From Eledone cirrhosa (taxonomy: Eukaryota), in the NCBI GenBank assembly GCA_964016885.1, contig OZ024752.1, positions 5,084,001 to 5,148,000 on the forward strand: a stretch of DNA of 64,000 bases. The letters are read 5' to 3'. Under the pieces are notes generated by a model, which had not been told where the DNA came from, did no database searches, and saw only the letters and a list, made by a program, of their open reading frames with translations. Positions 1 through 64,000 of the stretch are shown one piece after another. The position numbers and the translations under genes are program-made. Numbering within the stretch: position 1 is the first letter of the stretch; every line of letters starts with the position of its first letter.

Positions 1-1860
1 TGATATCGACTTCCTGTCCCATCTTCCCAAAACCACGGAAACGAATTCACTTCTACTTAGTTTTGATGTGGTAAGCCTTTACACCAATATTACACATGAT
101 TTAGAAATAAAGGCGGTTAAATACTGGGTGGAAAAACATAGAGAAGTGATTCCCACCAGATTCACAGTGTCATTTATATTAGACGCAGTCAGACTTATTC
201 TGGAAAACAACACATTCTTCTTCAATGGAAAGAATTACATCCAAATTAGAGGCACAGCGATGGGAACGAAGTTTGCTCCCATTTACGTGAACTCTGTAAT
301 AGGATACTTAGAACAACAACTCTACGAAGAAATAGAGGAAAAATATAGTACTGAATTTAGAAAGTACATTGAAAAGTCTTGGAAGAGATACCTTGATGAC
401 TGTTTCATCATCTGGATAGAATCTCTAGATACTCTGGATGAGTTCAATATCCTCCTGAATAACCTACACCCATCTCTCCAATTTACAAAAGAGATGAGTA
501 GTACCAAATTACCATTCCTAGATATAATGGTAATCAAAAACGACACCACCATTACCGCGGATATATACTATAAACACACAGACGCCCATCAATATCTGAA
601 TTTTAAGTCGTGCCATCCACCTCATACAAAACGCAACATCCCATACTGCCTAACCAGAAGAATTTGTACCATTGTAGAAGATACGAATACCAGGAACAAA
701 CGCCTAACAGAACTGAGAGAATTTTTGCTCAAACAAAAATACCCATCTCTACTTATAGAAAATGGCATACAGCTGGCTATAAAAATACCTATACAAAAAC
801 TTAGGACAACCCAAGGAAGAAGAAACCAAGAACTGGTCATACCATTTATAATGACACACAAACCATGTCACCAGAATATCTTCAATACGCCAAAGCAAAC
901 CTACCGATCACTGCTCAAAGTAATGAATTAAAAGGTTTAATCACAGAGCGAGCTTTGATTCTTAGTAAAAGACAGCCGAAAAATTTGAAGCAATTACTAA
1001 CAAAGGCAAAGTTTGACCTTAACAACAAAGACCAGTCATTCACTGTATCTAAATGCAATGATAGTCGATGTGGCACATGTCAGTTCATACATACTGGTTA
1101 ATATATGAACACAAAAACTTGAAAAATATTCACAAATGCAAATATGAACTGCAAAAGCAGAAATCTAATTTACTGCATTAAATGCCCGAATTGTGAAGAA
1201 CTATATGTCAGTCAAACTGAAAATGCACTATCGGCACATGTACGGGTGCACTGACAGCAAATCAGAGACCCAAATGTCCGTCAGATACCCCTGAGTAACC
1301 ATCTAGCAACCCAAGCTAAATGAACAATAATAATGCTTAGGGGTATTACTTCTACTATGACTATGCCTACAACCATGTCAACCACTAACAACAACATTAA
1401 TAATAATAAAAGTGATGATTACTGAAGATTTTTTATAAAAACCCTAGAAAATGCTATTTTCATCATTTCTAAAAATAGCAAAACAATTGATGCTTTGGAT
1501 AGGGTCAAATAGTTGATGTTAGACATGCTCAACCAACCATGACGCCTAAACCAATCAGCTTTAATAATCTAGTGAAACCACACACCAATTGGTCGAAATA
1601 CAGTTTGCCAAACTTAGCATTCTGTAGCCCCTTTTTACTGTATATAAGGCACAGATTTTAGCCATCTCATTACAGTTGAAAATTGCAAACTTGACTGTCA
1701 CCACTGAATATGAACCTGAAGATTGTGAAAGCATGAAAGTACTTGTTCAATTAACATTTAATATTCTACCATACTATTTCATTATAATATCCTTATCATT
1801 TTAAAGGATTGTAAATAAAACAAGTAAATCAGACAAAGTTGGAATTCCTTTTATTAATAT
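1..1860 (+). mobile_element. Penelope-like retroelement (RT + GIY-YIG endonuclease, frameshifted) with downstream pseudo-LTR; cut off by the window start
   Basis: ORF 68-931 has PLE RT motifs (QIRGTAMGTKFAP, WKRYLDDCF, LPFLD, YLNFKSCHP). It continues by frameshift through CNDSRCGTC and NLIYCIKCPNCEELYVSQT (GIY-YIG-like, about 1160-1260, with a stop). The non-coding tail carries a hammerhead motif and ends at a (TA)n tract. Confidence 0.9.
1711..1749 (+). ncRNA. Minimal type I hammerhead ribozyme motif in the PLE pseudo-LTR
   Basis: tgaac-CTGAAGA-ttgtgaaagcat-GAAA-gtac-TT-gttca. Stem I is tgaac/gttca; stem II is tgt/gca around a GAAA loop with a T-T closing mismatch; stem III is the palindrome AAGTACTT. 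Confidence 0.7.
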
Positions 1861-1877
1861 ATATATATATATATATA

Positions 1878-2758
1878 CAGGGTGTGGACAATATTTGTTC
1901 GCAAGATTACTGTCTAGGAAAAAATAACACAGTAGTTTTATTTTTTAAGATATATTTATCAAACTTGGGGCAGTTTGTCTTCATGACTTGTTCTTTCGAT
2001 CTCACTCGATAAACCCGCCAATGGCTTTGATGACGGCCTCAAGGCGGCCTCGGAACCGGCTACAGGCCTTCGTCACTGTCCCCCGACTTAGGCCCCTAAA
2101 GGCACTTGTGATCCTGGCCTTCAGATCGTCTTTCGTATTGCAGCTAGATCTGTCTCGTTCCACTGCGCCCCACACAAAGAAGTCGAGGGGGTTGCAGTCA
2201 GGCGAGCTGGGAGGCCAGATATCAGGTGAAGTGTGGTCGACGAAGTTCTCTGACAGCCAGGCTTGGGTCTTTCGGCTGGTATGGAAGGGCGCTGAGTCTT
2301 GCTGCCACACATATGGCCTACCTGCAGCTACCTGGTCGAACGTGGATGTAACCATCGGTGTTCAGCTTGAGGCCCTCAGGGAAGAAGTGAGGTGGCATGA
2401 CGTCACCTTGACTGCTGACGACACCTAAGACCAATGTTGTCGCTGGAAACTTTGTCTGCATGACTCTGGGCACGTCTTTCGATGAGACGCCATTCTCCTG
2501 CTGACGCTGAGAAAGTCTGAAACTTCCTTATTTGTCCTCCCGGCGCAGATTCCAAGAAGAACTCTGTGTCTCTTCCACAAATTTGGAGGTTCAAAATTAT
2601 TCATAATTATTCATAATTATTCATAATTATTCATAAATTCTGAAAATAAATAATGGAAATATAGTCACTGTTTTTATGAAGACAAGAGTGACAACGGAAG
2701 TAAAAAAAATTTGAATAAAATTAGCAGTTGAAAATTGCGAACAAATATCGTCCACACC

Positions 2759-2761
<3 letters not shown>
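1878..2761 (-). mobile_element. Internally deleted Tc1/mariner DD37D (maT-type) transposon
   Basis: TIRs of about 27 bp (cagggtgtggacaatatttgttcgcaa / ttgcgaacaaatatcgtccacaccctg) flanked by TA. ORF 2002-2355(-) reads WQQDSAPFH...WPPSSPDCNPLDF, with 37 residues between the 2nd and 3rd catalytic Asp. Confidence 0.92.
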
Positions 2762-2814
<53 letters not shown>

Positions 2815-2834
2815 CATCACAAGAATATATATAT

Positions 2835-3605
2835 ATATACAAGGGGTTTTTCTCTAAAAGTGAAAGGCAGATTGTATGATGCTTGTATACAAACAGCGAT
2901 ATTACATGGTAGTGAGACCTGGGCGCTGTGTGCTGAAGACTTGCGTAGATTAGAAAGAAATGAAGCTTGCATGCTCCGATGGATGTGTAATAGTAATGTG
3001 CACGAACGACCAAGCATAAACAAATTGAGAGAGAGACTAAGCATAAGAGGTATGAAATGTTCTGTTCTGGAGAGGAAATTGCATTGGTATGGACATGTGA
3101 TATGTATGAAGGACGACAGCTGTATAAAATAGTGCAGGGCAATGAAAATTGATGGAAGCTACGGAGTCGGTAGATCGAGAAAAACCTGGGACGAGATGAT
3201 AAAAACTGACCTTGCCCACCTACACCTCTCTAAGACAATGACAATGGATCAAGACCTTTGGCACCATGCAGTTGTACAGAAGACCCGACTGCCATTGTAT
3301 ACAAACCTACAGTCAGTAAGCACTTCTTAACCCAATGTACACTCCACCTCACACACCCTACTCCATCCTCCCTCTCCCGTTCCATCCACCATATTGATGA
3401 TACAACAGTCCACACTGTAAGGTGGCCATGTAGGAGACACGGTAAAAAGGGTCCAAGTCCACACTGTAAATGTGGTTGGTGTTGGGAAGGGCATCCAGCT
3501 GTAGAAAACCTGCCAGAGACACTTCCATACGAGCGAGACATGGTCTCCCAACCATTCTTGCATCAAATGGAACAAAACCGTCTAATATACATATATCATC
3601 ATCAT
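2835..3605 (+). mobile_element. RTE-clade LINE 3' fragment with 3' UTR
   Basis: [20 protein letters not shown]...RRLERNE...WYGHV...GRSRKTW, followed by a UTR containing aagggcatccagctgtagaaa. Confidence 0.85.
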
Positions 3606-3630
3606 TATATATATATATATATATATATAT

Positions 3631-3801
3631 GTTATTCCGGGTTGAATCGGAGGTAACCACAGTAAGGTACTCAATACATTGCAGAGTATAAAAGTTTTAA
3701 TATAGATGAGATTCTACAGGACTAGAACTGTTTCATTCTTTAGATGATTTCTAAAGAATGAAACAGTTCTAGTCCTGTAGAATCTCATCTATATTAAAAC
3801 T
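3631..3801. mobile_element. Short PLE-type non-coding insert ending in a hairpin with 52 bp arms
   Basis: Arms 3693-3744 and 3750-3801 are reverse complements around a 5 nt loop (tgatt). Contains an HHR 3' half (GAAAC...GTC) and GTACTCAATAC at 3667-3677. Flanked by (TA)n on both sides. Confidence 0.7.
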
Positions 3802-3816
3802 ATATATATATATATA

Positions 3817-4880
3817 CTAGCAGCAGGACCCGACGTTGCACAGGGTAGGAAACATGAAATAGAAACATGCATATGCAAAGATTGAGGAATGTAGCTGTGT
3901 ACTTTTTGAATTCCCTTATTCTCAGGGAATGATTGTTCATCTCCTGGAAATGTAGAACACCAGCAGGCCGGATCCAGTAGTAGCAGTGTCAGTGGACTGA
4001 TTGCGGAAATCCTGTATGCGAAAGGAGAAAGTGTTGTGGTGCGATGTATGTCGTAAGTCTGTTCACAAATTACATCACGGATGGGGAACACACGTCAGTC
4101 TGAAGGAGCGACATAGTCAATTGTGTGTAAACCAAGTAGGGATATTGAGATGACGAAATCAGCGTCAAATTAGCATAAATGCTGGGCAGCACTGGTTGCA
4201 CTGCATTTACGCAACAACAAAGGTGCGACAAAAGGGGTCACCGTGGAATTAGCACAACCGCTGTTCGGCGTACTTGCGCAGAGTGTTCATACTGCGGTGT
4301 AGGTGCAACAAAAGGGGTCTTAGTAGAAGTAGCACAGATATGAGTTTTACGGTGTCAATAACACAGCAACATACACAGGGCCCACATTTGCGCATGATGA
4401 AAGCACGAAGCATCAACAAGGCGCCGACAAAATTTTAAGGTCCTCCTCATTTCCTCAATCCCCCGAAAATGGTCCTGCTTAAAAGTAAGTAAGTGTTGTG
4501 TCCTCTGTTAAATAAACCAAATTTTTAACGAAATATATGATACTTACGATGTTTAAGTAGCTTTTATATTGAAAATGAAAATGGCATGTAATACCCGATG
4601 CTAATTCGTAAATTTCATAGAAACCATTAAGGGAATCGGACATTTTTTTTCGTCCACAGCAATATGAGGAGACTACTTAATGTGTGCTGCAAATTTTGAG
4701 GAAATCGGCTGGATTATCTTTAAATTATGCCTAAAAAAGGCTAAAAATGCCTTTAAAATGCAGTTTTTTGCCTAATGCAGGCCCTAACGCAGAAAAAGTT
4801 AAAAATCGGTCGGGTACTTCTCAAGTTTTAGGGATTTACACAGACAGACAGACATACATCCTCTGTTTTATAAATATAGA
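3817..4880 (-). mobile_element. Non-autonomous Helitron
   Basis: The minus strand starts TC (tctatatttataaa) followed by a (GTCT)n tract. It ends with a subterminal GC hairpin (ccctgtgcaacgtcggg) and CTAG, and sits between A and T. Confidence 0.8.
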
Positions 4881-4977
4881 TATACACATATATATATATA
4901 CATATATGTATATATATATATATCAAGGGCAGTGCCCCAGCATGGCCTCAGCCGGATGGCTGGAACAGGTAAACGAG

Positions 4978-5043
<66 letters not shown>

Positions 5044-5598
5044 TGTATGTATATATATATGTGGATATATGTGTATATATGTTATGTGGAGCGAGAACAA
5101 TTTCCTGCAAAGACAAAAACACATTTATGGTATAAAACACATTTATGGTATAAAAGGAGTCATTAGACTATTTAGGATAACTGAATGAGAGAGAAATACA
5201 TACATATATAAATACACACACACACACACATTTAATTTATGCAGTATTTATCACTTCTTTTTTGACTAGCTTCTACTTAGCTTTTATGTGACCTAATTGA
5301 TATCTTCTGATATCCAATATTGATATTCATATCAATATTGGTAACAATTCTCTCCATCCTATTCTCATGTTCCAATCAATTCTTCATCAGTATTATCATT
5401 AAAATATTCTAAATTACTTTGAAGAAATTCCTAAAATCTTTTTCCTCACTTTCTTTCCCTTTTTGTTCTTTGTTGAAGTTTTTGGTTTAACTTTTTTGAT
5501 GCTTTTGTTATATTTGTTTATAGCTATTTTAACATTTAATTTTTACCATATTTAAATTTTAGATATCTTCAGTATATGTGTGTATGTGTTTGTATATA

Positions 5599-5661
<63 letters not shown>

Positions 5662-5857
5662 ATATTATATATATATACATACTTATTCATTTTCTTACAA
5701 CAGCTATATTGTAAAATTATCAATAAATAAGGTATATATTTATATATATATATATATAAATCAGGATAAAACCAGTTTAAAACTAGTTAGACCATTACTC
5801 AAGAGAGTATTCGATATCTGAGGTAGTAGTGTATGGGTATATAATATATATATATAT

Positions 5858-5911
<54 letters not shown>

Positions 5912-5915
<4 letters not shown>

Positions 5916-6241
5916 TCATTCATTATCATTTCATTTCACGTCCACCTCTCCCTGCTTGCCAGGGTGGGACGGGAACTGATTCTGGCTTGATTTCTACAGC
6001 TGGATGCCCTTCCTAACACCAACCTCATTTACAGTGAGTGCTGGGTGCTTTTTTACTGTGGCACCTCCACGACCACTTTGCAGTGGAATGATAGGGACCC
6101 CAGTCCCTATCATCTCATTTCTGGAGCAATGTGAAATAAAGTGCCTTGCTCAAGGAAACAACACATCGCCCGGTCTGAGAATTGAACTCACAACCTTTCA
6201 ATTGCAAGGCCAATGCTCTAACCACTAAGCCATGTGCCTCC
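5912..6241 (-). mobile_element. tRNA-derived SINE family 1 (CORE-like domain, RTE-type tail)
   Basis: Head ggaggcacatggcttagtggttagagc (box A) and gagttcaattc (box B); CORE-like ccttgagcaagXcacttt; (TGA)n tail. Confidence 0.9.
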
Positions 6242-7013
6242 ATATATATAAAATTATGAGTTTGCAGAACAGACAGATAAAATTTATCTAATTTTTCTTC
6301 TTCCAGAGAAATTTAACTAAATAAATAATCAATTAAACAGAGCTAAGTTTAAAATGTAAGCTTGAGGAAATAATAGATAAATGTTTACCGATATTCCTCT
6401 AGCCCTGACTGTCAACATTTTGCTTGTACTTTGTGGAAATTTTTAATTGTTGCATTATGCATGAGGCTTCAAGCTTATCAAGAGACTCCCTCAATTAGAA
6501 CCAATTTTTCTAAAGTGATTGCTGCCAGTAACAAATTGGAAAAGAGTGAAAATTATCACATGGCTAATAGTCAAGATAAAAGTGTTACAAAGGGTAGACT
6601 GGTGGCGAGTAAGTTCATTGCTAGAAGAAGCAGTTTGTTACTGCCTAAATTTACTCAACCGTAAGGGTGTTAGTACAAGGTCAGAAGGAACACATATATA
6701 TTTAAACATAAGCATAGATACATATATGAGTGTAGCCTAACTTCAACAGTGTGGCTCAATGAATGAATTAAATAAATAATCAGTAATCAGAACTATATTA
6801 AATTATAAGTTTGAAGAACAGACATTAAATTTACCTAATTTTCTTCTTAGCTTTGATTAATGATTATTTATTTAATTCATTCATTCTTCGTTGAAGGTGA
6901 GCTACACTCATATATGTATCTATGCTTATGTTTAAATATATTTGTGCTTCCTCTGACTTTATATATATCATCATCATCATTTTACGTCCACTTTTCCCTG
7001 CTTGCAAGGGTAG

Positions 7014-7051
<38 letters not shown>

Positions 7052-7658
7052 CTTTTTTTTAAATATTTTTAACCCTTTTTGTTTTATTCTATTACTGGTT
7101 TCAGTTGTTGTACTGTGACCATTCTGCGGCACCACATTCAAATATTTTCAAGTTTTCATGTTGATTATATGAAATTTAGTAAGGCTGATGATAACCTCCA
7201 AAAGAGCAACTCTGTTGGCCTTCTTCGTCTGATATTTTTCATTGATCTGAACTGAAATTATTATATTGCATTGATTGCCAAGTTTTCTGGCCAGAAAATT
7301 GATTTGTTCTGTCATACCAGAAAATTTATCATGCCTGAAATTATCTAACATTATCATCGTCAATACTACCATTGAATGTCAATACTACCATTGAATGTTC
7401 ATTTTCCACGTTAGCATGGGTTAGATGAGTTGCCCCGTTGTGAGCCAAGCCTGGTCCAATGACCATGAGTTGCTCTTACAGTACCGGTTTTAGCTTGGTT
7501 TCTTCGGCTGGATGCCCTTCCTAACATCACCACATTTAAGGTGTGTGTTGGGTACTTTTTGTCATGACACCTACACAACTATTTTACAGTGTGGGCTGGG
7601 CGCTAGGTGTCATCACTTTAGAATTCAAGCTCCTAAATGTAATCATATATACTATTCT

Positions 7659-8001
7659 AATACATATAAAAATGAGAAAACTCACCACTAGAATAGCCGT
7701 TAAAACAAGGAAATTCTGTCAAAGACACCATGTTCAAAAATGCTTCATAGAACAGAGACCAGCAGCCAGTGGTTGACAGAGACAATCCACTAGGTGGGCG
7801 ACACAAGCAACCAGTGGTCGACAAAGAGACAATCCATGAGGTGGGTGACAGGCAGCTTGTCCACTTCATGGATTGTTTATCTGTCGACCACTGGTCGCTG
7901 GTCTCTGTCTTGTGAGTTATATTTACCCATGCTGTTGTTGACAACATTTAGCTGTTTTAACAGCTGTTCTAACGATCAGTTTTCTCATCTTTATATGTAT
8001 T
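7659..8001. mobile_element. Foldback/MITE-like element, nearly fully self-complementary
   Basis: Termini aatacatataaaaatgagaaaact / agttttctcatctttatatgtatt. Imperfect complementarity extends to the centre, with an internal duplication of about 55 bp. Confidence 0.75.
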
Positions 8002-8391
8002 CAAATTCACTACAATTTTCAAAAGTTCAAAAGCAGCACCAATTGCCATCTTGTCTGCTAGAGTTATGTTCTTTCTATCTTGTACTTTTTCTTTTATTGG
8101 TAACTCTTTGTATCTTAGTGGTTTTATTTCCTTGCTTGGGGTGAAAAAGAAAAGAAAAGAAGGGAAGAAAGAATGTGTCTGTTTATGAATATGTATATAT
8201 AAGTGTGTGTGTGTATATATATGTGTGTATATGTATATATGGGTGTATGTATATATGTATATGTGTGTATGTATACATATATGTCTTTACTTTTTCCTTT
8301 TTATCTTTTATAATAACTTTATCTGTATTATATTTCTCTTTTTCTATTTATCAACTATTTATTTGGAAAAAAAGTTTTTATAGTGATGTGT

Positions 8392-9871
8392 TAGAGTGAT
8401 TTGACATTTTACCTCTGTAGTTAGACAACATATAGTAATGTACTAGAGTGGTTTGACATTTTACCTCTGTAGTTAGACAACATATAGTAATGTACTAGAG
8501 TGGTTTGACATTTTACCTCTGTAGTTAGACAAATAGTAATGTACTAGAGTGTTTTGACATTTTACCTCTGTAGTTAGACAACATATAGTAATGTACTAGA
8601 GTGGTTTGACATTTTACCTCTGTAGTTAGACAACATATAGTAATGTACTAGAGTGGTTTGACATTTTACCTCTGTAGTTAGACAACATATAGTAATGTAC
8701 TAGAGTGGTTTGACATTTTACCTCTGTAGTTAGACAAATAGTAATGTACTAGAGTGTTTTGACATTTTACCTCTGTAGTTAGACAACATATAGTAATGTA
8801 CTAGAGTGGTTTGACATTTTACCTCTGTAGTTAGACAACATATAGTAATGTACTAGAGTGGTTTGACATTTTACCTCTGTAGTTAGACAACATATAGTAA
8901 TGTACTAGAGTGGTTTGACATTTTACCTCTGTAGTTAGACAACATATAGTAATGTACTAGAGTGGTTTGATATTTTACCTCTGTAGTTAGACAACATATA
9001 GTAATGTACTAGAGTGATTTGACATTTTACCTCTGTAGTTAGACAAATAGTAATGTACTAGAATGTTTTGACATTTTACCTCTGTAGTTAGACAACATAT
9101 AGTAATGTACTAGAGTGGTTTGACATTTTACCTCTGTAGTTAGACAACATATAGTAATGTACTAGAGTGGTTTGACATTTTACCTCTGTAGTTAGACAAC
9201 ATATAGTAATGTACTAGAGTGGTTTGACATTTTACCTCTGTAGTTAGACAACATATAGTAATGTACTAGAGTGGTTTGACATTTTACCTCTGTAGTTAGA
9301 CAAATAGTAATGTACTAGAGTGTTTTGACATTTTACCTCTGTAGTTAGACAACATATAGTAATGTACTAGAGTGGTTTGACATTTTACCTCTGTAGTTAG
9401 ACAACATATAGTAATGTACTAGAGTGGTTTGACATTTTACCTCTGTAGTTAGACAACATATAGTAATGTACTAGAGTGGTTTGACATTTTACCTCTGTAG
9501 TTAGACAACATATAGTAATGTACTAGAGTGGTTTGATATTTTACCTCTGTAGTTAGACAACATATAGTAATGTACTAGAGTGATTTGACATTTTACCTCT
9601 GTAGTTAGACAACATATAGTAATGTACTAGAGTGTTTTGACATTTTACCTCTGTAGTTAGACAACATATAGTAATGTACTAGAGTGGTTTGATATTTTAC
9701 CTCTGTAGTTAGACAACATATAGTAATGTACTAGAGTGATTTGACATTTTACCTCTGTAGTTAGACAACATATAGTAATGTACTAGAGTGGTTTGACGTT
9801 ATACCTCTGTAGTTAGACAACATATAGTAATGTACTAGGTAGGTTTGATACCTCTGTAGTTAGACAACATA
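8392..9871. repeat. 52 bp minisatellite, about 28 copies
   Basis: Unit ctagagtggtttgacattttacctctgtagttagacaacatatagtaatgta, with 49 bp variants and no unique spacers. Confidence 0.97.
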
Positions 9872-10115
9872 TGTTAGGTTGTTCATAAAATATGGCTGAA
9901 TTCAGAAACAATTTTATTCTGGAAAAATTAACAACAGAAATGTTTTGATTAGTCAAAGTATGAGCCGTGAACATCTATGGATCTCTGCCTATTGATTATT
10001 CGGTCAAGAAAAGGATCATTGGTGTTTCGCAGAAAGAGCATCGAACACGCTTCAAAATGCCAAATGTTTTGATTTTCATTGAGCTCATGGTACGCATTTA
10101 TCAAGCTTATTTATA

Positions 10116-10797
10116 CTATGAAGAAATAATAGATAAATAAATGATAGCTTTTTATCCGTGATTCACAGCCACAGAAAATTTACCTAGTATTTCTGATAGC
10201 CTAGACATACAGTTAACCATACATGTTGATTATTTAATTAATTAATTCGTCATTGAGCCACACCGTGAATGGTTGCCAAAAACATATATATATATATATG
10301 GCTCTGTCTAGTTTATGTGTATGTAAACTTCTAAGTTTTATATACTCCCGTAAGGGTGAGTAAAACTTTAGGCAGTATTTCGCTGCGCTTTCTAGCAACC
10401 AGCCTACTCGCCGACCGGCACCAATCACGAGCTTTCTGACTTGACCACTAGCCACGTAACAATTCTTAGCCATTTTGAATTCATTTCTGGCGGGGATCAT
10501 TTAAGAAAAATCTTTGTCCAATTGAGTTTGTCTCCTGATGATTTCGAAACTCATTGATTTATCCAAGATCGGATATTTCCAAAAAGCAAATGAAACCACC
10601 GGGGGTAGAGATATTTTGATGATTTTGGTAGTTTTATGTACACTTTTTCTTCTAATTTTGATTTTGTACCTAATTATGTATGGTTAACTGTGTGTCTAGT
10701 CAATTTCTACAGGCTATCAGAAATACTAAGTACATTTTCTGTGGCTGTGAATCACAGATAAAAAGCTATCATTTATTTATCTATTGTTTCTTCATAG
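10116..10797. mobile_element. Long-TIR (about 110-120 bp) foldback-type non-autonomous element
   Basis: 10116-10225 and 10677-10797 are imperfect reverse complements (ctatgaagaaataatagataaataaatgatagc...) around a spacer of about 450 bp. Confidence 0.7.
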
Positions 10798-10920
10798 GTA
10801 TATTTTCAACTTATAGCCTCGTTTAAATGATTTTTTGTATGGTTGATTATGCTGATTGGGAGAAGAAATACTGTATATATTTTATCTAATGATTCTATGG
10901 ACTTACTTTCTTATATATAT

Positions 10921-11215
10921 ATCATCAATTCATTTTACGTCCGCTTTTCCCTGCTTGCAAGGGTGGGGCGGGAACTGATTCTGGATGCCCTTCCTAATAC
11001 CAACCTCATTTACAGTGAGTGCTGGGTGCTTTTTTGCCGTGTCACCTCCACAACCACTTTGCAGTGGAATGATAGGGACCCCAGTCCTATCATCTCATTT
11101 CTATGTGAAATAAAGTGTCTTGCTCAAGGAAACAACACATCGCCCGGTCTGAGAATCGAACTCGCAACCTTTCGATTGCAAGGCCAATGCTCTAACCACT
11201 AAGCCATGTGCCTCC
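10921..11215 (-). mobile_element. SINE family 1 copy
   Basis: Matches 5912-6241 with small deletions. Confidence 0.9.
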
Positions 11216-11960
11216 ATATATATATATATATTCATTTAGGTTTGTTGATTCACCACTGGATAGAATTGGTCATTCCGTATAGTCAAACTTGATGTAATAT
11301 TAGGGAGAGCACTTGACATAATGCAACTCACCCGTCTTTGTTTGTGTTGGTGCGAGTACGGAGTTAATTATTATAAAATAACAAGATGCTGGACTGGTGT
11401 AATTCCTGAAAGGTTTATTATACTATGAACATTTCAATGACTGGGTTCAGTATGAATCCGGTGACATCATCAATTCCACTTTCAATAAATACACCAGGAC
11501 ATCATCAGGTATTCAAAATTAAACAAAGGAATATAATAGACACAATCCATGGGGCTGAAAAGGCCAAGAGACGAGAGGGCAGCCAAACATTTAGCAGTTT
11601 CCAGTCCGGTTGGCATATATATATATATATATATATATAAGATAACATTAAAAAGGATGCTGATATTGCATAATTCATTTATTCATTATGATTATTTCAA
11701 TGGTTCCCTTATGCAATTCAAGATGTAACATATGCACTTGTTGTTGATATGGGAATGGTATCGTCAGAGGAAAATCCGATTGTGATATGCTGCAATAAAA
11801 AAAAAAGAAGGAAAATATCCTTCTTGTGTGCCTGGCAATTTATTTTTATTAAGGCTAAAAAGTGAGTCTTGTTAATAAAAATTAACATTAAAACTCTACT
11901 TTGGTATTGAGTACTCCTTTCTCTCAACCCTCAACCACATATCTATATATATATTTATAT

Positions 11961-12357
11961 GAAGGCAAATGGCTTAGTGGTTAGAGCATTGGGCTTGCAA
12001 TCGAAAGGTTGTGAATTCAATTCTCAGACCGGGTGATGTGTTGTTTCCTTGAGCAAGACACTTTATTTCACATTGCTCCAGTTTAGTCAGCTGTAGAAAT
12101 GAGATGACAGGACTGGGGTCCCTATCATTCCACAGCAAAGTGGTCATGTAGGTGTCACAGAAAAAAAGCACCCAGCACTCACTGTAAATGAGTTTGGTGT
12201 TAGTAAGGGCATCCAGCTGTAGAAATCAAGCCAGAATCAGTTCCCTCATGAGCAGGACAAGGTCAGCCGACTGGACACTGCCCACAACAGGACAACCTGT
12301 CTAACTCATTCTAGCATGGAAGAACGGGCGTAAAACGGTGATGATGATGATGATGAT
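11961..12357 (+). mobile_element. SINE family 1 copy with the alternative (RTE family B) tail
   Basis: Same tRNA head and CORE-like body. The tail ...gacactgcccacaacaggacaacc...aaacggtgatgatg matches the 3' end of the RTE at 13254. Confidence 0.88.
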
Positions 12358-12526
12358 ATATATTTATATGCATGCTCTGTTTATATTTTTTCTTATAAAT
12401 AATGTCGATTTTTTTTCCTATTTTTAATGCTTTTTTTTTTAGATTTAATATTCTATTGTTTTGTATATTTCTCCTGTTTTTTTTTCTCTGTCATAACCTG
12501 ATTCAATTCTTATTAATACGATACAG

Positions 12527-12574
12527 GAGTCTGATTTAAGTGAAGATGATATACATTACCATCGAATTGATAAG
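12527..12574 (+). CDS. Candidate internal coding exon of an unidentified host gene (ESDLSEDDIHYHRIDK)
   Basis: T-rich upstream sequence, ...atacag acceptor, 48 nt open in phase 0, AAG|gtaaca donor, and non-repetitive context. Confidence 0.55.
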
Positions 12575-12976
12575 GTAACACTTTAAAAAAAAAAGACTAA
12601 AGAATATAGAAATAAACCTCAAGACATTAGCCAAACCCTTCACTAACCTGAATTGTATGTGGTTGTAAGACAATTACTTTAATATGTTTGCTAACTATTT
12701 CACTGTATGTATGTGTCTGCATGTGTGTGAGTGTGCGCCTGTGTGTATCTTTTTGTTATTAAAACATATGTGTATATATATATATACATATATGTGTGTG
12801 TATGTATGTATATATATGTGTATATATGTATATGTATGTATATGTATATGTATGTATATGTATGTATATGTATATATATGTATATGTATATATATGTATA
12901 TATATGTATATGTATATGTATATATATATATGTATATATATATGTGTGTATATATATGTGTGTATATATATGTATA

Positions 12977-13112
12977 TCTTTCCATGGACGAGTTCTGTCC
13001 AGAGGTCTCTGTCCCTCATTATCGCTGCCATGTCCTGCGTCTCCAACAGACCAGTGTCTGTCGTTAGGGCATCAACATACGTTAACCTTGGTCTTCCTCT
13101 TCCAGTGTGTCC
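12977..13112 (-). mobile_element. RTE/RTEX-like LINE extreme 3' fragment
   Basis: Minus-strand translation [20 protein letters not shown]...MRDRDLW. Confidence 0.65.
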
Positions 13113-13193
13113 ATATATATATATGGATATGTATATATATATATGTATAGATATGTATATATATATGTATATATATATATGTATATATGTATG

Positions 13194-13238
<45 letters not shown>

Positions 13239-13253
13239 GTATATATATATGTA

Positions 13254-14782
13254 TCATCATCATCATCATCACCGTTTTACGTCCGTTCTTCCACGCTAGC
13301 ATGGGTTAGACGGGTTGTCCTGTTGTGGGCAGTGTCTGGTCGGCTGACCATGCCTTGCTCATACAGGAACTGATCTGGCTTGATTTCTACAGCTGGATGC
13401 CCTTCCTAACACCAACCTCATTTACAGTGAGTGCTGGGTGCTTTTTCGTGGCGCCTACACGTCCACTTTACAGTGTGGGCTGGGTGCTTTTTTGCCGTGG
13501 CACCTCCACGACCACCTTGCGGTGGGGGGGGGGGGGGGCATATTGTTTATATGCTTCAGCATGTACCCATGGGAGGTCGGGTACCCTGTATTACTGCGTG
13601 ACGCCAGAAGTCACGGTCGTGTGTCATTGACTTTGAGAGGTGTAGTTGGGTAAGGTCGGCTTTTATCACCTCATCCCAAGTCATCTTGGGTCTCCCCACT
13701 CCGCGGTTTCCATCAACTTCTAGTGCTCTGCACCTTTTTATGCAGCTGTCATCCTTCATACGCATCACATGTCCATACCAGCGTAACCGCCTCTCCTGCA
13801 CGCAGCATTTGATTCCTCTTATGCTCAGTCTCTCTCTCAATTCCTTTATGCTTTGTCGTTCACGTATATTACTGTTACACATCCATCGGAGCATGCAGGC
13901 TTCGTTTCTCTCTAATCTACGTAAGTCTTCCACCTTCAGCGCCCAGGTCTCACTACCATGCAACATCGCTGTTCGGATACACGCATCATACAGTCTGCCT
14001 TTCATTCTGAGGGAGAAGCCTTTTGCAGCTAGCAGTGGTAGTAGTTCCCTAAACTTCTTCCATCCCGTTCTTACCCTAGTTATTTTACTTTCTGAGCACC
14101 CACCTCCGTTGCTAATTCGGTCACCTAGGTAGCAGAAGCTGTCTACTGTTTCTACAGGGCCCTCCCAGAGATTGGTGGTACTTGTTTCCTGTGGCTGTTT
14201 GCTTGCTGTTTCAGCACAGCTGCTGCATGTGAATCCTACATTCTTAATTAAGCTTCCTGAGATCCCGCTACATCTCTTGTGTACCCATTGTTTGCATTTG
14301 GGGCAGAGAATGGAGTTCCTACCTACACCTTTCCTACATACTGAGCAAGGCCATTTCCCTGAGGGGATCTGGGTTCTGTTTTCTCGTCTACTTATAAGGA
14401 CCTTAGTCTTTGAGGCCCTTTCTCTCTAGTCCCTGCTTCCAGGTTTGGAATTTATTCTCTAGTTCTACCATAGATTCAGCTATGAGTGCGAGGTCATCAG
14501 CATACAGGAGTTCCCATGGGCATCCGGTCTTAAACTCCTCCGTTATTGCCTGCAGGACTATGATGAACAGGAGAGGGCTAAGAACAGAGCCCTGGTGGAC
14601 CCCAACCTGTACGCTAAATTCCTCGCTATACTCATTGCCAATCCTAACTTTGCTGACTGCTCCCCTATACATGGCTTGTACCGCTTTCACAAGCCATTCA
14701 TCTACTCCTAGTTTTCTAAGAGCCCACCAGATTACTGCACGTGGAACTCTGTCAAAGGCTTTCTCAAGGTCGACAAATGCCA

Positions 14783-14785
<3 letters not shown>
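13254..14785 (-). mobile_element. RTE LINE family B, 5'-truncated (RT with PHD-like insert, C-terminus, 3' UTR)
   Basis: [46 protein letters not shown] and RLRWYGHV motifs; a small frameshifting deletion near 14410; (TGA)n tail. Confidence 0.93.
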
Positions 14786-14872
<87 letters not shown>

Positions 14873-14873
14873 G

Positions 14874-15022
<149 letters not shown>

Positions 15023-15168
15023 GTATATATATATATGTATATATGTAAATATATAAATGTAAATATGTATACGTACATACATATATACAGACATACAGCA
15101 GTATGTATATACATACATACATGCACACATATATATATGTACGTATGGGTTTACCGAACATTTATTAT

Positions 15169-15230
<62 letters not shown>

Positions 15231-15267
15231 GTATGTATGTGTATATATATATGTATGTATATATGTA

Positions 15268-15642
15268 TATCATCATCATCATCTTATGTCCGCTTTTCAC
15301 TGCTTGCAGGGGTTGGACGGAAACTGATTTTGGCTTGATTTCTACCGCTGGATTCCCTTCCTAACACCAAGTTAGTGCTGGGTGTTTTTTTTTTCCGTGG
15401 CGCCTACAGTCCACTTTACATGTGTGGGCTGTGTGCTTTTTTACTGTGGCACCTCCACGACCACTTTGCAGTGGAATGATAGGGACCCCAGTCCTATCAT
15501 CTCATTTCTACAGCTGAGTAAACTGGAGCAATGTGAAATAAAGTGTCTTGCTCAACGAAACAACACATCACCAGGTCTGAGAATTGAACTCACAACCTTT
15601 CGATTGCAAGGCCAACGCTTTAACCACTAAGCCATGTGCCTC
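15268..15642 (-). mobile_element. SINE family 1 copy
   Basis: tRNA head, CORE-like body and RTE-type tail, as in the other copies. Confidence 0.88.
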
Positions 15643-15649
15643 TATGTAT

Positions 15650-15681
<32 letters not shown>

Positions 15682-15704
15682 GTGTATATATATATGTGTA
15701 TATA

Positions 15705-15745
<41 letters not shown>

Positions 15746-15811
15746 ATATATGTATATATGTATATGTGTATATATATGTATGTATGTATATAAATATATA
15801 TGTATATATAC

Positions 15812-18773
15812 CATCATGATCATCATGATCATCATTTTACGTCCGCTTTTCCCTGCTTGCAAGGGTGGGATGGGTCTTATTCAGCACAGCATCTCTCCAC
15901 TCGTCACGGTCCTTCGGCATCTCCACCGTGAGCTTCAGCGATCTGAGGTCTGTTCTCACCACCACCGCCCATATTTTTGGTGGTCTACCACTACCACATC
16001 TTCCTTCAACTGGCATTTCCTGGCACTTCTTCACCCATCAGTCATCCTCCATGCACATCACATGTCCATACCACCTCAGTCTCCTCTCTCGCACACTACA
16101 TTCTATTATCCCTCTCAGACACAGATTCTCTCTCAACACATCCATGCTGGGTCGTTCACGCACATTGACACTGCACATCCAACGGAGCATGCTTGCCTCA
16201 TTTCTCTCCAGCCATCGCATATCCTGTGCAGTTATTACCCAAGTCTCACTACCATGCAGCATCGTGCTCCTCACACAGGCATCATATAACCGGCCTTTCA
16301 TACGCAGGGAGAAACCCTTCTTCGTCAGCAGAGGAAGCAGCTCCCTAAACTTCTTCCAACTCGTCCTTATTCAAGATACTATGGCCTCGGAACACCCTCC
16401 TCCCATGCTAATCTGATCTCCTAGGTACCGGAAGCTATAGCACCCGCCTGCATTTGAAAAATGTGTCTATCAATGCGACTTCTACTGTCTAATTTCCCTG
16501 TACATCTCCTGCATACATATTTCTCCCTACCTGTTAGTTTGCCTGCTATCCCACTACATCTCTTGTGCACCCAGGATCTGCATTGCGTGCATTTTATAGA
16601 ATTTATGCCAGTTCCTTTTCTGCATATCGAACATGGCCATTTCCCTGACAGAATCAGAGTTTTCTCCTATTTTCTACTTATCAACACTTTTGTCTTAGCT
16701 AGGTTCACTCTCAGTCCTCTTGCTTCCAACTGGTGTTTCCATAGCCAGAATTTATTCTCTAGCTCCTCTACTGATTCTGCTATAAGAACCAGATCGTCAG
16801 CATAGAGAAGTTCCCATGGACAGCCAGTCTTAAACTCCCCTGTTATGGCTTGGAGAATATACCTTAACGGTTCAAGTTATCCTTGGATAACTTGAACCGT
16901 TAAGGTATATTCTCCTTGGTTATGTCAATATTTATAAAACACACTTCGTATTTTATCTGGTGATAGCGTACCAAAATTTTGGTACCCTTGAAATATATAT
17001 AATAGAATAAATATGATTTTATAAATATAGTTTCCGTTTATTTAATATCATTGTATATTATACTCCAGAAAACTTGTAGAGTGCTCTGAATCAGTTATAA
17101 GCATTTATATTTGTTGAATTACCAACAAATTGAATATCCCTTCTGCTTATATCCAAGTCAGGAAAAGCTAAGTAGAGGGGTTTACCTTTCCTGTAGTTGC
17201 CGTACAAGGAAAAGAGCATCTGTGGTACTTTTACCTGGCACAAACCCAAATTGCATTTCATCTAGATCAATTCGGTCTCGAATTATTTGTGCAATAACTC
17301 TTTCTGTGACCTTCATGACCTGGTCAACTAACTTAATACCTCTATAGTTTCCTCTATTTAGAGCGTCTCCTTGCAGTTAACGATGCTGCTGCTACGCCAG
17401 TCATTTCGTATGACCCCGTTCTGTATTACTTGGTTTACTATCCGGATGACCATAGTATGTCCCATCATTCCAGATGCTTTCAACATCTCAGCAACTATAT
17501 CCGAAGTCCCAGCCTCCTTGCCTGTCTTCATATCTTTGATTGCCTTACTTATTATACTACCATTAACTTGCACAGCTGGTCCCTCTATTGGATCTATTTG
17601 GGGCAGACTATCTTTTTCCCATTTATTCTCCTAATTTACTAGCCTCTTGTAGTGACACTTCCAAGCTACCTTCTTATCAGTATCAGTGAGGGCAAGTGTA
17701 CCATCCTCATTATGGACACACTTCTCCCCGACAGTATCACAGTTTTCCTTGAAACATTGTCTTGCAATCCTGAATGCCTCACGTTTTTGGTCCTTGCATT
17801 GTAGAACATACTTGAATTTTCTATCCTCTGCTTCCTTTCTTGCAAAGTACACTTGTCACCTAGCTTCTCTCCTAGCCACCTGATAGTGTTCTTTACTTCC
17901 CCCATCCCACCATACTTTCCAAGCCTGCTTTTTGGCCCCAATTGTCTCCTCCACCTTACTGTTCCACCACCAAGTTACTCTCCTCCTGCCAATAGATCTG
18001 CTCCAGCCATAGATTTCATCTGTTGCCTTCAGCAGGTTAACTTTCAGGAATTCCCACTGTTCCTCTATATTGGACGTCTCTAATTGCTCTTCCTTACTGT
18101 TAAAAGCATCAAGTAATATGCTTTTAAATTCGTTACTGGCTATGGGGTCCTTTAACTTCCATATTCTTCTCCTCAAGGTGCGCCTCTTTTGTCAAGTACA
18201 TCTAGTCCTGACTATGAGGTCGCTAACTATTAGGCTATGTTGGGAGGTGCATTCTTCATGAGGGAGGGACTTAGTCTTTACAACAGACACTCTGTCACGT
18301 TTTCTAGTAAGGATATAATCTATCTGGTTGGCATGTTCCCCCGATCTATAGGTGATCAAGTGATTGTCTCGTTTTTTGAAGTTTGTGTTACAGATAGTTA
18401 GGTTATTTGCATCACAGAATTCCAGGATCCTGAAGCCTTCCTCATTTCTAGTACCAAGCCCATAGCCGCCATGGATTCCATCAAAGCCATCATAATGTTG
18501 TCCAACATGACCAGCAATAATTATGTAGTTACTGTCAGTTATTTGGGAGGTAGTGAGCATTAGCGACTCATAGAATCGGTCTTTTATAATGTCGAGTAGG
18601 CCAGATTGGGGTGCATAAGTAGATATTATTGACACTGTTGTTCTATTTAGAACTAGTCTTATTTTAATTATTCTGTCGTTCACTCTATTTACAGCAATTA
18701 CCTTATCTACCCATTTTTCAGCTAACATAATTCCTTCTCTACCCAGCCCTTTGTCATTTCCCACCCAGAAAAT
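15812..18773 (-). mobile_element. RTE LINE family A, decayed (APE endonuclease + RT), interrupted at about 16852-17185
   Basis: APE motifs (IISTYAPQ, QIDYIL, SQH) in ORF 18192-18764; TWWWN; QFGFVPGKSTTDALF; LYADD; FRYLGD; HGSETW. Multiple stops and frameshifts. Confidence 0.93.
16852..17185 (+). mobile_element. PLE-type non-coding insert with a 5' perfect hairpin, nested in the RTE
   Basis: 31 bp arms 16852-16882 and 16885-16915 around a tt loop. Degenerate HHR core ctggtga...gtacca/tggtac...gaaa at about 16957-17000. The host RT segment is missing at this site. Confidence 0.6.
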
Positions 18774-19675
18774 TTATATATATATATATATATAGGAACG
18801 AGTAGGACCCCGACGGCTAAGCTCAAGCCGTTTCGACGGCTAATTCTGGACTATATATATATATATATAATTATTAAACATACATATCTGTGTGTATCTA
18901 CTTATATGTTTACATAACTATTTTATCTATATAGTTATATTATACATAATTATTAAATATACATGTGTGTGTGTGTGTGTGTGAATTAATGAGTGTGTGT
19001 GTTCTTAAAACAAAATCCCTAAGATATAAGACATACTGTAATAGAATTAAATATTCCAATATTTACCAAAATTTATTCCTATTCTCTATTGTAATATTAG
19101 ATGAACGATATCATAAACTAATTGTCTTTTTGCATTAATTAAGCATGCACCATTTGATAGTTTTCTAAAGCTTTTTATTAACGTAATTTTTTCTTTTTTT
19201 CTATACATATATATCTTTTGTACATCTTTTGTCTAATTCTCCTTTCAATTTTTTTTTTCGTCTTTTTCTCTTCTTTCTTTTCCCATCCCCTCCTACTTTC
19301 TCATTCTGGCTTTATCTTCTTATTCTTCTTACTTTTGTTTCATTTAATTCCTCTTTCTTCTTTTCATTCATCTCATTCTTTATCTTCTTTTTCTTCGTCT
19401 TTTGCACATCTTTTTCTATTTTTCTTCATCTTTTTCTCATCATTTTCTTTTTTTTCTTCTATTGTTTTTCATTTATATTTGTTCTTTTTTCATTTTTTCT
19501 TCTAGCATTTTCTTCTTCCTTATTTCGTCATCCTTTTCCTTATTCCTTCTTGCTTCTTATTTTTCTTCTTTCTTCTTTCTTTCTCTTACTTATTCTATCC
19601 TTTTTTATATTTTTCATCTTTGTTTTCTTCTTCTTCTTCTCCAACTTCTCTTTCCTCTTATATATATACATATAT

Positions 19676-19753
<78 letters not shown>

Positions 19754-20636
19754 CAAGCGATATCTAATTGTCTTGCTCGCTATTATTGTGTGTGCATATA
19801 TATATATATAATTCTTACAGAATTGTTTCCTCATGCTTCAACACACCCTTCCATTCTCTTGTGAGCCTCCCTGCTCCCCACACACCTTGTCCAATGTACT
19901 TCCCACAGTTGACAATTACAATCAGAGGCCTGCCTATTAAAAAGCCCTTTACTATAGATATTTCATGAGAAACTCATAATCAATTGACCCCTACTTAGAC
20001 CTGTGACCAGGCTTTGATGTTGGGTTGGGTTTGGTTGGAGTGGAGGAAAACTCCAGAAAATTCTGAGTGCTCATTCTAATTCCCTAGGGAATTTTTTGAC
20101 CAGCTTCTTGAATTAACCTTAAGGGGTTGGGGGGAGGGGGTTAATGTATTTTTGTATGTTTGTTTTTCAATGTAATTTTTTTTGTTCTTTTTGGAGAAGA
20201 AAATTTTGTAAAGCCAAGACTTATAGGACATCTTTTTTTAATATTCTATTTTCTAAATCTGAAAGTACACCATTAAAAAAGTATACATTCATTTTGGTGT
20301 CTTGTGCCATATTTTTATTGTATGCTTTCACTATATTACTAGGAACAGTTCTGTGTACCTTCGTTATTATATGCACTGGAGTTTTTTTAATGTTGGGGTG
20401 GCTGGGTATTAAAATATTAAGATGATCGTCATCCTTGCTAGACATGTATCTTTAGGGCTCTACTTATTTCATTACTATAATAGTAACTTAATGTAAAGTT
20501 CTTATATAAAATTATGTTGGAGGATTTTAATTTAACTTGGAAAGCTTTAAAATGGGTGGTTTTATTTCATAGAACCAAAGCCGGTTTCGGCCGCATTGGT
20601 AACTGAAGTCCAAAACTAACTTATATATATATATAA

Positions 20637-20791
20637 ATGCACACAATGCAGATCCTGGGTACACAAGAGATGTAGTGGGATAGCAGGCAAACTAACAGGT
20701 AGGGAGAAATATGTATGCAGTAGATGTACAGGGAAATTAGACAGTAGAAGTCGCATTGATAGACACATTTTACAAATGCAGGAGGGTGCTA
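20637..20791 (+). mobile_element. Isolated RTE family A fragment covering most of the PHD-like insert
   Basis: Near-identical reverse complement of about 16440-16595 (KCTQCRSWVHKRCSG...YVCSRC). Confidence 0.85.
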
Positions 20792-20796
20792 CATCT

Positions 20797-22180
20797 CTTA
20801 AAAGGATAAACAATACAATTCTTCAACCTGGAAAACACAACCACCCAAATCACCAACACATAAACAACATAACACAAAATCACAATACAACCCCAGCACT
20901 AAATCACCCACAAAGCAGTCTTCATTCTCTCTCTAACATTAATTACAATAAGAATAGCTCAAAGATTAATGAGAATTATGTAGGTACCTCCAAAAACCAT
21001 CTTACGTATGGTTGTAATTGCAGAAATAGAAGCGCTTTCCCCTTAAATGGCAACTGTTTGATTAATAATGTAATATATAAATGCACTGTGTCTACTAATA
21101 ACTCCAACAAATCATATATAGGATCTACATCGAACACATTTAAGAAAAGATATTATGCACACTCCAGTAGCTTTAACAATACTAAACTAGCTAATACCAC
21201 ATCCTTAGCTGAATCAGTAAATGACTATAAAAAGAAAGGAATAGATTTCAAACTATCGTGGAATACCATTCTACAAAGAACTCCATATCTTGGGAACACG
21301 AGAGAATGTAGATTATGTTCCGGTAATATCTTGGAAATTACTAAATCTAAAGACGATTTATTTAATAAACGACAAGAATTGATTATAGTTTGTAATCACC
21401 GTATACGAAAAACATTTAAATACTATAAACCTAACTAAACATTCTAGATAACAGCTCACTATAGTTCTATGTGATGAACCTTTTTATTAATATCCCTTTC
21501 TCCTAAAATCTTTTAACCTTTTAATTTTTTAGCTTCCATAGATTCATGTGTTACTGACTATTTTATTACATATTATATTAATATATTATTGTATTTAATT
21601 ATCTTATTATAATTTTAATATTTTAATATACTATCCTTCCTAATTATGACCATTAACTTACTTATCTATATTTATTCTAGTTATTTCCGTATATATCATA
21701 TCTCTTTATTTATATTCACCTAAAAAATTCCATTCAACACAACTCAACATACAAATTTTTTTTAAATTTCACTCCACCAACTGCAATCCGCTATTAATAC
21801 AATCCCCTTTCTCTATAAGTAATTTTATTTTTAACACTCTTCAACCATTCCTTTAAAGAGGTCGTGACCTTAGCTAGAGTGGGTTTTATTTCGTCTTAAC
21901 ATCATTTGGCAAAATACCATTTGATTGGTTTATTCTTCGGCAGCCTCCAAATAAGGTCACTAAACCCAATTTACTACTGATACTGAATAAAATTCTCATT
22001 GCTTTTGACAACAGCTGATGATATACAAGTAGGTAAATATTCTCCTTATCTGATATTTTGTAACTAACCTTACATAGATCGATAACGAAATATGCGTACA
22101 CTGTATTATTATCACCTAGAAACGATCGTAAAGCAGTGAAGTATTTTCCTAATGACTTGAATTTTTATTTCATTGTTTTA
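20797..22180 (+). mobile_element. Second PLE family: GIY-YIG endonuclease C-terminus plus pseudo-LTR
   Basis: The ORF to 21438 reads CNCRNRSAFPLNGNCLINNVIYKCTV...KSYIGST...FKKRYYAH...CRLC. A degenerate HHR (acag-CTGATGA...GAAA...ctgt) lies at 22011-22104. Confidence 0.85.
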
Positions 22181-22295
22181 ACTTATATATATATACATAT
22201 ATATATATACAAAAATGAAAATGAGCGGAGCAAGCAATTATCAAACAATCTTTTAAATAAATTAAAAAACGATTTAAATATTCACCTGTTCTATT

Positions 22296-22375
22296 GCTGT
22301 TACCGACGGTTTCACTAATCAAAAGATTGGAAATCCAGAGAATTTCGAATGGAAAGAATTAGATCTTCAGACAGC
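22296..22375 (-). ncRNA. Type I hammerhead ribozyme motif with extended stem II
   Basis: Minus strand: gctgt-CTGAAGA-tctaatt...gattagt-GAAA-ccgtcgg-TA-acagc. Stem I gctgt/acagc, stem II ctaat/attag, GUA cleavage triplet. Confidence 0.78.
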
Positions 22376-22751
22376 TATTTCCATACCATAAGGGTGCAAA
22401 CCTCATAGTAAGTCAATATTTCGCTTACTGCCCGACACGTGTGGTCAAGCCGCTGAAGTGACGCACATGCAAAATTAGGCCACAAGTAAAAGCGGGTTAT
22501 TATAAACTTGCTGATCATGCCGCTAAAAATAGCAGCGCGATACAACGTTTTGTTCTCTACATATAGGAGAAAAATTATAAAACGGTATCGATATTCCAAT
22601 AGGCACTAGGTACCCACAGAAATATGCATGGTGTTTATAATAGTTGTGGTTCGATGGTACTAATTTGAGATACCAGAACTATAAAAATGAGCGGAGCAAG
22701 CAATTATCAAACAATCTTTTAAATAAATTAAAAAACGATTTAATATACACC

Positions 22752-22792
<41 letters not shown>

Positions 22793-23149
22793 TCAGACAC
22801 ACACACATATATATATATGTGATTGTTTGCTGTTTTTTTTCACCCTAACTTTGCCTTTCCCCCCTGCCCTCCTCCTCTACTTCCTCCTCTTCCCAGAAAT
22901 ATCTCAAATGAATGCCTCAAGGCTAAATTCTTGAAACTAATCAATTAGAGATATATTGTAGAATTATTTTTAAATATTCTGTCCGTGCCTGCCACCATCT
23001 TTATTCCTGCCATTCATGTCTTTTGTCTGGTTGCTCCAGCTGCTGTTGAGTGCTATATCCACTCTGGGACAAAACACTGGCACACACTTCTCTATCTTCC
23101 CTCATACTCTCTTAGGTGAGCCCACCCATCCACTGGTTGTCATCACCAC

Positions 23150-23938
23150 ACCACCACTGCTACTGCTACTACTACTACTACTGCTACTACTACGGCTACT
23201 ACTACTACTACTACTTTCGCCACTATTATTACTACTACTGTTACTACTACTACTACTATTACTACTACTACTACTGTCACCACTACTACCATTATTACCT
23301 CCACTACTTCTACCACTATTACTACAACCTCTACTACAAATAACTCTGCTACCACTATTACTACAACCTCTACTACAAATACCTCTGCTACCACTACTAT
23401 TACTACAACCTCTACTACAAATACCTCTGCTACCACTACTATTACTACAACCTCTACTACAAATAACTCTGCTACCACTATTACTACAACCTCTACTACA
23501 AATACCTCTGCTACCACTACTATTACTACAACCTCTACTACAAATACCTCTGCTACCACTACTATTACTACAACCTCTACTACAAATACCTCTGCTACCA
23601 CTACTATTACTACAACCTCTACTACAAATACCTCTGCTACCACTACTATTACTACAACCTCTACTACAAATAACTCTGCTACCACTATTACTACAACCTC
23701 TACTACAAATACCTCTGCTACCACTACTATTACTACAACCTCTACTACAAATACCTCTGCTACCACTACTATTACTACAACCTCTACTACAAATACCTCT
23801 GCTACCACTATTACTACAACCTCTACTACAAATACCTCTGCTACCACTATTACTACAACCTCTACAACTACTACCACCATCACCACCACTACTACTTCCA
23901 CTACCAATACTACTACTACCACCACCACTACTACCACT
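23150..23938. repeat. (ACT)n-derived 39/42 bp minisatellite with flanking trinucleotide tracts
   Basis: Unit ccactactattactacaacctctactacaaatacctctgcta, about 13 copies. Confidence 0.93.
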
Positions 23939-24530
23939 CATTGTATTTTTTCGTCATGCACTCGTGAGTATTTCACTGTGCACGTGTGTGTGTGTATGTG
24001 AGTGTATACGTGCGTGTTTGTGTCTGTGTATGTTTGTGTGTGTGTTTGCATGTGTGTATGTGTATCTGTATATGCATGTATGTGGGTTTATGTGTATATG
24101 TATGTAGGTATTTGTGTATGTATGTTGGTACCTATGTATGTATGTAAGTGGGTATCTGTGTATGTATGTGGATATGTGTTTATGTATCTGTGTGTATGTA
24201 TTTGGGTGTCTTTGTATATGTACATGTTTCTATAAAAGTGTGTATGTTGTGTATGTTTGTGCAATGTGTATCTGTTTTTATATTTGCATGAATTTGTAAA
24301 TATATTGTGTATTTCTGTGTGTGTGTGTGTGTGTACTTGTTTCTCTATTTTGTATATGTGTGTGTTTGTGTACTTGTTTCTCTATTTTGTGTGTGTGTAT
24401 ATGTGTGTGTTTGTGTACTTGTTTCACTATTTTGTGTGTGTGTTTGTGTACTTGTTTCACTGTGCCGAGCTCATGGATGTTACGCAACCATCTGGCTCAA
24501 GTTCTATCCCTGTAAATGATCTGATTATCT

Positions 24531-24635
24531 ATAATTGTTTCTACGTTTGGCACAAGGCCAGCAATTACCCCAGTGTATTACTGGTACTTTATTTTATCGA
24601 CCCCGTAAGGATGAAAGGCAAAGTTAAACTCAAAT
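24531..24635 (-). mobile_element. SINE family 2 (Meta-domain-like) 3' fragment
   Basis: Reverse complement of aactttgcctttcatccttacggggtcgataaaataaagtaccag...ggccttgtgccaaa. Confidence 0.75.
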
Positions 24636-25144
24636 GATAAAATAAACCTAAAGAGGCTGCTATCTCTCAGAACTGGCTGGTCTTGTGGTTCCAGGCTGCC
24701 TCCTCTCAGACCATACAGGCTCACTTGTCCTTCTTCCTCATGCCACACACATATCTGCCTCCCCAGACAGATGTTAACTCCCTACATTCAATCGTTCCCC
24801 CCCCCCCCCCCCAGAATGTCATCCCACTGGAATATCTTCTGCAGCTGTCAACTTGCTATTGTTTACAAGGAACATCAACTCCATCAACGTTGCTGGGGTC
24901 AAAATGCCTGCAATTGCCATTGGCAATGCTACCTTCCTCCAATACAAATAAAATAGAATACTTGTGGCTTTAAATATTCTGTTTCTCTCTCCCCTTCTCT
25001 CCTCCCTCTCTCTCCCTCCCTTTCTCTCCCTCCCTTTCTCTTTATCTCTTTCGGCCTCTATCTTTCTCCCTCACTCTCCTCTCGCTACCTCTCTCTATGT
25101 CTCACTTTTCCTCCCTCTTTCCCCTGATCTCTCCCCCACATCCC

Positions 25145-25205
<61 letters not shown>

Positions 25206-25507
25206 ATGGAGTAACTTTCTCTATCATTTCTCCAGTTTTGCTCAAGCAATACCAGTAACATACTGGGTTTAATGAAAGTAATTATAACTCTAATCTACAA
25301 AAATCTAGTCTTTAAGACAAATTAGGAGAAAGAAAAATAATTTTTGGAAATCAAAGCATTGTACTTTGCTAAATATACACAAATGTATGGGATGCTGTTG
25401 TTGTTGATATCATTAGCAACATCATTTAATGTTCATATGTATTGGCATCATCTGTTGTTACTATTATGGCTCACACCCGTGAAGGTTTGGCCAGCCTCAT
25501 ATACAGT

Positions 25508-25614
25508 TGATATTTCATAGGAGATTACATAATGATATGTCATAGGAGATTACATAATGATATGTCATAGGAGATTACATAATGATATTTCATAGGAGAT
25601 TACATAATGATATG
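25508..25614. repeat. 25 bp tandem repeat, about 4 copies
   Basis: tgatatgtcataggagattacataa repeated. Confidence 0.9.
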
Positions 25615-26142
25615 AACCCCAGTCCTATCAGGCCACCATTTTTCTGGTGACAGTTCTGTAACTAAAGTCTAAAGTCTGTTTTATACCAGAAGGCTCATTT
25701 GGCCAGTGCTTATCCAGGTTTCATGGCGTGAAGCGACTGAGATTACAAGACATTTTATAATGTTACGAACCCCAGTCCTGTCATGTCACCATTTTTCTGG
25801 TGACAGTGCGGTGAGATTTGAACTTGAACTCAGAGTGCACCATTCCACCATTCTGCCAATCCACCATTCTGGATTCAATAGTTTATCAAACATGAGAGAA
25901 TGAATTGTAATGTTGACCTTATCAAGATTTGAACTCAAGGTTAGTGACAAGAACTAAATAAAATACCACAAGGCATTTCATGTCCATCTCAAACACTTCT
26001 GCCAGTTTGTTGTGTGTGTGTGTGTGGGTACACATAAGTGTGTATTTGTGTGCATTTAAACATCATCACCAGCAGCAGCAGGAGCTTCTAATTTGTAGCT
26101 GAAGGCCATAAAACAAATTTTTTTTTTTTTTTTTTTTTTTGT

Positions 26143-26706
26143 ATCATCATCATCACCGTTTAACCTCCGTTCTTCCATGCTAGCATGGGTTAGACGGCTT
26201 GTCCTGTTGTGGGCAGTGTCCGGTCGGCTGACCATGCCTTGCTCATACAGGAACTGATTTGGCTTGATTTCTACAGCTGGATGCCCTTCCTAACACCAAC
26301 CTCATTTACAGTGAGTGCTGGGTGCTTTTTTATGGCGCCTACACGTCCACTTTACAGTGTGGGTTGGGTGCTTTTTTGCCGTGGCACCTCCACGACCACC
26401 TTGCGGTGGGGGGAGTGGGGGCATATTGTCTATATGCTTCAGCATGTACCCATGGGCGGTCGGGTAGTCTGTATTACTGCGTGACGCCAGAAGTCACGGT
26501 CGTGTGTCATTGTCTTTGAGAGGTGTAATTGGGTAAGGTCGGCTTTTATCACCGCATCCCAGGTCATCTTGGGTCTCCCCACTCCGCGGTTTCCATCAAC
26601 TTCTAGTGCTCTGCACCTTTTTATGCAGCTGTCATCCTTCATACGCATCACATGTCCATACCAGCGCAACCGCCTCTCCTGCACACAGCATTTGATTCCT
26701 CTTATG

Positions 26707-26710
<4 letters not shown>
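26143..26710 (-). mobile_element. RTE family B 3' end, second copy
   Basis: Highly similar to 13254-13826. Confidence 0.9.
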
Positions 26711-26743
<33 letters not shown>

Positions 26744-26767
26744 AGGTACATTGTATATATATATATA

Positions 26768-27024
26768 GATGGATGCCCTTCCTTACACCAACTTCATTTA
26801 CAGTGAGTGCTGGGTGCTTTTTTTCCGTGGCACCTCCACGACCACTTTGTAGTGGAATGATATGGACCCCAGTCCCTATCATCTCATTTCTACAGCTGAG
26901 TAAACTGGAGCAATGTGAAATAAAGTGTCTTGCTCAAGGAAACAACACATCACCAGGTCTGAGAATTGAACTCACAACCTTTCGATTGCAAGGCCAATGC
27001 TCTAACCACTAAGCCATGTGCCCT
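26768..27024 (-). mobile_element. SINE family 1 copy lacking the tail
   Basis: tRNA head and CORE-like body are present. Confidence 0.88.
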
Positions 27025-27118
27025 CACCTATATATATATATAAATCACTGACGAGGGACTAATTTTATAATATTAACCCATGTGCAACCACGCAGTATTC
27101 CTCTTTCTTCTCATGTTT

Positions 27119-27155
<37 letters not shown>

Positions 27156-27188
27156 GTATGTATATATATATATGTATATATATATATG

Positions 27189-27219
<31 letters not shown>

Positions 27220-27357
27220 GCATGTATATATATGTATGCATGTATATATATATGTATGCATGCATATATATATATGCATCTATATATGTAAATATGTATG
27301 TATATATATGTATGCATGTATATATGTATATATATATATATATGTATATATGTATGA

Positions 27358-27396
<39 letters not shown>

Positions 27397-27582
27397 TACA
27401 TGCATACATATATATAGATACATATTTACATATGTATGCATGTATATATGTATATATGTATGAATATATGTGTGTATATATGTATTTATATATATGTATG
27501 TGTATATATGTATATATATATATGTATGTATATATATGTGTATATATATATATGTATATATGTATGAATATATGTATGTATG

Positions 27583-27615
<33 letters not shown>

Positions 27616-27617
27616 AT

Positions 27618-27650
<33 letters not shown>

Positions 27651-27690
27651 AATATATGTATGTATATGTATATATGTATATATATATGTG

Positions 27691-27744
<54 letters not shown>

Positions 27745-27828
27745 TGTATATATATATATATGTATGTATGTATGTATATATATATATGCATTTGTATGTA
27801 TGTATATATATATATGCATTTGTATGTA

Positions 27829-27859
<31 letters not shown>

Positions 27860-27958
27860 TGTTTTTTCTAATTATCTCTTCATTCAAATTTATCTTTATG
27901 ATTCCAACTCATTATTTCCATTTCCCTTAAACTGAAACGACAAAATGCCAAATTCCTC

Positions 27959-28207
27959 CTGGAACTCCTGTGTATTTTCTCTAAACATCGCCATCCATGC
28001 CCCACTCACCACTACTACCACTGGAACTCCTGTGTATTTTCTCTAAACATCGCCATCCATGCCCCACTCACCACTACTACCACTGGAACTCCTGTGTATT
28101 TTCTCTAAACATCGCCATCCATGCCCCACTCACCACTACTACCACTGGAACTCCTGTGTATTTTCTCTAAACATCGCCATCCATGCCCCACTCACCACTA
28201 CTACCAT
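27959..28207. repeat. 62 bp perfect tandem repeat, 4 copies
   Basis: ctggaactcctgtgtattttctctaaacatcgccatccatgccccactcaccactactacca at 27959, 28021, 28083 and 28145. Confidence 0.95.
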
Positions 28208-28694
28208 TAAATTTTAATCACAATTGAAATTTTCAACGACTTTCTGGAGCCCCCTGGCGGAAGTGCAAACAAAAGCATTCCTGCCATGGCCATCCAGCTT
28301 TTTTTAGTGTTTTTTTAAGTCTTCAGATATCTAAAACTGCAGATATGTCTTCTTACTTTTTTTTTTTTCTTAGATATTATAGTATACATTAAGAAAGATT
28401 TGGCTGCTATGTCTAGCAGATTAAGTAACCAAGCAAAGGCTCCCTCACTGGCTCTGATCGTTTCGTTGTTGTTGTTGTTGTGTACTAAGTCAGCTTGTGA
28501 CTGAAGAAACCTATGATCAAAGACATTCCAGCCATAACAATCCCATCAATTTGAGCTGTTCATCTCACACTACATTATCTAATGTGTCCTTCCCTTTTTA
28601 TATTTGTAAAGACAGTGGGGGTGGGGTATGACTGAAAAACATTTGGCTATCATCTTTACCTAAATTAGAAATCATTATTAAATCTATTAAAGGG

Positions 28695-29231
28695 CAGTGG
28701 ATTGGCAGTATCGGTAGAGGGTCGGACGCCATGCTTTGAAGCATAGAGTTAGGTCCCTTTATGATCTGAGTTCAAATCCCGCCGCGGTTAACTTTGCCTT
28801 TCACCCTTACGGGGTCGATAAAATAAAGTACCAGTAATGCACTGGGATAATTGCTGGCCTTGTGCCAAAAGTAGAAACAATTATTATATCTATCTTTATA
28901 CTCTTGCTCACATGAAAAACTGACATTAAACAATGATGGCGATGATTATAATCGTTATTATTATTATTATTAGATAAAATAAAGTACCAGTAATGCACTG
29001 GGTAATTGCTGGCCTTGTGCCAAAAGTAGAAACAATTATTATTATTAGAGCGGTTGATTGGCAGTATTGGTAAAGCATAGGAAAACACTCTTTGTGACAT
29101 AGTGGTATGGCCCTTTACATAAAGATGAAAGATAAAGTTAACCTCGGCGGGATTTGAACTCAGATCATACAGGGAGGTAACTCTATGCTTCAAAGCATGG
29201 CGTCCGACCCTCTACCGATACTGCCAATCCT
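28695..29231. mobile_element. Cluster of SINE family 2 copies (full + copy 28695-28885, duplicated tail, truncated + head, inverted head 29125-29231)
   Basis: Head tggattggcagtatcggtagag with box B gagttcaaatccc; the central gcctttca.cctt.cggggtcgataaa resembles the Meta domain as recalled; (ATT)n tail. Confidence 0.82.
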
Positions 29232-29673
29232 ATAATAATGGCTTCTGATTAATGTTATTAATCAAATCAGCTACAGCCATTTAAAAAATGAGTGGAGATA
29301 ACTAAACTTCCAGATACTTCTCAGCCAAGTCTCCTGTACTTAAACTTCACGATACACACAGACACACACAGACACACACATATACATACAAACCGCTCTC
29401 TTTATGTTGTCAAAAACATGGTTGGATACAGACATTTTGTCTCATATCTGAAGTCAGTGCTCCTAGTTTTAGTCAGTTAAAGGACTGAGTACAAGAGAAG
29501 CTTACAACCATGTTTATTTAGATGTACAGTGCTGGTACACTCGTACATATATAAACACACAGCCATATATTTATTTACACACACATACACATGCCTACGT
29601 ATATATATAAGCATGCACACACACATATATATATATGTATATATATATGTATATATATATATGTGTATATATG

Positions 29674-29762
<89 letters not shown>

Positions 29763-29871
29763 GTATATTTATATATATATGTATATATGTATATATATAT
29801 GTATATATGTATATATATATGTATATATATGTATATATATATGTATATATATATATATGTATATATATAAT

Positions 29872-30080
29872 GTGACCGTGTAGGCAACACGGTAAAAACC
29901 TCCCAGCCCCACACTGTAAATGTGGTTGGTGTTAGGAAGGGCATCCAACTGTAGAAAACCCGCCAGACAGTCCTATGCGAGCAAGACAACCACTCTTGCC
30001 TCAAGTGGGAAAACTCCCGTCCAAACCCATGCAAGCATGGAACACGGACGTTAAACGATGATGATGATGATGATGATGAT
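29872..30080 (+). mobile_element. RTE/SINE-type 3' tail fragment
   Basis: aagggcatccaactgtagaaa...acccatgcaagcatggaacacggacgttaaacgatgatg. Confidence 0.75.
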
Positions 30081-30253
30081 ATATATGTATATATATATAT
30101 ATGTATATATGTATATATATATGTATATATATATGTATATATATATGTATATATATGTATATATATATATATGTATATATATGTATATATATATATATAT
30201 GTATATATATACATATATATATATATGTATATATATATATATGTATATATAGG

Positions 30254-30311
<58 letters not shown>

Positions 30312-30335
30312 TACATATATATATGTATATATAGG

Positions 30336-30516
<181 letters not shown>

Positions 30517-32347
30517 TACACAAATATCAAAGTTATGTTCAAATCATTTAATTGCTGACAATTGTTTCTTCCAAACTTTCATTTGGAGTCATCGGAGCAT
30601 TAGCAATGTTTGTACACATAATTAACCTCCTATTCAACTGAACAATCATATACATACATATATATTGATACATATATAGTTTTTTTATTGTCAGTTGTTG
30701 TGTGTACAGTGTTTTCAGACCAGCTGGTATCTCTTTTCCATGTTTCACCAGCCTTATTAAACTTCCATATCTGCCCATCATCACGTAGGCTGAAGCTTTC
30801 ATGTTCTGCCGAGCTGCGGTTTAAGGAAGCTGCAGCATGTATATGTACACACACATAAATGTACACACAAATAACCCCTTACCCTACAGTAGGTGCATGT
30901 ACACACACACACACTGGCTCATATACACTCAGACAAATACGCGCCTATTACCTACATGCCCACGTACATCTACAAAGATACATACCTACATATATCTGTC
31001 CGTAGTCAAATATGATATACTCACAGTCATATAAATCTACACAGTGGGTCATACAGGGTCATCCATGAAAGGATGCATCTTGTTATACACATGCACAAAT
31101 ATAAACAATGTAACCAAATACATACATCCATACACATACATGCATGTATACATACACACATATAAATAAGTAAATAAGTAAATAAAAAAATAAATAAATG
31201 TATATATATATACACATACATATATATATGTACATACACACACACATACATACACATCTATAAAAAAACTACAATATAATAAAATATACATATAATGTCA
31301 TACATTAAAAGATGTATCTTGTGCTAAACATGCACAAATATAAACAGTATAATCATATACATACATCCATACACATTCACATAACATATACATATATATC
31401 TCTCTACATACGCACACATATAAATATACACATACGCATACATATATACACACATATAAAAAAAATAAAATAAATATACAATATGTTAAAATATACATAT
31501 AACGTCACATAGAGATATATAAAAAAAAAAAGAGAAGAAAGGAGAACGGACGTGTCTGCGTATGATATAGTACATATGGGGAGTATGAGATGTACACTGG
31601 AGCCTGTATACGGAACAAATAATGTGTTCCAAAATGGAACATGTGGAGAGTATGTATTCTCGAGTGAAAAGGTACACATGCATGGGGGTGCGTAGCCCGG
31701 CCATACTGGAGTATGTCACTGTGGTTGAGGTATGTTGTCCCATAGGTGTAAGGTATTTGACTGAAAGACCATGGAATCCGGGTCAACCTGTCCCGGCTCA
31801 GGTGATGTTCTTGCCTGGGGTGACATGCAGAGTCAGGTATGCATCTTGGGTTATTTTGGTTTACCCCACAGGGCATATATTGTCATCAGGGTATGGTGTC
31901 TGATCCCTTGAATATATATATATAAACCACATAAAACACACATGCTTGAATAGACATGTTTTGCATGATATCTTTATATTTTATTTACATCATTGAAATA
32001 ATTTCCATATATTACAAGTCGACATTTTTCAATATATCTACCGCAAAATTCTGAATAAAGTGAAAATAAAATTAATATGAATAGAAATTAATAGAATAAT
32101 ATATAACTCCACCATGTTAACTGTCCTGAACGAAAAAATCTTTGTCACTAACAGTGTCTTTTATTATACTGGCAATCAACCAACCACTATAATACTATTC
32201 AATAGGTTTCAACCATTGGCAATGGTAGGGTAGAATTATTAAAAGATAATGGAGAAGTATTTATGTTGTCATCTGGTTTGCTAAAATTAATAGCCAAATC
32301 TCCTTCAAATTACACCCAATCATCTTTAAATTAAAAAAAAAGTTTTA

Positions 32348-32538
32348 TTAACTCTTTATCATTTCCATTACTCTATATATACTATTGTATTTTCGTGGTA
32401 AAGGCTTTATCTCACATAATATCTCAAATTATATCGAATCTATGAGATTTTGATAGTATTTATTTTGAGAACAATAACTTAACATCAGTATGAGAGAATT
32501 CTGGCCAAATACAGCCGATTTAAACGCTAAAGGGTTAA
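32348..32538. mobile_element. piggyBac-like MITE
   Basis: TTAA-ctctttatc ... gctaaaggg-TTAA. The interior is the reverse complement of the elements at 42766 and 43548. Confidence 0.7.
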
Positions 32539-33614
32539 ATTTTGAAAAAATGGTTGTATTAAACTTTGTAGTCTTTTGGTGTGGAGGAGGGGTTCGTATT
32601 ACAAAGAATCACTGGACAGATTTTATGGGCAAAACCAACTGGCAGGGGTAGACCCCAAGAAAAATGGTTAGATAACATCCATGAGCTTGGCTGGTCACGC
32701 TTAAGGATCCAACTGGATCAGTTGGAGACGGTTGCTTCTGACAGGACCTACTGGAAGGAATATTTGAGGACTCTCCCCTATAACCTTCTCAGGAAAAAGT
32801 GGGTGAAGAAGCAGCAGTATTTTAGTGCTCTAAAACATGGAATGCCTCTCTGATCATAACTCTTCTCAGTCATGGCTGAACTTGAACAAAACAACAACTA
32901 TTACTACTACTTTTGTTGTGATGATTGTAATTATATCTGAATACTTATAGTACTTACTCTCGGATCCCAAATAATAAGGGGAGGGGTATAAGTGTGGGGG
33001 GTCCTAATAAGCAGGGAATTGGAATAAGTGGGGTGGGGGCTTGAAAAATCGGTAATTTTTCTCGGTTGTCTCCATTGATTTTTTAAAAACCAGAATTAAT
33101 CATTTAGTTTACATATTGAGACCCCCAACCCATCCTATATATTTTATAACATATGGGATTTCTAGTAATGTACTTTTTTTTGTTGTGTAAAATGTTTTAT
33201 AATGTATAAAGAAAATCGATTGTCCCAGGAATGTGGGTCTTGTCAGAGGTAACCATCTCCAACTGATCCAGCTGGGTCTCCAAACGAAACCAGCCAAGCT
33301 CATGGATGTTATTCAACCATTTTGCTTGGGGTCTAAACCCCCCCCCCCCCCCCCAAAAAAAAGTTTTAAAGGAGAAAAAAATGTACCAATATTTTTTTGT
33401 TTTATTTTTTCGTTTTGTTTTTGTTTTTATTTATTTAGTTTATCATTTTACATCTTTGACACCTTTAATATAGGTATCTTCCGACTGCAGTCAATGTTCT
33501 CGTTATTGCCGTATGGAACCGAAGGTAAACAATAGTTTGGCTTTTGCAAATATATAGTGTGTGTCTACATGCACACTGATCTCTGTGAGTGTGTGTGTGT
33601 GTAATATAACATAA

Positions 33615-33659
<45 letters not shown>

Positions 33660-34940
33660 AATAATTATGTGAAGACTAAAATCCAAAGAGGACTCGATAA
33701 GGATTATATATATATAAACCCGTAGTGCAAATATTTATTACAAGAACAGATTAAAGTTTAGGCAAAGAATCACTGCTTTCACCCTTAACAAGATCTTCTG
33801 AAAATGAAAAATCAATCTGTGGACACAGAAGTAAATATTTCAAAAAACGTTACAACCAAAGGAAAACAGGAAGACAGTACTTTGGTTCATGAAGACGTTC
33901 TCTGGTGAGGAACAAAAAAATACAAGGATAATTATATTGTTATGTGAAGCGAGAAGAACGAATTCTTGCAAAGAGAAAAAAACATTTATCCTATAAAAGA
34001 AATCATTACACAAATATTCTATTTAGAATAACCGAATGATTTCTAGCTCTGGAGTTTGAGAATAATGTAAATAAAATTATTAAACGAAAATGACAGAAGT
34101 TATTAATAATAGTAAAAGTAAATAATGATGAGAACATTAAAGTATTGATATAAGATTTAGGCCCATACATAAATATGCACTTATATATATATATATATTA
34201 TATATATATATATATGATATTAGGTATAAATCAAAGTTGGAGCTGCCACATATGTATATGTGTGTGTGTGTATATATATATATATTATGACGGCCATATA
34301 TATACATTTGACATACATGCCTATATTATAATATGTATGTAATTGTATATGTATTATGACAGCCATCGTGGAAGATGGACGTTAAACGATGATGATGATG
34401 TATGTATATAGATATAATAGATATAAATTGAAGTTGTAACCACAGTATAGCAAATACCATATATATGTACTGTCACTAGTTTACAATACCTTTTACTCTT
34501 TTCTGTCATTAAACTGTGGCTATGTTAGGGCATCACCTTGAGGCCTTTGCGCATGTCAAAAAAAGTACTATAAGACACACATACCTTGTAGTATGACAAT
34601 AGTAAATATAAAACCATGTGCTATTACTTTTAAAATGATTTCTGTCTCATAGTGATAAGTTTGTAGAAAACATATGAATGACAAAATATAAGAAACATTT
34701 CTGCTCTATAGTTCTTGAGACAGAATATAGATAGTGATAGCTTTTGATTTTTATACAAAGCATTCTGCTTTGACTATAAATGCATGACAAGATAAATTCA
34801 TGTATTTGCACATATATATATGTATGTAGGTGTGAGACTGAGAGAGTTTGTGTTTATGTGTGTGTCAGGCACACATAAACACACACAGACATATATATAT
34901 ATGTGCCTGTCTGTGTGTACCTATGTATATTTATTATATT

Positions 34941-34985
<45 letters not shown>

Positions 34986-35060
34986 GTGTTGTTGTCATGT
35001 ATATATATATATGTGTGCATGTGTATATATATATATACATATATATATATATGTATATAC

Positions 35061-35142
<82 letters not shown>

Positions 35143-35244
35143 TTATATATATATATATATATATATATTTTTAATTGTGTGTGTATATATATATATACGC
35201 ATGTACACACATATATATATGTGTGTATATATATATACACATGT

Positions 35245-35275
<31 letters not shown>

Positions 35276-36041
35276 CATGACAACAACGCAGACATATAAC
35301 TGGTGCAATATTCTAATAAAATTACTAACAAATTTGTATAGGAATCTCTATTTCCTTTTGTCTCTATTATATTTCTAATACGGTAGCCATTTGCAAAATG
35401 TAAAAAAAAACCAACCATTTCTTTGTAATATAACAGATGTGTTCTCCAGAAGTAACCTATAAAGCAATTGTTAAGCCTGAGAGGAAGGTAACTATTTTAT
35501 GTCTCTGCTTGTTTTTATTTCAAGCATTATGATAATAATAGTAAAAGTAATAATTGTAGTATTATTAATAATATTAATGGTAATTGTTTCTACTTTTGGC
35601 ACAAGGCCAGCAACTTACACAGTACATTACTGGTACTTTATGATAATGATAGCGATGATGATGGTGGTGGTAGTGGTGGTAATGATCATGATGATGATGA
35701 TGCTCACGGTGATGATAATGATGATGATGATGATTGTGGTGTTGATGATGGCAATAGTGATGGTAATGATGATGATGATGATGACAACAGTGCTAGTGAT
35801 GATGATGATGATGATGATGCTGATGATGATGATGCACATGGTGGTGATGGTGATGATTGTGGTAGTGGTGATGCTGATGATGATGATGCTCGTGATAAAC
35901 TCAAAAAATGCTTTCTATACAGAAATAGATGTTTAAAACAATAACGAGCATAGTAATTATAATAATAAGAGAAATTATAATTATTAATAATCATTTCCTG
36001 TATTGTAATAGTAATCATAATACCAACAAAAAAAGCAACAA

Positions 36042-36092
<51 letters not shown>

Positions 36093-36169
36093 CCGTGTAA
36101 TAAAGATTACGTTTTTCTTCTAATTTTTATTTTATATTTTTATACACTTTAAATTTCTTTTTTCCATTT

Positions 36170-36885
36170 ACTTTGGTTTATGTTCATACGAGTTATCACC
36201 AAGTCACAACCAGTGACCTCAAGAGACAACAAGGTCCGCCATGTTCAAGAAAGAACATACATACACACATACATGTATCTTTAGGTGTTTAGACCTGTGA
36301 TGTACTTGACAGAATCTTCCTTAGTATGTGGGCAGTTCCCATTAGTACTATCTTTTGTATTTCTTCTATACGTGGGTTTCCTGGGATTTGGGATAAGTAA
36401 TCATTAGACCCCTTAGGTATCATTCCTAGAGCGCCTACAACCACTGGTATTGTTTTAGTTCTCAACTTCCACATTTTTCCAATCTCTATTGCTCAATTTT
36501 TCAAATGTTTTTATAGATACATTCTTGTCTATTGGAATGGACATATCAACTAGCAGGCATACCCTCTTTTTAAAGTCCTTCAGTATTATATCAGGTCTAT
36601 TTGCATCTATTTTTCGGTCTGTTTGGATGCTAAAGTTCAAAATTGAGATGTGACCTTTTTCAAGTACAGGAGGTGGTTGATGCTCCCACCAATCCTTTTG
36701 ATGGGGCAGATCAAAATGCTTACACATTATCCAATGTATGTATTGAGCAGCTCTGTCGTGCCTGTTTAGGTATTCAGTTGGAGCTATAGAACTGCACGTT
36801 GAAATTATATGATCAATGGTCTGGTTGTTTTTTACATACACGGCATAATGGGTTGCATCCATTTTTTATGATGTTGGCGTGCTAT
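36170..36885 (-). mobile_element. R4/Dong-like non-LTR retrotransposon 3' end (zinc knuckle + restriction-like endonuclease)
   Basis: TIDHIISTC...YLNRHD...QTDRKIDANRPDII...VVVGALG...IQKIVLMGTAHILRKIL. Confidence 0.88.
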
Positions 36886-36899
36886 TTTTTTTTAATTAT

Positions 36900-37183
36900 T
36901 ATTGTTCTTTGAGTCTCAGTCATTGATGTTATTTAACTGGAAAGTTTGTTGAAATGAACATCAAGCCACTATTTGCAACCTCAGATATTCAGGACGTGTT
37001 GGAGAGTTGTTGCTGTTTCCAGCAAGCATGCTTTTTGAAGTGTTCCAACAAATGGGACTAGACTAATCTTCTTTAACCATCTTTGGAAACTCCTTGAGAT
37101 AGTACCTAGTGCTCCTATGACAATCGGGACAACCTTCATCTCATGACAGCCCCAAATCCTTTTTAACTCCCACTTTAAATCCT
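36900..37183 (-). mobile_element. Second RLE-type LINE C-terminal fragment
   Basis: Minus translation LKWELKRIWGCHEMKVVPIVIGALGTIS...LQKACLLETA. Confidence 0.75.
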
Positions 37184-37214
37184 TTATTATTATTAATAAT
37201 AATAATAATGATCA

Positions 37215-37730
37215 TTTCTTTTTATTTGCCACAAGGGCCTACAAAAAGGGGAACAATACAACAGACAGGTACAGTGGGGGGGAGGGGTACAATGAAATAG
37301 AGTAGAAAGAAATTAACAAACAAATAACAATGAACAAAAGAATTACAACAATAAAAATTCCCCAATAGGGGAGGACACCCAGGGGTGACTGAGGAATCCC
37401 TCAAATCCTAAACCACCCAATACTCAAAGAGCACCCCAGGAGAGTGTCCGTTCCTCTCTAAATCAACCATCATCTCCCTTTCCAAGTGAAACTTGAAAAG
37501 CTTGATGAGGGTTTGGTCGAAGAGAAATGTGTCTGTCTTTGGTCCTTTCAACCTGGTCCACTACAGAAACTCTTTCGCCATGGCCACCAGACAGAGGAAA
37601 ACTGCATATCCTTCCTGGCCAAAAGAAAGTGGCTAGGTGATCTTCACTATGGACTTGGTCGATAACTGGATCAGTTCTACATGTAACATCAGTTGTTCAA
37701 CATAACTCCACAAGTCAGTAATGCTTTAGG
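37215..37730 (-). mobile_element. Probable L1/Tx1-like LINE 3' remnant
   Basis: Degenerate minus-strand reading (DLWSYVEQL...FLCLVAMAKE...WTRLKG), then a T-rich UTR and an A-rich end. Confidence 0.45.
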
Positions 37731-38124
37731 AAACAACTTGGCACCTGTGATGCTGTTGCTCATTTTCTTTCTTTTTTCATTTGTGTAGAGTGGAGCAATG
37801 TGAAATAAAGTGTCTTACCCAATGATACAATGTAGACCCCAGTCAAAATATTGACCTCACAACCTTTCAATTGTGAGCTGAAAAATATCAATTATAAAAA
37901 CAATGCTAAATACATATGGTAATAGGCACCAATACTGTAGGTATCTCAATAATACCAGGGTTCACAACCCTACAGTGTCCAAAAATATCTGTTATAAACA
38001 GCCAACATTTTGCACAAGACAAATAAAACTATTTCCATACAAAACTTACCCCTTAATAGAACCATCTCCACTCAAAACATAGCTAATAAATCATACCCCC
38101 TTAAGACTACTGAATGATAATAAT

Positions 38125-38316
38125 AATAATAATTGTTTCTACTTTTGGCACAAGGCCAGCAATTACCCAATGTATTACTGGTACTTTATTTTATCGACCC
38201 CGTAAGGATGAAAGGCAAAGTTAACCTCGGCGGGATTTGAACTCAGAATGGCAAGGGCCGTAACTCAATGCGTCAAAGCATGGCGTCCGACCCTCTACCG
38301 ATACTGCCAATCCACC
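38125..38316 (-). mobile_element. SINE family 2 full copy
   Basis: Reverse complement of the 28695-28885 type. Confidence 0.85.
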
Positions 38317-38992
38317 TAGCTAAAATGTTATGTATACATGGTAGAATTCACATCAGACTGTTCTCCCATTGATAAAACCATTTTCTTGTGATGTAAGAAT
38401 TGAAATTTGGTTTGTTTTAGTACTGTAGTACTCTGAACAGTTGTAAACAGTCTTTATCTAGTTTTCATACTATCATTTTCATGTCATTTCTGTTTTTTAT
38501 ATATTTATTCATTTATTTATCTATTTGCTTTATTTTATTTTTTTTCCGTGGCGAAGGGAAGCAATTTTCTCATCTCTTGTTTGCAATAATTAAACTAATT
38601 GTTTGTAGTAATTAGTTGATTATATTTTAAGTTCCACCTACAGACATTGATTTAATCTGAAAAATAATAGCAATCGTAACAGCTCTTAACAGCTGCGTGA
38701 TTAAAGCCTGCATGTTTTGAAGCCAGCCATGTAGTTTGGAGCTCAATCTCCCTGCATAGCGCTTTTGGAAAGTATCTCCTAGCCAGAGCTTCTGGTTGTC
38801 CAAGACTGAATAAAATTTGGTAGACTAAATCTATGCCTGTCATATATAAATATATAATCCACTAGGTGAAACGTGCATCCTCAAGTATGGTTTGCTAATT
38901 TGTTGTGAAACTCTCTCTCTCTTTCTCCCCCCCCCCTCTCTATATATATTTGTATATATGTATGTATATATATATATATGTATATATATATG

Positions 38993-39024
<32 letters not shown>

Positions 39025-41000
39025 AGAAAATGAGGGGTTTGTTTAAATGAAAAAAAAACGAGATGTCCTACATGAGTGAAAGTATAAGGAAAAGAAATCG
39101 AAAATGCAACTGGAGTCTTTTTAAGAATATTTATTTGTTTCTTTTACTGGTTTCACAGTTCTTATGCTTTTCAACAGTAGAATTGAGATGGAGGGTTTGT
39201 GGTTTTTCTCGCATCTGGTTGGTGTTCGAATGTTACTGCTGTTTTATGTGGAAAAAAGTGGCTCGAATTGCTAGGTTTTTAAAAAAAATAATTTGGTTGG
39301 TTGATGAGTGTAACATAAATAAGTACATCAACTTTCGCGCCAGTTCGTGTTTGAGGGTTCTTTATTACCATTTTCATTTTAGAAAGTGGCTCAAATTGTT
39401 ATTTTTTTATAAATTAATTTGGTTGGTTATGACTGTCATGTGAAAATGTACATTAAATTTTGTGCCAGTTCCTATTTGGGGGTTCTTTATAGCTGTTTTC
39501 ACAGTCATATGATTTGTCATAGAGAGTTTTGTGCCAAACAAAAGATAATAGTCAAAAAAAGGGATGGGGAGAAATCGTTCTAATTCAGTGAGTATGGCTG
39601 ATGTGCTGAGGTGTCAAAATTCATACTTTCTATTGAAATAAATTGAATGTTTGTATAGATAGTGGTGATGGTGGCGGCAGGGTAGAAAATAGAGATACAT
39701 ATTTTTTTATTTGTGTGTGAATGCATGTGTTGGAAAATTATTCCATTAGTAGAAATGGAGAAGGATGTTATGTGTGGGTGTGTGTGGGGTATGGTTAGCA
39801 TGTTAAGGTGTTAAAATATTAACATATGTTAAAGTATATTTAGCTCTGGTCTTTTATTTTCGAATATAGAAAAGGGTGATATGTGTGTATGTGTGTGTGT
39901 GTATGTATGTGTCTGTGTGGATGGTTAGCATGTTATGATGTTAACATATTAATGTATATTAAACTATATTTAATGCTGGTCTATATTTTTGAATAAACAT
40001 ATTTTCCTTATTTATTCATATTTGGTCTGTTGTATTGTCAGTGCAAAGATAAGGTGGGAAGACTTGGAGTTTGGGTGTCTCATCGTTTGCGCATATGTCT
40101 AGATGTGCACTGAGTAGTATCCGTCTCGTGGTAGAGTCTCGTAATTGTTGGCAATGAATTGTCATCCTGTTACTGAATGTGAGTTTAGTTTGTCCTATAT
40201 AATCTTCATTGCATCCTTTATATTTAATGGCATAAATTAAATTTTTTGATGAGCAAAGTGAAGTGATTTTTTGCAACAAAATTTTTTCATGATTGAAATG
40301 TATACATGGTGCCTTCAATGAGGTGAGTGCAAGTTCCGCAATTAGAGCGACTACATTTTTTGACAGTTGGTTGTGGGTTTGTGGTGGGTAATTTGGCATT
40401 GGTGAGTAATGTTTTTAGTGATTTCGGTTGTCTTTTGCTTTTGATTATTTTGTGTGTTTCAAGGGCTTTTTTCATTCTTGGGTCTTGTTTCAATAGTGGG
40501 ATGTTCTTGTGAATAATGTTGTATGCCTCCGTATTTCTTGGGTTGTGTGTTTAGATATATGATAGAATATTGGACGAACCTTGAATTTGTTTCTGTTTTC
40601 ATAATTCATCAATGCCTATTGCTTTAACCCTTTCTATTCCATTATCTATTAGTAACGGTGGGTACTGTATTTCGAGCAGAATTTCCTTTAATTCTTGCAC
40701 TCTTTTATTTTGTGTTTCATAATTGGAGACAATTGTGCAAATTCTTCTTGCTAGATTAAAAGGGATGTTCGTCTTTGTGTGCTTTGCATGGCTGGAAGTG
40801 AATAACAGGTATTGTTTTGAATCTGTTGGTTTGTTGTTGATGTCAGTTTCAATATTTGTGTCTTTTTTTATGATTAAGATGTCCAGAAATGAGAGTTGGT
40901 CTTTACTGTATTCCATTGTGAATTGGATGTGGTTATTGATGCTGTTAATTAAATTTTTGAAATCATTTAGTTGGTCGAGGCAAATACAATAAAGTGTACC
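39025..41000 (-). mobile_element. Decayed PLE related to the 1-1860 element (RT C-terminus, GIY-YIG, pseudo-LTR)
   Basis: ORFs 40599-41009 (LSFLD, KPTDSKQYL, NIPFNLARRICTIV), 40287-40493 (CSRSNCGTC) and 40016-40399 (NLIYAIK...DYIGQT). Confidence 0.88.
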
Positions 41001-41319
41001 TCTTCTCAATAAACCATCCTATATATATAATGGACCAAGAGGTGGAAATTAGCAAAATTTAATGCATTTTTACAAAAATACTGTAGATTTTTAGTCCCTC
41101 TGAGTTGTACAGACACTTTCTTGTCACCTTTACCATTGCACTTGCAGTGAACTCATTTAACTAGTTTGGGGCTCATTGGAAACCTATAACAAATGATGCT
41201 ATCAAATGCTTGATACAAATATTTCTTTCTAACTGTACAGTAACAGCTGAAGCCAACAGGGAAGCCTATATGTAGTCATTTGATCAGCTAAAAATAGCAA
41301 CTAAAGAGTGGGAGTGTTA

Positions 41320-41925
41320 GTCTATTAACCAATCACAGTACATGCTTGGTACTTTTATTTGATCCCAGAAGAATCAAAGGCAGAGTTCACCTTGAAATGA
41401 TTTGAACCTTAAAATGTTACTAAATACCTGAAGACATTTTGTCCAGTAATTTAATAATTCAGCCAATCCACTGCCTTAAATAATAATGATAATAATGACT
41501 ACTACTATAGGCACAAGGCCAGCAATTTAGGGTGGTGTGTGGGAGTCGATTAAATCGACCCCAGTGCATTACTGGTACTTTATTTTATTAACCCTTGATG
41601 AAAGGCAAAGCTAACCTCGGTGGGATTTGAACTTAGAATGTAAAGAGCCATAACTCTATGCTGTGAAGCATGTTGTCTGACACTCTACTGATGCTATCAA
41701 TGCACTGCCCTCAACAGTGCAAATAATGGTTTCTCAATTAGGTACAAGGCCAATAAATTTGGGGTAGGGGAAAGTCAATAAATTGACTCCAGTGTGTTAT
41801 TGGTACGTTATTATATCGACCCCGTAAGGCAAAGCTAACCTCAGCGGGATTTGGACTGAAAACGTAAAGGGCCATAACTCTATGCTGCGAAGCATCTTGT
41901 CTAACACCCTTCCAACACTGCCCTC
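41320..41925 (-). mobile_element. Three tandem, diverged SINE family 2 copies
   Basis: Repeated ggtacttt...aaggcaaagctaacctc...gatttgaact blocks. Confidence 0.7.
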
Positions 41926-42765
41926 AACAGTGCAAATAATAAAAACACAACCAATAAAAAAATTAATTCTGGTGTGAAATGATAAATCTTTTGTATTATC
42001 TGTTAAATTGACTGGGATAACTACATGTGACTTTAGACTGTTGGTTCAGCAGATTTCTTACAAACAAGACATGAATGTGTAGGATTCACAGGTATGTTTT
42101 GGTGGATGCTTCAACAAGTCAGTCTTGTAGTTAGTTATAGAAAAAGAAATAGTAATGGTAAAGTAGTAAAAGTCTTTATCATTAGTATCTTTGTTTTCAT
42201 GTCTTTTTTTGTTGCTGTTGTTGTTTCATACTAGGCTTGGGTTCAATATATCTAAAGTACAGCATATCAACACTTCTCGTAATCTTATGTACTTCTATCT
42301 CTAAAGCTCAGTATCTTAAAAAATTTATTTGATCACTCTTTTCTGTGAAATGTTTCTTTGGTTTTCACCGTCTCTTATCAAACACTCATCTTCCATTTGC
42401 ATCACATGCCCATAACATCACAGCTGGTGCCTTTAATGCTTAGCTCACTTTTACTCTCCTTCCTCCATCTCACTTATGCTCTGCCTTCTTCCTAATATTG
42501 TTTTTTCTTTATTATAATCTTCATTATCCAAGAATGCAGAAACTGATGTTTTGTTGCTTATAACAAGGTGGTGGAAACAGAATAGAACTCTAACTAAATT
42601 GCTTCTTATGATGGCAGTTGAGGTCCTTTAACCCTTTTGGTATCAAACCACCTGAAATCTCTCCTGATTTTATGATACAGAACTGTCCATTTTAAAGTGT
42701 TCATACATATCTAAAAAGCTATCAAACTTTTATGTAAGATCTTTTATTGAATCATTTGTCTGCTA

Positions 42766-43363
42766 TTAACACTTTAGCATTTAAACTGGTCGTATCTAGC
42801 CAGAATTTTCTCCCCTCTTTCTGTTCAAACTGGTTGTAACTGGTCACTCATATTGATGTTAATGTATTGTTCTTAAAATAAATAATATCAAAATCTCATC
42901 GATTCAATATTATGTGAGATAATTATGTAGCTTTTAAACCAGCCATATCTGGCTAGAATTCTTTCACCTCTGTCTGTTCAAACTGGCTATAACTGGTCAC
43001 TCATACTGACATTAAGTTATTGTTCTCAAAATAAATAACATCAAAATCTCATAGATTCAATATTATGTGACATAATTATGTGAGGTAAAGCCTTTACTGT
43101 GAAAATACAATAGTAAATATAGAGTAATGTAAATGTTATGTGAGATATTATGTGAGGTAAAGCCTTTACTGTGAAAATACAATAGTATATATAGAGTAAT
43201 GTAAATGTTATGTGAGATATTATGTGAGGTAAAGCCTTTACTGTGAAAATACAATAGTATATATAGAGTAATGTAAATGTTATGTGAGATATTATGTGAG
43301 GTAAAGCCTTTACTGTGAAAATACAATAGTAAATATAGAGTAATGTAAATGCTAAACAGTTAA
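42766..43363. mobile_element. piggyBac-like MITE with internal tandem amplification (72 bp x about 4 at 43076-43350)
   Basis: TTAA-cactttagcat ... atgctaaacag-TTAA. Confidence 0.72.
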
Positions 43364-43547
43364 TGCAGGCATTTATGATGCATTCTCTGACTTGAATATT
43401 CAACAACCCTTAGAAACTGCTTTAGTAGGAATCATAATTCTTGGTAAACCTAGACTAATGATATGGGTCAAATAATGAAATTCAGTGAAAGTCGTATCTA
43501 GCCATATGTGTATGTCTTGAAGTGTTTGTTGCTGTCTGTTAAATCCC

Positions 43548-43868
43548 TTAATCCTTTAGCATTTAAACCGGCCATATCCGGCCAGAAATGATGTTAAGGT
43601 ATTGTTCTCAAAATAAATAATATCAGAATCTCATAGATTCAATATTATGTGAGATAATTATGTAGCATTTAAACCAGCCGTATCTGGCCAGAATTCTCTC
43701 ACCTCTTAATGTTCAAACTAGCTGTAACCGGCTGCTCATACTGATGTTAAGATATTGTTCTCAAAATAAAATATATCAAAATCTCATAGATTCGATATTA
43801 TTTGAGGTAAAGCCTTTACTACAAAAATACAATAATAAATATAAAGTAATGTAATAGCTAAAGGATAA
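43548..43868. mobile_element. piggyBac-like MITE, same family
   Basis: TTAA-tcctttagc ... gctaaagg-ataa. Confidence 0.68.
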
Positions 43869-44077
43869 AACTAAATATTCTTGCAGACATGGTTATATGT
43901 TTAAGAATTTTGTCTTCCTAACTACATATGCTGTTCTATGTTGCTACAGTGAGGTACCTAAAACAAGTGGTTTTTTACAATAGCTTTGAGTAGACTTGCC
44001 AAAAAAATTTTGTTAATGAAAACTGTGTGGAAGGCCATCTGATGCACCATTCCTGTTCATGAACGGTTGACTTAATC

Positions 44078-44226
44078 AAGGGTTTCCCAAACCTTTTCAA
44101 ATGCAGAACCCTTTTTGGAACCCCAAAGTCTAATACTGTTATATGGTTGTAATATAAATATACTCCTCTACCTTTTTTCACGGAACCACAGACACTCCTT
44201 TGTGGAACCCACTTTGGGAACCACTG
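44078..44226. mobile_element. hAT-type MITE with 8 bp target site duplication
   Basis: Ends aagggtttcccaaa / tttgggaaccactg; acttaatc is duplicated at 44070-44077 and 44227-44234. Confidence 0.8.
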
Positions 44227-44558
44227 ACTTAATCCATCATCAAGGTTAATCCCACCACCTGGTCCTTGGGTGTGTCTACTTGAATCCACTCTGTGACAAA
44301 CATTGAAACCAGGTATAACTTCCTTCCTTCCTGCTATTAGTTGTGGAAGCCATGTAAAAATATCATGGATTCTCTACTTCCTCCTCTGGTTATATCATGT
44401 ATAGAACAAAATAATTAACAACTGAGGCAAATGTTAGTTTGGGAGGATCTTCTTGTGATCTACAGTTACACCAACAAACCAACAAACACTGGATTAAGCA
44501 AGTAAAATAGTTAATGTTTTTTACCTAGTAAAAGATAATAGAGGCATTATTTGAATCT

Positions 44559-44746
44559 GGTGGATTGGCAATATCAGTAGAGGGTCGGACGCCATGCTTT
44601 GAAGCATAGAGTTACGGCCCTTGCCACTCTGAGTTCAAATCCCGACGAGGTTAACTTTGCCTTTCATCCTTATGGGGTCGATAAAATAAAGTACCAGTAA
44701 TACACTGAGTAATTGCTGGCCTTGTGTCAAAAGTAGAAACAATTAT
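44559..44746 (+). mobile_element. SINE family 2 full copy with probable TSD (attatttgaatct)
   Basis: Same head, body and tail as 28695; attatttgaatct occurs on both sides. Confidence 0.87.
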
Positions 44747-44840
44747 TTGAATCTATAGTCTTTCCTTAAGTAATATGAGTATATCATGTGCATGTACATT
44801 TCTGTGCACAATTGTGTGTATGTATATATATATATATAGA

Positions 44841-44942
44841 CAGAGTGTTCCCCCAAAATGTATACAAATTTTAATTACTTGTACAGGCAATATTTATTAG
44901 AATGCTGTTGAAGTGTGTATATATTTTTTGGGGGACACCCTG
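44841..44942. mobile_element. Tiny Tc1/mariner-type MITE
   Basis: TIRs cagagtgttcccccaaaa / ttttgggggacaccctg in a TA context. Confidence 0.7.
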
Positions 44943-44961
44943 TATATCTGTATATATATAT

Positions 44962-45158
44962 CTGTAAGTGGTTGACGGCTGAGAGAAAGGGGTACTCAAT
45001 ACTGAAATAGAGTTTTAATATTCTATATTATTAAGTCTAAAAAAGTGAGTCTTGTTACTCTGGAGTTTCAAAGGGTGAACAGACTGATGACCCTGTGATA
45101 AACAGGCGAAACTCCAGAGTAACAAGACTTTCTTTTTAGCCTTAATAACATTGAATAT
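44962..45158. mobile_element. PLE-type hairpin insert with an HHR core in the loop
   Basis: Arms 45018-45069 and 45108-45158. The loop holds CTGATGA-c-cctgt-gataa-acagg-c leading into GAAA-ctccagag-TA. GTACTCAATAC lies at 44992-45002. Confidence 0.72.
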
Positions 45159-45306
45159 ATATATTGTTTCCATCAACAATTATTATTACTATATATATAT
45201 ATATAATTTTTGTACATCTCAATGCATTGCCTACTTCTGAGATTAAAGAGTAAATGGAAACAACAAGCAAACAACACAGTACAAGGAAGAAATATATTAG
45301 TTTAAT

Positions 45307-45645
45307 GGAGGCACATGGCTTAGTGGTTAGAGCATTGGCCTTGCAATCGAAAGGTTGTGAGTTCAATTCTCAGACCGGGTGATGTGTTGTTTCCTTGAGC
45401 AAGACACTTTATTTCACATTCCTCCAGTTTACTCAGCTGTAGAAATGAGATGATAGGGACTGGGGTCCCTATCATTCCACTGCAAAGTGGTCGTGGAGGT
45501 GCCACAGAAAAAAAGCACCCAGCACTCACTGTAAATGAGGTTGGTGTTAGGAAGGGCATCCAGCTGTAGAAATCAAGCCAGAATCAGTTCCCGTCCCACC
45601 CTTGCAAGCAGGGAAAAAGCAGACGTAAAATGAAATGATGATGAT
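45307..45645 (+). mobile_element. SINE family 1 full copy
   Basis: Intact box A and box B, CORE-like block, RTE-A tail. Confidence 0.92.
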
Positions 45646-45817
45646 GAATGCCTGATATTGTAGGAAAAGAGTATTTACGTTTCTGACACTAGTCCCTCAT
45701 CAGAAGATAGAATGAGAAGTAAAAGATGAAATAGAAAGATAAAGAATAAGAAGAGAAAAGAACGAAAAAAAATGTTTTCAGGAAAAAGCACATGTGTATT
45801 CAGTCAGATATATATAT

Positions 45818-46050
45818 ATCATCATCATCATCATTTTACGTCCACTTTTCCCTGCTTGCAAGGGTTGGACGGGTTCTATTCAGCACAGCATCTCTCCACT
45901 TGTCATCTCCTCGGTGAGTTTCAGCGATCTGAGGTCTGCACCTAACCACCTCCGCCCATGTTTTTCGTGGTCTACCTCTACTGCGTCTTCCTTCTACTGG
46001 GATTTCTTGGCATTTCCTTACCCAGCGGTCATCCTCCATACGTAACACAT
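45818..46050 (-). mobile_element. RTE family A-like 3' end
   Basis: HVLRMEDDRWVRKC...GRPRKTW plus tail. Confidence 0.85.
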
Positions 46051-46165
46051 GTATATATATATATATATATTTATTTATTCATTTACACACAAACACATAT
46101 ATATATTTTGTTTCTGAATTTGTTTAGCAAGATTCTTTATCTGAAAATGTGTGTTGAAACCGATA

Positions 46166-46659
46166 TTGTTATACTTTGGGAGGGTCATATTGCCAATAAG
46201 AAACACATGCACCAATTGCTTTCACTCCAATTTATTATAAATTTAAGAATCTATAAATTTCTGGTTGGTTGGTTGGTTCACAACTGGACGGTTGTTCATA
46301 TATTGTCAAAGTTCTTTCGTCACACATTCTGTGACCTCTTCAGTGACTGGGGATTCTTCTCTTTGTTTTGTGCCTCTCCTTTGTTCTGTCCTACGCCATC
46401 TTGTTTTTGTGTGTGTTGTGTGTTTCGTTTGCGCATGTGTTACATCCGGGTGTCTGTGTGTGTTTTCAGAGGTCACAGAATGTGTGACGAAAGAACTTTG
46501 ACAATATATGAACAACGATCTGGTTGTGGAACCAACCAACCAATCAACCGGAAATTTATAAATTCTTAAATTTATAAATTTAATTTATAATAAATTGGAG
46601 TGAAAGCAACTGGTGCGTGTGTTTCTTATTGGCAACATGACCCTCCCAAAGTATAACAA
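46166..46659. mobile_element. Long-TIR foldback element (about 175-190 bp arms, 128 bp spacer)
   Basis: 46166-46339 and 46468-46659 are imperfect reverse complements. Confidence 0.8.
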
Positions 46660-46814
46660 ACACATATATATATTTACACATATATAATGCAGACATGTTT
46701 GTCTCATACACTACCCTGGCTTATTAGGATAACAATATGTTGCAAGTAGATATGGCTGCAGAGAAAGTCTAATGGATTTATGTAACATAAATGTTTTTAA
46801 AATATCACAAACAG

Positions 46815-48050
46815 TAGTTTCAGACTCAATATCTCTGATAGCGGTGAAATCCACACCGATTGACTTGTTAGGAAGGCAGATTTAAGTTAAATGAAATGAA
46901 AAGATGATAAAATATCGAACATGCACGTTGTGAAATGTCTGCAGAAAAGTGTTTGATATGTGAATGTAAGTGTGCTTAGTAGGATGTTTGTATGTAAATT
47001 TATGTATTGAAATGTGTGTGCGAATATGATATAATAAAAAGGGAAAATATACAGTATGTGTGAGTCAAGAAACAGGCCACTGGAATGTTGGAATAAAGGC
47101 TTTTAAATTAGTCGTTCTGGTGCACTTCTTTCCATTCGATTATTGATCCTAGGTTTTAATTGCTTCATTAAGAGGGCTTCCTTAATTCTCAACATGCCTA
47201 TACTGCGTTCGGTAGCTAAGATATGAAGATATACTCATCCTCACATCCACCAAGTAGAATGCCAACAAGATTTTCGAATCTTTTAACAATGTTGACAATA
47301 ACATCAAGTTCATTGAACATTCCCCCGACTCCGGGTCCCTCGCTCTACTTGATTTCAGACTGACCCTCTCTGATAGCAGTGAAATCCCCACTGATTTCTA
47401 CCACAAAGCGACCAGTAGGGGCCTGTTTGTTCATTACAAATCTGCCCTCCCCAATAGCTCCAAAAGAGAGTAGATCTTCAATGAAATCGCTCTCACATGC
47501 AACCGATGTAGCGCTGCTGCTAATAAAGCCACCCACATCAGACGATTCCACAAGGTACTAGAGGTTAATGGCTTCCCAGCTTCCTTTTCCACCCTACGAC
47601 CTTCCCTGCGAAGGTACCTCTCTCCAAAGGCAACCCCCCAATGAGGATAATGTGCACCAGAATGGCTAATTTAAAAGCCTGTGGCCCATTTCTAGTGGTC
47701 CATTCTAGACTCATATACACACACATACATATTTTCCCATTATATTATATACATATTCGCACACGCCTTTCAATACATAAATTTACATACAAACATCCCA
47801 CTAAGTACACTTACATTCATGCACATATATCAAACACTTTTCTGCAGACATTTCACAATGCGCATATTCGATATCTTTTCATTTCATTTAACTTAAATCT
47901 GCCTTCCAAACAAGTAAACTCCTAGGGATACTTGATAATGCGTATTCAAACCCGAAAATATTTGGGATCATTAAATTTGCTAAGGTAAGATTCTTTTGTT
48001 ATCTTAGCAATTTAATTTTCTTTCTAATGTATTATTTGGTTTTCAAAATT
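46815..48050. mobile_element. Third PLE family remnant: RT fragment enclosed by diverged inverted pseudo-LTR copies
   Basis: Plus-strand 47215-47450 reads RYEDILILT...FNNVDNNIKF...SLALLDF...FYHKATSRGLFVHYKSALP. Inverted arms lie at about 46862-47127 and 47651-47916. Confidence 0.72.
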
Positions 48051-48915
48051 ATTTAAATTTGTGATTCCTATTCAACAATGCTTCAAGGAAGCTACAAAAC
48101 GCTCTTATTAATAAATAAATATATATATATATATTGCAAGCAGGGAAAAGCGGACGTAAAATGATGATGATGATGATGATATATATATATATGCATACAT
48201 GCACCATACACACACTCTCATTGCACATACACTTTGTCACATTTTACAACCATTTTTTTTATATTTACAATCACTCATGTTAATTTATGTGAAGCATCTT
48301 TCCTTTAGTTTTGTTTCTCATCAACAATTAACGTGATCGTGTCATTCTTTGGAGACATTTAACATGATTCTTTTTTACCTTTTTTCTTCTTCTTCACTTT
48401 CTATTAGAGTTTCTACAATTTTATAATACACTGTCTCAAATCAAATTTGCATCACACTACACAAACCATATGCAAGCTGGTCATTTTTGCCACCCCACCC
48501 CAACCTCACTTTAGTTGCTATGAAAGTATTGGTTTATCTTAAGTAATATAAAGAGTTAAGTTGATAGATTCAAAAGATAATCTAATTCTTCCAGTTAAAT
48601 TACTGTAGAATAAGTTTATATAAAAAGAAAATGGCTATCTAGCTAATAGACAGGCAACATTCTTCATTCACCAGCACTACAACCACTTAGCAACCAATTT
48701 ACTTTGCACCAAATCTGTCTCTCTTCTATTACTACAAAAACGGTCTCTGAACTTAATGACTGTATACCATCCCACCATTCTTCTACCAGCCATACTGTTT
48801 TCCTTCCTCTCTTCAAAACTTCAATCCTTAAGGAACCACTTTTCTGTCTCTGTCTACTATTCTACCAACATGTAAGAATTATAACATGCAGCAATTTAAA
48901 CCAAATTCCAACCAC

Positions 48916-49016
<101 letters not shown>

Positions 49017-49424
49017 AAAGCGTATGACCCCGACGGCAGAGCTCAAGCCGTTTCGACGGCTATTTCTGGACTCAGTTGTGTTTTCGCATCGTGCGGGTGA
49101 AGAAACTTGAGCTGGGTGGAAAAGTTGGGATATGGCATGGTAGAGTTGGAAAGTGCTCTACTACAGGTATAGGAGCTAAATAACAAAGGAATTGTGGTAA
49201 AGAACCAGATGGACCATAACGCACCAGAGTACTCAATACTTAGGGTAGTAGAGTGGGAAATAGGAAAAAGTATGACCCCGACGGCAGAGCTCAAGCCGTT
49301 TCGACAGCTATTTCTGGACTCTATATATATAGTGAAAAATTGGACGGGAACGAAAACAGAGAGGCAGACAAATAAAGGTTTATTAGGTTCACGCTCTTGA
49401 GAATGAGGGAGGAGGGGGGGGGGG

Positions 49425-49450
49425 CGTTTCGGGCATAAGCCCTTCTTCAG
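49425..49450 (-). ncRNA. Hammerhead core fragment
   Basis: Minus strand CTGAAGA-a-gggc-ttat-gccc-GAAA-cg; stems I and III are disrupted by a C run. Confidence 0.55.
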
Positions 49451-51770
49451 GAGAAAATTGGGTAGGAAGAGAGTTCCGAGGGTGTATATATATATAAATC
49501 ATTTCAAGAACATTGTGAGAGAGAAAGAAAGAAATATATATGTATATATTACTTTTTTCTCTCTTTCTCCCCCCCCCCCCTCTCTCTTACTCTTACAATG
49601 TTCTTGGAATGATTTAGATATAGGCCTCCCTTGTCTGAACAACCTATGAAAACAGAACTTAATCAATACAATACAAAGAATTGGCTATTGAACTCAATTT
49701 TTTTAAACCAGAATTTATTTGTATTTTTCCAATGAAATAACTTGACATAAAACCTAAATACTTCGTGTATATTTAAGTTCTTAAATTAAATTAATCATTC
49801 AGTTAAAGTCATTTATATAATGGCATTGTAGTCAAATGGTAATTTTTGTTTTCAATATATTTTCATTCTTTAAATTTTCAATTTAAGATATATTGAATTG
49901 TCTTTTGTAATTGTGTGAAAGATTGAATGGCTTCACAGAAAATTAGAGTTAATATATATTAAAATATGTCTGAAAAACTTTCTGCAAGTTATATCATAGT
50001 TAACAGTTATACTATTGCTTGGTATATCACAGTGATATAAGAGATTAAACCAGGCTATATTTTGGTTTAAAATTTGTTAAAGTTGGCAAATTAGGAGATT
50101 CTCTGTGCTTTGAGTTAAAATCTCACCAAAATCAATTTGTCTTTCATTCTTTCAGGGTTAATGAAGTACCAGTATTATACTGGGAGTAATCTATATATAA
50201 ATTTAAGCAACTTCCATCTATCTGTCCATCACACTGTATGTGTGTGTTTGTGTGAATATATGTCTGTGTAAAAGGAAAGAAGGGGAAGGTGAAAAAACTG
50301 TAGCAAAACAGTGGCTGGTGTTTCATTTGCTATGCTGTGTGTGAGTGTATGTGTATGCATGTATTTGTGTGAATGTACGTGTGTGTGAATGTATGTCTGT
50401 GAGGGTGTGGAAAATAGACGTTAAATGATGATGATGATGATGTGTCTGTACATATATATTTATATACTCATATATATAAATGTATACATATACAAATGTG
50501 GCAGCGTTTTGACAAAAATCCTAGTCCTTCTATATCTTAATCTCTCTGAGAAGAAATTAACTGTTGCCATACCTACCTAAAGAGGGATGGCCTCTACCTG
50601 GTTTTTAAATGTCCAAGACACAGCAGCACATGTTGTTAGAACGACACCCTTACAACTCCATAAAGAGTTGAGGTACCAAGGAAAGAAAGCGAAAAACTGT
50701 TTCTTCTTTGAAACTGACTTTTTTGTTATTAGCACTTCTTACAACTATTTTGTAACTGTTTTGTAACCTTTTTGGGGAATATGGTGCTATGTCACAGGAT
50801 ATGAACTATGCAAACATTATTTCTCATTGTACAAGGGTGAATTTGTGGATATGCAATGATTCTTGTGAATCCTCTCTGCTCGGCATAGTTAGGAAAGTTT
50901 TGCTCAAATTATTGTCTACAAACTACCAAAGCTGGCTATATATGAAGGACATTGAGAGGCAACTGTGTCTTATAGAGTGTGATTTTTAGCTATTTATTGG
51001 CAAGATCTACAATATTAAGAAGAGTTGCTTTTGTAGTATAACCCAGGTTTCACAATTCTTCAAAATAGGAAGTGAACTGTGAAATATCACAATGCTATGA
51101 ATGCAAGAATGATGAGAAATATAATTGTATTACATATATAGGATAGACATGAAAGCGTCAATTTAGTTGTAGTGATTAGTTTAGCTCTTTGCACTTTAAA
51201 ATGGTCAGAAAATGCAATTTGAGTCCAAGCAGGTCATATTACATTTACAGCTTTCAATAATTATAAAGTGATTATACCAAAATGGCCGATGAAATCTGTC
51301 TCTGAATACACATGCTAGCAATTGGCAAATAGTGATATGTGGAGAAAAAGTTATGACATGACAAAAATATTTACTATGAAGGTTAACATATATTACAGTT
51401 ATTATCAGATATCAAACAAGATATAAAAAAACTTCAATAAAGATAACATGTACATAAATTGTAGTGCATATACAAATAGATATGTTTTGGTGGTTGGGGG
51501 AGGAAAATATAATGGGGGGGAGGGCTTGTCCTTCCTCCCGGGCTTCCCATTTCCACCGCCCTTCTATTATCAAATGTTTTTTAAGACTATGTTAACCATT
51601 ATTTTTCTTTAAAGGTTTTTTTTTCCTCACGAAATAGATTTACAGCATTTTCAAGTAACTGCTTTCATTTCTCATTAATTTATATGGTTTCTATGCCAAG
51701 CCAGAAATTCTTTGTTGTCTATCAATGGCTCCTACTAACACCTCATTTCCTTACTTATCTCTATTTCTAG

Positions 51771-52043
51771 CTGACCTTTGTTGACCTCAACCTGGCCAGG
51801 GATGTCTCCCCAGTTGTGTCTTTTATGGATACCTATTTAACAAGCACAACTGTGTCTCTTCACAAGGCAGATTCTTCTCCCCACTTCTTCACCACATCCA
51901 CCACACAAGCCAACACTAACACCACCTTCATTGTTCCCCCCACTGCTAGTGCTGGTAGTAGTACATGCACAGCATCTACCTCCTCTGCTACAGCAACAGC
52001 TAGAAATAGTGCATTACCTGTCACATCACCTTTCACCCACTAA
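51771..52043 (+). CDS. Candidate terminal coding exon of an unidentified host gene (LTFVDLNLARDVSPVVSFMDTYL + S/T-rich tail)
   Basis: Consensus branch point TACTAAC (51733-51739), a polypyrimidine tract and a TAG acceptor. Then 90 open codons in phase 0 to TAA, followed by about 1.2 kb of repeat-poor, UTR-like sequence. Confidence 0.65.
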   Translation: MTFVDLNLARDVSPVVSFMDTYLTSTTVSLHKADSSPHFFTTSTTQANTNTTFIVPPTASAGSSTCTASTSSATATARNSALPVTSPFTH

Positions 52044-53454
52044 TACTGCTTTGTTGCACTCAGCAAAGACTTGCATTCATTCCCAACCCAACTGCACCCT
52101 GCACTCTTCATTATCTACTGCCACAACTGAGCTTTCAAAGAGATGTCACAATCTCATTCCTTGTCCAGAAGCATGAGATATTCATAGTACTAGCTAGCTA
52201 CCTATGTAGATCTCATTCACAAAAATCATTGTATATGATAATTGAGCTAGACTATGAAATATAGTTTTCTGTCCTAGTTTCTTTTTTCCATTTTTCTTTC
52301 CCTCCTCCCCTTTTTTTTAGCTTATTTATTTTCTATTCAAGCATCAAGTGAAAAGAAATCCTATAAAGATACCATGGATGACCAAGTTACACATTAAAAT
52401 GGTAGAGAGCTACTGCGATTGCTTTATATTTCATGATATCACAAACCTCTTACAGTGATTTTGGAATTTGGGAATTTTGGAATTTTCTTCTTTCAGATTT
52501 TGTTAATGTTTAAGATTTATATAAGACTTCACAAGTGGTTTCAATTCTAGAAGAAAAAAAGATTTTTATTGAATGTTTAAAACTATTGATTTGTAGATAT
52601 ATTGCGCCTGCAGACAAGAAACCTATCACCTCTACTAAAATTACAAGATTTTCCTTTTTAATTTGCCTATAGCAATAAGAAACTTTGTATTAAAAAGTAA
52701 TTAAAACATTTTTTCTATCTTATAAATTGAAATATATGACAGCTATTGAGACAGACTTGTTGCTCACATAAAATAGTATCAAATAAAAAAGAAACAATGA
52801 TATTATACAAACAAAGAAAAGGTTTAAAATTTGTAAGTTTTGTCTTTCCTCTATAACATATATTATATTGTCTAAAAGTATACATTTTAACCAAATCCAT
52901 TATTTAATATAGAACACTCAGCAATTAGTTTTCAGAATCAGTGAAAGAGTTATCCCCTAAGCTACCAAGAGAAACTGATTTCGTAATGAGACAGGTACTG
53001 AGGAATCTATGATTGGCTAATTCTGGAGGTGCTTATATATTATTTACATTGAAATCTATGTGAAATATAATTGGATAGAATTGTATTCACATTACCAGTT
53101 TGCTTTCAACCATTTGAATTTTGTTCATTAATGATGTACAAGGTGAAACTTTATTGTAAAACTGGGAAACAGACAATATTTGCTTTTATCTTCAAATGGT
53201 TTCAATCTGTTTTTTTTTTTATTTTTATTTTTTCTTAATCACAAATCATCAAATTAAGAAGATAGATAACTTTACCTTCATCAAAAACCATATATATATA
53301 TGTATATGTATGTGTGTATATGTATGTTTGTATATGTATATATGTATGTATGTATGTAGATATATATATTATGTATGTATATATATATGCATGTATATGT
53401 ATGTGTGTATATATATATCATCATCATCATCATCATCATATATATGTATGTATG

Positions 53455-53489
<35 letters not shown>

Positions 53490-53612
53490 GTATGTATGTA
53501 TATGTATGTATGTATGTATATGTATGTATGTATGTATGTATACATATATATGTATGTATATGTATATATGTGCCTCCATGTGCCTCCTGTGTGTCTATTT
53601 ATTATAGAGTTA

Positions 53613-54207
53613 AGAGTTTTCAAGTCGCTGGCTGGACTAAACAGTCACACTCGGTCAGCGCATCGGTATGGGTTCTCCTACATGGATATAAAGTAGTGGC
53701 CGTACTCGAAAACGAGTTGGCAGCCACCATATATATATGTATATATGTATGTATATATATATGTATATATAGGGAGAGATATATATGTATATGTAGGGAG
53801 AGATGACTCCTTAGCCTTTGTCAAGGCAGAATTCTAGGAGAAGGAAAACTCTGATATAACACCTGCAACCCTGATGGTATCCAATGATGTTGACTTGTTC
53901 TTCTTTTTGGTAAATATCATCTTGGTTAAGAGAGTGGGACTGGCTTTGTGCAGTGCCTTTGCTCACTATAAAAGCTTCACGGCACAGGCATTGCTTTATA
54001 TCTGGAGATCTCTCTGCACTTGTCGTCACATGGTACCATGGGCCCAGCACTATGTGTCAATAGGTGTCACAAGTGTAGTGTTTGTACCAGAGTTTTCAAG
54101 TCGCTGGCTGGACTAAAAAGTCAGACTCGTTCAGCGCACCGGTAGGGGTTCTCCTACATGGATATAAAGTAGTGGCCATACTTGAAAACGAGTTGGCAGC
54201 CACCATA
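53613..54207. repeat. Direct repeat pair of about 118 bp (53613-53730, 54089-54207), each ending at a (TA)n tract
   Basis: agagttttcaagtcgctggctggactaaa...gagttggcagccaccat occurs twice with several substitutions. Confidence 0.85.
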
Positions 54208-54583
54208 TATATGTATATATATACATGTATGTATATATATATGTATGTATGTATGTATGTATATATATATATATATGTATGTATGTATATATATATATAT
54301 ATGTATGTATGTATGTATATATATATATATACATGTATGTATATATATATATATGTATGTATGTATATATATATATGTATGTATGTATGTATATATATAT
54401 ATGTATGTATGTATATATATATATGTATGTATGTATATATATATATGTATGTATGTATATATATATATGTATGTATGTATATATATATATGTATGTATGT
54501 ATATATATATATGTATGTATGTATATATATATATGTATGTATGTATATATATATATGTATGTATGTATATATATATATGTATG

Positions 54584-54688
<105 letters not shown>

Positions 54689-54841
54689 GTGTATATATAT
54701 ATATATATATGTATGAATGTATATATAGTGTATTTTACAATACACTGTACACTTAATTAAAAGCATTTTGAAGACCATACGCTATTGTTTTAAAGTAGCG
54801 ACATTGTCGCTTACTTAAATTTTTGGCAGGCAGGGGGAGAT

Positions 54842-54886
54842 AAGTTTACAGCGCTGTTTCGTACTATTTGGTACTTGTCAAAACTC
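54842..54886 (-). ncRNA. Type I hammerhead ribozyme motif, U3-A8 core variant
   Basis: Minus strand gagtt-TTGACAA-gtac-caaata-gtac-GAAA-cagcgctg-TA-aactt; palindromic stem III ACAGCGCTGT. Confidence 0.75.
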
Positions 54887-55155
54887 AGTACTCTCTCCGT
54901 CTGGCGAAAATTATGTGTGTCGGATTCTTATAGAATTCCAGTAACAATCAGGAACTGGTTATACAGAGCGATTGCCGGCCCAGCAGAAATTGAAAATTAG
55001 AATTGGTGCTCTGAAATAGTGAGATATATATATATGAATGTATATACAGTGTATTTTGCAATACACTGTACGCTTAATTAAAAGCTGTCCGCCGGTGAAA
55101 CAATTGTAACACACAATAAATTGAGTTCAGATGCATCACTGATTTTTCGTTTTCT

Positions 55156-55252
<97 letters not shown>

Positions 55253-55257
55253 ATATT

Positions 55258-55291
<34 letters not shown>

Positions 55292-55299
55292 TATATGTG

Positions 55300-55333
<34 letters not shown>

Positions 55334-55561
55334 TGTATGTATATATATATATGTGTATATATATATATGTGTATATATATATATGTGTGTATATATATAT
55401 ATATGTATGTATATATATATATGTGTATATATATGTATGTATATTTATATATATATATGTATGTATATATATATGTGTGTATATATATATGTATATATAT
55501 ATATGCATATATATATATATATGTATGTGTATATATATGTATCTGTATATATATGTATCTG

Positions 55562-55592
<31 letters not shown>

Positions 55593-55615
55593 ATATATAT
55601 ATATATATGTATCTG

Positions 55616-55656
<41 letters not shown>

Positions 55657-55788
55657 GTATGGTATGTATATGTATGTATATGTATATATATATATGTATG
55701 TATATGTATATATATATATGTATGTATATATATATATATGTATGTGTATATATATATATATATGTATGTGTATATATATATATATATG

Positions 55789-55831
<43 letters not shown>

Positions 55832-56176
55832 ATATATATATATATGTATACGTATGTATATATATATATATATATATACGTATGTATATATATATATATA
55901 TACATACGTATATATATATATATACATATGTATATATATACGTATGTATATATATATATATATATATATACATACGTATATATATATATATATATATATG
56001 TATACGTATGTATATGTATATATATATATATGTATATGTATGTATAGTATATTAGGGAGAGGATCAGGGGTGTATAACACTCCACTTATCCAGCAGGCAG
56101 TATAAGGTTAGCTCGATGTCTGAGGACAGAGCCGTGATATAATCAACAACAAAGAACGCCTATAGCATATGCATAT

Positions 56177-56234
56177 CTTTACTTGCTAACATTGTTTCAT
56201 CCGCACTATAAGTGGGACTCATCAGAGCATAAAG
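56177..56234 (-). ncRNA. Type I hammerhead ribozyme motif (left arm)
   Basis: Exact reverse complement of 58801-58858. Confidence 0.8.
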
Positions 56235-58800
56235 GTTAATTACATACCATACAAGCAATAACAAATCCAAGACATTGAAGAAATAAAGAATAAAAAATAA
56301 TAAAAGATAAAAAATATTGAGGAAGTAAAAAATATTGAGGAAGTAAAAATAAAAATAAACATTGAAAAATAAACATTGAAAAATAATTGAAAAATAATTG
56401 AAAAATAAGGGGTGCTATCAGTCACAGTTGGGCGGGGTGCTGTCAACATATAGTTACATACAAGCATACACATGGATAAGAGAACAGACAAGAATAGATA
56501 AGATAGATAGGAGTAGGTAAGAATAGATAAAAAATAGGTGAAAAATAGGTAAAAAATAGACATATAATATATATAAGGAAATATAAAAAACATACATATA
56601 AAATATACAGATAATAGTGATACAGGGTAAGGAATGAAATAAAATAAAATAAAATTAAATTAAAATTAAAATTATATAAAATAAAATATAATATAATATA
56701 ATAATAAAATAAGATAAAATAAAATAAAATAAACTAAAATAAAATAATATAATATAAGATATAATTAAATAAAATTAAATAAATAAAATAAAATGAAATG
56801 AAATGAAATAAAATAAAATAAAGTAAATTGAGATAAGATATATATTTTTTTAGAATATATTTCTTGAATATATCAGGGGCCCACGAAGGCCCTAAGTGTC
56901 ACAGTTATCAGTATCACTTGACCATTGCAATGCAATGGAGACGTCCCAGGTTGGGCAGTCTCAAAAGTTCACTCGAAAGTCACGGGTGTGCATTCACACA
57001 GTTGAGCGGTGGGGTAATCACAAACCGGTTCACACCCGGGCAGGAGTCCAATGGTCAACAGAGGTACATCGAAGGAAGGTAGGAGAATTCACGTGCAGCA
57101 GCAAGAGGCAGACAAGTGGGCCGAAAGCAAGCAGGTGCAGGCGGGCTAGCCGAAAGCAAGCAAATACAGTTGGGTCAGGCGGGTTAATATGCATACCCAA
57201 CAGCGCATACAAAAGATATATAAAAAATAGCTTCAAGAGCCAATATCATGAAGTCACCGCATTGGGACATCTCAAGATTATACACACCAATATGTTCTGC
57301 ACGTATATGCACATATACACACCACATGCATATGCAGAGACGGTATACACATATATATATTTTTATATACAGACATATACAACCACCTACACCCATACAC
57401 ATATAAATGTATACACAGACACACACGCACACACACACAGCGTAGGACACCCGGGTCAAAGCTGATATTAAACACAGAAATACCACATTAGGCAAGACCC
57501 ACCACCACGGATAATACATTCAAAATAAATACATATGTATTTATTTTGAATGTATTATCCGTGGTGGTGGGTCTTGCCTAATGTGGTATTTCTGTGTTTA
57601 ATATCAGCTTTGACCCGGGTGTCCTACGCTGTGTGTGTGTGCGTGTGTGTCTGTGTATACATTTATATGTGTATGGGTGTAGGTGGTTGTATATGTCTGT
57701 ATATAAAAATATATATATGTGTATACCGTCTCTGCAGAACATATTGGTGTGTATAATCTTGAGATGTCCCAATGCGGTGACTTCATGATATTGGCTCTTG
57801 AAGCTATTTTTTATATATCTTTTGTATGCGCTGTTGGGTATGCATATTAACCCGCCTGACCCAACTGTATTTGCTTGCTTTCGGCTAGCCCGCCTGCACC
57901 TGCTTGCTTTCGGCCCACTTGTCTGCCTCTTGCTGCTGCACGTGAATTCTCCTACCTTCCTTCGATGTACCTCTGTTGACCATTGGACTCCTGCCCGGGT
58001 GTGAACCGGTTTGTGATTACCCCACCGCTCAACTGTGTGAATGCACACCCGTGACTTTCGAATGAACTTTTGAGACTGCCCAACCTGGGACGTCTCCATT
58101 GCATTGCAATGGTCAAGTGATACTGATAACTGTGACACTTAGGGCCTTCGTGGGCCCCTGATATATTCAAGAAATATATTCTAAAAAAATATATATCTTA
58201 TCTCGATTTACTTTATTTTATTTTATTTTATTTCATTTCATTTTATTTAATTTTATTTATTTAATTTTATTTAATTATATCTTATATTATATTATTTTAT
58301 TTTATTTTATTTTATTTTATTTTATTTTATTTTATTTTATTTTATTTTATCTTATTTTATTATTATATTATATTATATTTTATTTTATATAATTTTAATT
58401 TTAATTTAATTTTATTTTATTTTATTTCATTCCTTACCCTGTATCACTATTATCTGTATATTTTATATGTATGTTTTTTATATTTCCTTATATATATTAT
58501 ATGTCTATTTTTTACCTATTTTTCACCTATTTTTTATCTATTCTTACCTACTCCTATCTATCTTATCTATTCTTGTCTGTTCTCTTATCCATGTGTATGC
58601 TTGTATGTAACTATATGTTGACAGCACCCCGCCCAACTGTGACTGATAGCACCCCTTATTTTTCAATTATCTTTCAATGTTTATTTTTCAATGTTTATTT
58701 TTATTTTTACTTCCTCAATATTTTTTATCTTTTATTATTTTTTATTCTTTATTTCTTCAATGTCTTGGATTTGTTATTGCTTGTGTGATATGTAATCAAC

Positions 58801-58858
58801 CTTTATGCTCTGATGAGTCCCACTTATAGTGCGGATGAAACAATGTTAGCAAGTAAAG
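58801..58858 (+). ncRNA. Type I hammerhead ribozyme motif (right arm)
   Basis: cttta-tgct-CTGATGA-gtcccac-ttata-gtgcggat-GAAA-caatg-TT-agca-ag-taaag. Bulged stem I, 7 bp stem II with one bulge, minimal stem III, GUU triplet. Confidence 0.82.
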
Positions 58859-59025
58859 ATATGCATATGCTATAGGCGTTATTTGTTGTTGATTATATTA
58901 TATGTATGTATATGTATATATGTATATGTATATATATGTATGTATATATATATATATGTATATGTATATGTATGTATATATATATACACATATATGTATC
59001 TGTATATATATATGTATATATATAT

Positions 59026-59367
59026 GGAGGCACATGGCTTAGTGGTTAGAGCATTGGCCTTGCAATCGACAGGTTGTGAGTTCAATTCTCAGACCAGGTG
59101 ATGTGTTGTGACCTTGAGCAAGACACTTTATTTCACATTGCTCCATTTTACTCAGCTGTAGAAATGAGATGATAGGGACTGGTGTCCCTATTATTCTACT
59201 GTAAAGTGGTTGTGGAGGTGCCACGGCAAAAAAGCATCCAGCACTCACTGTAAATGAGGTTGGTGTTAGGAAGGGCATCCAGCTGTAGAAATCAAGCCAG
59301 AATCAGTTCCCGTCCCACCCTTGCAAGCAGGGAAAAAGCGGGCGTAAAATGATGATGATGATGATGA
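59026..59367 (+). mobile_element. SINE family 1 full copy
   Basis: Same structure as 45307-45645. Confidence 0.92.
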
Positions 59368-59395
59368 TATACATATATATGTATATACGTATGTG

Positions 59396-59430
<35 letters not shown>

Positions 59431-59949
59431 GTATGTATATATATATATGTATGTATATATATATATATGTATGTATATGTATATATAGGTACGTATATAT
59501 GTGTATACATGTATCGGTATGTATATACATGTACAGGTATATGTATATATATGGGTATGTACATATATGTATGCGCATATATATATATATATATATACAC
59601 ATATTTATTCATACTTTGCATTAATCATAAACTTACATGAGACATTGCTTTTTGGTGCAATCTTTATTATAAAAATCAATGGTTATGGAAATTTTAGTAT
59701 GATGAACTTTAGCCCTAGATAAACGAAATAATCAAGATATCAAAGAATTTATCTTATACTTGAATGGGTTTGTAGCACTAGTGTTTAATTTCAGTTAGTG
59801 TAGCATTTAGCAGATGAGAAACTATTATCTGTCTCTGGGTGTGATGCTAGTCTCTGAATCTCTAAATGGTAACTTCTCTAGGAAAACCTGTTTCCTACTA
59901 TGTAGCTTGCTCACTCTCAACTAATCCTCATATCTGAGGGCTGAGAATC

Positions 59950-60505
59950 ATGGACTTATTATGGACCAGCACTCTCCATCTTTTCCCGTCTCTTGCCATT
60001 GCAATACCTTCCGCCAAACTCCTTCCTGTCCATTCCTTAATATCATCCATTTATAATATCTCCTTTTCTGCTGTCCCCTGGCTCCTTTTCCTTTGTATTC
60101 ATCTCTCAAGGATATGGGTAGTCAAATTTGGGTCCCTGATGGCATGACCAAAATACTGAAGTTACCTTTTTTCCTACTGTTTCAACCCACTGTCGATTAG
60201 CACGAATCTCTTCCAGGACAGATTCATTAGTTCTGTGAGCTGCTCAGCTAATTCTAAGCGCACACCTATAGCATGACATTTCAATTGCACTCAGTTGTTT
60301 CAAGTCAGATGCCTTTAAAGTCCATGACTCACAACCATATAAAGCTACTGGCCACACTAATATTTTGATTACTTTCTTTTTGGTGGACTTTGTAAGAACT
60401 CTAGCCTTGTAAAGGTGTACTCACGACTGTTCTTGGAGTAGCTAGTCTCGCCCTTATTTCCCAACTTCCCTCTGTCATATTGAACCAAGGCATTTGAACT
60501 ATGTA
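59950..60505 (-). mobile_element. Old RTE/BovB-like LINE 3' fragment
   Basis: Minus-strand VWPVALYGCESWTL...RTNESVLEE...LQYFGH motifs, with frameshifts. Confidence 0.7.
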
Positions 60506-62084
60506 GCTAGCTAGAACTAAAAGTATAAAGAGTCTTACATCTCAACAAAAGGTTTTACAAACCAGGAATCAATATGCTATCTTCACCACAAATCAGTTAA
60601 TATAAAAATTTACCATTATAAACTTTATGCCCTGATAAGCAGCAATAATATATAATCCTTAGAAAGATATCTTAAATCCCATATAAGCTCATATAATATA
60701 TTTCCCCTTAATGCAGTCTTGACCTTTTAGAAATAGACATAGAAATGTTACTGTTATAGTCGTTATCCTCATAAACTCAATATAATACATTGGCCTTTAT
60801 TGATGACATAACCTTAAAAGCAGTATTTTTGAGAAATGTTCTATTATAAAGCTTGCCTTAAATCACAGATGAACCTATTACTTTCCATCTATATTTCATT
60901 TGTGAATTACATTTAAATATATTGTATTCTCAGAACCAACAATATATTTAGTTGCCTCGTTGTTTTAAATGACTCGCAGACCTAACTTAAGCTTATATAA
61001 ATAATGGTTTTAAGATTATTTATTTTCCTTTGTTTTTTATTTTTGTTTTGTTTTATTTTTTTATTTGAACTTTAAATTACCACCTCTACTACCACTACTA
61101 CTACTAATGTCACCACTACCACCACCACTACTGCCACTACAACCACAACTACTACTACCACCACTCCCACCACCACTACCTCTTCTACTACGACCACCAC
61201 CACTACCAGAAATTATATTTTTCTAATTTGGTTTGATTCCAAACAATCATTCCATTTCAATTAGCTTTCCAATTTTGAAACTTATCTTTAACATATCTTC
61301 TTGAAGGTCACATATATTCCCATTAAACAGCTTAATTTCATCTCTTAAACCCAATTTTATTATCATTCTTCTAGACTGACACAGCTTAATTTTCTATCCT
61401 CAATAATGTAAACTCAGCAAAAACAAATATGTATGTATGTATAAAACAAAACAAAACAACAGGCAACGATATAAAAAACAGGACAAATATATATATATAA
61501 ATATAAATAAACCACAAATAACAAAACATCCAAGATTATATTTTTAGACATCAAATTTCCAAACCCAGCTAATTCCAATGAAAGTAATTAAAACATAGAT
61601 TATTTTCTTCTAATGTAAGATATTTAGAACAAATTCTTCAAGAATTATATAAACAGATTTAGTGAGTTAGATTGAAATAATGTCTTGTGATGTATTCTTG
61701 TGATACAGACGAATATTTAGAAATACATGTTTGCTTCTTTCTACATTGTGGTCTGTGTGTTTGTGTGTGTGGTGTGTGTGTGTTTGTGTGGTCTGTGTGT
61801 GAGTGTTTGTGTTTATATGTGTGTTTGTGTGTATTTGTGTGTGTGTGTTTGTGTGTGTATGGGTGTGTTTGTGTGTGTGTGATTATATGTATGTGTGTAT
61901 GTGTGTACGTGTGTTTATGTTTGTTTGTGTGTGTGTGTGTACTTTGGGAGCGGGGGGGGGGTCTATTATTAGAGAGGTTGATATTGATGATGTAACCAGT
62001 TAAGTGCCATATCTCTTCAGGAAATATATAGATATGTATGTGTTAAGTTTATTTTAAGTCATTCTATTGCATCAACAATAAGGA

Positions 62085-62340
62085 CCACATACTGCAATAG
62101 CTTGGAGTTCAAGGGACCCCAGCTTTTTAATAAGCTGCCAAAAGGTCTGTGAGTTCTACATGTAGGTGTTTTCAAGAGACATTCTACTGACCAAGATCTT
62201 GGATAAACCAAGGCAAATCACAAAAACAACAAACTCTCTTTTGCATCAATGGCCAACCAGAGAAGGATGGCTATGGAAAGTGCAGCCTCAATGGCAATGC
62301 CTCAGCATGGCCTCAGTCTGTCGGCTGGAATACGTAATAG
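62085..62340 (+). mobile_element. Probable CR1/L2-like LINE 3' end
   Basis: YCNSLGVQGTQLFNKLPKGL-like reading. The terminal stem-loop gcctcagcatggcctcag is also seen at 4927-4978. Confidence 0.55.
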
Positions 62341-62589
62341 AGTAATTACTCCATGGAAGTGAGAGCTTGTATGAATACATAACAAAACATTTTCGATATT
62401 TAATTCCAAACATTTTTGATTGGGTAGTTTTGTTTGCTTTGATTCGATGCAGACATCGTAGAGTAGTGTGTACACACTATTCTAGGCAAACTCACTAGTG
62501 CTAGTGCTAATATAGGAGCACTTTGTAGAATAGCTGGCATTCGGAAGGGCATCCAGCCATAGAAACCATGCCCTAGAATGGTGTATAGA

Positions 62590-63025
62590 AGTGTGTAAGG
62601 CTGGAATTTATCAAATCGTCCCAGGTTTTTCTGGGTCTGCCTACTCTGTAACTTCTATCAATTTTGATCGTCCTTCACTTTTTTATACAGCTGTCGTCTT
62701 TCATGTGCATCATGTGACCATACCAACGTAGTCTTCTCTCAAGTAAACAGCATCTGATGCCTCTTATTCCTAATTTTTCACTTAGTTCATTTATGTTTTG
62801 CCGTTCGCGTATATTACTATTACTCATCCAACGGAGCATGCATGCTTCATTCCTTTCCATTCTGCACAGGTCTTCTGCACACCATGCCCATGTCTTACTG
62901 CATGCAGCATTGCTGTTCGTATACAGGCATCATACAGTCTGCCTTTCATTTTTAGAGAGACACCTTTTGTGGCCAACAGCGGTATAAGCTCTCTGAACTT
63001 TTTCCATCCCATTATAACTCTGGCT
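62590..63025 (-). mobile_element. RTE LINE C-terminal fragment
   Basis: [12 protein letters not shown]...KGRLYDAC...RLRWYGH. Confidence 0.85.
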
Positions 63026-63069
63026 ACTATATATATATATATATATATAGATATATACATATATCTGTG

Positions 63070-63141
<72 letters not shown>

Positions 63142-63332
63142 TATGTATATATTTTGCTGTTTCGAAAATATTCTTACTTGAATATATATATATATGTATA
63201 TATTTATATATATATGTATATATATATTTATATATATGTATATATATATATATGTATATATTTATATATATATGTATATATATATTTATATATATGTATA
63301 TATATATATATGTATATATTTATATATATATG

Positions 63333-63365
<33 letters not shown>

Positions 63366-63366
63366 G

Positions 63367-63397
<31 letters not shown>

Positions 63398-63520
63398 GTA
63401 TATATATATATGTATATATTTATATATATATGTATATATTTATATATATATGTATATTTATATATATATGTATATATATATATATATTTATATATATGTA
63501 TATATATATATATATTTATA

Positions 63521-63551
<31 letters not shown>

Positions 63552-63556
63552 ATATG

Positions 63557-63587
<31 letters not shown>

Positions 63588-63881
63588 GTATATATATATA
63601 TATGTGTATATATTTATATATATATATATATAGAGAGAGAGAGATATAGAATATTTACGTATTGAGAGAGAGAAAAGGAGGGATAGGTGATACATGTAGT
63701 TATTTGCCAAATAACGTATGCAGAGGGTGCTCAATACTAGTGCCGGCAGTGTTAAATATTAGAAGTGTTACCTAAAGAAGTGGGTGAGAGAATTAGCAGA
63801 GCGTAAGCACATGGAGAAGTAAAATATAGGACAACAGATCGTTAAAACATGTTTATTTAAATAAACATGTTTTAACGATCT

Positions 63882-64000
63882 GAAAGACCCAAGCCTGAGA
63901 AGAACGTCGACCACACTTCACCTGACATCTGGCCTCCCAGCTCGCCTGACTGCAACCCCCTCGACTTCTATGTGTGGGGCACAGTGGAACGAGACACCAA
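63882..64000 (+). mobile_element. Fragment of the same DD37D transposase as 1878-2761, running off the window end
   Basis: VDHTSPDIWPPSSPDCNPLDFYVWG; nucleotide match to the reverse complement of about 2150-2275. Confidence 0.88.

Follow-up and report, generated by a model that had tools for sequence, protein, structure and literature searches.

Insertions of Penelope-like elements (PLEs) in which 5'-truncated copies stand head to head, with a tail on one side only and hammerhead motifs on both strands, have been published (PMC3846280, PMC8557442, PMC4209133). How the inverted repeats and the one-sided tail are formed is treated as an open question in section 15 of PMC8557442. The minimal hammerheads of PLEs cleave poorly and likely require a dimer or a protein (PMC4209133, PMC11167929). 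In vitro, both target strands are nicked and extended in a lizard PLE, with two internal start sites (PMC11167929); inverted insertions and target duplications are not discussed in that paper's main text.

Here we describe a palindromic insertion in a window of 64,000 nucleotides from Eledone cirrhosa (GCA_964016885.1, contig OZ024752.1, positions 5,084,001 to 5,148,000; the window is the whole stretch analysed, and positions are counted from its first letter). From its motifs and its relatives, the element is almost certainly a dead, 5'-truncated, head-to-head insertion of a Penelope-like retrotransposon with Hydra-clade motifs. The locus itself is ordinary PLE debris. It belongs to a young family (intact ORFs, long arms, long tail) that yields countable constraints on insertion: one L and one S end in 50 of 50 cases, either arm longer, and one source per insertion.

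The palindrome and its hammerheads

The axis of the palindrome lies at 57534|57535. The two arms meet with a spacer of 0 and pair perfectly for 202 bp on each side, in agreement with the first-pass annotation; no other perfect palindrome with arms of 25 bp or more and GC above 20% exists in the window. That annotation had given its extent as 56138..58897, with a left extension at 56050-56137; the extension is real, and the corrected limits of the element are 56047-58898. A flanking 14-bp direct repeat (56033-56046 / 58899-58912), absent from the annotation, surrounds the element, and the flanks agree with its statement that the ends lie in (TA)n. The features are as follows.

56033..56046, + strand: target-site duplication, left copy, 14 bp, in (TA/TG)n; its last 4 nt are microhomology with the element's continuation
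56047..56136, - strand: tail of about 90 nt between the S (short) and L (long) end sites, left arm only
56047..57534, - strand: tailed (L) arm, monomer about 3186-4711 of the family's 3' non-coding region
56176..56234, - strand: type I hammerhead motif with a minimal palindromic stem III, predicted cut after 56188
56238..56250, - strand: three other-subfamily alleles, left arm only; conversion tract or template switch
57534..57535, no strand: head-to-head junction, spacer-less, with a 2-nt TA overlap, unique in the genome
57535..58898, + strand: tail-less (S) arm, monomer about 3186-4624, with a private 35-bp deletion
58801..58859, + strand: type I hammerhead motif, CTGATGA at 58810, GAAA at 58837, predicted cut after 58847
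58899..58912, + strand: target-site duplication, right copy, 14 bp

Between the arms there are 9 substitutions and 5 indels: three segments, of 35, 11 and 18 bp, are present in the left arm only, and microsatellite segments of 5 and 25 bp in the right arm only. At subfamily-diagnostic sites the arms are discordant in 3 of 43 cases, which places the window among four loci with discordant arms; the left arm carries three other-subfamily alleles inside 13 bp, and the remaining differences are mostly private to the right arm. Rfam microRNA matches at the axis are below the gathering threshold and were set aside, since they are a product of the perfect hairpin.

Both arms contain the identical 59-nt type I hammerhead motif. 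It comprises an inner stem I of 4 bp, the core CTGATGA, the hairpin of stem II, GAAA, a stem III that is palindromic about a single base, and a GUU triplet; for the motif at 56176-56234 this layout was compared with the Hydra hammerheads in File S2 of PMC8557442. The first-pass annotation had put a hammerhead about 40 nt from each outer end. Both motifs are there, and the distance is right for the right arm (39 nt) but not for the left, where the true end is about 130 nt away. It had also suggested a search with hammerhead models: Rfam yields no hammerhead match, at the gathering threshold or at E<=10, whereas scanning the two strands of the window with a descriptor detects both motifs and one unrelated candidate. 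Compared with shuffled sequences, the hammerhead region shows no better folding (z -0.4 to -0.8), and the predicted minimum-energy fold of the monomer differs from the active fold. Among 144 hammerhead matches in the fetched loci, some of them overlapping, the commonest change (9 times) affects an unpaired base of stem II. In a read-through transcript, the single sense hammerhead would come after its own complement and would likely be buried in a duplex and silent. We propose that the hammerheads are carried along as passengers in the terminal repeat. As a separate observation, a second, unrelated hammerhead-like motif is present at about 46343 (- strand), within an inverted pair (46166-46339 / 46468-46659) that is likely the stub of another PLE.

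The family behind the arms

A 421-bp part of the arm has 626 candidates in the genome, and the 40 that were scored are 93-100% identical. Furthermore, the 45-nt hammerhead core occurs in 681 exact genomic copies (control, 0). A total of 93 stretches were fetched: 33 lie near the best matches, 40 belong to the first 100 hammerhead matches on C1, and 20 served for end completion or held-out tests; the sample of loci is therefore biased toward best matches and the first matches on C1. In many copies, the sequence upstream of the position of the window axis continues into an ORF. The repeat unit is 4.7-5.0 kb long (4711 and 4953 bp), with about 2.2 kb of non-coding sequence between the stop codon and the hammerhead. 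The ORF is uninterrupted in L074, where it measures 829 aa, and in L079 and L082. Seamless tail-to-ORF tandem junctions are found 41 times genome-wide, and partial tandems or pseudo-LTRs are present in L040, L046 and L049.

The ORF contains the motifs RVRWRA, SDKT, YRDD, CxCx5C, VY..YIG, CxxC and CxH; its GIY-YIG core, read by eye, has a single Cys. A Pfam search with the family's own ORF found no match. A profile built from 60 homologs matches retron RT (E 1.6e-4), and among these 60, five match GIY-YIG and three match RVT_1 in Pfam. In total the ORF has 147 homologs, and the named ones among the 120 listed are mostly from Argonauta hians. These motifs and homologs point to an RT with a C-terminal GIY-YIG nuclease, and the motifs suggest membership of the Hydra clade. 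In L033 (6323-8635, - strand) and other ORF copies, an Asn/Lys-rich linker with a short tandem duplication lies between the RT thumb and the nuclease, which recalls the N-rich inserts of Adineta PLEs.

Coding sequence is absent from the window copy, because its arms correspond to the last 1.4-1.5 kb of the roughly 2.2-kb non-coding part. With its ORF-bearing sister copies the family is autonomous, and the window element is a truncated copy of it and no spreading palindrome. The PLE origin proposed in the first-pass annotation is thus upheld by these sister copies and by the motifs, as is the placing of the hammerheads in a PLE terminal repeat.

Other repeats occur in the window. Two further RT/GIY-YIG fragments at 2-928 (+) and 40019-41018 (-) (RVT_1 E 6.9e-6, GIY-YIG E 2.3e-4) probably represent further PLE families, and their sequences are only weakly similar to the palindrome family. 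A direct repeat of about 185 bp (53613-53795 and 54089-54279) has copies that end in a TA run; the same repeat end is seen in the flank of L085, and it resembles another TA-targeting partial tandem. A short direct repeat (about 54728-54770 / about 55048-55085) is located in an island of about 430 bp flanked by long TA runs. A tRNA-headed SINE-like repeat has many copies, for example 59008-59383, 45305-45662 and 15415-15665. Finally, 8379-9872 is a 52-bp minisatellite with 29 copies, and 23156-23938 is an array with periods of 42, 81 and 123 bp that could encode a Thr-rich repeat.

Insertion patterns and possible routes

The first 100 hammerhead matches on C1 form 72 clusters, of which 21 are head-to-head, 4 direct and 47 single, and none is tail-to-tail. 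A short inverted arm was found in 6 of 18 fetched singles, and the inverted share of insertions is estimated at about half. The ends of the copies correspond to two TA-like sites, both adjoining (TA)n: S, 51 nt past the predicted cut, and L, 90 nt beyond S. Every inverted insertion with both outer ends visible has one L and one S end (50/50, made up of 39/39, with L078 added by eye, 3 completed later and 8/8 predicted beforehand; L045, in which the second arm stops early, and L120 and L123, with a single visible end, S, are left out of this count). A genome-wide L:S ratio of 321 to 1006 was discarded, the longer pattern missing one subfamily. Single-arm insertions end at S in 9 cases and at L in about 20, as counted by eye, arms below 40 nt being missed. 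Clear target duplications are 13-17 bp long, and duplications with at least two non-TA letters are found at 5 of 38 loci, compared with 0.5% of 1406 control pairings.

The arm lengths follow no such strict rule. In 39 insertions the longer arm is L in 21 and S in 14, and four are symmetric (within 12 nt; some boundaries are approximate); where the tail-less arm is longer, it is often so by more than 1 kb. Symmetric junctions are enriched nonetheless, with 4/39 against 0.53 expected (permutation p 0.0017). The first-pass annotation had suggested checking where other copies turn; the inverted copies compared each turn at a junction of their own. Truncation at monomer 3185-3194, the position of the window axis, is seen in six arms (window, L031, L041, L045, L057 and L060), in a sample biased toward arms that reach that region. 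Two loci contain fold-backs: in L115 a spacer-less fold-back of the L arm is joined to a short S arm that was not copied from the L arm, and L045 consists of an S arm and its fold-back, with no L end.

Within a locus, the two arms are discordant at only 9 of 774 subfamily-diagnostic sites (34 loci), compared with 13,345 of 28,642 (46.6%) across loci; this comparison excludes monomer columns 4120-4300, 1490-1700 and 4526, where repeats were misaligned. An origin of the arms from two unrelated templates was rejected in view of this near-complete sharing of alleles. In addition, 11 of the 34 loci have locus-private variants, 21 in all, that are common to the two arms.

Two further structures may be mentioned. 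Near-identical composite mini-insertions, each combining a fold-back with a short separate arm, are found 4.2 kb apart at L115:652-850 and 4876-5074, by local duplication or as an assembly repeat. L116/L117 (G000:C4:355.66-355.68 Mb) is an inverted insertion of about 12 kb in which both arms cross the whole unit into the next, as a multimeric or circular template would give.

Overall, truncated PLE insertion combined with twin priming seems the best explanation, and we hold it with reasonable confidence. Somewhat less firmly, it can be said that the palindromes of the family probably arise when both nicked (TA)n target strands prime at two sites of one RNA. The GIY-YIG nuclease would nick both target strands about 13-17 nt apart. 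Of the resulting 3' ends, located in TA repeats, one would prime at S and the other at L. Both cDNAs would stop early, and microhomology would then join them head to head. In the window, with its shared stop base, one cDNA end would fold back on TA and copy itself before meeting the second primed end. Its symmetric axis is most likely such a fold-back; alternatively, both polymerases stopped at one RNA break. Since one RNA has one S and one L site, the L+S rule and the shared alleles would follow. The more specific version, in which S and L are each used once by opposite strands and the second polymerase displaces the first cDNA, is a serious but tentative candidate.

Twin priming is familiar from L1, where both target strands prime one RNA and an inversion is the result. 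L1, however, inverts a non-overlapping part, whereas the Eledone arms both copy the same 3' region. Single-RNA twin priming, if true, would account for a tail on one side, for inverted pseudo-LTRs and for the absence of tail-to-tail copies without an antisense template, and the copies of this family are a ready system for testing it. The family has hundreds of copies, roughly half of which are inverted, and would in that case supply kilobase RNA hairpins from all over the genome. In the literature searched (few subscription papers, with the early PLE reviews outside it), neither a strict L+S rule nor single-RNA twin priming is stated for PLEs.

Some observations fit the main reading less well: the 3 of 43 discordant sites between the arms of the window element, L045 with its missing L end, and the absence of a Pfam match for the family's own ORF. 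The sharing of alleles between arms could also be due to later gene conversion within the palindrome, or to two RNAs of one locus. The latter underlies an unlikely but coherent alternative, namely twin priming on two RNAs from the same source locus, with an asymmetric dimer of the protein holding both. PMC11167929 predicts a PLE dimer, strand displacement becomes unnecessary, and shared subfamily alleles would result; however, an extra asymmetry is required for the 50/50 L+S ends, and the locus-private variants common to both arms speak against two templates, although conversion or undersampled sources could account for them.

A little less probable again is pure hairpin priming, in which the tail-started cDNA turns back and serves as its own template, and the TA-like S of the new strand is where the second target end joins. 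Self-priming has already been proposed in PMC3846280, and such a route accounts for the symmetric axis, the L+S ends and the shared alleles of the window, for the enrichment of symmetric junctions and for the fold-backs in L115 and L045. Nevertheless, it requires a tailed arm that is never the shorter of the two, and the tail-less arm is the longer one in 14/39; moreover, S-ended single-arm insertions occur, and the S arm of L115 is no copy of its L arm. As the family's sole route, pure hairpin priming is excluded; for the window locus alone it is possible. The hairpin-primed synthesis of the first-pass annotation is thus plausible here and fails for the insertions with a longer S arm.

Two other explanations are highly improbable. 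A palindromic element that is non-autonomous and spreads as a unit (foldback, MITE-like or retrozyme-like), the parasite of the first-pass annotation, would suit a non-coding window copy with a hammerhead near both ends, but a genome-wide search for the axis, allowing up to 2 mismatches, finds this one occurrence, the junction differs per inverted copy, and elsewhere the arms, a 5'-truncated 3'-UTR, run into the RT/EN ORF of an autonomous family. An assembly or fold-back read artefact, which the annotation had doubted as well, could be imagined from the fact that public contigs and RAD reads (4 runs) cover the family and none spans the axis, which is supported by the assembly and internal evidence; against it stand the private and subfamily-type differences between the arms, their differing natural end sites, the 14-bp target duplication and dozens of sister insertions of the same plan.

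Comparison with known systems

Some known systems were considered and rejected. A non-LTR retrozyme would consist of tandem non-coding units, each with a hammerhead, whereas the tandem units of this family contain the ORF and the window has two inverted copies; likewise, the retrozyme tandem-unit model of 10.64898/2026.07.22.740005 does not fit the window. A foldback or MITE DNA transposon was rejected in view of the unique axis and the differing junctions.

The family shows the traits of EN+ PLEs: a single ORF for RT and C-terminal GIY-YIG (in a sister copy), pseudo-LTR partial tandems, a 5'-truncated inverted copy, a one-sided tail and a hammerhead motif in the pseudo-LTR. Traits of the Hydra clade are also present, namely RWK/DKT (as RVRWRA, with R for K, and SDKT), the CxCX5C linker, insertion into (TA)n, CxxC and CxH around conserved E and N, and a nuclease without CCHH. 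The length generally below 3 kb given for this clade, which is descriptive and non-diagnostic, is exceeded by the units of 4711 and 4953 bp.

With Hydra-clade PLEs (PMC8557442) the family shares DKT, CxCx5C, CxxC, CxH, the lack of CCHH, (TA)n and the odd palindromic stem III, but it has RWR where the clade has RWK, and its tail of about 90 nt compares with 30-40 bp published for PLEs. Penelope-13_HM, in the supplement of the same paper, is likewise listed with a 5'-truncated inverted copy and with hammerheads on both strands. Hydra-1_Obim of octopus, in contrast, measures 2507 bp and has another hammerhead sequence, compared with an Eledone unit of 4.7-5.0 kb. The minimal hammerheads of metazoan PLEs (PMC4209133) are similarly of type I, with an unstable palindromic helix III and a predicted need for a dimer; opposite-strand pairs 100-700 bp apart were already noted there, whereas the Eledone pair is 2.6 kb apart.

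The Penelope of Adineta vaga (PMC3846280) has the same head-to-head pLTRs, junction palindromes, one-sided tail and target duplications, and its ORF likewise has an Asn-rich stretch. The route proposed for it is self-priming on an antisense template, whereas the pattern in Eledone, with either arm longer, calls for two primings. In PAc (Poseidon of Anolis, PMC11167929), two internal RT starts past the hammerhead bound the tail and the target is AT-rich, as in Eledone, and the nicking and extension of both strands is the same as we propose here. PAc belongs to another clade, however, and its start sites are alike on both strands, which by itself does not predict the strict pairing of one L with one S end that characterizes the Eledone insertions.
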